Assembly: GCF_022539665.2 (NCBI RefSeq)
Contig: NC_081332.1
Span: forward strand, 1,984,001 to 2,048,000
Direction: 5' to 3'
DNA length: 64,000 bases
Origin: Daphnia carinata
Lineage: Eukaryota
In this document: piece after piece, positions 1-64,000 of the stretch
Numbering within the stretch: the stretch's first letter is position 1
Layout: each line of letters begins with the position of its first letter
Notes under the pieces: generated by a model
What the model saw: only the letters and a program-made list of their open reading frames with translations
Told to the model about the DNA's origin: nothing
Database searches by the model: none
Made by a program: the position numbers and the translations under genes

Positions 1-15300: not shown

Positions 15301-16261
15301 CGAAGAGAATATGAACACATATCCTTATACAATAATAAACGCGTCTAGACTTGCGTGAGTTGTCCGTAACGACCGTGATTGCGCTGAGTTTTCATTTCTA
15401 CAAACAGCGAACCCGAAACTCACAAAGTCGACGGGGGCAACCCTTTGCCATTAATTTGTGCGTTTCCATGGCTACCTCTGTGTGTGTATGTGCGTATAGA
15501 ATAATTTGGCAACGCGATGATGATAGCCAAAGGCCGGCAATAGACAACTAACGGCGATATATATATAATATATATGTGCGATGAACCCCCCCCCCGTGTG
15601 TTATCATTAACGCGGCGTGCATTACACACGAACAGAGCATCAAATTATGGGACTAAATGCTAATACATCACTCCCTGCCTGGTACATGTAGAAATTTATT
15701 TTTTTCCTATTAGAGAGGAGGGACTTGCTGCTCTGACGTGTTGGCTGATTGTAATCAACGCCACTGTAACGCAAACTCGGGTCGTTTAATGTTCGTGTAC
15801 AAAGAGGATGACGCATTTTGCCATTGTGTCTAAACACACACACACACGTACAAGCGTTTGTCTGGCAACTACGCCGCAAGAGGGATCTCATAATGAACAC
15901 ATGACGCCAATGTTTTTGTTCGAAACGTCCAGTTACAATCGGTTGGCATAGAAACGGGATTTATTATGCAGATTAGTACATTGGCGACGTCCATGCCACT
16001 TACTGAATCCCCCCCCCACCCCAACTGGCAAAGATTTTCAATTTTTTTTTTTTAGAAAATCATTTTCTCGCCGAGCCACGTGAAGTTAGTGTCTAATGGA
16101 AGCCCGTTGCCCCTCTTTCGAATGGGGGGATAGCTCCTACTGCATGTTTTGAACGGAATAATCTCATTTGCTAATCCGACTCCTGTCCCCCGCCCATAAG
16201 CGTAAGCCCGGTGAAACACGGGCGTGAAAACCAATTGCAAGCAACGCCATCTTTAATATTC

Positions 16262-16292
<31 letters not shown>

Positions 16293-17019
16293 GGGAAATA
16301 CATGATGTAGTAATAACATGTCAAATACTACTATTCTACAACCATTACTAGCCGAAGGCGATTGGCCTTTGGATCGGACTTTCTTCTTAGTGTGAAAACA
16401 GCATTGTCAGCTTAATTTTGAGGATAGTAAGCCGCAGGGCATTTGCCTAGAGGCGGAGGGCATAAAATTCATCTTTAATGAACGAAACAGCGAAACGTTT
16501 TTGAATAAGACATGGATCCAAGGCGACTGCCTGGGAAGATGGAAAGGTGTTCCAGCAGTTCATGTTTCTATGCATTGAGCTTAGATCTTTCATCTGAATC
16601 GCAAAACAAGACTCGATGTGCAGGACACGTAGAATCTTTTTTTTTTTTTTTCTATTCTGCCTCGATTGAATTGGGGGCGGGGGAAAAAATGGCCGCCGAC
16701 GCGAAATGAAATCTGAAAAATAAACTTTCATAAAACGTGACTCGTTTCTACCCTCGTTGAAAACAATTCGTTTCATCATTTTTGATGATTTCAGAATTTC
16801 TTTGGCTGACTCTGTTAGCCATCACCGTTCGTGATTATTTGCATAACTAAAATCTCAAAAAAAAAAAAGTGAAGTGAAACTAGCGTTTCTCTAAAGGCAA
16901 AGTCGTTTGTTTTCAACAAAAGTTTGTAACGAAGCAAAGTAAAGTTGGAAATGATGGACGGGAGTAAGCTCGCGTTCGTTACGGGGCGATCGTGAAAATC
17001 GACAAAACATCTGGTTTTT

Positions 17020-17051
<32 letters not shown>

Positions 17052-20000
17052 TAGTTTTCAAAGAAAAAGAAAAGAAAAAGTATATAACGATGGCACCTCA
17101 AGTACGTTTCCTTATAGAACCAGAAACTTGGATTCAGCCAACATATTGCAAACCTATACCAATTGAATCGAGTTTTTATTATTAGACTCGTGAAAATAAG
17201 AAAAACTTAGCTACCAAACAAAGTTTTTACCGTTCATTATTTATTACATCCGTCTCGTTACCAATATGATTCGCCCCTTTTTTTTTGCTGCAAGTTCAAA
17301 CTTGATTCAAAAAAGAAAAAAGAAACGTTACCTTCCAGATGACAAAATGTTTCATTTTGATGAAAACCTATTTTTTCCTATTCGTATGGGCGATCAACTC
17401 GCCTTGAAACTTTGCCTTTCTTTTTACTTCTTAAAAAGTATATATATATTTGATAAGAGTCGAATGGATAGACAGAGGACTTCAATATTCGATGTACCCG
17501 ATTATACGTTGCCATGGAAAACTGATAAACACAGCGCCAACGTGTGAGACAAGCACAAGCGCGTAAGACATCAAAATCAAAAATGTGTTTTTTTTGATTT
17601 TCTTTCAAATAAACGCCCCCCCCCCAATCCCTCCTTGAAAACGTGTGTGTAGATACACTTACCGGTTATTGCTAATGCACATTACCCAACGTATATAACT
17701 ATAGCGTCATTTACACTTGAGAGATTGTTGCCCAGCGGGGCCAGGTGTGCATAACACACGTATATAAAGAATCAGTTCAGCAGGTATACAAGTCCAACTT
17801 CCAAACTCAATAGTTTTTTTTTTTTTTTTGTACCAATGTATCTACAAGGTCTTTTTCTTTTTTTTTTTCAAGGGAGGCGCATCCAGCGTTGCCAATATAC
17901 ATCGAAAAGTTGTCTGAAGCAACTACCCCATCCCCACCCACGTATTTATCGGTGAACGCCATCAGCCCAACTGCATCACTGGGATGGTGGTAATAACGTA
18001 ACACCTGGTGACCTGTTACGCAGCATAAATAACGCAATCGTTTGTCTTTGTTCTACTTTCCTCCGTGCGCTGGGTGCTTCGCAACTGTCGCATAAACTGG
18101 TGTGTGTGGGTGTTTACTTTTGTAACCCCCCCTCCCCCCCGTTGACAAGCAAGTTAAGTTTATTTTTCATTTTCAAAGTTGTTTCTTTTTCTTATGGCCA
18201 CTTCCGCCGTGGCTCGGATGAAGACGTACGGCTGTAAAGGGAATTAAAAGTACCGAGCTTAGATGCAGTTTTCTATTTCTGAGATGTACTTAGGCCCTTC
18301 CTAATACCTACGATTGTAAGTATCTATTAGAAATAGAGGGGGGGGAAAAATCAAGATGATTTATATTTACTGGATTTAGTGGATCAGATATTTCCTCGAT
18401 TTCGTTTCACAATCCTCGTTTTTATTTTCATAAGCTCAGAGCCTCTCTCTTCGTTGTAATGGGAAAAAAAAAATGAGCGGTTAAAGCAAAGAAAAAAAAA
18501 CGAGAAAATAATGATATGCAAGTGGTTAATCGAAATAGAAAGGGTCGCATCAAGCAGCGCTACCTAAAGAGATTGCCAAGTTACGTCACTCGGTAGATGG
18601 CGTTAAAATGTTGGGAAGAAAAGCGATTTCCAAAAAAAAAAAAAATTAATAAAAATCAAATAAAATGTGAGCGCAAAAACGCGCTAAAATGCCCGCCGGC
18701 ATTCTTCACAATTTTGGCCGAGATTCGATGCGTGCGCATAATTTATAATACCACACGCGTCAGTTGGTGTCATTCTTCTCCTCTCTCTCTCTCTGCCCTG
18801 ATTCAAGTTCGACACATTCGTTAGCTTCGAACGTACAACATTGCCAGACGATCTCTTCCGGGGTTATTACACAGAATATGTAAATTCAGAAATACGCGAA
18901 GAGAGCGGTCCGCTTTCGATGAAATTCAAAAGTTCAATCTTTTTTTTTTGTGCAAATTTCTAACCTTTGGAAGGAGCGCAAAATGAAAGATCAACAACAT
19001 TGTCAAGAACGTCGAGAAAAGCTGAGCAATGCTCATTCAAACAAAAATCGGGAAGGAACGCATCATCGCCTTATTTATGATTCAAAATGATAAGATTACG
19101 TTTCTTCTCTTTTTTTTTTCAACAATTGTGCTGATACCAGCAGCCCCCCCCCCCACTCGTTGCCATACCCATCAAAATATTGGACAGCCATGTTATATCA
19201 CGATCGCCTGCGGGGTAATACCCGTCTACAACTTCACGTTATTCCTACATCATTTAAATAACGCCCCCCCCCTCTCGCGTCCAAAATAAAATTTCAATAA
19301 TACCCAAAATAATTTTTTACTCTCTTTTTTTTTTTTTGCAATAAAAATAGAAAAAAAGGCACAGGGTTTCAACTCAATGTGACAATGCAACCCCCCCCCT
19401 CTCTTTTTGCGACAACGTGAGAAGAACACGAGTTATAGCCTCAGGATCAATAGCTTAATACGAGGGTGGGGAGAGGGGGGTCGTGTCTCTCTGCCGCTCA
19501 CGCCCGAACGTGTACACGGTAGAATAATAAAAATAAAAAAAGACGGAACTCCTTTTTTTTTTTTTTCCTATATCATTTTCTGAGTGTGTGTGTGTGTGTG
19601 ACGCGCATTTTTCTCTCTGTTTTTCTGGGTTGACGGCGCCCATGTTTGCCCCGCTCGCCATATATATATATGACCGACTGGCACGCGCTCACACGTATAA
19701 CGACGTCTGTCACGCAAACGACCGTCAGACTCGAACGCGGCCAAACACAGCGAATTATGCGCGCGATATATTCCCCCCCCCCTCCCACAGATTTTTTTTT
19801 TTTTTTTAATGTTCAAAGAAAAGAAAAGAAAAAAAAAAGAAAATTGTTATTACCTTGAATATTTGATAGTAGAGGAAGACCATGATGATGCACGGGATGT
19901 AGAAGGATGAAAGTGAAGAGTAGATAACAAAGTCCGCGTTGTAGAACGCGCAGTCGGTCGAGATACGACGCTCCGAGTAATTCAGACCGAGGACGATGGG

Positions 20001-23000
20001 CAAGCCGATGGCGGCGGAGATGGCCCAAACTAGCCCGATAGTCAGCCAGACTCGTTTGTGGTTCTTGTGGCGGGCGTACTTGATGGGCTGAGTTACGGCG
20101 ATGTACCTGCACACACACACACACACAATAAACAATTTTCATATCTTTCATTTAAAAAAATAGTTCTTTTAACATCCAAAAAATGCTGCAATTGAATGTG
20201 ATGGACGATTAAGAGTTTGATCATGTTGAATTCAAGAAACAAAAATGTATGTCGATTGTGGTGGCGGGAAAAAGGAGCTTGACACACAGTGTGTGTAGAG
20301 GGCGTCGTGAGCTGTCGAAAGAAGAAAAAAATAAAAAGAAAAGAATTCCCGTCCGCGATTGATTTGAAAGCACCAGCCGACGTCAATAACACGCGCCATT
20401 GGGCAAACGGGCAGCCGAATCAAATTGAACCTTTTTGTTGTTATTCTACGCAATCGGATCGGAACAAATAGGCAGAAAAAAAAGAGAACGAACGAACGGA
20501 GGGGGGAAAAAAAAGGTCAAAGGAGATGAAATCAAAACCGATGGGTCTATATGTATTATAATAATAATAATAATAAGAGGGGGGAAAAAAAAAGAAGCGA
20601 GGGACTTTGACGCTGCGCGATTCCAGGCCGACGCTCTTTATTGCATTCTTCAAGATGTTGCTCGCCCCCGTGTAAAAGAGAAGATCCTCTTATATGGCCC
20701 CTCGTCGTCATCAAAAGACATCATTTCCTAATACAAATCTTAGCATTTCTATTTATTGCCGACGATAAGACAAACGCGCAATTATGTCTTCCCTTTTTTT
20801 TTTTCTTGTTTTCTCGTTGATTGTTTTTTTTGCTGTTGTTGAAATTCGCTTCCTTTTTACACGGTCTATACGTCCACAGTTGACATTTGGAATGAATACA
20901 GTATTCAATTCGTTAAGGAATTACTTAGAAAAGCTCTTGCCATGGTCAATATTACATTGACCATGCTCTTGCCAACAAAATTAATGTTATCTCGCGTTTT
21001 AAAGCTATGGATACGGGAAGACACCGTCTAACCTTCATCTGTAATTAAAATGCATTTACGTTTAATACATATTCAAACAGCTGTTAAAAATTTCATTTTC
21101 GTTGATCCGACGTATTAATATCGTTCTGTTTTAAGTTCCCGCTTTTTTTTGGGGGGGGGGCTATTCTATTATGCATGTCATTGATCATGTAAATGTGTTT
21201 AGCTTAAGATGTCGGTTGATCCCTTCTTTTTTCATTAGATGTAAGAGATGACCTGTTGGTAAATATCTCATGAACACGTTTGCATGGCTAACTTTTTCAA
21301 CGCGTACCTCTCCATAATACGAATAGTTCTCATCAATTAAGAAGTTACAGTAGCTTAGAGAAATGAAACTCACGTTGCTTTTCGTCGGTTAGCCCATCAA
21401 ATGTTCAAAATTTCTAAATCGAATTTTCCCCCTCGACCGTTTGATATTTCGTAGAACTTTCGTGTTCTCAAACAGACTCGTTTAAAATCTTTAAAAATTT
21501 TTTTTCTTGTACACTTCCTTCTCTACTAGCAAATTGAATTGCCTTCGCGTAGCTGAGGGCATCGCCGCCGGGAATACGAAAGCCTGCATCGCTGAATGTT
21601 TTTCTCTGTATCCAATATCGTTTAAACGATGATAGATGGCCGAGATATACGCGGATGCAGTTGTTTGCAAAGCCATCAAAAAACATTCATCAATAACAGA
21701 CAACTGGCAACGCTGCAAAACCTAATCTTTTCTTCTTTTTTTACGACCGTAAACGACTGTTCCGATTTTTCGTAAATATAAATTTTAAAAAATGTGACGA
21801 GTACAATAAAAGAAAGAAAAAGACAATTGACTGCTGCGTGCTGACGTTCTACAGCCTTACGGGTAGAACACGAAAAAAAAAGGGGAAAAGGGAAAGAAAA
21901 AACACGCCATCTATTCAGCACGCTCTACTTGTCTGCGTCCTACGATTTCGGCTTGGTGATCATTCGTCTATAAAAACTCAACACACACACACACACGGAT
22001 GTTGTGTGTGTGTGTACAGTGAAAGATTGGATGCATAGGCAGCGGAGCGTGTACAGACGGAATAGAATCACGTCCATCAACTTGGTGGGTTTGCACCGCC
22101 ACTGGATTGAGGCGGTGGCGCTGCGAACCGCACACAATCACCTACTTGTCGTTATTTACAAGTCCAGACAAGTACCACAAGGAGATGCGGTACCGGTGGT
22201 GTGTACGCCGTGCAATGAGAAATGGGGAAACGAAAATGAAATGCTTGTCCACTATCTAAATACACTTTACTTGATTGCACAACTCGAGCGCAATTGCTAC
22301 ATCGTTAAGTTCTCTTCCCCACTTGCCCCGCTCTCCCAAGTGTTGATTTAATAAAAAAAACTTTAGCGATTTCTTGTTTTGTTTGGTACCCCCGTTTGCT
22401 CGAACGTGTTGCCCAAGAAGCGAGAGATCATCAAGGTCAAGATGAAAACAAATTGGGTTTGCATTTCAAGTTGTTAATCAGAGTTTCTTACTTTCGTTGG
22501 TCTTCGATTGAGTGCAAATAGAAAATGTTGTCTCCCCCCCCCCCTTTTTTTTTTAATTCTACCGCCTACACTTGCTGTTTGTCCTTTTCTATAGATGAAA
22601 AATCGTCGTATCATTTGGCCAAAAGTGGGGGGGGGGGATCAGAAAAAACACAAGTCTGTACTTTAAGTAAAACCAACAAAAAAAAAACACTAAACAAGCA
22701 GCGTAAAGTAACGTTTCACGAAGGAAGAAGACAAATAAAAGACGAATGGAAAAGGACGTGCACGAGGCATCTCTGATTGGCTTCTAATTCGCCGTCGAGC
22801 CAAGGATTTACTGCCTCAGGCTGTCGACTCCTCGCTCCCTCAAGGCTTTTGCCTCGCGACTCTAGCCCCTCTGGCATTGTGCGTGTACATTTGCGTGATT
22901 TTCTTCTCCCTTTTTTCTTGATGCATCTCTTTTAGACGATCACGTATAAATGTTTCAAAAAATAAAAACAAACTTTCTTATACTTGTAGAGCAAACCCCA

Positions 23001-26000
23001 GTACGAAGACGATGTTTGGAACTAGTCAAACAGCAGAGGCCAAAAGAAGGGGGAAAGCGAGGTTGCTGTATAGCCCAAATCGAATCTCTTTCTGCGAACA
23101 AGTTGATAGATTATCTCGATGCTTTTTTTTGTAGCGAAATGTAATCTTTTGTGGAGATTTTTTTTTTTCAAGTGGAAAGATCAGACCTTAAGCATCATTT
23201 CGTCTGAGAAGCAGATTATAATAGTTAAAAATGAAGTTCTACTTGAGTTCTGACTGATGTTAACACGGGGAGTACTTGGGATCAAATCGCATATTTATCA
23301 TCTCAATATTTTTAGATATTTTGATTAAAAGGATCTTTTTTACTATTCAAATTTGTAGTTTTTGTAAATTATAGGTCATTGGCCAGCACTTAAGATTAAA
23401 AGATGTTCGCGAAAAGCAACAACCGGTAGCGTCAATAAATCGACTGGAACTCCAAGACAAATAAGAAATTGGTACGACGACACAGAAGAAAGAACAACGA
23501 AAAAGGAATCAAAACTTCCAACTGAGCGTGCACTAAAAAGAAAAAAAAGAATACGAGAACGAGGTGAGGTTTTGCCGTGCACGCCGAATCGATCGTCGAT
23601 CCCTATCATCCCGTTCTTCTTTTGTTTTTTCCTTTTCTTGTTACTCACGACGCCAGTGAAACGCACGAATGTCTTGGCACGGGGAGGAGTTAGATACACA
23701 CTTTCCATTTCAAAAGCAAGGAAGCATATACGCACACACTCTGTAACAATGGTGTTTGAAAAACTTGTGAGCTCACGAAATAAAAAGAAATGTTTGCCTG
23801 CGTCTTTTCGTGTTTACCCACTGTCTACACCATGTGTGCTAATTACTACTGCACGTGTTTCAAGCCTCATTAGATGTGTTTTTCTAATCGAACTTTTGTG
23901 AGATATGCAAAATGTAGTTCATTAAAGTTTGCCCTCGTTGCCTGTCGAGTAGGAAAACACGTTTTTTTTTTTATATTTACCTGTCAATGCTGATGGCCAC
24001 CAAGTTGAGGATGGACGATGTGCTGCACGTCACGTCCATGGCGATGTAGAAGTCGCAAACGACGTCCAGAAGATCCCATTTGGCGTTCACCTGAATCCAA
24101 TGACATCAAAAAATGACACGTATTAAATGATGCAATTCTTTCGTTCCTATTTTTAAACTACATTCACGGTGATATATAAAACAACTCACGCGTGTCTGTG
24201 CCTTTTTTTTTTTCAAATTACCAGATAGATGTCGTATATCATTTACACAGTACGAACATTCCACGGCGCAACTTAATTATGTTGGATCGGTTTTTATCCA
24301 ATCAACGGCCGTCTTTTTTAATTTCTCGAGCAATTTGCAAAAGTACGTTGAAGAACCCAAACAGCGAACAAGCAACAACATTTTAAATGGGGTCATCAGA
24401 CAAACGATTTACTGTGATTGAGCGGGATAGAAAAGATTGATTGACTTACTTATTATGCACGAATATACAGATACAAATCGCTGCTGTTGGCTAATCTCAA
24501 TTGAATAATTCACAACAAGAAAATCAGATCTCTCCGTTAAAACAGTAGAAACAAACTAATGGCTGCTCACCTAGTGTCTCTGCTAAGTTGAATTAAACTT
24601 AAATGCTTCTTTGAAAGTTCACTTCCCACTGCGTGCACAATTACATCTTTACTGAATACTGGGAAACTGTTGCAATCTGAGTCCCTTAGGTGGCCAGCCC
24701 TTTCACGGTGAAGGAAGGGTAAGAAACAGAAAAAAGCTTTCATGATCGTGGGAAGTGTGGGAGGGGAGAACTAAATTTTGATGCCAAATGTTTTGTGCTC
24801 TAGGGAATTGATTGTGAAAATTTGTTGAGCGCCAAATGCCAAGAGTTTCAAAGACAATGTGATTTCCATAATGAAGGAGGTGGGGGAAGCAAACAAAAAA
24901 CAAAGAAAAACAAGTTGTTTTTGATTTCGAAACGAAAACAATATGTAAATCTTTCGAAGGTCACCCAAAAAACAAAGAAAAAAAAACGCTTTCAAATGAA
25001 CAAACAAAAAAATATTCTAATTTTGCCTAATCCCTTAGAAAAACATTAGATTGATGTACTCTTTCTATAACCACGTAGCTTTAATTAATGAGACAGGGAT
25101 CTACTTGATTGAAGAATGACTCACAATTGGGCACGGGTCAAACGAAAATCTATCTCCCCCCCCCCACTCTATTTTTCGTGTGTGGTGTCTGGTTTACCTA
25201 TGGCTTTGTGTAAAACATATAGCGGATTAAAAGTTAGGCCTTATTAGCTCACTACATGAGAGAGAAGGGAATCGAACACAAGCCCTCAATGTTGTAAACA
25301 ACAACAAAAAACTAACGTACCTTTCGAGAGCTAACGAGCTTTTCTTTTTCCGAGAAAACAACGTAAAGAACACTCAACTGGGCGCTTAATAAATACAGAA
25401 GACGTCATCAGGTTGTGAAAGCATTATAATCATTGGCAGCCCCGATATTCTACGCCTATTGTCTTCGATTCTCTTCTCCAACACATGTGCGATATCGGGA
25501 GGCCGCCATTAGACGCGTATAGAATGAAGCCTTAGGTCATATGTAATTAGAAGACATCTTCGTCGTTTCGAATATATCACCGTAAAAAATAATACGAAGC
25601 CCGTAAGTAAATGAGGAGCGGGTTTGACGGCCGTTAATAGGCAACTGAGGCCATCAATTTTAGTTTCAAGATTTTTTTTTTATTGTGTCTCGCCTTGCAT
25701 TGAGATCTGGTTTCACTTTTAGGTTAAAAGACGTGGGTGCCGTCCATTTTTAGGGGATTTAATAATAGCCATAATAATAAAGGTAAAGTAGCACATTTAC
25801 AGGGTTAACTGTTTTCGGCCACCTCGGAGAAGACTTAAATTAATATAGTGGCTCGTGTTTCTCTCGTTTAGTAATTCAATTAGATTTATAGCCTAATAAT
25901 GAAGCCAATTAGTTTTACGGCTGTATATAAATAACCATTAAGACTTTTAATGAAAATCGCTTGGACGATCAAGCTGAAGCTCTGGGCTGTATAGAACTAA

Positions 26001-29000
26001 CGTTTAGTGAAAGTGTGTTGGACTTGGAAAAGTTCAATAAGTTGCCAAATTTTTCTTTGCCCAATCAATCAGATAAAATAAAAATAATCATAAGAAGAGC
26101 AATTCAAACTCTGTGATGTTGTGGATCCACACGAGTCAAATCCAATCGTGAAATGAAATGCTTCTCTGATAATGATTATGGCAATGACGTCGTAAGATCC
26201 TGTTATGACACAAGCTCTCTTCATTAATTAAAAGAAAGAGGACGAAATTCATGAAGGCAATATGAAGTGAGACAGAAATTTTAAGTTGAAGAAACCCAGA
26301 AGAGAATAATATTGCCCATCAAGCTTATGGAACTATAATACAGGTTCGCCCCTCTCAACAGCCATCCACTTGGCTCAGTTCATCAGATCAATATGAGGTA
26401 GAAGGTACGTTCTCTTGTTTTTTTTCTTCCTTTTTGTGTGTGCATGTTGAAAAATCAAGTCTCTTAATTAATCGATGCAACTCAGCCGTGTCATTTAAAT
26501 ACTTTTCACTCCATTGCAGCCCATGTTGGCTTTACTGTTAAATTTTGATTGAATCTAGTGCAGATACACGCTGATATTATTGATAGAGAATTTAAGTTTT
26601 GACTTGAGATGGCTGCCATCACGCTAACCCCCGTCAGTGTTAGTACGTGCATAATTAACGAGGTGCTGCATTCCGTACCTAAGTTTGGTCGAATTTGTCA
26701 CGTGAGCACTGCCTGCTGAAAACTTGAGCATACACGCCTGTAGATGTATCGATATATTCTCTCGTTGGCGTCAATGCTTTTATACGACGTGCCAATCAAA
26801 AGGTTGCGTGCGATACCAGAAAGGAGAATGACAAACAAAAATCTAGGACTGCTGATCCCACAAAGGCCATTATAATGTAAACATTGTGGCACATTCAACA
26901 AAGCACAGGATGTTGTATTACATTTCAAGTCAAACATTTGAGACCATTATGATGTGCTCTTAGAATTTCACATAATTATGCTTTTGCTGCTTGAAAGATA
27001 GCTGCAAAATTAGTGTGGCTTGGCACTGTCATTTTGCTATTAGGTGTCATAAAAAAATTAAGCAGTAAATAACATGGTAGTTAAATACCTGTCAATGTTT
27101 TGTAAATTTTCCTACTCTAGTCAAGGTAAACAGGCATAAGTATCCCTTAATGTACAAATCCAACAAAAATCAGTTGTGGAGAAAACTTAAATGGAAAAGT
27201 TTAGCCAGTCAATTAATTAGATTTGTAAATGCTCTATAAAAGTACCCATCTAACAAGTTCCTCTGTGTATAGACTTTCCAGATTGTGATTCAAGCCAGTG
27301 ACATTCTCCGTATAATTCAAAGTTTGCTTTGTTCTTAATTAAATGTTGGCATTCAAAGTTCGTCGACCAACTGCCAAGAAATATGCACGTTGATGGTAAG
27401 AACTATTCTACATTTACAACTTAAACATTCTTTTTTGCTCTATACCATCACCGAGTGATGTTTGTACACAGTGACATAGCAGCACTACAATTTGGGATTT
27501 CCAAAGCGGAAAGTGGTGTGTCACCACCGATCTTTGCGCCATATAAACACCGATTCTATAAGATTCGACGGCTGGGTGAACAGTGTCACGAGCGTGACCA
27601 GAAAAAAAAAATGAAAAAATGCTTATATTTAGCCCCATTGGAAAATAGAAATGGCTGTCTCTAAACACAACAACCACCCTGAAAAAGAGGCAAAGACACG
27701 GTCCCTTTTTTCAATGATTTTTGCTGTAAGGCCCTAATGTACTCTATAGTCAGAGCTCTTTCCTGCCTGTGATGGTGGCTGCTATTACGCTCTCTCTCTT
27801 TCAAGATTACATGTATATAATATTTTGCAGTGAACTCGTTGGTCGTTCTACAGAAGGAAATGAGAATGTCAAGCTTTCCCTTTTTGCACGCCATCGCAAC
27901 AACGACAAAAACGTCAACATCCATTACTATTTTTTCTTTTTCCTTGCACAAAACAACTTGGAGATAGTGGCTCTTTCTAAACGCAAAGATTTTTTTTTCT
28001 CCACACGTATTTAGATATTTCATAGGGGGTCGCCATGCATAGCATTTAAACGCGATCTACCTAATTCTATTATCCGGGCACACACAACACAAAGTCCAGG
28101 GCCTACGTTGCGACATTTATTTATTTTATAAGACGATGCAAAGACTTGTCTGCCGGTTGTCGCACAGGTCTCTAGGATTACATCAAACAGCTTCTTGGTA
28201 TTACGGTTTAAAATACTATTTACGTTTGCAATGCGTCTCCAGGAAGAATCTCGAATTGATTTCTATCTTTTCTTTAAAATCTTAACAAATAAAAGAAAAA
28301 GGTTTTGCTTTTATTTTTTTAAGAACAACACTTGTAAATATTAGGGGGGTGGACACGGAACGAGACACGTATAGCGCCGCAGCTGTTCCGTGTGTAGTAG
28401 AGAATCGTCAAAAATTGGCATGTCAGTGTGATATATCGTACACACGTCTATGAGATTGTATGTGCGTGCCTGTTGTTGGCCCTCTCACTTAGCCCAATGA
28501 ATGTACACGTCATCTCTTTACTTTCATTTTGAGTTCCTGCTTTTCTTTGCAGACCGGAAACGCCTACAACAGGAAAGAGAAGAATACCATCGTATATCTT
28601 AATTATGGTTTTAGTATCTATAGGGAAACTTGGAGTAAAAATGAAGAACGTGACCAAACGAACTCGTTGACGGACAGTCATAGGTATCATTCAGTTAATG
28701 GACAGTGTCCCGGTTTTTTGGTCATCGAATGAAAGGATGGACCAATTGTTCTTTCGCTCCAGCTGTGCGATATTTTCAATTTTTGTTACTTTTCAATGGA
28801 TGGTATGAAAAATTAACGTGCCATTTTGAAAATTACAAAAATACTAAACGCAGGTGAGAGTACCCTTGGGTCTTATTCATCTAGAAAAAAAAAGTAGAGT
28901 GTTCGTTGGGATTCGAACACTCGACTCGTTCAGCCACCACAGAATATAAGACCTGTTAAAAAAGGGACTTTTACGGTCTTCCTCTGTGAGCCAGCAGAAC

Positions 29001-32000
29001 ATTTGTATACATAAGCAGTAGCTATTTGTAAAGATCATTTGGACGTGTAAAAATGTACAAACAGATCCGATATGAAGGAAGAATTTATACGAATTGGGAG
29101 GGGATCAGAATAAAAATGGGAAAGACGAGCGAAGAGCTGCCGTGGCAGTTTGGTCGTGACAGCTGGGGTACCACCCATTTACACATAAAAAGTGGGAGCC
29201 AGTATTATATGGAGGAAGTTGGTAAATCTATATGATGCCTTTAAAGTGTGCCCGTGTATACACCACGAACGCCAACCTTTCCTCCTCTCTATCTCGTGAA
29301 GAATTTACACGATGATCTATATATATATCAAACCAGCGCCACTTCATGGGCTACTCCCTCAAAGGGTATGCAATAAGAGAAAGATATTTCGCAAAACCCA
29401 AAACGTAGCAGTGTATGACGTCATTTAAAAGAAGCGTTTTAATTATTAGCGCAACACCATTTAATTCACAGATGTAGACTGTTCAATTTTCAAAGTACCA
29501 GTGGAACACGACCACTTCTTCAAAACACGCAATATTTTTTACCTCCTTAAATAGTTTTCGTTACTAATTACATGTGATTCGTTGGATGTGCAGGGGAAAT
29601 AAAAAGGGGCCATCCGTCAATAGAGGAATCACGTATAGTTCTTCAACCCGTCTGGCACGTAGATTGGATAGAGTTCTGATTGGATTCTTTTACTGTCTTC
29701 AACAGCTGTCTATCCTCTCCCTTTTGCGCCTACTTGTCTATACTTCGAGACGTATATTATAAACAGCCAGCGCTTTATAATATACAGCTGCTGCGGCCTT
29801 CTTCTATGTATCGATTGTACACAAATCCTTCCCCTTCCCTTCTTTTTCTTTCTTCAAAAAAGCCAAAGCGAATATGTTGATTGAATAGCGCCGTCTCCAT
29901 CCCGTTTGCCAATTTGCATCTTCCTTTTCTATAAGGCATTGAAACAAAACCAAAGATATATCGACTGATGAAATACTTCGTTCAATAAAAAACAAAAGGC
30001 GTTCGATAAAAAGGGAAAAAAAAAAAAAAATTAAATAATCTGGATTATAATGAAGGTATTCAACTGTAGCTAGTCGATGTTATAGTCCTCTGATTTCATT
30101 TCTTTTCTCTATAGACCGACCAAGTTCTGTACATCCATGAATTGCGAAAAAGCGGGCCCCCTGGCTGCTGATTGAGATTCGATGCGTCTAATTAGAATGG
30201 GTTACGTATATACATGTATAAAAGATGGGGATGAATGTAAATGTACTCTACGTTGGAGAATTGAAGGACCACTTGTGTTTTGCTGGGACGTCGTGCGGAA
30301 AGGAAGAAATGTCCAAATCACGCTGACTTGATGAACAGCAACAGAGTTGCCAGTCGGAATAAATCAGTTTAGCTGTCCTGATTTTTCGTACGTCTTTTTT
30401 TTTTTTTTAAATATTATATAGAAACAAATAAATAAATAAAACAAAAGATGGATGTAACCAATTGGAGTGGTCTATAATTCTATTTAGTGTCCTGATCGAG
30501 TAACAGCACGATTTCTCTAAAAAAAACAAAATGTAAGTAAACGATTAAATTATCAATTGGAGCGGAAAGCACGTGTGTAGATTGGCGTGTAATCAACTTT
30601 ACTCAGATGACTACTGATGGCCTTTTCTCTGCGTGTCTCTTCGATCTATTTGCGATTCAGGTCGATATTTATATAGACCTATACCGGGGTGTTGAATCGG
30701 ATGTAGGTTCAATTGGGCAAAAGGCAAATTTTCGTTTCCTTTTCATTGATTAGTAGGCGGAGAAAACGCTTGACTTGGGATTTATTGTAACGGGTATATA
30801 TCGTCAAACCAAAGCGGAAAGTGAGTAAAAAGATCACATCACACAAAGAGGGATTTTTAGAGATGAGAAAGCGATTGACTTTAAGTCGTCCCCCCTTTTT
30901 TTTCCTTTTCTTTTCGTCGTTCACGGTACAGCCCATATAGAGCAGTGAAAAGGGGATATAGCGTGACAGGGTGCGTGCTGTTTGGCAGGCACATTTGGGT
31001 TCACCCATTTGTGTCCCTGGACGTAAGCCAAAATCAACGGCATTCACTTATTGCTTCAGAAGGAAAGAGAGGGAGGCAAATGTCTCAACTAGTCCACCTA
31101 CTTCATCTCTTTTCCCCATCCATTCTTTGATTGCTGATTTATTTATTTTTCTTGTTGTTTGTTTACAGTTCTGCAAGGTAATATAGCAAATAGGCGGCAG
31201 GATGTGAGGTTGATCCGAAGTGCGCCAGGATGGAGAAAATAAACAAATTGTTCTTCAGTCAGACGAGGCCAATCGATAACAAAACAAACCATGAAACAAC
31301 AGCTGTCGCCATTGTTTGGAACACAGTTTAAACAAAAACTGGCTCAGTATAATGACGCTCAAACACAACCTTGAAAGACATTCGAGGAACACCGAGTTAA
31401 AATTTAAAGAAAATGCTGAAAAGATAAGAAGATGAAAAAAAAGGACATTTGGCTGTGCAAACAGCGAGACACTTGCTGCGTATTGAACACCCAAGTGGAC
31501 GATATGATATACGTTTTATTTCTAATGCAAAATACATATTATATAAACGTGCCTGAATCATCATCTGATTGATATTCCATATACGTACACGTATGCTATT
31601 TCGCACCAGTTATATGGAAAACGTTTCGAACGCTTCGCCAACTTTTTTTTTGCCCTTCTTTCGATTTATTTACATATCGCTTGCGATATTGGCCCCATCG
31701 GTGCACACACGTCCTATGCAAATTTTTTTTTTTTTTCAGGGATCTTAAGTGTCACCAACGGCATCAATCCTTGTCTCGATCTTTCTGTGCTTGTACGAAT
31801 TGCTAACATTTCATTCCATTGGAATAATACGTACATCCGAGTTAAACTGTGACTGTATCCGCTCTAAGGTATATAGTTTATCAAGAACAGCATTGAACGA
31901 AATTTCCATCCGTACGACTCTACTGATGATGAACAACCGTATACCAGAGTGCAATCGTGATTGAGTGGGCGGATTACATTCTTATATTCCATTTAATTCT

Positions 32001-35000
32001 TTAAGAAATAACAAAAAAAAAAGGTCCGGCTGGTCCATTTATATAGGTGGGGCACGCGGAATGAATCCAACACGTAATAGAAAATAAAACTCAAGGCAAG
32101 TACGTAGCGCATAGAAAAAAAGTACAACAATAAGGTTGGCATCCAAGTTGCCGAAGAAGTTGCAACAATGGATGTCACCCAGGCACGTCTCAACAAGAAA
32201 AGTATCCCCTCCCCCTCCCCCCAAGAAAGAAGAAGGAGATGATGATAAGAAATAAGACAGCAAAATAAAAAGGAGCACGCGTACAAGGGAAATAATAGCG
32301 TGTTTATTTAGATGGAATATATTTTTCAAGAAAACACCCACTCTTTCTTCGATACGGTCGAAACTCCATGAGCAGCTCATTAAATATTCAAGCGACGGTT
32401 GCCGGAAGATGCGAAAAGAAGTTGGTAGAGATACTTGGTTGAGACAAGCAACTCGATAAATGTACGGTGACCGCCACGTATATCGACCTACAAACTATTT
32501 ATAAATGTACAACGAACGAGTAGAGATTGCCTAAGGTGATAGCCTATACTATAATAAATCGATTTTTAAAACGTGAAATTCGAATCGGCTGTTGACGGTC
32601 GGACGTTATCCTCCCCGCCATTGCTTCAAAACATTGCAACGACGTCGCCTCCATACATTAAATGTTGAACCAAATGTAATAAATAAATGCCACATCAACC
32701 CCGCGTTTTTGTAGCAGGCTACATGTAGCGCTTCTCTGCTAATCGAACTGAAATGCCATGTGAAATTTGCCAGTGAGTCGAACTTAACGATTAGATAACC
32801 TGCCCCAAAGCGTTCATAGTATAGATGAATCTATTCCGTAAATGTAGCCGTGTACCCTCTCGTATCAAATAGGTGGCGCTTGGTACATACACAATTCTGT
32901 AAAAAAAAAAAAAAAAATTCGAAGAGAAATTAATCATTTCAAACATGGAAAGCAATTTCTTTTTTTAAGGGTAGAATTCTTTATAATATCGGATCATTTA
33001 ATGATGGGAGCTCGTTGCGGTGCAATTGTGACCGAAAATCCAATAACGTACGCCTTTTTTATTTCCATTTCAAAATATACACCAAAGCAGCAACTACAAG
33101 AAAGGGGAAAAGAAATACGTTGAATTTTCTATACAGATAAAAAAAAGGGAGGATGAAATCTATAATATCGAGAGTCTATAAGGATTTTGCCGCTCCAATC
33201 GTTCGGCAGCAAATGACAGCCATAAGGACGTGGTGAAATAGATTGAGAGAAAAATCGATCGAAATGAGCAACGGTTCAAATCGAGCCATTCGCTGGTCAG
33301 AATCCTTTTTTTTTTGCTTCTAAAATGATTTAATCGACATTGCAAAAACGTCATTTTTCTTCACTAATTCGTTATTGTATAAAATGTATCGTTTCTTCGA
33401 AATATATCAGAATAAGAAAAGGTCCAACATCTTTACGTAAAATTACAGGATCGATGATGACCTTAACAATTGTACGCGCACCCTTTGTTACAATCGCATT
33501 CGAAACACTGTCAGTCGATATCGGTTATAGCCTATATAACAATCAACCGCATTAGCATTTGTTCAAAATTCAATTCAATCAGTTTGATTTCCCGAATGGC
33601 TGCAGTCAGTCACGTTTTTTGAAACGTTCTCTTTCGTCTTACGGCGGGGGGGGGGGGACCAAATTAAATCACGAATGATATAGAATCAAGAAAACAGCAG
33701 CTCGCAAAACATATGGAGAAAAATCCGAAAATAAATGGAAACCATATAAAAAAAAAAAAAAAGAAGGCCATCAATTTAAAAAAGAACCCTTCCCATAAAC
33801 ATAAAAACGATTTCTATATAAGACCAGCAGACGGACCCGCATTCATGTTTTGTTATTGACAGAAATCGAAATGATTGAATCACTTGGGTTTTCATTCGTT
33901 TCTCAATCGACCACCGCTGCCGGCCAACTCACCGAAATTGCATTGCATTTTTTTTCCCTCTTTCCTTTTGTTGCCACATGTGGGCTCCTCAAATCCTTTT
34001 GTGATCGTTATGCAATTGCGAACGAAAATTCTTTGCCGATTGCATTTTCGCACAACCTTTTTGTTGGAGAAGGGGGGTGGCAATTTGTCAAGTGGCGGGT
34101 CAATCACATAACGGTGCAGCTCAGCTGCTTCGGATTATTCAACACAGTGCCATTACGTTTCTTATCCTATGGTTTCGTGTGCTGATGTAAGACGTTCAGC
34201 AGCCTATATGCCTTCGCCGAAGGCGGGCTTTCCAACGAACGCAACGCAATGATGGATGTGCACGTCTCATTCATCATTTATCCTAGTGCTGCTGTCTATT
34301 ACGCAAGAGCGCAACTATAAAAAAAAGAAATGAGATTGTATATATATGTATACATACTCTATACAAACCATATGTTGTTGATTTCCTTTTAATAGCCGAA
34401 AGGGATGCATTGTGTACGGAAATTCAATACTGGTCAGAGTATGTATGTATAGCCAACAAGACATCGGATCAAGGAAAAAGAAAAACGTTATCTGGGGGGG
34501 GGGGGGACGACGGGTGCTATGTGTGTATACACACAGGAGCAACGTGATAGGTTCATCAACAGATATCAAAGAAGTTTTTGGAGTAACATGAAAACCGATA
34601 GCGTCTCTCTGCTGCTGCCCTGCGATGGTGTTTTCATTTGAAACGAAACTAATGTGTCTATATTATCTACGTCAATGTGGTTAAACGTACGTCGAAATGG
34701 CTGACTTAGTTTTGGGTGTTGATCATTGATTTGTCGCCTTTGAACATTTTTTTTGTGTGTTCGAAGGTTCTACGTTCTCCTTAAGGAAGGAGGGTTATAA
34801 CTCACGTGTTTACATCAGCGGTTATATGATGACCGCAAACTCTTTTCAAACGGAGATGATGTAACAAAGTTGCAAAACGAATAACATGTTAAGAAAAAAA
34901 AAAAATAGAAGATTATATTTTCTTTTGCGTCTGTGAACGTATAAAATCCTGTGTCGTACACAAGTTAAGCCCTTACGAAAAACTTTTTTTTTTTTTTTTG

Positions 35001-38000
35001 CTGAGTTTATTGATGGAGTCGGGCGGAACATGTCTGCTCTATACATTATTGGCTGCGTAATAAACTGGTGGATGGAAGGCGGCGTAAAATCGTTGGCGAT
35101 AAATCGCGTTATCGAATTAACTGGCCCTATATTACGAACAAGATGAAACGAAAATTGTGGCCGTAAAAAAAAATGGGGATTCCATTTCGTCTGCCAGTCA
35201 ATGACGTCCATTAGGACGGTCATTAAAATCGTTTAACAGAAATTGTTCGACCTCCTTTTTCTTTAATGTTTAATTTAACTAATCGCTTCAACGATCTTCG
35301 TGTGTTGTGTTTGAATAAATCAAACACACTAGCGTGTTAAATCGCAATCCGTTATTTGTATATTTTTCTTAAATAAAATTTATACTTGAAAAGTGTGTTT
35401 ACAACGAATTATTTAAGACTTGCATAGACGCTCGCTTGTCAAAGTTAAAGGGTGTGTATACTTACATAACAAGGCCATCCTGTAGAGACACGCGAACGTG
35501 AACTAGGTTATGTTTTTTTTTTTGTGTGTTCTTTTTTATGGTTGCGCCATTTCAGTGAGAGGGCAACTTATCCTAGAGCAATACGTCAACAAATGCCAGC
35601 TCGGTGTATGTGTTTTATAGTTTGGAACACACGGTCAATTTTGAAAGAAAGCGCAATCTTTTTTTTTTTTAATAAAAAAATGCAAAACTTGGGCTGTGTG
35701 CGCAGTCTGATGGCATTTAGTGTTATTTCTAATGTAGCACACACGCCATAAGAAAACATTGCATTTGTACGTCTACTTGATTTGTGAATTCTGCGCACGC
35801 TGTGTGTCTGTGTTGTATAGCTAAAGCTCTCCTATATTCTAAATGTTGACCGATGCATTATAAGCTAATGGCGTACAGACGAACTCTGGCGTGAAATGAG
35901 GACAACCAAATATACTTTAAAATACGTCTTTTTTTAAATCGCGAGCCCCATGGATAAATTATACACACATGATGTATGAGCAACGTCAAACAACCATAAG
36001 CGACGAGGCAAATTTCAAAAATACAAACGCAGAAGGGCATCGTTGATTTTTATTTTTTTTGCTGATGTAAAATGCAAATTTCTCAGAATCGTGTGTGTGT
36101 GTGTGTGTGTGTGTGTCGTGCTATTAGATGGTGTGCACAGTGTACACATGTGCACAGTAAGTGGGAGTCACGATCGATTAGACCATGACTAGATATACGA
36201 CATTTCGCGTGAGCACCATCAGAGGGGAGGGGGGACATTCCAGACGACTTTGAATGTACAGGAACTCTCTCAAACAGTCCAATAAAATGGCATATAGAAT
36301 TGAGTGAGTGAAAAAAAAACGAAAACAATCCATTATGCCATCAACGTATTGGCTTCCAAACGTAATAAAAAAAAAAGAAGAACGACGGATTTCCTTTTTT
36401 AATGCTGTACTTTTTTTATGGAGCTGTCCTCTTTATACACGTCAATACACAAATTGGAGCCATTACATCATTCCATCCAATCTCGATGATGTCTATGCAC
36501 GCCTATAAAAAGGCCCTTTCAAAAAAAAATGTGGGAATATTTCTCTTGTAGAAATTCATTTTTCCCCCTTCCCACACAATTTGTAAAATCCAGAAAAAAA
36601 AATGTATTTAATAAGTTTTAAGAGACGTACATCTCTATTGTTAGGGCATCAAGGAAGGCAAAAAAAAATATCCTGGACAACCCACTCCATTAGCAATTGA
36701 TGAATTCGTGAATTTATTTTATTTTTCATATATCTGCCAACTGCTGTACATCTCTATACGTATACCTATAAATCCAATACAATATTGCCTGTTTAATATA
36801 AGATTTCGCTTTCATTTTCTTTTCTTTTTTCCTATATTTGTCTATACGGAACAAGTTAATAGATTTTCCTCTTCCCGGCGTCATTCATGTCGCGCTTCTC
36901 TACTCGACTTGGATGAGGAAGTTTTACGCTTTCAAAATAGTACTCATCCACCTTTTTCTTTGAGGAACCAGAAAATAAAAGGAGTCATCAAGAACATCGT
37001 GATCAAAAAAAAAAAAAAAGAAAACGAACGTCGGACTTTGAATTCGTCTCAATGAAAAATGGGCACCTGATTTGAAGTGAGTTCGAATGCCCACCTTACA
37101 TATAACGTCGACGAATTGCCTCCAACAGTCACGTCACAGGAATTCAGTTCGTGAAAGCAGACGAAAAAAAATAGATGAACAGAAGAACGGAAGGAAAAAA
37201 AAAAGAAATCAGTTAACGAAGAACGAAAAAGACAAGAAAAGACGGTCGATATTATCGATCGGCCGCTTTCATTCGATTGCACCTAAAGCTCTTTGTATAA
37301 TCTCTGTCTCCACATCTCGTTGATGACGGTGAAAGCTCCTGTATTTTTTTTTCTACTTCTCCCTTTTATACCTATCAGCAACAACAAAAAAAAGAGAGGC
37401 GGTTTCACGTGGAGTTGCATGTATGAATCAATATGTTGATGTTAGGCCTATCTGTATGTAGCCGATTGAGGCCCAGATAACAATCCGCACTGAAAACGTC
37501 GAGATTTGGCAACGCCGCCGCGGTTACCCTGAGGCTATATACCGCACATTTTATGCAAATTGGATCAAAGGGTACACGGTGACCGCAGAATACGTCCGCA
37601 GAATTCAACTGATTGGATGGACGTCGTTAAGATATTAAAGAGAGCGTCGTTTAAAACGAATTGCTTTTTCATGGCAAGTTTGGTCTAACTTGATTTCTAA
37701 GCATACAAGTGTTTATTCCTGTGCACAAAACGCTCACGCGTTAGGTCGCCTTCGTGATTTTTTTTTTTTTAAAGCCTTTCGTCCAGCACTTTGCAACATC
37801 AGACAGGTGGCTACGCATAAATAGAATGGTCGCCACCACCGTTAATTGATTTTGCCCTTGTCAAATGTTTTATTTACACCACACTCTGATGGCTGCAGTG
37901 TTTTGTTATTTAGAAACTCGGCTTTTGCGCTACCTGACTTGTCCCACCAGAAAATTGAATTCTAGTAGAGCTTCATTGTAGCGACTTGATTTCGCTAAAA

Positions 38001-39290
38001 AAAATAAATAAATAAAAATCTTATATAAAAGAAAAAGAGCTGAATGAACGCGATGTATTCAAAAGAAATTAACAACAATCGGTTGAAGCAGTTTAGGAAA
38101 TCGTGTCCATACAGACGCGCCTTTTGTGCCGTACGGACGGCCACCAACATTTTCGTGACCCATTAATAATATTGGAAAGCGTGCGGGCGTGTGCCATCGT
38201 TGCATCCATTGTGCAAACTTGTCAGCGTAGCATAAAGGCCTTCGCTCCTGTAGCCGAATCGGGTGTCGAGCCCACTCAAAGAAAAGGCCATCCAATAACG
38301 ACCAACCGAAATTGGCTAGGGCCAACGCTGCTCTACAATTAATCTACCGAAACTCTTCTCTTTTTTTTTTTTCGTTACGTCAACAATAAATAAGATGGCA
38401 ATAAATTAAACGATATCAACATTTTCACGTGCTTTTCTTTTTCTTGTATGAATTAGGACTGAAACGATGTGTTAAGGTGGTGCTCTTCGGTTGAATGAAA
38501 GGATTTAGCAGACAATGTCACCCACACCTTCCCTGCTGCCAACAATATCTGCAATTCTTCAGGTAGAATAAGAAGAACGTGATTTCGGTCGCCAACCTGC
38601 TAGCTATCATGTTTGTTTTTCGGCCTCTTTATTGTGTACAACAGCTCTCTCAATCTGTGTGTGTGTGTGGGGGGGGGGTATTAAAAAGAACTTTAATCTT
38701 TTTCTACACCTGTGCTTCACCAGATGGTGTATATATCAATATATATGCGAGCACCAATGTGATATAACACGGTCGGCGTGTCTTCGTCATCAACCGGAAG
38801 TTTTGTTTGTCGCAGCACGTGACCACGCCCTTACATACGTAGCGCTGTGCGCGCAAAAGAAAAGAGAAGAGACGTGACAGCCGGCAGAGAAGCCAATCAT
38901 CTATACAGAAGATCTGACATATAATACGCGAGCTGTGCACCGTTCTGTCTATATATTATGATTTTATAAAAAAATAAAATCAAATCATAATAATAGACGT
39001 TTCTATAAAAGTAGATGTGTGTACGGAGAGAATGGCATTTTTGGGAAACGCTGATTTTTAAAAATTTGATTACACACATATAGTATAACATACTTGTGAA
39101 TGAGCTAATAATTATAGCATGGAGGACAATGTTCATTAGGCCAAATTAATATCGAATTTGATTTCCCTAGTGGGGTTTGATTCCTGCCTATACGTGTATG
39201 TGCTCACCCAGTGTAATATGTGGCATACCTGCACGGTCGCAAAAGCAAATTTTGTTTTATATGCACATACACACACACAGCGCAGGGAGC

Positions 39291-39330
<40 letters not shown>

Positions 39331-42300
39331 ATGGACATTCTTTTGGTGTTACGTGAACAGGCAAGTTCATTAAACGTAGAAGATGGCCACATTCACCTGC
39401 GACGCGGGGCATATGTGACCAAGTCACGTGACACTAAGGTGAAACGAAATAATGATAATAATAATAAAAAAAAAAAAAAAAAACTAGAGCCAATGGCGAA
39501 ATTAATCGCCAACTAAAGGTGGATACGCAGAAAGGCAGTCCGTGTTACACTCGGCGGCGTATGCAAATTCAGGGCGTGGACGCTCATCAAATCCGGGACC
39601 GGATGTAACACCAACACGAAAAGGGGTCTAACGGGACAAAATCATAGCACCGTACGAGCTTTATAGACATTCATTTTTTTTTTAGTATGTAAACAAATGA
39701 CCGTATTCACCTGTGACCTTAAAATACATGCAAATGAAATAATTCACGAATCTGTTTCATGTAGCACACCCAACCCAATCTTCTCCCCGCATCCAGCGCA
39801 GCCACCGATCGTATAATAATAACAAGCTATTTTATTTTCGCAGGAAGAAATATGCAAATAAGTGACTCTTAACAATCGATGCGTTATATAACTTTAATCC
39901 AAATTGCCCGCTAGTGGCGTATCTCCCAAGTGATTTTTACCCCCCCCCCCCCCTAGACACACACCCACACACACACATCGACTGAGAAATAAAAAAAACA
40001 AACAATATAATCTAATTGATTGCCGCCTTCCAGATATTGTTGCACGCGCGTCTGCGCCGAAAATCGGGAAACACGAGACGCTGCGTAACCAGGGGTTACG
40101 CGTTACGGTTGGGTTTGTTTAAAACCCAACCGACAGGAAATATTAGACGACCTAAAAAAAAAAAAAGATAGAAAACAGTCCCATCTAAATGCAAGTGACG
40201 TCTAGTTGCACTTTCTTTCTTCCTTTAACATCATTTCACGCCGTAGGAAAAAAAAAAAAAAAGGTGGGGAAGGATGGGAAGTGCGTCAACGTGTCGAGAG
40301 ACGCACCTATCTAAAAATAAAGAAAATTGAACTTGTAAAAAAGAAATACCTTCATTCGTTATACACACACGCGTATTGATTAAATATGAATGTGTAACGA
40401 GCAAACACGTGTATAGTGTCTATATACAGTATCATTTACACGTACGCAGTCCTAATTATCACCGATGAGATAGTGCCGTATGTAAGTATATCAACGAGTC
40501 CTCGGGAGTCCCATGATATATAGGCCCGCGTCCTGTTTAGATACGGTCAAATTGAATACGAGTTTGAATTACACGCGGGAGCTCGTCGAGCCTGTCACTG
40601 ATGTAATCATGGCACGTCTGTCACGACCGATCAAATCTCTTCATTCATTTGTTTTTGTTTTTTCCTTTCCTCCCCTCCCCACTTTATAATTCATCAAGAG
40701 GGCGCATCAGTTTCCCTTACGTCATTCATGCGTATCTCACAGTTTTTAACGTAATGAATACTCTGACGTCATTAGTCTATTTACGTCACCCGTTATCCAT
40801 TGATTGGAAAATTTTTAAAATGTTGGATTATAATCATATAAGTCAATTAATAATAATGCACGCAAAAAGATGAGCTCACTCTCGCAATCAATAAGAATAA
40901 AGATTAAAACGGTCAAAAGAGACGATGTAACATCACCGCGCAACAAGACAAGAGACCGACCCATATTTACTCTCTTCTTATAACCCCAAAAAGCAAAAGG
41001 TCGTATGTTGTATATATCGTGTGGGTATAGAACCAGCTGCTTTTCAAACACCCTCCTCCTTATCTCCTCCTAAAAGAAAAAGAGAAGATGGAAAACTCGT
41101 ATTGTACACACGAGCTTATATTACACGTATAGAGTCACAACCTCCCTCCCCCCCCCCCCCCCCTGGCCGACCGAAGTATACAGACGACAAAGTGAGAATG
41201 GAACGCTTGTGTTTTGGCTCTCCCGTGTGCGGGTGATCTTCTTTTGCTCGTCTTGATATTTATCCATCTATTTTCTTATTTTCTTATTATTTTTTTTTTG
41301 TGGTGTTGTATTTATATATATATATATAACAAAGGGCAGTAGACCTGAATGTCAAGAGCCATTCCCGTATACACGTATCGATCTGCACACACATTTTGTT
41401 GACGGCTTTCCCGCTGCTTGTTTCATCGCTACTCATCGTTGCAATCTGATCATTTTGCTTTGAAGAAAAAAAAAAACGACTACGTAGATAACGTATATAA
41501 CATCACGTGTGACTGAATTTGTGTTGTTTCTGTTACTCACGAGCTGCTCGTCGAGCTTGTTAGCAAGACGAACTCGCGTTAGACACAGCATTTCTGTTGC
41601 ATAATCGCTAGCGCGTTAACGCCACTGAGCCGCGTAATGAGCTGCTGAACGTCTCGCAATGACATTAGTCAACAGAGCACAGATGGAGAGCCAAAAAGCC
41701 ATTGAAAACCTTTGTATGTTTATACACGTAAATTGTACAGAACCATAACGCCCGATAGCGAATAATAATAATATTAAAAAAATAAAATAATTCAACAAGC
41801 AAGACAGACAAGATGACTCGGTTTTTGTTTGGTTCGTCAGTTTCCCTCATCGTTATCGAGTGTGTAGACACACCCTGAGGGGTTAGTGCTTCGTGATTGT
41901 TTTTGCAACGATCCTCGACATCACCGCTGCCTTCCTGTGCGCTCTGCATCCGCAAGAGGGGAAGGAAGCGAAGCTCGTAACAATCAATGAATTCTGAAAC
42001 AATCCTTAAGATCGACAACAACCATATACATCTATCCAACCCCCCCCCCCCCCCCTGTTTCCCACCTATTAAGAGATGTCGGGCTGTTATACACTGCGCA
42101 AAGAGCGACTCGTCTTTCCATTCTTCTTTCGTGTTTATACCTAACGAGGCAGTCAGATCATTTGGATACGTGAGGATGGAAAGTGAATTTCATTTGATCG
42201 CTAGCAACGCCGCAATGCACGTAAGAACAATTGGCATGTGTTATATAAATATATAAATATTTAAACTGCCGACCGTGTTGACAACCGTCATCGTGGCTAC

Positions 42301-45300
42301 ACATCTATCGAGCATGGAAAAGTCAAAGGTAAAATAAGAAAGAAAAAGGGACCGAATCCATATTTGCATATACAGGAACCATAACGAGGATGATGTTATT
42401 AAAGGCGCATGCTTCAAGCTAAATGTCAACAAGGATGGAACACATTCCTCAAAGTGTGTGCGTACGGTGAACGCTATTAAATGCGTGTCCTCTTGGTCAC
42501 GATCGCTTCATTAACATCGGGTTTTTCTTCCGCCATAGTTCCGTCCACATTCCGAGATATTGTGTGCCTAAAATGCGTGAACTATTTAACCTCCGTTATT
42601 TAATCGTCAATTAAACTCGGAAGTCGCTTGCGAAAAAGACTGGCGGACCAAAAGAAATGACATTTTAGGGGCATCGCACGTAATTCGTTTTTCTTTCTAA
42701 ATTTGCATAATGAAATGCACGAATTAGTCGTATACAGTCTCGATTCACTCGTACAAGTTTTCTTGTGATCTCATCTAGACCAAATTCGGCAAAAAAAAAA
42801 AAATACACGAGTTCATAAATCCCGGCCAGATATATGCAAATTAATTTTCACCAGAATTCATTTTTCCAGTGTGTATCGTCCGTGCCAGATTTGAGGATTT
42901 TTCTTGGAAATGATTTTAATACGCCCAAAGCTTTAAACATTTTTTTAAAATCAAAGAACATTCAATTTCGTTTTTCATCCACATGCCATACATTTTTGCT
43001 TCTCTTGTATAATCAAGCGAACAGTCAAACCTCCAGAAATGTACCGAAAATAGAAAATGGCCTATCGATATGAATCACTTTGGGCATGACGATGGAGCCA
43101 TAAATACAACAAGGGCACATCACGCATCCGTCAAATTCTATTGAACGCGCTATACTGCTAGTTCTGTGCCTCTCTCAGATATCCGAGGGCTTTCACCCGC
43201 TGTCCGTCCGACCGCATCCAATTGGGTTGACGGCAATCGACAACTCGAAGAGTAGAAGGAGCGCATAGAGGAATGCCCAACTTAAAAAAAAAATAGAAAT
43301 ATATATACTATCGATAAAGAGAGAGAGAGAGGGAGAGAGAGACCAGAAGTAATTAGGCAACATGCTTACAAATGAATTTTAATTGGTGATGGCTCCATAT
43401 GTGCGCGCCTGAGTAAGCGCACATATCCATATACGTATACAAGCGTTCTATATATAGATATTAAAGTAATTATATAGCGGTTGTTTCCATAGAATGATTC
43501 GTCCGTGGGACACGAAGGCTTTTCAGATCATTTAATTCTAGTTCTTTTCGAAACGTATATATATTCATCATTCGGCATTTGGAGTGAAAGAGGAAGGAGG
43601 AAGGAACAGTATAGCAGGAGGAATGTCCCCTTTATGTAACGTTACACATAGAAGACAAATTGAGACGACAACGATAATGAAGGGTTACGAATTTGCATGT
43701 TACATCAGAAAACAAACACTCGGCGTGCAGATAGTCGAGAGTCTTCACAATTGAAGAGCTGAACACCTTTGTCATCAGCTCTTGGATAATGACGGACAAG
43801 TTGTTGCAAAGGCGAAAGTCAGAAGCTTATGATTCGCGATTCGGCCAAAAATAATGGCGTTACGAAGAATGGGAATCAAAATTGATTGAGCCCATTTTGC
43901 GATTTCTGTCAAAACGGCAGGGAACATTAGATGCTGCGCAATGAAGATATCGTTTTCTGGAACTGCGCTCAAGAGTTGGGATAGAGTTTCTCGTTAACGT
44001 CCGCTCGTGCATGTAGACTGCCTGAGTCAACAATTAACGTCAACAATGGGAATTACGTAATCACGAACTGAACTGCAACAAACACATTAGATGTCCTGAT
44101 CCTATCAACCGCCTGCATGTGTCCTTGTTCATAGTTGCATAACAATTTTCCTTGTTTGTCAGCAGAGTAATATAGAGAACTCCCCTCGTTGACATGGGGC
44201 ACATCTCGTGTTACACCATATTGATTCCACCTTCGTATAGATAAGAATTTTATATTTCATCTTTCGTTTTTTATGTGTTTTCTCTTCTCGGTTTTTGACG
44301 TTGTTACTGTTTGTATCCGCTTCAATTTTGGGCCTCTCTTCTTGGCTGTCATCCTTGTATACATACGTGGTCATGGTGTACGTACACAGATCAATGATTG
44401 GAATAACACAGAACCTCGTGTGCATATACGTACGCGTATAGAGACGAATAGATCTCTGAAAAATCAACGAGTGATGTCCTAAAAAAAAATTCGAAATCTT
44501 TTATGTCGAACGTTTACATGTTGGTTGTCGGCTTCTGTGCTAACGTAGTGTACTTAAGATGGGCCTGTATATATTCAGAGTGAAAATCTATGTACTCCTT
44601 CACCTCTTCATTGTCGTTTATCGTGAGTGCGTATAGGACAGGGAAGCGGATCACTGTGCACATTGGCTATTCGCATTGGCACAGACCACATCAAAACCAT
44701 GGCAATTTATACGTTTAAGGCTTTTATCTTTTAAAGGCAATTCCCAAACGTTCGACATTAGAAGATTCCAAAAAAAAAAAAAAAGCAAATACCTTTAAAA
44801 TGAATTACGTTTATCTAAACGTATAGAATTTCATTTGTCCCTTACGTCTGTTTGAAATCGTACCGTCCAATACGATAAACCAAAGAAAAATCATACATGC
44901 AAATCTAAATGCGAATAGAAGTATTTCCTCCTGGTTCACCGCATATCGAATACATTTCAAATCGCCAGAACGTAAAATCAAAGGGGAAACTAGCGGAAGA
45001 TCAACAAAACGAAACAAACAACAACAGTCGCTTTTATTTAGCTGAGGTGTATAGACTAAACCAATATCCAGTTAGAAAAAAAAAAAAAAAAAAAAACAAA
45101 ACAAAAGGGGAGAGAAAACAAACAACAAAATGGATAAAATAAACTGAACACAGACTTTGTCTCGATCTTCCCAAGCACCCCTAAGAAGCAGTCGCTCGAG
45201 AGCGAAAAAGCAAACAGCAAATGCGAGAAGAAGTACAAAAAAAAAAAGGAAGAAAAGGATAGGAAAAAAAAGGAAGAAATCGACATCCGGAGCACGGTCG

Positions 45301-48300
45301 GTATGGGCATCTCCCGACGACAACAAAAGACGAACAAGAGTTGAATTACAGTGGAGAGAAAACGAAAAAGAAAGAAAGAAAGGCAAGTGATGCAGAAATA
45401 CACAACAGAAGAGTGGAATCAAGGAATAGAGAGAAAGAAAGAGGGGGGATGGACGGGAATCACGCGTGATGAAGCGATGGAACAACGAGAAATCAAAGAA
45501 AAAAAAAAGGACAGGAGCTTTCGCAAGTGCTTCTCAGAATGGGCATGACCCCTCTCCCTCTTTAGCCCGTCGATTCTCTTATTCTTAGAAGCTACAGGGG
45601 GTCTAAGTTTAATACAATAAAATAATAAGATATAGAAAAGAAGAAGAAGAAGAAGAAGAATCATCGAATCGGGAGTGGTCCCCCCCCCCCCTCTTTCTTT
45701 ATGTTACCTATAAGACAGGCTTCTACTCTGCCTCGGGAGCTTTAGAGATTGATATGTTCTATATATCTTTTCTTATTATATTTTCTATATGACTTTGCCT
45801 TAGTCTTTTTTCTTTGAGTTGCCTTCCTTCGCTCGCGGCGTATGCAATCGCCGAGTGGTTCACCATTTGCGGTGCCGGCGATGGGGAAGGATAACTTGGT
45901 CAACTTGACAGCGTTGCCAGTGCATGCAAAATCATGATTTTATGATGGCAAGCGGGGTCGTGCTAAAACTTTCGCCCGAAAGTAATCAACGCCAAGTCAC
46001 TCGCCATACGACCGCAAAACTTGACGTTGGTTCATCATCTGACCAAAGTTGTTTTTATTTAGTTAGAAATGCGCATCCCGCGAATGGCATCTGGCCTAAA
46101 TACGTTCATGTACGCTTTATAAATATAAGCATTTCTTTTTTTTTTCTCTTTTATCTTGGGCATATTTATCGGGAAACGTCTGTTATTGATGGAAAATACC
46201 GAAATTGGCCCCTCCTCGTATAAGTTAACCTACTTAGTAGCTGCGGAATGAATAAAAAGGATCGTCGCTCAGCAGATGGCACAAGTTCGACATTAATGGC
46301 GCACTGCCATGCACGATTCAAAATCGATGATGAATAGACCAAACTTTTGTAAACTGAAAAAATGATTTTCCGCATTGCTTTTGAAATTCTTATTTTTCTG
46401 AAATCGCGATCGTAATAAGGAAGGAGCTCGCCACCTATGCAAAACCTGTATGCGATCTGTAATTGATCCATCGGTCAAACCGGATCAAGCAAATCTGATA
46501 TGGCCACTTCAAATTTAACTTTGAACTTTCCTTTAAAATCAGAAACAAAAAAGCCAACAAAACTGTAGACTTGATAAAAACTCAAATGTTCTGCTTACAC
46601 ATTGACCATGTTTCCCCCCTTTTTCTTTGCTAGGCACTTGATTTTATTACAGAAATGCCGCACACGCGTGAGTCAACCCGCGAGCGAACGTCAGCAGTAT
46701 CCCCCTTTCTAAACAATTGGCCGTGTTTGTTGCGTAATGCCACGCACAGCCTTCCGTGTATGACATGGAACTTTTCGTGCGTGTGCAGTTGCATAATCTT
46801 TGATGACGTTCAAATCAAAAAGTATATACATTTAAATATCACATTTGGCATAAAAAATCACATCTATACACAATCAGCTGACGAGATGATGTTAGCGACC
46901 CCATCCCTTTTAGTTTGTACAACTTCAATGATCCGTACTTGAGACCCATAGTTCTGTAACAATACGCCTTTTTATATACCATATACATCGTTTGGTCAAT
47001 CTTTTTGATCATCCGTACTGTGTTGGTCAATATAACGATTGACCGAGGCTATACAACTTCCGTATATCAGAAAGAAGCACCGCTGAAGAAAAGGACTTCT
47101 TTTCTATGGCATTATGTATCCTTTTGATGTGCTTGAAGAGGTCACGTACATGCCACGTCTGAATACACAGAATGTAGTAATAACACAGGATTCAGTGTGC
47201 ATATGATGGCACACAAATGAAATGCAGTAGACAAAGCAGAAGACCAGCAACAGGCCTTTTTCTCTTGTGATCGTCCCCGTATGGGGCACAATCATTTAGT
47301 TTTTGATGTGCGTCTTGATATGAAGTAATCGCAGTTCAGTGGAAATTCAAATGTCGTGCAGACTATGAAATGATTTTCTTTTTTTCAATCTGAGATGTAT
47401 AATTCCATCAAGATTTTTCAATTCTTTTCATTTCATTCGGCCAGTGAGAAATTTCAAAAAATCCAAAAAAAATATCAAAGAAAATATTTGAATTGTGAAT
47501 GGAAATTCAGCGAAGGGAAGGACGTTGATGAATAAGGAGGCCTCATTTTCAATCATAAACGGTGACACACACAAAAAAAAAAGTTCCATCATGTTGTGAA
47601 TAGGATTGCACGCCTTGCATTTTGATTATCTTATCTGTCTGTTTTCCGTCCGGCAGGACATCACGCGTGTTTCTCTGATGTCACTGTCCTCGTACGTGTA
47701 TACACACAGCCAAATAAGCCACCCGCTGTTGAAGGCGATGATGACGGATGGCCTTGTTACATTGTAGGGGGGGGGAGAAAATAAGATCCATATCTTTCTC
47801 TTAAAAAAAAAAAAAAACACCAACAGAAGAAACACCAAAGCGGATCAACGCATCATTTTTGATTGGTTTTAAATGAATTTTTTTTTCTCCTACAAACTTT
47901 GTTCTCCATACTTGACATTTGTGTTGCTAAAAAAAACATCACCTGCCCGTGTGATATTACAAGACCCAGTTATTCCGATCGATAACTGGAACGCATATAT
48001 ACGCACAAAGACAAGTAGAGGTTCTGATCCTTAAACTGACTATATCATCGCCTTCGTGTTAAAGCTAATACGATCATCTATACACGAATAACAAAGCAGA
48101 ATCATTTTGCGTTGCTCGAACAACAACGACGCACTTACTTCCGGCACGTGCGGATTTAATTTGCATCGCCGTCGATGCTGTTAGAAGAGTTTCTCTCGAT
48201 ATCCTTCCACTATTTGTGTTTATATACAAAACATCTATGCGTGTTGGTGGCAACGGAAATCGACTTTATTTTCCAAGTAGAAAAGGCAAAAAAAAATAAT

Positions 48301-51300
48301 AAAATAAAATTGATATTGATTGGATAAATAGAGTGTAAGAAGCGTGCGGAGAGAAAATCGACAACGGTGAAAGATAAAGCGTTGCTCTTGTGCCCTAAGT
48401 GATTGATGCGAAAAAGGAGTGTGACACCCTCAAAAACGGCCATGAATCTCGGTTAGTGCGACTCTATATAGAGTCGAAGCATTAAATGATTTACAGTATA
48501 TATATATAATATATATACACACACATAGAGTGTGTGTGTGTATGTGTGTGTGGAGCCAACGTGTACATACACGCATCGATAACTGATAGATTATCGTAGC
48601 TCAATCGTTCCCGCAAAACGTTTATACGTTCGACAGGGCAAACTATATTCAATTACGTAATCGACGTTCGCGCGTGTAATACGCGTTTGGGGGTCTGCAG
48701 CACTATGTAGAAAAGATTGAAATCCTTTGCTTCTTTGATCGCATCGCTAGATATTGTTTTTGTTTTTTTTTCCTTTTCTTTTTTCCAATGTTCTCCAATG
48801 GCTTTGATATGGTTCACTTGTTTCTTATTTCCATTCAATTTTTTTCCCTATTTTAACAAACAATCGTTTTTCTTTAAAACAAAAAAAAAATAAAATAAAA
48901 TCCGGATATTATTCTTCACGCGAATGTTACGCTTGCGGTGCGTTCCGCTTGCTATTTGATTCGACTCGGTGTTTATTTAACACAAAGACGGTTGGCGCGC
49001 AAGCGCCGATTTCCGGAGATCGGCACGCAATAAAACAGGACATATACACGTACATCCCGATGTGATTTCCTTTCCCTCCCCCACTCCCCTCTGAAAATTG
49101 TCAGGAATTTTAGAATTAAATAGCGGAAATATTGAAGAGCTTCCCTCGCCCACACTCGTGCACTTCCATTTCGATACGAGGTGTGTGTTTTCCTTTTTCA
49201 TGTAGGTATTTTTTTCACGCGTGTATCGAACCGAGGGTACGGAAACATGTAGGCCTCTCTAATAGATTCGAATAATCCAATTTTCCTTGCCAGTCTTACC
49301 TAGAAGAACGAGCTGAGATAAAAAAAAAAGATATATATACAAGGACAACTGCTGCTGCTCTCAAGTGAGCAAAGAAAACGATTCTAAAAAAATAAAAACG
49401 AAGTCAGCCCCATTTCTCAGATCGTTTATGTTTCTTCTGTCACGGTGCCAGCCATAACGTTTTGGAAGCCTGCCGTCTCTATAACTTGAACGATTTAAAG
49501 AAGAAAAAAAAAATAATACATACACCGGAGGCATCTGTGACAGTTGTTTTTGCCACTTTCTTTAATCGAAAAACACAGAGAAAATGATTCTTGAGTGTGC
49601 CATCGCAGAATCGTTTTCTTTTAAACACACACAACTACCTATAGGCAACGTTGATGCAGCAAGGAACCCTCTCCCAGTGCTGTGAATCGAGCAATGAACA
49701 ATGGTTGCAATAGGGATAAGCCCAACCGTGAACTTGGGGAATAAAATCGGTTGCTAATCAATTATTGTCTGCGTGTGTATATATAAAAAAAAAAAAATCA
49801 GCTACATTCACAGTATATGGTATAACGGCGTTATTTAAGACAGGAAAAAAAAATACATAAAAGAATCTATAAATTGCTACCCTCGGTCTAATCCATCGAT
49901 CCAATGAGAGTTGCAAGAACGTTCGTTTATTATATTGGCTGTCTGTGTGTCTCGTGTAAGCGCTGATGTTTACGCAAGGCTTATATAGTTCAACACTATA
50001 AACATTAGTAATTTTTCTTTTTTTTTGTTCCCTCGTTCGCACTTGGACCAAATAAATGGCTCCCGTGAGTGGATTGCGTCACGATTGTGCTTGCTCCATT
50101 CTTTTGTGTTGTTCCTTCAATAGGTTTTACCTTTGCCGTGCTGTCGTTGTTAATCCATATCAATAATTCGCCCTTTCTTTACGTGCGCCAATGTGCGGCT
50201 TGAAGAATTGTCGGCGAAGGATTTCGTGAAACACGCAGTTTAAAATTTGCTGCGGTGGAAACGAGGTTGACTTTGAACACGAACGATTATTCACAGGCAA
50301 CTCTGCGTTATGTTCCTTTCTTCAATTGAATTCGCAAATTGAATTAACTACAACAACCAACAGCTTTTTAAGTGAATTCCAAGTGCTTTTGCGTGATTTC
50401 GACAAATATAAAAGGACAAACTGCCTTTGGATTAGATACATGGTCTCCGTTTCGTGCGTGAAAAAAAAGGGGGAGAGCATAAAACGAGAAATCTGTTGGG
50501 GTCTATTCAATAGATCTCTGTGAAATTCGGAAGAAAAAGGGAGAGGGATAAAAGGTGATGGCGAATAGCTTTTCTTTTCTTATCGGTGACACGTCTAACT
50601 CAACATGATTATGCGCAAAACGGCGGAAGTGGGTGGGTGCACGAACATTTTGCGACGGTACGTGACGGCGTTTGGCAAACACAAAACGCCTGTCCGTCAC
50701 GTTTGTCAGACACGGTCAACCGATGGGAAATGTCATCCCTGTTCCAACGTCACAGGCATAATAACTGATGCGAGTACGACTAAAGTAGCGAACTCGACGT
50801 ACGAATATAAGAAAGCATCGAATTTCAGTAAAGATTTCTCTTTTTTTAAAGATTGCTTTAAATAGCTAATGGTTGCAGCTTAATTTTTTTTTTCTTTTGG
50901 GCCTTGCCCCGTCCGTATCGATCTTGATCATCGTCATCATTTCATCTATTATGTGCCTCTTCCTTTCCACTTTTTTTTTCTCTTTTGTGTTTGGCTTTTG
51001 TTCGTGACATTCGACTGCCGACGGTCTAAAGAAAAATTCTACGATAACGAGCGTACCCGATATTTTTAACAATTAATTTTTCTTCAGAGAAAAATGCATA
51101 GATATAAAAAGAAAAAAAAAACGAGATATGTCATTTGCATAAAGCTAATAGATCTTCCCTTCATTTGCAAACAACAGTTTTCCATGCAGAGCAAACATTT
51201 TTCAGGCCGTCTTTTTCCTCTTCTTCTGTGTACACACATTTTGAAAGTTGGAATAAAAGAAAACTTCAAAGGCATCGGGTTAGTCTCATAGGCTGCCTCT

Positions 51301-52620
51301 TGTCGCGCGTTTGTGCAGCACGAGAATGTTGCTTCCTTATCTAGCTATCGATATAAAAAAAAAAAAATTGACAGCGAAATACGTGAACAAAAAAGAAAAA
51401 GAAGAAGAAAAAGGCTCGGTCGCAACAGGCTGCGCAGGCACTCGTACAGGCATAGACCGTGTAACGAGGTCGCATACCAACCGAACCGAATAACTCGATG
51501 ATCATTTAGCTTCCAGACGTTGTATCCATACAATTAGAGAATAAGGACGGGGATTTTTGGCAGCATTCCTACTTGCCAATATATATAGTATAATACGAAA
51601 CTTGGCTGGCGTATTATTGCTCACGATACGTAAAGACAAATAGGAAAGCTTTGTATCCTTCGTTTTGCTATATCCCTCGAAGAAATGCGACCCCCTAATA
51701 CTGCTCCCCCCCCCCCTTTTTTTTGTGTGCGTGTGTGTTAACATTCTAAACAGATGGTCAAACGTGGAGACTCTCACCGTGACGTAAACAGCGAACGGCA
51801 TGACCAACGTAGCGACAAGTAGATCGGCGATAGCCAAACTGATGATGAAGTAATTGGTGGCCGTCTGCAGGGCCCTCTCGCGATACACGCTCAGGATGAC
51901 GAGCACGTTGCCGAAGACGGTCAACAACGGGAACAAGAAGAGCAAGAGGGCCCAGAAATTTTTGGCTTCCATGTCGTCATCGTATCCGTCGATGGTGCCG
52001 TTGGTGTAGTTGGACACATCATCGACGGCCGTCGTCAGGCAGGGCATGCGATTCGGCGCGGCGGACGTGCCGTTCAGGACGCAGCCGGCCGGAAAATGCG
52101 TCGTGCTGTTCAGGTAGGACGAAGCGTCGCGCCAGGTGGTCGTCGTGCTGTTCAACAGCTCCGTCACGGAGCCCAGCCAGTTGGATTCGCTCCGATTGTT
52201 GGCCGTCTTCCCCCTGCCGAGGTGCGTCCAATCGGAGAGCGTCGTGCCGCTGTTGCCGCCGCTCCCGCCGGGCGCGTTGATGCTATTGACGTCACTGTAG
52301 TGCGTGTCGTGAGGTGTTCTCGGGTAGTAGGCGCTACTGGTGCTGGCCCGACCCAACATGGCCGGCCGACCGGCCACGGTAGGTCGAACGAGACGCAGCG
52401 CGCTTCGCTTCGTGTTGAACGCGAACGAGCCGGCCGTTGGGTCGCCGTCGGCCGGTGCCGGCTTGGCTGCCGTCACGCCGCGCACAACGTACCCTTGAAT
52501 TCTGGCCATTTTAGATGAATACCGTTTTGTGCTGGACGCTGTCACTGGAACGACGACCGACGTCACGGTGGCCGTCGTCGTGTCCGCCAACGCGACCGCC
52601 GCTGTCGACAGGCTCTCCAT
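11730..52620 (-). CDS. Dop2R: D2-like dopamine receptor (class A GPCR), about 800 aa, 8 coding exons
   Basis: Exons (minus) 52620-51778, 24090-23981, 20106-19854, 14141-13767, 13690-13551, 13393-13165, 12255-12018 and 11944-11730 have consistent phases and total 2403 nt. Motifs: [32 protein letters not shown], amine-binding Asp in [22 protein letters not shown]5 serines [40 protein letters not shown], and a very short C-tail [10 protein letters not shown] typical of D2-like receptors. Alternative in-frame ATG at 52629. Confidence 0.9.
12265..12308 (+). repeat. Poly(A) run of about 44 nt, which is the poly(U) acceptor tract of Dop2R exon 7 on the minus strand
   Basis: Homopolymer ending a few bases before the aatag acceptor at 12256. 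Confidence 0.9.
13165..14141 (-). CDS. Dop2R: Dop2R ICL3 exons 4-6 (14141-13767, 13690-13551, 13393-13165)
   Basis: [15 protein letters not shown]...DQGSGSQ | D7NNGEE...STEFML...AHLG | NKVPPSG...NGDSNY...KRMK. Phases 0/0, 0/2 and 2/0 are compatible. The exon 6 acceptor is weak, so exon 6 is less certain. Confidence 0.75.
19854..20106 (-). CDS. Dop2R: Dop2R coding exon 3 (ICL2, TM4, TM5)
   Basis: tgcag|(R)[10 protein letters not shown]...[23 protein letters not shown]|gtaata. Confidence 0.92.
23981..24090 (-). CDS. Dop2R: Dop2R coding exon 2 (ECL1-TM3); 110 bp, missed by the ORF track
   Basis: ttcag|[37 protein letters not shown]|gtaaat. Confidence 0.92.
36090..36115 (+). repeat. (GT)n microsatellite
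   Basis: About 13 GT units seen directly; one of many SSRs (e.g. (TA)n at about 6974-6999, (GA)n at about 43318-43342). Confidence 0.85.
51778..52620 (-). CDS. Dop2R: Dop2R coding exon 1 (long extracellular N-terminus, TM1-TM2)
   Basis: Lies inside ORF 51502..52671. Acceptor ttccag places the exon start at 52672; donor ACG|gtgaga at 51777. Encodes [18 protein letters not shown]...VMPFAVYVT. Confidence 0.9.
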
Positions 52621-55600
52621 GGCTATCATCACTATCCGCGTGTATTCCCGAAAGAACTGAACTTGGGACACTCTGGAATTTTGAATGATTAAAATTAAAA
52701 TTAAAAAAAAATAAATAAAAAAAGAACTCGGCGAATTTTTAGATCAGCCGCTGGAAGTTTTCCGTGTACATCCCGACCGATTCCATGGCTATGGAATAAA
52801 AAAAAAAAATCAAAACGATCGACGTTCGGATTTCACATTTTATTTGATTCTCTTTTCAATTAGTTCGCACACAAAATGCATAATTGCACGCCACTTTTCA
52901 CGATAATTTCGTCGCCTTTTGATACGCTCTTGAGATGTTCCGCTGTGAGACTTGGGCGGATGTCGGACGCTATTCAGCTACACTCCATCGTCATCGATGT
53001 ATATTTGCGCACAATCAAAGAACTCGATTACAAGTGAACAACTCTGGCCGGGCGAACGCAGAGCGACGGAAGCGAAGATGCGACTGCACGTCCTACACAA
53101 TCCGCACTAAAGTTTCTATATCTTGTTGTCGCGCCCTCCCTCTTCCTTCCTTGGCGGATGTTCAATCGGCTTTAGATATAGTGTGTGTATATACGTATCG
53201 CATATACCTTTTCGCTGCGCTGCCTGGACTGAGCGGCAGGACAGGCGACACATGCGCACGCACTCAAATGCCGTCTGCATAATACTCTGTCGAATATTCA
53301 TATACGAAATATATATATACATATCCTAGATACAAGCTACTAGATTTTAAAAAAAATAATAAATAAAATGGACAATGACCAGCATCATCAGTTGAACAGC
53401 TTCACTTTGAAATACGAGCCTCTAATCGGAAGAGTATAGACGAACATCTACATGATGGAGACAGGCTTAACTTTTGCGGGAGAAACCATAGAGCTTGCCA
53501 TAAGACCACACTGGACCCCAACAGGATGTTCTACTCTTGTCGTTTCGGAGAAGATGATGTTTACAAGATATTTCGTTAAGGGGAAATGCCTCGCGATCTT
53601 GGATTTAATTGTGATAAATCAACTTTAAAAAAAGCGTAAATCCCATATCCGTTGGCTGGTCTTCGTATATATATACTGTATATAGGCTGTGTTTCAAAGA
53701 TTTGAAGAGGACATATCTTTTGTTCAACGAGACGTCGAACAATTGTCTAGGTGTTTTTTTTTTGTTTTCTGTTTTTGGTGTGGTGGAATGTTCTGGAAGA
53801 TGAGGCTACATACTAATCTGGCGAGTATACGAAATGAATTCAGCCATCCGTGTATTTTTCCATTAGTCTAAAAGATCATGGGCTGACGAATCAAAGCGAG
53901 CACTTGTCGAGCGTGTGTCTAGATAAAATGGGCGAAGGCGTTGAGTGGCCAGGCAAGTGCGTGCTGTATGGCTATATATGCGTGAAAAGTATATAGAGTT
54001 GACACTGCGCGGTGCACTTGCCGCATGTGTCATTATAAAAAAAAAGAAAAAAAAAAAAAAGAAAGGGCGCAATGAAAACTGGAAGAGACACGACAAAGAC
54101 AATGACGACGCGGAGGGTCGTGTCGTTTGTAATGAAATGTGTGTCGCTTCGCGAACGTTACTCGCGCGGATTACATGTATAGGGCTATATAACCGGCGAG
54201 CATCAAGACTTAAGCTTTCACCACCACTAGATATAGCGCCGCCGTAGAACATATATACTCTCGACTGCTTTCTTTTTCGGGTTTAACTACATCATTGGCC
54301 GACCTTAAATCGCGTATAACTATGGCCTACCTTATCGTGGTCGGTTTGCGTTAAAACGAAAAAAGAAAAAAGAGATTCTAGGGCAGTTTCTTTTATTTAG
54401 ATATGCAGTAGGCGCGTGTACACGTATTTCTTACTTCTTTCTTTTTTGTCATTAAACAAAAGAAGAAAACTTTTACTTTGGTATACAGCAGTTTTATTCA
54501 CGGTGACGTATACGCCGTAACCTCTATAGAATCCCTAGCGTGAGAGGCCATGATATACTTCCCTGGCGACCTTGCTCTTGGTAAGGGCTTTTCTTATTTT
54601 TATTTTGCATATCATACCGCCTCTACGTCTTTGCATATACTTCTTGAATAAAACAATGCTCGTGGCATTGCACTCGTTCTCATACAGGAGGTGCATGCAG
54701 TAGAGGGGTGGGTCGGCTAGGGCAGCAAAGAGCTCATTATATGAAATAGTATGACAGAGACAAAAGGTACACGTATAGAGTCACGTATATATAAATGTAG
54801 TAGAAACAGGAAAGCTTTATTGCAATATATAGCCCATGGCCAGCACATACGAAATTTCAGAGATGTGTATGTAATGAGTCCATCGTTTTCGTTTCAACAA
54901 CACGAGTTTGCCAGCAAAACGGACTTTATACTTCGAGGAGGGGCATCGAAGGGAAACAATGAGCAATTCGCATTTTTAGAGCCCCTCTATGTCCTGATGA
55001 GATGTTATTACATTTAGGTACAACCCTGCGAATTCAGAGAGCAAAAGGGTACGAAAGTGGATGGGTAATATTAAGCTGTTCGAAACCTATTTATTCTGTA
55101 AGGTTCACAATCACAATTGAAGATCTAGTTTTAAAGGCTCTGTTTATGTAGTATTTCCTTGGATTTTTAAAGAATTCTTTATCTCTGAAGATACATTCAT
55201 CGCGTGCCCTTTCGTCTATACTGTGTTATCGTGCTCTTCGCCGCGTCAATGACGACCCGCACTGGTCCCCTCCGTATGAAAAAGCCTATATCTTCTTTAA
55301 TGGTTGGGTGCAATGCTTATATAGACTTATGGCAGTGTAAATATAAAAGGAAGCGAACGTAGAGGTGTCAATACAACTTACGGCCACTGCACTGATGCTG
55401 GCCGATAATAAGCCGGGCGTTTCTTTTACGCCTTTGTGCGTCTCCGTCGTTACGGTTGTCCGTGCGTCAAAGATATGTTGTACTTGTCTGCTGCTTTTTA
55501 TACGGAAACACACAATGGACGGACACCGAACAATATCAGGCGGTAAAAATAAAAAAGAAGGAGGATAAAGGAAAACACGTTATTTAATGTTATGAGAGTG

Positions 55601-56099
55601 CACATTGTTGCTTTATCTCATAAGTTACGTTTGTTGGTGCTTACACAAAGACTAATAGTACATCACGGTGTGACGTGAAGTAATTGTAGTAAAACGAAAG
55701 AGATGACGTTTTCTTTTTTCTTCCAATCACTGTGGGTTTTTTTTTTCCAATAATAAATCTACGTTTATGAGTCACCTCCAGACTTTGATATAGTGACTTC
55801 TTGTGAGCGTGGTAACATTGGGTTTATGTGATAATGCAGTAACAAAGAAAAAGAGATGCTTTAAAGTTTTTTAACGCCAATGTCGAGAATATTTGTGAAT
55901 ATACGTAGTTCTTAGTTTGCTTCTTTATATACTTCCCCTGATGCTGCTACTCCTCCGATACTTCAGCGAATGTGTTAGACATTAAAGAAAAAGACATTAA
56001 TGAGTTGTGAAACGTCCTACTGCCCAAAATACCAATCTCCAATCATGTGAGAATGATACCTGAAATGTGGCCCTTCATTTTTCCCATTTGTTTCAAAAA

Positions 56100-56890
56100 C
56101 TATAAGCCCAATATAAAAACAAACTTGATTTTCGTGATTCGCGTTCCATTTTGAATCGAAATCATGTATTTTAAACTGTATTTAAAATTTTGCCAAAAAT
56201 GAAAAAGTGGGAAGGCTATAGCCTTCTCATTTTTGTCAAAATCGGTCAAAAACGAAATCTCTTGGAATTGGATGAAACTCACACAGTATAATGAAAATTG
56301 AACGCTGATTTTGATTCAGCTATTAGTTTTCTCCTTAACCCAGCCGTTTTGATAATAAAAGAAAAGAGTGAACTTCTTTTGCGCCGTACTGATAGTGATT
56401 CAAAAAACGATTGACTTAATAAAAAAATGACAATTTTGAATCGCATTCGTACCGTACTAGTAAGTGTAATTTTTTGGCGCACAAAATAGCGTTATCAAAT
56501 ATGAAAAATCGATTTCCGTGATAAGCATTCAATTTCGAAAAAAACGATTGACTTTTGTCAAAATCGACCAAAAACGAAATCTCTTGGAATTCGATGAAAC
56601 TCACACAGTATAATGAAAATTGAACGCGGATTTCGATTCAGCTATTAGTTTTCTCTTTAACCTAGCCGTTTTGAAAATTTTGTCAAATGGCGCGCAAGCG
56701 TTATCAAAAAAATTTAAAAAACGATTGACTTAATGAAAAAAATCTTATACTGTATATCTTCTCATTTTTGTCAAATCGGCAAAAATGGATATCTTGCGGA
56801 ATTTCATCAAAATCATTTATTTTGATGCAAAATTCAATGCTGATTTCGAAAAATGCATTTGTTGTGTCGTCAAGCTAACTGTTTTTGAAA
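56100..56890. repeat. AT-rich element with internal direct repeats of about 120-130 bp; probable non-autonomous DNA-transposon remnant
   Basis: Near-identical units at about 56230-56352 and 56553-56674 (ttttgtcaaaatcg..aaaaacgaaatctcttggaatt.gatgaaactcacacagtataatgaaaattgaacgc..gattcagctattagttttctc..aacc.agccgttttga). A diverged third copy sits at about 56759-56888, and aaaaaacgattgact occurs three times. No ORF; the transposon origin is inference. Confidence 0.7.
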
Positions 56891-57184
56891 TAAACATAAG
56901 CAATTACCGGGCGAATTTTCCCTCAAAAATCTGCAAAATCTGACATTCATTGGAATTTTCTTCAAATCACTAAACATACTCAAAATTATAGCTCACCCTT
57001 TAGGACAAGCCGTTTTCTCGGTTGGTGTGAGCGGCCAGCTGATCGGGGCACAAATTCTTTTGAGGCTTAATAACTTATTTTATCACGAAACCTAATTATT
57101 TGATTATATCGTTGAACGCCATTTTACGCGAAAGATATATGTATTTTTAAAGGTGTCTTTGGAATGACTAACAACGCAAAATGT

Positions 57185-57263
57185 TGCCTAGGTTGAACAA
57201 ACATCCGATCATCACCACTGAAAATTCAGTTTCGGTAGACAATTATCATAGTATTCCTAAGCA
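57185..57263 (-). promoter_or_regulatory. SECIS element (type II) in the SelL 3' UTR
   Basis: Minus strand: tgcttaggaatact-ATGA-taattgtctacc-gAAA-ctgaattttcag-t-ggtgatgatcg-GA-tgtttgttcaacctaggca. It has an AUGA/GA core, an approximately 11 bp helix II, unpaired AAA, an apical ministem ctga/tcag, and helix I tgcttagg/cctaggca plus gaata/tgttc. It starts about 22 nt after the TAA. Confidence 0.85.
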
Positions 57264-57285
57264 GCATGTGTTTGCATGTTTTCTG

Positions 57286-58554
57286 TTATGTTTTTATATT
57301 CCGTAGAACATCAAGCATCTCTGTAACATTAGGTCTGTCCGATGGATACTGACAAGCGTAGACGAACACCATTTTCCCGTGTTGATTGAAAATTACATTT
57401 CCCGCCATCTGTAGCGTGGCGTTAACAGATCAGAAATTATGTTATTTTGTTTTTTCAATGTCGTATCACCTGAAGTGGATCATCGATATAATCGGTAAAC
57501 GGCTTCGGTAGTTCTGTACCAACAGCTAATTCTGCGCTATAAAAAAGCATATTCGCAATTCTCCACACCTGCAATCACACGTGAGGGTTAATTGCTTGAA
57601 AGTATGAATATTTAAGGTTCACATGCCTGATAAAGGGAGCGTTTGAACTGCAGCGCCTTGTAAAAATGACGGTCGAAATCAGTCCATATTGGGAAAAGGC
57701 AACCAGTTTCTTTTTGCCATCTTAAGGCTCCATTCTGACAGCCAAATGAGACGACATGGATATCGCAATTCAAAGAAGCAAATGAGTCCTATTCAATCGG
57801 AAAAGATTATTTGAAAATTAAATAATGGAAAATGTATAAATGAATCATACTTTCTGTTCTTCAATATGCTTTATATGCTGCCGTCAAGGTAGTCAGGCAA
57901 AGTGGCGGAGAAATACAAAAAGTGAATATTTGTTGTTATTCGTTATTTGCTTTACCATTGACACAGTATTATCATTGATCCTAGTTAAAGATAATGAGGA
58001 AATCTGTTGTTCGTTGGCAGGGTTCTTATTTTCAGAACACATCTTTTTCTCCATAAACTCGTCGACCGTTAGCAGAAATTCGTCCCATTTTTCCTGGGTG
58101 GAGAGACATGAAAAAAAATAAAAATCAATTGAGTCTTCATTGTAGTAACTGAGGTACAAACCTCAACCAGAAGAAGTTCTTCAACAGCATCCCTTATGCT
58201 ACATTCTGAAAAATAGCTTGCCCACAATTTCTCCAAGGTATCTCGTTTTTCACATCCAGAACTAGTTGTCAAAACAGAAGTTTGAGGTTAACTATTATTT
58301 GAATGTCTTTCAATAATATTACTTTTTGAAAAGAAGCGAATAGCAGTTGGTAACTCGCCATAACATACCGTAGTCTTTCGTGACAAATTCATCAGGGTTC
58401 CCTGTGTAGTTCACATGTTGATTGCAACATAAAGATAGAGCTTATAACTATCTAACTTATTACAACCTGAAAAGCGTAGCTCAGCTTCCACTAGAATTTC
58501 TGTGATTGCAGCTGCTGTTTCTGCCAATAAGTTAGACAATTCAGCAGGATTCAT
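57286..58554 (-). CDS. SELENOL: Selenoprotein L (thioredoxin-like/AhpC-TSA fold, UxxU motif with two selenocysteines), about 297 aa, 7 coding exons
   Basis: Exons (minus) 58554-58467, 58401-58323, 58261-58162, 58093-57851, 57788-57627, 57568-57470 and 57408-57286 join in frame. Exon 4 reads SLFVFLRHFA-TGA-L-P-TGA-RQHIKHIEEQK. The frame continues through family motifs IHVVSFG, FPIWTDFDRHFYKAL, LPKPFTDYIDDPLQMAGNVIF and YPSDRP. An in-frame TAA just upstream fixes the ATG at 58554. A SECIS lies in the 3' UTR. Confidence 0.9.
57884..57895 (-). other. SELENOL: Two in-frame UGA (selenocysteine) codons forming U-L-P-U (57895-57893 and 57886-57884)
   Basis: Minus strand reads GCC TGA CTA CCT TGA CGG, exactly at the CxxC position of the RHFx-CxxC redox motif. 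Confidence 0.9.
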
Positions 58555-61021
58555 CCTTTAGAAAATATCTATACAAAAAAGAAATGAGTAATAGTGCATT
58601 ATTCTCCAGAACTGGAAATCAATGTTCAAGACTACCAAGCACCCAAAGTTACTTCACAGTCTGTGCTAGTATTGGGGAGTAAGATGACTATCTAAAAATT
58701 TTTACATGTATTGATATTTTACATTCTGGCAAAACTTGCTATGCCAGGTATGTGGGATCTTTCATATTCTACACTCAGTCAACACAGAACCTAGCTTTGT
58801 TGTTTTATAAATGATTCAATAGGAAATACAGCTTGAAGTTACATTATACTTCTAACCTTATCATCAACTGCAAAAATATTAAGTACGTACCAAGAATTTC
58901 TTTCTTTCCGTTGTGGACGATAACAAAATAGTCGCGTCCTTACATGACCTTTATCAACGCACAGGAGCATTAAGTTTAGTTACGGTCGTGCGGCAACTTA
59001 GTCAGTCGATTGGCCGTTATCTCAGTTAGAATGCTTGGTGACAAGACCAGGTATATCGAATCGGTACGATGTTGGCCAATAAATTTGGGTTATTATGAAG
59101 TGTTGCCCAGATGAAAGGAACCGAAAGATTAACTGTGAATTTTATGTTTGATTAGGGACAAACAAAACAACTGGTAAACTTCAAACTCATATGGCCAACG
59201 ATTGCGTTCTAAGAAAGGTTAGGCTCGTTGTTGACAGATGGCAGGACTTGTAAATGCAATGAGTCATGAGTTCTTCTAAAGGGGAGCATCAGCTGATAAA
59301 GTGAATAGCCAAGCTGGGATGTGAATAAGTAGCCTGTTTATATATTTTCTGCATCACGAACGTAAGTTGTAAAAACACTTTAAATATCTGATTTGTGTTG
59401 TGCTGTTTATCGATCTCTAAAGTCCCCTGCTTCAATTGTAACTTAGTTCTAAGCACCTTCGTTCAATTTTACATGGAAAAAGTACTAAGTTATCTGGCTA
59501 AATCACCTGGCTGTGTTAGTTGATGCCCATGGATGTCACCAGTTTCGCTAATTTAAATTTCAGGTTATTTCGTTAGGCAGTATCTTTTTCTAATAAAACG
59601 TAAAAATATTAGTATATTTTCGTCTTGTTCACTAGTGTCACCAGTAGCTACAAAGTATTTATAAATGTTTTCCAAACTTGGCTTGCATTATTTTTAAACG
59701 CCGTTTTCCCACATGGGTGTGATCTGTATTGCATCAATCAATCAAAACCTGCTGCATCATAAAGCTCACGCTGTAGAATTAAGCATGCAGTGACGCAGTC
59801 CGCCTCTGGTTTCAAAGAATAGCATTTAGTATCGTTTAACAGTTTTGTCATCCATCATTGTCTTCGGTCCAGGGTTGTCGCTCTATTTATTATTATTTGT
59901 GTTTGTGTATTTTTCACTTGTTTGTTATTTTCATTTTGCTATTTTGGATTCTAGTTCGGAGCTCTAAGACCGATGCTAGGAATGCTCAAGTGTAGGCATT
60001 TGACACGTAATAGTTCCATGCACGTTAAGCAAATAACAACTACGTTTTGTGGGCATTCCTGCATCCAGTGAAACACCTATTTTCTAATTTTGGCATTATT
60101 ACTTGTTTGGGCTCTTCGCCCAGTTTGCGCGTGAGAATGCGTATCATTAATTCGTTTCCCCAGCACTGCAACCGGCAGGGCGCTTGTGCTATTTATTTGT
60201 TTCAGAATCCATCACCTAAATCAATGTATGTAAAACAAAATAGCCTTGAAAAGCGACCTTATTCTCTATAAGGATGTTTCAGTTTAGGTAACTTAAGTGT
60301 TCGAGGCTATGCGGCCTACCATTTAACATAAATATTTGGCATCCAAGATAAACAGTTCGTCCTGAAACATAACGATTGCGATATACAAGCGATGATACTT
60401 ACTTTGATTCGAAAACATTTTCCTCAGTATGACGTTATGTAATAATTTTCTATTTATCTTGAACTTTCAGATGTCTAAGGGACTAGGATAAAAAGAAGGA
60501 TAGATTCAGATTCCACGAGACCCGGCTACTGCCAAGGCCAGCAACTGGAATAAACCTATGCGCAAATAAAAGACATTCCGTCACGAAAATAAACTATTCT
60601 TGCGCAGACGTGCAGGTCCTAGGTGCATGGGCAAAGCTTCAGAACTGAAAACGCATCAACCTTCGTCAGGTCGTTCGCATTGGAAGCTTTAACCGTGTTC
60701 ATTTATACTTACAGTGCCAATATTAGGTAAATATTAAACCATACTATTCACATCTACTGGATTTTCCGAGTTCTAGTCAGCGATTCTTACGTGATATTCA
60801 CGTCTGTTACTCATTGCGAATAACCGCATTTTTTCCACAAATTTGTTGTGCAGGAACAACGTCATTGTCTTCCAATGCAAAGAAATGGGCTTCGTAAGTA
60901 TTTCTTCTTATGTTTGTAATGTTTGCAATATCAATTTCTAAAAACACAACATTCTTTCAATGTAGAAGGAAAATAAGTAGGATACTGCGCATTTGTCGCT
61001 AGCCCAACTCTACGATTCGCA

Positions 61022-64000
61022 ATGTCAGAAGGAGCCCAAAAAATTGGCTTAACTAAGCCAACTGTGTTTGCAGCTGTGAATGGCAATACACCGTCGCATA
61101 GCAGCAACAATCCGCCTGCAGTGATACCCAAATTCAAGATAAGTCGAGGCACTCAAGCGAACGTCTCTGTTCCAAAAAACGTGACAAAGTTTTCACCACC
61201 AGTGCCTGCTAAACCGGCTGCTCTTTCCAAACAGCCGAGATCACCTGCACCGCCAGTGCCGCCGAAACCAGGATCAGCCCTAAAATCTCCACTCAAACCG
61301 GCTGTGGCGCCCAAGCCTATCTTGCCCCCTAAACCTCTCGTCAGACCTTGTAAGTCTGGAAGTGTTACATTCGAAACTACAGTGCCACCAAACGTTCCGA
61401 TACGCAATCGCGGTGAGCAATCCCCTCGTGCCGATCAAACAGAAAAATCCATTCCCATGTATGAAGAAAAAGTTCCTATAAGTTCAGCACATCTTGTAGT
61501 CAAGCAATCCCGAAAGAGCGCCAGTCTGGGTCGTTTGGAAGGTGTGCGATGCTGTGCAATGCTCGTCAAAGAAGGAAACGAAAGGTGTTTGCAACGGGAT
61601 TCTGGTTTCATATCCTGCAGCCTGGAAAATGTTGAACAGCCTGCTGTAAAACTCACCAACCAACGTCTAGGCTTCCCTTTTAGCTCTATTCCCATCGCTC
61701 CACCTAGAAGACGAAGGAAGTCAGTCGAGAGTTATGAACCAATTTACGCTGTTATTGATTTCTCGAAGAAACGTAATCGACGGATGTTATTAGCGCAAGA
61801 ACAAGCAGCTCGGGACAACCTGCATCAACCAATTGTGCAGAATGCTGATAAAGATATCGAAGCTAGTCCTGTTAGTTTGGTTGAAAAAGACAAAAGTGTA
61901 CCAACAACCCCTTCAGTTTGTTCTGTCAATGAAGACGAAACTTCTGTGCCAGAGAGCCCAGCCTTAGAAATGGATGTTTCAAATTCGATGATCGCCACCA
62001 GTGAAATGGATTCGGATATCCAAATAATAGAAAATTCTTTTGCTACGATTGCTTCTCTATTTGAAAATATTAATGATACTGGTGATAGTGTACCCGTACC
62101 TTCCCGACCTACATTAACTAGGGAGTCGGAGGATGTGCAGGAAGATTCGAGCTCCTCTTCCAACAACCAGCAGGAGGAAGAAACTACTACAGCTGGGCAA
62201 GCAGTTATTGCCCGCCTGGTATTCGGCGGCACAGTAGTCCAACAAACGGACATTCTACCTGTAAGTTTTGGGTTTTTCATACGAGGGATTTTCCTAACCG
62301 GTAGTAGATAAGCAAAAGTTCATTATCAATTCGGTAGACAATGTCCACAAACGATAATAGAAGAAAACGAACAAAAGAATTCTGCACGGCTTTAAAGGAC
62401 GTCATACCGTCAACGGGTTTCGACTTGTTGACTGACACCGTATCCGTCCGCGAGCGGAAAATCAATCTTCGCGAACCAAGCCCAACTCCATCGGCGAGCA
62501 GTAACAGCAGTAGCGATAGCAAAGAAGACGAGTTTTTTCCTGGCAAGCACTTTGATCCAGACGTTGTATCTTGTGGCAGCTTAGGTAAGAAACGAATAAC
62601 AATTTTTATCGTGTGTACAATCTTTAACTGACTGAATTGGTTCCAGGTGATGTTGACACTTCGGACGCCACACGCCAGAATTCTGTGGATGATGAGATTG
62701 AAACTGCCCAAATGACGGGAAATGCCAGCACAAGTGTAGATGGAAAGGAGAGAAGAAATTCATTTGGACTCCGTCGTACGCTAGACACGCTTTTCACTTC
62801 CTTGAGTAACAAATCAGGTATTCGGAAAGCCGCCGAAAAGCGTAAAACCCTTGACTTCGATAGCTCAAGCACAGATACGGATAGCATAACTGCTGCGCCT
62901 CGTCCGCATATATTCATTTCTCGTCCAGCTCCTCCTCAGCCTAGTCATAAATTCAATAGAGGTGATCGGTATGTTGGCTATCATATATTAATTTTTGTTT
63001 TTCTCGTGATTTTAATTTATTCGTTCTTATTAATTTCTCGTAGAGCATACAGATCAGTCCAACCACCTGAAAAGGGAAGATCAAAAAGCATAGATGGGAG
63101 TCTAGTTGAAAAAGTGGACAGAAGGCACGTTTCACTCAGCCCCGTGATTAGTAGTCCTGAACCCGTTGCGGCTCAACAAGGTCAGATTGTTAACCTTGAT
63201 CAACCAGAGTCTTCCTCTTCGGCTTCTACTCATAATTACGCAAATGAACCAGGTACTTTTTTATCGGTAGATTGTTACCTGTTCATTAGGATATAGTCCG
63301 TTAAGAAAAATTTTATTACTAGGATTGTGTCTTCCGTTGATGGAACAAAATTCTGATCGAACTAGGGCATGTTTACCTGATGGTTCGTCTTCGGAAATGG
63401 AAAAAGACATTATGTACCGTTCATTGGAAGGCAAGGAAAGAAAAGCTTACATGACAGCAAAGGAAATTGCAAGTTCCGAACGTGTGTTTGTGGATTGCCT
63501 TCGACTTATCTGTGACGATTTTCGTCAAGCTGTCAAGGATGCTGCCATTGGGAGTAATGGCAGAGATACATTACATCCTGTCATCCCCGAAGCAGAATTG
63601 AACAAAATTCTCAATTATCTCCCGCAGCTGCAGAACCTTAATCACGAATTGCTAAATGATTTCGAATTGCGTCTCAAAAATTGGTCCACTCAACCGAAAA
63701 TCGCTGATGTCATTGTTCGCAAAGGACCGTTTCTCAAACTCTATTCGGCATACATCCGCGATTTCCAAAGCCAATCCGCCCAACTGGAAGAATGCATCCA
63801 AAAATATCCACGTTTCGCCAAAGTTCTCAAACAATTCGAACAATCCGGCAGATGCAAGAGTCTTTCGCTAAAACATTATATGCTTAAACCTGTGCAGGTA
63901 TTTTCTGTTCTGTCAAGCAGCAATGTGAATTCATTTTAATCTAGTATGGTTCTTAGCGACTACCGCAATACCGTCTTCTTCTGGAAGTCTATCTCCGGCA
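61022..64000 (+). CDS. FYVE, RhoGEF and PH domain-containing protein (FGD family, FGD5/6-like), 5' part; truncated by the window end
   Basis: Exons 61022-62260, 62338-62584, 62647-62968, 63044-63252, 63323-63897 and 63957->64000 join in frame. Pro-rich N-terminus (PPVPAKP, PPVPPKP, PAVAPKP), then a DH domain: KAYMTAKEIASSERVFVDCLRLI...ILNYLPQLQNLN...IADVIVRKGPFLKLYSAYIRDF...LKHYMLKPVQRLPQYRLLL. PH and FYVE domains would lie outside the window, so the subfamily call rests on the DH sequence. Confidence 0.85.

What the first reader, a model, noticed from the sequence alone, without database searches (positions are those of the whole stretch)
57185..57263. A single type II SECIS that must serve two closely spaced UGAs
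Seen: AUGA...AAA...GA with a pairable helix II (aattgtc-t-acc / ggt-gatgatc), apical ministem ctga/tcag and 8 bp lower helix tgcttagg/cctaggca, about 22 nt after the stop and about 450 nt downstream of the UGAs in the spliced mRNA. It independently supports the Sec reading. I saw only one SECIS, so one element would drive two Sec insertions two codons apart, a useful model for processive UGA recoding (inference).
Basis: partly seen in the sequence, partly recalled or inferred. Interest (0 to 1): 0.75.

Follow-up and report, generated by a model that had tools for sequence, protein, structure and literature searches.

The report
Selenoprotein L SECIS, water flea
This conserved RNA hairpin sits just behind a likely water-flea gene with two in-frame UGA codons and likely directs selenocysteine into both, an ordinary arrangement already described for selenoprotein L.

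Summary
The element is there as described (minus strand, 57263-57185): AUGA, G·A/A·G core, 9-pair helix II, AAA, ministem, 8-bp helix I, 22 nt after the stop and 439-462 nt after the two UGAs. It is not a significant Rfam hit: SECIS_1 aligns end to end at 15.4 bits against a cut-off of 35. The support is comparative. Spliced RNA contigs of a 90-95% identical relative (one study) carry it with 2 of 79 changes against 9 of 37 in the flanks, and keep both UGAs. A 45%-identical homolog has the same hairpin, with a compensatory ministem change. The gene is a 297-codon UxxU protein of the selenoprotein L (SELENOL) type. Its closest named relatives, in Daphnia magna and D. sinensis, are annotated as ending at the first UGA. 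One SECIS serving SelL's two Sec codons is already in print (PMC3316567). The scan has noted SelL-like genes on other DNA before. Small additions: UGA-C at the second UGA in 65 of 67 homologs, and one SelL locus with two SECIS. Real but ordinary.

The parts
57185..57263 (-). Type II SECIS-like element in the 3' UTR (whole hairpin, helix I to helix I)
   Evidence: anatomy; Rfam SECIS_1 full-length, 15.4 bits, below cut-off; 2 of 79 changes in a relative; homologous element in L048
57203..57249 (-). SECIS core: AUGA 57249-57246, GA 57205-57204, helix II, AAA 57232-57230, ministem 57229-57218
   Evidence: 0 of 47 listed changes in the relative's contigs
57893..57895 (-). First in-frame UGA (predicted Sec156); public Daphnia annotations stop here
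   Evidence: unchanged in the relative's contig
57884..57886 (-). Second in-frame UGA (predicted Sec159), followed by C
   Evidence: UGA-C in 65 of 67 distinct homologs
58467..58554 (-). Coding exon 1 (from ATG 58554)
   Evidence: model; matches the N-terminus of P0003, P0004, P0007; RNA contig joint
58323..58401 (-). Coding exon 2
58162..58261 (-). Coding exon 3
57851..58093 (-). Coding exon 4 with the LRHFA-U-LP-U-R motif
   Evidence: NF040769 positions 23-50, E 5.9e-9
57627..57788 (-). Coding exon 5 (AhpC-TSA_2 domain part)
   Evidence: (PF13911, E 2.8e-6)
57569..57626 (-). 58-nt GC-AG intron
   Evidence: joint 57567/57626 in 3 of 3 runs, with 4 letters of slack; the GC donor is the placement that keeps the frame
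57470..57568 (-). Coding exon 6
57286..57408 (-). Coding part of exon 7, ending in TAA 57288-57286; the exon continues through the SECIS
   Evidence: NF040769 positions 139-172

Best explanation
This hairpin lies in the last exon of a seven-exon selenoprotein L-type gene with two in-frame UGA codons two codons apart, and it is likely the single SECIS element that recodes both to selenocysteine. Shown: the anatomy, the position in the last exon, splicing and retention of both UGAs in a close relative, and the homology of protein and hairpin. Inferred from the established eukaryotic pathway: the G·A/A·G core forms a kink-turn that binds SBP2, which recruits eEFSec with Sec-tRNA. Acting from the 3' UTR, about 450 nt away, it supports decoding at UGA 156 and again at UGA 159. 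Each event competes with termination, and the C after each UGA likely weakens that termination. The product would be a 297-residue thioredoxin-fold (AhpC/Prx-like) protein whose UxxU motif would form a diselenide, as reported for SelL. Failure at the first UGA would give the 155-residue fragment that databases annotate.
For: Element anatomy. Only strict descriptor hit on both strands of 64 kb. Rfam SECIS_1 aligns 1-64/64 in the right register. RNA contigs 90-95% alike, from 3 runs of 1 study, show joints at all 6 introns (all 6 in X3), and one contig per run carries exons 5-7 and the hairpin together. In them 2 of 79 positions differ in the element, 0 of 47 in the core, 9 of 37 in the flanking UTR (Fisher p 5e-4). 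One of the 2 changes turns A-U into G·U in helix I; the other is in the internal loop. The contig over 57850-57940 has 1 difference, not at a UGA. L048 (44.9% identical over 292 aa) has a 177-nt 3' UTR ending in an A run with one SECIS 47 nt after its stop. The best blastn match of that UTR in the window is this element (78% over 51 nt, E 2e-4), with an identical 14-nt 3' arm and an A-U to U-A double change in the ministem. 75 of 118 pattern loci are homologs by tblastn; in intronless ones the frame usually runs 133-147 codons past the second UGA. NCBIfam SelL_rel_redox matches exons 4, 5 and 7 in order, and L048 passes its cut-off (125.5 against 120). Literature: PMC3316567 section 14, PMC13134290, PMC8704476.
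Against: The Rfam score is 15.4 bits against a gathering cut-off of 35, and is not significant. Folding z-scores are modest. There is an A·C mismatch beside the quartet and a bulge in helix II. The RNA evidence is contigs of a relative from one study; no single contig spans from the UGAs to the SECIS (two X3 contigs overlap at 57850-57869), and the 3' end is not shown. Of 12 intronless full-length eukaryote-like homologs, 5 show no SECIS candidate in the sequence held (177-2608 nt) and 1 shows only a CC-type candidate. No record named 'selenoprotein L' was returned by the protein searches, so the family call rests on NCBIfam, the motif and the literature. No Sec incorporation was measured.
Confidence: 0.9

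Rival explanations
1. The SECIS is real but is not enough for two insertions: the second UGA mostly terminates or is read by a near-cognate tRNA, or a second element or coding-region signal that I missed is required.
For: The element scores poorly against Rfam SECIS_1. One SelL locus, L036, has two SECIS copies. C after the second UGA is near-invariant, which would also favour near-cognate read-through. 4 of 16 homologs have a stable hairpin just after the second UGA (z below -2).
Against: No second stable candidate within 3 kb downstream or in the gene. The window's own 50 nt after the second UGA are unstructured (z +0.38). A single SECIS is reported for SelL (PMC3316567). Keeping UGA rather than a Cys codon at both sites in many homologs argues that Sec is what is selected; the search pattern required both UGAs, so it cannot count Cys forms.
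Confidence: 0.07
2. The first UGA is a true stop, the gene makes the annotated 155-aa protein, the downstream exons are non-coding or decaying, and the hairpin is chance.
For: Public D. magna and D. sinensis records end at this codon. Loose SECIS patterns occur by chance about 7 times per 64-kb strand.
Against: Exons 5-7 keep an open, spliced frame that matches AhpC-TSA_2 and SelL_rel_redox. The hairpin is more conserved than its flanks and homologous to the L048 element. The UGAs sit at the CxxC-equivalent redox position: P0024 reads CxxC there in its record.
Confidence: 0.02
3. The sequence is a box C/D snoRNA-like RNA (AUGAU and CUGA boxes), not a SECIS.
For: On 151 nt, SNORD50 (16.6 bits) and sR7 (14.5 bits) score near SECIS_1.
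Against: Both scores are far below gathering (42, 37). The sequence is exonic 3' UTR in spliced contigs. The helices and their conservation follow the SECIS layout. Both RNA types use a G·A kink-turn (recalled), which explains the weak cross-match.
Confidence: 0.01

Closest known systems
Selenoprotein L (SelL/SELENOL) mRNA and its single SECIS (Shchedrina et al. 2007 PNAS 104:13919; paper not held, known here through passages of PMC3316567, PMC13134290, PMC2397514, PMC3473315)
   Same: Two Sec two residues apart, Prx-like/thioredoxin fold, one SECIS in the 3' UTR, aquatic animal host.
   Different: This copy is from a Daphnia-like branchiopod. I found no paper naming a Daphnia SelL in the listings (one search showed 20 of 70, 20 of 112; tables and supplements were not seen). 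Its SECIS has an A·C pair beside the quartet and a bulged helix II, and scores below the Rfam cut-off.
Eukaryotic type II (form 2) SECIS, Rfam RF00031 SECIS_1
   Same: AUGA, G·A/A·G core, helix II, unpaired AAA, apical ministem (the form 2 definition is recalled), helix I; full-length alignment to the model.
   Different: 15.4 bits against a gathering cut-off of 35; the apical part is longer than the model consensus.
Selenoprotein P (SELENOP) multi-UGA recoding
   Same: Several UGAs in one mRNA decoded under 3' UTR SECIS control.
   Different: SELENOP has 10 or more UGAs and two SECIS elements, with documented processivity (PMC5133445, PMC8704476 passages). Here there are two UGAs and one SECIS, and processivity is unmeasured.
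NCBIfam NF040769 SelL-related redox protein; Pfam PF13911 AhpC-TSA_2
   Same: Exons 4, 5 and 7 match NF040769 in order; exon 5 passes the PF13911 cut-off (28.1 against 27).
   Different: The exons were scanned apart, and their scores sum to 79.5 against a whole-protein cut-off of 120. The protein has an N-terminal extension of about 120 residues outside the model, shared with the eukaryotic homologs.

Membership tests
Eukaryotic SECIS (type II) | AUGA and GA placed to form the non-Watson-Crick quartet with tandem G·A/A·G | tested here: met
   UGAU 57248-57245 opposite GGAU 57206-57203; by sequence position only
Eukaryotic SECIS (type II) | Helix II of about 10-12 bp above the quartet | tested here: met
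   9 canonical pairs, one A·C, one bulge
Eukaryotic SECIS (type II) | Unpaired AAR in the apical part, 11-13 nt from the core | tested here: met
   AAA 57232-57230; the MFE fold pairs the third A
Eukaryotic SECIS (type II) | Apical ministem (form 2; definition recalled) | tested here: met
   CUGA/UCAG, 4 bp; A-U to U-A double change in L048; unchanged in the close relative
Eukaryotic SECIS (type II) | Helix I and internal loop below the core | tested here: met
   8 bp; one change in the relative keeps the pairing
Eukaryotic SECIS (type II) | [quoted passage not shown] | tested here: met
   439-462 nt; in spliced contigs of a relative; minimum spacing from PMC3316567
Rfam RF00031 SECIS_1 | Score at or above the gathering cut-off, 35 bits | tested here: not met
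   15.4 bits; the 5 matches on homologous loci also miss it. Not filed as an Rfam family member.
Eukaryotic SECIS (type II) | Binds SBP2 and supports Sec insertion | not testable with these tools
   needs a binding assay and a reporter
Selenoprotein L (SELENOL) | Two in-frame UGA codons two residues apart (UxxU) | tested here: met
   kept in the relative
Selenoprotein L (SELENOL) | Prx-like/thioredoxin-fold domain around the motif | tested here: met
   PF13911, NF040769; full-length homologs match PF00578 and PF13911; by profile, no structure predicted
Selenoprotein L (SELENOL) | Single SECIS in the 3' UTR | tested here: met
   one stable candidate in 3 kb downstream; the mRNA 3' end is not mapped
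Selenoprotein L (SELENOL) | Orthology with a named fish or tunicate SelL sequence | tested here: inconclusive
   no record with that name was returned; homolog L048 passes the SelL-related NCBIfam cut-off; the supplement that may hold invertebrate SelL sequences was unreadable
Selenoprotein L (SELENOL) | Diselenide bond between the two Sec | not testable with these tools
   needs purified protein

The most novel reading that the evidence does not exclude
SelL mRNAs carry a dedicated double-recoding cassette: a sequence-constrained SECIS (14-nt 3' arm identical between proteins only 45% alike) plus a selected UGA-C context at the second codon. Together they would make the second insertion far more efficient than the first, so the ribosome is committed to finishing the diselenide centre. 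This would be a minimal two-codon counterpart of SELENOP processivity, and lineages such as L036 would have solved the same problem by duplicating the SECIS.
Probability: 0.12. Interest if true: 0.55.

Novelty: new member of a known kind. Interest (0 to 1): 0.2.

Why it matters
Mainly an annotation fix. Daphnia, a standard ecotoxicology animal, very likely has a full-length two-selenocysteine SelL that public records cut to 155 residues and call uncharacterized. The principle of one SECIS for two close UGAs is already published for this family. The gene would be a handy test substrate for the efficiency of a second Sec insertion three codons after the first, but fish SelL offers the same.

Tried and rejected
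(1) Rfam at gathering and at E up to 10 on 2 kb gave no SECIS hit. (2) A covariance model from 3 homologous SECIS (L036 twice, L061) recovered only its 3 training sequences and one antisense match among 18 loci and did not find the element in the window (only hit 25540-25591, 18.3 bits, E 0.34). It also missed L029, L080, L037 and L048, so it is too narrow to count either way. MAFFT alignments of 6-7 elements were out of register, so no broader model and no pair count was made. (3) No conserved hairpin follows the second UGA: window z +0.38, and 4 of 16 homologs below -2. (4) Exon 5 alone found no homolog in the word-indexed search. P0019 had no significant solved-structure match. (5) The RNA contigs stop at 57137-57141, but contigs of one study cannot show a 3' end; the first AATAAA downstream is at 56821. 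Not used as evidence. (6) The runs' label 'crustacean metagenome' was not used as habitat evidence. (7) 11 of 12 homologous 3' UTRs gave no blastn match to the element; their best hits (E down to 0.001) appear to be A/T-rich noise, so the E 2e-4 of L048 persuades mainly by landing exactly on the element. (8) No whole genome is held, so the Sec machinery, other selenoprotein genes and paralogs of this organism were not checked. (9) The original SelL paper and two processivity papers are not held.

Full report
Observation. Pairing by coordinate: helix I has 8 pairs; the quartet is U·U, G·A, A·G, U·G; helix II has 9 canonical pairs with an A·C beside the quartet and a bulged U; then GAAA, and a 4-bp ministem closing a 4-nt loop. 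Helix I starts 22 nt after the TAA, and the two UGAs lie 439-462 nt upstream in the spliced model. Stability is modest (z -2.41 and -1.98). A loose descriptor is not enriched in the window (9 hits on two strands against 7.0 per shuffled strand). The strict version leaves only this site, against 0.275 per strand in 40 shuffles; I set those thresholds knowing the element. Rfam gives nothing at gathering or on 2 kb. On 151 nt SECIS_1 aligns over its whole length in the right register, but at 15.4 bits, E 1.7, cut-off 35. Taken alone, the sequence is suggestive but not proven.

The gene. Seven exons (58554-58467, 58401-58323, 58261-58162, 58093-57851, 57788-57627, 57568-57470, 57408-57286) give 297 codons with two internal TGA in LRHFA*LP*R. 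The introns are 58-68 nt, five GT-AG and one GC-AG. Exon 5 matches Pfam AhpC-TSA_2. Exons 4, 5 and 7 match NCBIfam SelL_rel_redox at model positions 23-50, 53-103 and 139-172; exon 6 matched nothing. The nearest named proteins are from Daphnia magna (87-88% over 155 aa) and D. sinensis (86%), all called uncharacterized or hypothetical and all ending at the first UGA. The organism is therefore probably a Daphnia close to these (inference).

Transcript evidence. Three RNA runs of one study hold contigs 90-95% alike to the window, so they come from a relative. They show joints at all six introns (all six in X3; three joints have a few unplaced letters). One contig per run carries exons 5-7 and the hairpin in one piece, so the element is exonic and downstream of the stop in spliced RNA. 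A second X3 contig covers 57850-57940 with one difference, at 57923, so both UGAs are kept. No single contig spans from the UGAs to the SECIS. The tool listed 17 of the 24 differences in the last exon piece (those away from the piece ends): 2 of 79 in the element, 0 of 47 in its core, 9 of 37 in the flanking UTR (plus a 2-nt insertion) and 6 of 94 in coding sequence. Element against flanks gives p 5e-4. One change turns an A-U of helix I into G·U; the other is in the internal loop.

Distant homologs. 75 of 118 match the model protein by tblastn at E up to 0.01, 61 at 1e-5. They include intronless bacteria-like genes, intron-bearing genes and transcript-like contigs. In 10 of 13 hand-picked intron-bearing loci a GT follows 11 codons after the second UGA, the position of the window's fourth intron. 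Of 12 intronless full-length eukaryote-like homologs, 5 have one clear SECIS candidate, 1 (L036) has two, 1 has only a CC-type candidate, and 5 have none in the sequence held. Rfam SECIS_1 marks 5 of these candidates, on 4 of 11 loci given, all under its cut-off. L048, 44.9% identical in protein and above the NCBIfam cut-off, has a 177-nt 3' UTR ending in nine A with a single SECIS. It aligns to the window's element with an identical 14-nt 3' arm and a compensatory A-U to U-A change in the ministem. A covariance model from three other elements was too narrow to find any unseen SECIS and is uninformative.

Codon context. The Arg codon after the second UGA begins with C in 65 of 67 distinct homologs, and in 41 of 41 of those under 47% G+C. 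The conserved Arg of RHF begins with C in 31 of 41 of the same set, other Arg codons downstream are AGR in 40 of 65, and 34 chance matches split 15 C to 19 A. The homologs are related, so these are not independent counts. Nucleotides next to a UGA-Sec codon affect recoding (PMC8704476), and a single C after UGA is a known read-through signal (abstract start of PMC3159437). I read this as selection for weak termination at the second site (inference). No conserved hairpin follows the UGAs.

Mechanism. Shown: anatomy, location, conservation, and a homologous single element in L048. Inferred from the known pathway (PMC8704476 passages): the kink-turn binds SBP2, which brings eEFSec with Sec-tRNA. 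Because a eukaryotic SECIS acts from a distance on any in-frame UGA, one element can serve both codons. Whether the second insertion is coupled to the first is unknown. The product would be a UxxU thioredoxin-fold protein able to form a diselenide (PMC13134290; PMC2397514).

What is known. [quoted passage not shown] That paper is not held and I saw only its citation. SelL is listed for sponge, placozoan, cnidarian, annelid and amphioxus (PMC3473315 passages) and for Ciona (PMC2874816 passages). D. pulex has tRNA-Sec and 16 selenoproteins (PMC5330540 passages); that passage does not list them. Also seen as passages: PMC4244043, PMC2500217, PMC7539508, PMC2398784, PMC5133445. Searches for a Daphnia SelL (the last two listed 20 of 70 and 20 of 112) showed no such paper in their listings. 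Supplementary tables that I could not see, such as that of PMC3473315, may list it. The scan's notes hold nothing near this place but two SelL-like genes from other genomes.

Verdict. The SECIS reading is likely right (0.9). The single-SECIS, two-UGA arrangement is a known property of selenoprotein L. This is a new member of a known kind, currently mis-annotated in its named relatives; interest 0.2.

Noticed in passing
L036:584-643 and L036:832-891: A SelL homolog with two similar SECIS elements, 30 and 278 nt after the stop, both matched by Rfam SECIS_1 (34.4 and 30.9 bits). A possible exception to the one-SECIS rule for SelL; an assembly artefact is not excluded.
   Followed up: partly
window 57626-57569 (-): 58-nt GC-AG intron, spliced in 3 of 3 runs of a relative.
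   Followed up: yes
window 57883 (-) and homologous loci: The base after the second UGA is C in 65 of 67 distinct homologs, although AGR Arg codons are common elsewhere in these genes.
   Followed up: partly
L028, L051, L056, L059, L072: Full-length UxxU homologs with no SECIS candidate in 177-2608 nt downstream, even with a relaxed scan: truncated UTRs, misassembly or non-canonical elements.
   Followed up: partly
L005, L006, L008, L012, L031, L045 and similar: Intronless, 55-64% G+C, bacteria-like SelL-related genes with the same LRHFA-U-LP-U-R motif.
   Followed up: no
window 56223-56849: Local degenerate repeats downstream of the gene: 56231-56356 matches 56553-56678 at 94%, with a weaker third copy at 56758-56849.
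   Followed up: no
window 51502-52743 (-): Open frame ending in what looks like the first two helices of an aminergic G-protein-coupled receptor (resemblance recalled, not tested).
   Followed up: no
window 60977-63939 (+): Exons of a gene with a proline-rich start and a region that looks like a RhoGEF (DH) domain (resemblance recalled, not tested), divergent from the SelL-type gene.
   Followed up: no

What the first reader, a model, noticed from the sequence alone, without database searches (positions are those of the whole stretch)
57286..58554. Hidden two-selenocysteine gene: selenoprotein L with a UxxU redox motif
Seen: a 7-exon gene whose frame is interrupted by two TGA codons 6 nt apart (RHFA-U-LP-U-RQH) at the thioredoxin CxxC position, then continues in frame for about 138 more residues of AhpC/TSA-like sequence. 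The ORF track shows only two unexplained fragments (57893..58159, 58069..58272). Known: SelL is the selenoprotein family with a UxxU motif forming a diselenide bond, patchily distributed in fish, some aquatic invertebrates and marine bacteria, and absent from mammals and Drosophila. Inference: this is a functional double-recoded gene that standard gene callers would truncate or call a pseudogene. The family is known, but its function is largely uncharacterised.
Basis: partly seen in the sequence, partly recalled or inferred. Interest (0 to 1): 0.9.

Follow-up and report, generated by a model that had tools for sequence, protein, structure and literature searches.

The report
Water-flea two-selenocysteine selenoprotein L gene
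This is an intact water-flea gene whose two neighbouring 'stop' codons sit at a redox active site and are likely read as selenocysteine, making it a likely new member of the already known selenoprotein L family that public Daphnia records cut in half: sound, but ordinary.

Summary
Confirmed. Seven minus-strand coding exons (58554-57286; one GC-AG intron) give a 297-aa frame with TGA at codons 156 and 159 and 138 residues after them. The host is a Daphnia-like crustacean: 133-137 of the first 155 residues match four Daphnia-type records, all ending exactly at the first TGA. RNA contigs of a 90-95% identical relative (one study) join across all six introns and keep both TGAs. A SECIS-like hairpin lies 36 nt after the stop (57249-57203) and is conserved, with compensatory changes, in two distant homologues; Rfam's models did not find it. 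Exons 4, 5 and 7 hit NCBIfam 'SelL-related redox protein' in order; the closest full-length homologue passes its cut-off and folds as a helical bundle plus a peroxiredoxin-like thioredoxin domain. No named fish SelL could be fetched, and selenium incorporation is untested. New member of a known family; the scan noted SelL before in another genome. Interest 0.3, not 0.9.

The parts
58891..59021 (-). Non-coding 5' exon (3' end exact, 5' end approximate)
   Evidence: 131-nt loose end of RNA contig in X3 matches this stretch by eye; GT donor at 58890, AG acceptor at 58570-58569; an in-frame TAA 6 nt before the ATG excludes a longer N-terminus
58467..58568 (-). First coding exon; ATG at 58554
   Evidence: Daphnia records start at the same Met
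58323..58401 (-). Coding exon 2
   Evidence: joints in X1 and X3
58162..58261 (-). Coding exon 3
   Evidence: joints in X3 (5' side) and X1, X3 (3' side)
57851..58093 (-). Coding exon 4, holds both in-frame TGA codons
   Evidence: NF040769 positions 23-50, E 5.9e-09
57893..57895 (-). TGA 1 (codon 156), likely Sec; aligns to the first Cys of CxxC
   Evidence: profile alignment to 9us9 and ResA
57884..57886 (-). TGA 2 (codon 159), likely Sec; aligns to the second Cys of CxxC
57627..57788 (-). Coding exon 5 (AhpC/TSA_2 part), followed by a GC donor
   Evidence: PF13911 E 2.8e-06, 28.1 bits over cut-off 27; NF040769 53-103
57569..57626 (-). GC-AG intron, 58 nt
   Evidence: 58-nt skip in 4 of 4 runs
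57470..57568 (-). Coding exon 6
   Evidence: joints in 4 of 4 runs; 5 synonymous, 0 non-synonymous listed changes
57286..57408 (-). Coding exon 7 to the TAA stop
   Evidence: NF040769 139-172; joint in 4 of 4 runs
57203..57249 (-). SECIS-like element (type II form: AUGA core, about 10-bp helix, unpaired AAA, mini-stem, GA on the 3' side)
   Evidence: best of 6 loose candidates in the window; same element in L035 and, cut by the contig end, L058; transcribed to 57137 in the relative

Best explanation
This is an intact, multi-exon gene of a Daphnia-like water flea whose two in-frame TGA codons are likely decoded as selenocysteine with the help of one SECIS-like hairpin just after the stop, giving a predicted 297-residue selenoprotein L that would act as a thioredoxin-type reductase. 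Shown: the exon structure, both TGAs, the hairpin, splicing and TGA retention in a close relative, and truncation in public records. Inferred from established Sec biology: SBP2, eEFSec and tRNA-Sec read both UGAs through the single SECIS. Predicted from a homologue's model: an N-terminal helical bundle (about 110 aa) followed by a peroxiredoxin-like thioredoxin domain with U156-x-x-U159 at the CxxC position; no signal peptide or membrane helix is evident, so likely soluble and cytosolic. Inferred mechanism (about 50%): U156 selenolate attacks an oxidised substrate (most likely a peroxide or endoperoxide, as human prostamide/prostaglandin F synthase does with its CxxC), U159 resolves the adduct to a diselenide, and a low-potential reductant resets it; the helical bundle likely selects the substrate or partner.
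For: In-frame splice model. RNA contigs join across all six introns: last two in 4 of 4 runs, introns 1 and 3 in 2 of 4, introns 2 and 4 in 1 of 4; both TGAs unchanged in a spliced contig with 21 listed differences elsewhere in exon 4. 107 of 119 metagenome loci with the double-TGA motif are homologous at E<=1e-5, 15 over 250 or more residues with the frame open on both sides; best is L035, 45.5% over 292 aa. 33 of 36 collection proteins that reach the motif end there or read WxxW. SECIS mini-stem pair changes A-U / U-A / C-G across window, L035, L058; a loose SECIS pattern is found in 8 of 17 homologue 3' ends, several being cut short. NF040769 hit in order by exons 4, 5, 7 and by 13 of 15 alignment members, L035 at 125.4 bits over cut-off 120. 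Model of L035: pLDDT 91.6; best Foldseek hit human prostamide/prostaglandin F synthase, E 9.8e-10; VIA Z 18.1-18.6 tie among BCP/PrxQ peroxiredoxins and that synthase; motif aligns to its CxxC. Maximum 19-residue hydropathy 1.12. Literature passages: two Sec, one SECIS (PMC3316567); diselenide, aquatic range (PMC2397514; PMC13134290); D. pulex has tRNA-Sec and 16 selenoproteins (PMC5330540).
Against: No RNA from this organism itself: the contigs are 90-95% identical, from one study, no contig spans both TGAs and the SECIS, and the intron-4 joint has only 20 nt on its short side. Rfam gave no SECIS match up to E 10 and the hairpin's folding z-score is -0.04. Exon 7 alone shows 1 synonymous and 5 non-synonymous listed changes (pN/pS 1.48). 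No homologue fetched is named selenoprotein L. The DNA scan demanded TGA at both sites, so it cannot measure how often TGA is kept. Three records (two species) read CxxC. The fold is of a 45%-identical stand-in. No substrate evidence at all; no genome is held, so the Sec machinery of this organism was not checked.
Confidence: 0.9

Rival explanations
1. The gene ends at the first TGA and makes a 155-aa protein, as the public Daphnia records say; the rest is 3' UTR or a decaying remnant.
For: D. magna and D. sinensis records are 155 aa. Exon 7 pN/pS 1.48 on few changes. Rfam finds no SECIS.
Against: 138 downstream codons stay open over three introns and match the family profile in order; exons 5-7 pN/pS 0.26; the cut falls inside the thioredoxin domain (model strand 151-155 precedes the motif); conserved SECIS; the first TGA lies 306 nt before the last exon junction, a nonsense-decay position by general knowledge.
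Confidence: 0.04
2. Same gene and same Sec decoding, but the diselenide is a stable structural, sensing or selenium-holding bond rather than a catalytic intermediate.
For: Diselenides have very low redox potential and are hard to reduce (PMC2397514, passage). No activity for SelL was found in the papers I could read.
Against: The motif sits at the catalytic CxxC position of a Trx fold with flanking residues near-invariant from bacteria-like to animal loci; three records read CxxC, which would fit interchangeable redox chemistry if they are true Cys forms.
Confidence: 0.25
3. It is a SelU/PRXL2-type (prostamide/prostaglandin F synthase-like) protein or another AhpC/TSA_2 subfamily that reached UxxU independently, not a true SelL orthologue.
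For: Best sequence and Foldseek match in the PDB is PRXL2B. UxxU also occurs in some SELENOW proteins (PMC7539508). No named SelL was aligned.
Against: Identity to PRXL2B is only 17-21% against 27-48% to full-length UxxU homologues; NCBIfam's only consistent hit is the SelL-related model; homologues turn up in Trichoplax, Capitella and Branchiostoma, genera in which one SelL each is reported (PMC3473315 Table 1).
Confidence: 0.04
4. TGA is read as Trp or Cys by a variant code or by leaky read-through, not as Sec.
For: 14 collection proteins read WxxW.
Against: Those W calls come from gene callers using another code on intron-containing DNA (P0006 runs through introns out of frame; P0010 equals locus L116 with TGA); Trp cannot serve a CxxC site; SECIS present.
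Confidence: 0.02

Closest known systems
Selenoprotein L (SelL, SELENOL) of fishes and aquatic invertebrates (Shchedrina et al. 2007 PNAS 104:13919, PMC1955791; not held, known to me through citing passages in PMC3316567, PMC2397514, PMC13134290, PMC2874816)
   Same: Two Sec two residues apart, one SECIS, peroxiredoxin-like thioredoxin domain, aquatic animal host.
   Different: Freshwater crustacean host; a GC-AG intron; no difference in kind found.
NCBIfam NF040769 'SelL-related redox protein' (173 positions, prokaryotic)
   Same: Exons 4, 5, 7 match positions 23-50, 53-103, 139-172 in order; L035 passes the cut-off.
   Different: The animal form adds an N-terminal helical bundle of about 110 aa that the short, about 185-aa bacteria-like UxxU loci lack.
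Human prostamide/prostaglandin F synthase (PRXL2B/FAM213B; PDB 9us9, 9usa)
   Same: Same fold; the motif aligns to C44-x-x-C47; it reduces the endoperoxide of PGH2 through that dithiol (PMC12938796, abstract and passages).
   Different: 17-21% identity, Cys instead of Sec, no N-terminal bundle; substrate cannot be transferred from it.
BCP/PrxQ peroxiredoxins (2a4v, 3drn, 5enu, 5epf)
   Same: Z 18.4-18.6, rmsd 1.9-2.7 over 145-149 residues.
   Different: 14-17% identity; their peroxidatic motif (recalled: PxxxT/SxxC with a resolving Cys further on) is not what the window shows.

Membership tests
Selenoprotein L (SELENOL) | Two in-frame UGA codons forming UxxU at the CxxC position | tested here: met
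Selenoprotein L (SELENOL) | Peroxiredoxin-like (AhpC/TSA) thioredoxin fold | tested here: met
   PF13911 over cut-off on exon 5; fold shown on the 45%-identical homologue L035
Selenoprotein L (SELENOL) | One SECIS element in the 3' UTR, by consensus features and conservation | tested here: met
   own loose pattern scan, best of 6 in the window; conserved with compensatory pairs in L035 and L058
Selenoprotein L (SELENOL) | SECIS recognised by a curated covariance model | tested here: inconclusive
   no Rfam SECIS match up to E 10 in 56500-59000; SECISearch3 not available
Selenoprotein L (SELENOL) | Match to a SelL family profile | tested here: met
   NF040769: three of four exons tested hit in order, each under the whole-protein cut-off; L035 125.4 bits over 120. 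The model is 'SelL-related', built for prokaryotes
Selenoprotein L (SELENOL) | Orthology to named fish or tunicate SelL | tested here: inconclusive
   three protein searches returned no record named SelL; indirect: homologues in genera with one reported SelL; Atlas hits to unnamed chordate clusters at 0.98 and 0.94
Selenoprotein L (SELENOL) | Selenium incorporated at both sites and intramolecular diselenide bond | not testable with these tools
   needs labelling or mass spectrometry
Selenoprotein L (SELENOL) | Host has the Sec machinery | not tested
   no genome held for the window; D. pulex has tRNA-Sec and 16 selenoproteins (PMC5330540)
SelU / PRXL2 (prostamide/prostaglandin F synthase-like) | Closer in sequence to PRXL2 proteins than to SelL-related proteins | tested here: inconclusive
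   PRXL2B E 8.5e-08 to the profile against NF040769 E down to 2.7e-41; no tree with SelU sequences was built
UxxU-type SELENOW | Small Rdx-domain protein | tested here: not met
   297 aa; Pfam scans give AhpC-TSA families and no Rdx

The most novel reading that the evidence does not exclude
SelL is the aquatic, all-selenium counterpart of prostamide/prostaglandin F synthase: a lipid endoperoxide reductase cycling through a diselenide, aimed by an N-terminal helical bundle that has no named family, and reset by a low-potential diselenide reductase still unknown. Daphnia, where the gene hides as a truncated 'uncharacterized protein', would be the first genetically tractable invertebrate in which to find its substrate and that reductase.
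Probability: 0.12. Interest if true: 0.65.

Novelty: new member of a known kind. Interest (0 to 1): 0.3.

Why it matters
It corrects an annotation error that is shown here to be real and general: Daphnia records stop at the first TGA, other records read the codons as Trp or skip the motif. SelL is the textbook protein with a natural diselenide, and its function is still only 'redox-related' (PMC13134290, 2026). Daphnia is a standard animal for selenium toxicity work and can be knocked down or edited (own knowledge), so it offers a cheap test of SelL function. A specialist would not be surprised: SelL is reported across aquatic invertebrates. I found no paper naming SelL in Daphnia, but the founding paper and most supplements could not be read, so it may well be listed there.

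Tried and rejected
Rfam scan: six weak non-SECIS matches, all under gathering score, taken as chance. Folding energy of the SECIS region (z -0.04) and of the TGA region (z -0.37): no signal. A conserved RNA element around the UGAs: suggested by 0 changes in 72 nt against the close relative, but third codon positions vary freely among 63 distinct eukaryote-like loci and no shared hairpin appears; rejected as a deep feature. First splice model had two boundaries off by one base, corrected. A longer N-terminus as in P0018: excluded by an in-frame stop upstream of the ATG. N-terminal domain: no consistent Pfam family, no PDB sequence match under E 0.1, no Foldseek match under E 0.001, best VIA Z 9.4 among common helical bundles: no assignment, which does not show a new fold. 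MAFFT alignment of three SECIS elements misplaced a bulge; pairs were read from a pattern parse instead. Tree of 30 rows was the quick version only; window groups with L035 and L058 (support 100), backbone unresolved, no named SelL or SelU in it. 12 of 119 pattern loci were chance matches; P0013 and P0027 were not pursued. Paper searches 'selenol' and a motif word returned only unrelated papers. Supplements: PMC3473315 unreadable; PMC13134290 and PMC5330540 held no SelL text; centipede Table S26 read, lists 20 selenoproteins without SelL. Runs X1-X4 hold only 5-6% of the words; used only after laying them, and no habitat claim is made. No complex prediction was run.

Full report
Observation. 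The window is eukaryotic DNA of about 40% GC. Six-frame reading of the minus strand and a splice model give seven coding exons, 58554-58467, 58401-58323, 58261-58162, 58093-57851, 57788-57627, 57568-57470 and 57408-57286, with introns of 65, 61, 68, 62, 58 and 61 nt. Five are GT-AG, the fifth is GC-AG. The joined frame is 297 codons plus TAA, broken only by TGA at codons 156 and 159, and 138 residues follow the second. TGA-N6-TGA occurs 46 times in the window on both strands, so the codon pair itself is not rare; its context is what counts.

Host. A search with exon 4 among longer proteins gave 3 hits of 19 candidates; they and their clusters include Daphnia sinensis KAI9559740.1 and D. magna XP_032793986.2 (LOC116930702) and KZS04637.1. 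All three are 155 aa, unnamed, and end at the residue before the first TGA. The window product matches four such sequences at 133-137 of 155 positions, which confirms exons 1-4 and places the host among Daphnia-like cladocerans, not identical to either species. No genome is held for the window.

Transcripts. Four RNA runs of one study hold a relative 90-95% alike; its residue changes in exon 4 are those of the D. magna-type records. Contigs join across all six introns: the last two in 4 of 4 runs (including the 58-nt GC-AG intron), introns 1 and 3 in 2 of 4, introns 2 and 4 in 1 of 4, the intron-4 joint with only 20 nt on one side. One 659-nt contig, spliced across introns 1-3, covers 57850-58095 with 23 differences, 21 of them listed, all between 57923 and 58060; none is listed in 57850-57922, where both TGAs lie. 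The same contig has a 131-nt loose end that matches, by eye, the window upstream of a GT donor at 58890, a non-coding 5' exon. Limits: these are contigs of another species, from one study, and none spans both TGAs and the SECIS.

Selection. From the listed differences only, exons 5-7 carry 10 synonymous and 9 non-synonymous changes over 118 codons (pN/pS about 0.26); exon 6 has 5 and 0, exon 5 has 4 and 4, but exon 7 has 1 and 5 (1.48), which tells against constraint on the C-terminal exon, on small numbers. The 5' part of exon 4 gives 0.16.

Homologues. The closest are intron-free L035 (45.5% over 292 aa) and L058 (48% over 283 aa), which group with the window at support 100 in a quick tree. 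A set of about 185-aa, bacteria-like loci carries the same motif without the N-terminal part. This scan required TGA, so it shows that open frames flank the pair, not how often the pair is kept. For P0010 and P0015 the W is shown to be TGA in loci L116 and L099; P0011 did not match L099 letter for letter. Whether the Biomphalaria and Patiria CxxC records are true Cys is open. Branchiostoma, Capitella and Trichoplax records skip the motif altogether.

SECIS. A hairpin starts 36 nt after the stop (57249-57203): AUGA core, a helix of about 10 pairs with one bulge, unpaired AAA, a 4-bp mini-stem, and GA on the 3' side. It ranks first of 6 loose candidates on both strands of the window. L035 has the same element 50 nt after its stop, and L058 has it cut by the contig end; the last mini-stem pair reads A-U, U-A and C-G in the three. 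The loose pattern found candidates in 8 of 17 homologue 3' ends examined, several of which are under 100 nt long. In the RNA relative no difference is listed between 57180 and 57253, against 11 substitutions and one insertion in the UTR on either side, but not all differences are listed. Against: Rfam reports no SECIS up to E 10 and the folding z-score is -0.04; the non-standard core pairs are outside that energy model (own knowledge).

Family and fold. Exon 5 passes Pfam AhpC-TSA_2. Exons 4, 5 and 7 hit NCBIfam NF040769 'SelL-related redox protein' at positions 23-50, 53-103 and 139-172; exon 6 does not. 13 of 15 alignment members hit it, the two misses matching in number the two truncated Daphnia records, and L035 passes the cut-off. 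The model of L035 (pLDDT 91.6, pTM 0.87, 15 sequences, U as C) has four helices to residue 109, then a thioredoxin domain. Foldseek ranks human prostamide/prostaglandin F synthase first (E 9.8e-10, 18% identity); VIA ties it (Z 18.3, rmsd 2.3, 141 aligned) with BCP/PrxQ peroxiredoxins (Z 18.4-18.6). The motif aligns to that synthase's C44-x-x-C47 and to the CxxC of ResA. The N-terminal bundle alone has no family or clear fold match.

How it likely works. Shown: gene structure, both TGAs, hairpin, splicing and TGA retention in a relative. Inferred from established Sec biology: one SECIS recruits SBP2, eEFSec and tRNA-Sec to read both UGAs, as stated for SelL (PMC3316567, passages). Predicted: a soluble protein, since no hydrophobic segment exceeds 1.12. 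Inferred, about even odds: U156 attacks an oxidised substrate, U159 resolves to a diselenide, and a strong reductant resets it. By analogy with the closest structure, which reduces the endoperoxide of PGH2 through its dithiol (PMC12938796, abstract and passages), a peroxide or endoperoxide is my first guess; at under 21% identity the substrate is not transferable. The main rival on mechanism is a stable, non-catalytic diselenide, since such bonds are hard to reduce (PMC2397514, passages).

What is known. SelL has two nearby Sec that can form a diselenide and a peroxiredoxin-like motif, and is found in nearly all vertebrates except tetrapods (PMC13134290, passages); it is restricted to aquatic organisms and is listed in five of six marine invertebrate genomes (PMC3473315, section 5) and in Ciona (PMC2874816, passages). 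The centipede table has none (PMC4244043, Table S26). D. pulex has tRNA-Sec and 16 selenoproteins, not listed in the passages seen (PMC5330540). The founding paper (Shchedrina 2007) could not be read; PMC2500217, PMC4414376, PMC7539508 and PMC9312934 were seen as passages only. Searches for SelL in Daphnia or crustaceans found no such statement; unread supplements may hold one. The scan's own notes record a SelL locus in another animal genome and bacterial UxxU relatives; these came after my reading was set and were not checked.

Verdict. Real, intact, very probably a double-Sec SelL; new member of a known kind. Confidence 0.9 for identity and decoding, about 0.5 for the catalytic cycle. Interest 0.3.

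Noticed in passing
window 1044-1838 (+): Last exon of a SelO-family gene (PF02696, E 4.7e-51) ending in CSS then TAA, with no TGA at the C-terminus: a non-Sec SelO form 55 kb from the SelL gene.
   Followed up: partly
window 51502-52743 and 19806-20138 (-): Two exons of a rhodopsin-family GPCR (PF00001) about 31 kb apart; looks like a D2-type dopamine receptor (recalled resemblance, not tested).
   Followed up: partly
window 60977-63939 (+): Start of a gene with a proline-rich N-terminus and a RhoGEF domain (PF00621, E 1.8e-25), divergent from the SelL gene; FGD-like by recall.
   Followed up: partly
window 56231-56356 and 56553-56678: 126-nt direct repeat, 94% identical, 322 nt apart, in an AT-rich stretch downstream of the gene; possibly a repeat element.
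   Followed up: no
window 57851-57922: No difference to the close relative over 72 nt around both TGAs (0 of about 14 synonymous sites) against pS 0.48 in the rest of exon 4; not conserved in distant homologues. Unexplained; may be a splicing or recoding signal local to Daphnia, or chance.
   Followed up: partly
L004, L005, L025, L027 and related loci, just after the second TGA: In 12 of 12 distinct bacteria-like loci three codons 4-6 places after the second TGA are invariant at DNA level, and three loci folded show a hairpin there: a likely bacterial SECIS serving the UxxU pair.
   Followed up: partly
L029 3' UTR, offsets 33 and 281: Two similar SECIS-like elements in one SelL-like transcript.
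   Followed up: no
L009, L011, L070, L079: Divergent UxxU homologues with long C-terminal extensions, hydrophobic at the end in L009, L011 and L079: possibly membrane-anchored forms from protists.
   Followed up: no
P0060, P0062, P0063; P0029, P0030: Public Branchiostoma, Capitella and Trichoplax models skip the motif segment; Biomphalaria and Patiria records read CxxC, true Cys or U written as C unknown.
   Followed up: partly
L099, L116: Two further cladoceran-like genomic loci keep both TGAs and show a GT donor-like sequence after the same codon as the window's exon 4.
   Followed up: partly
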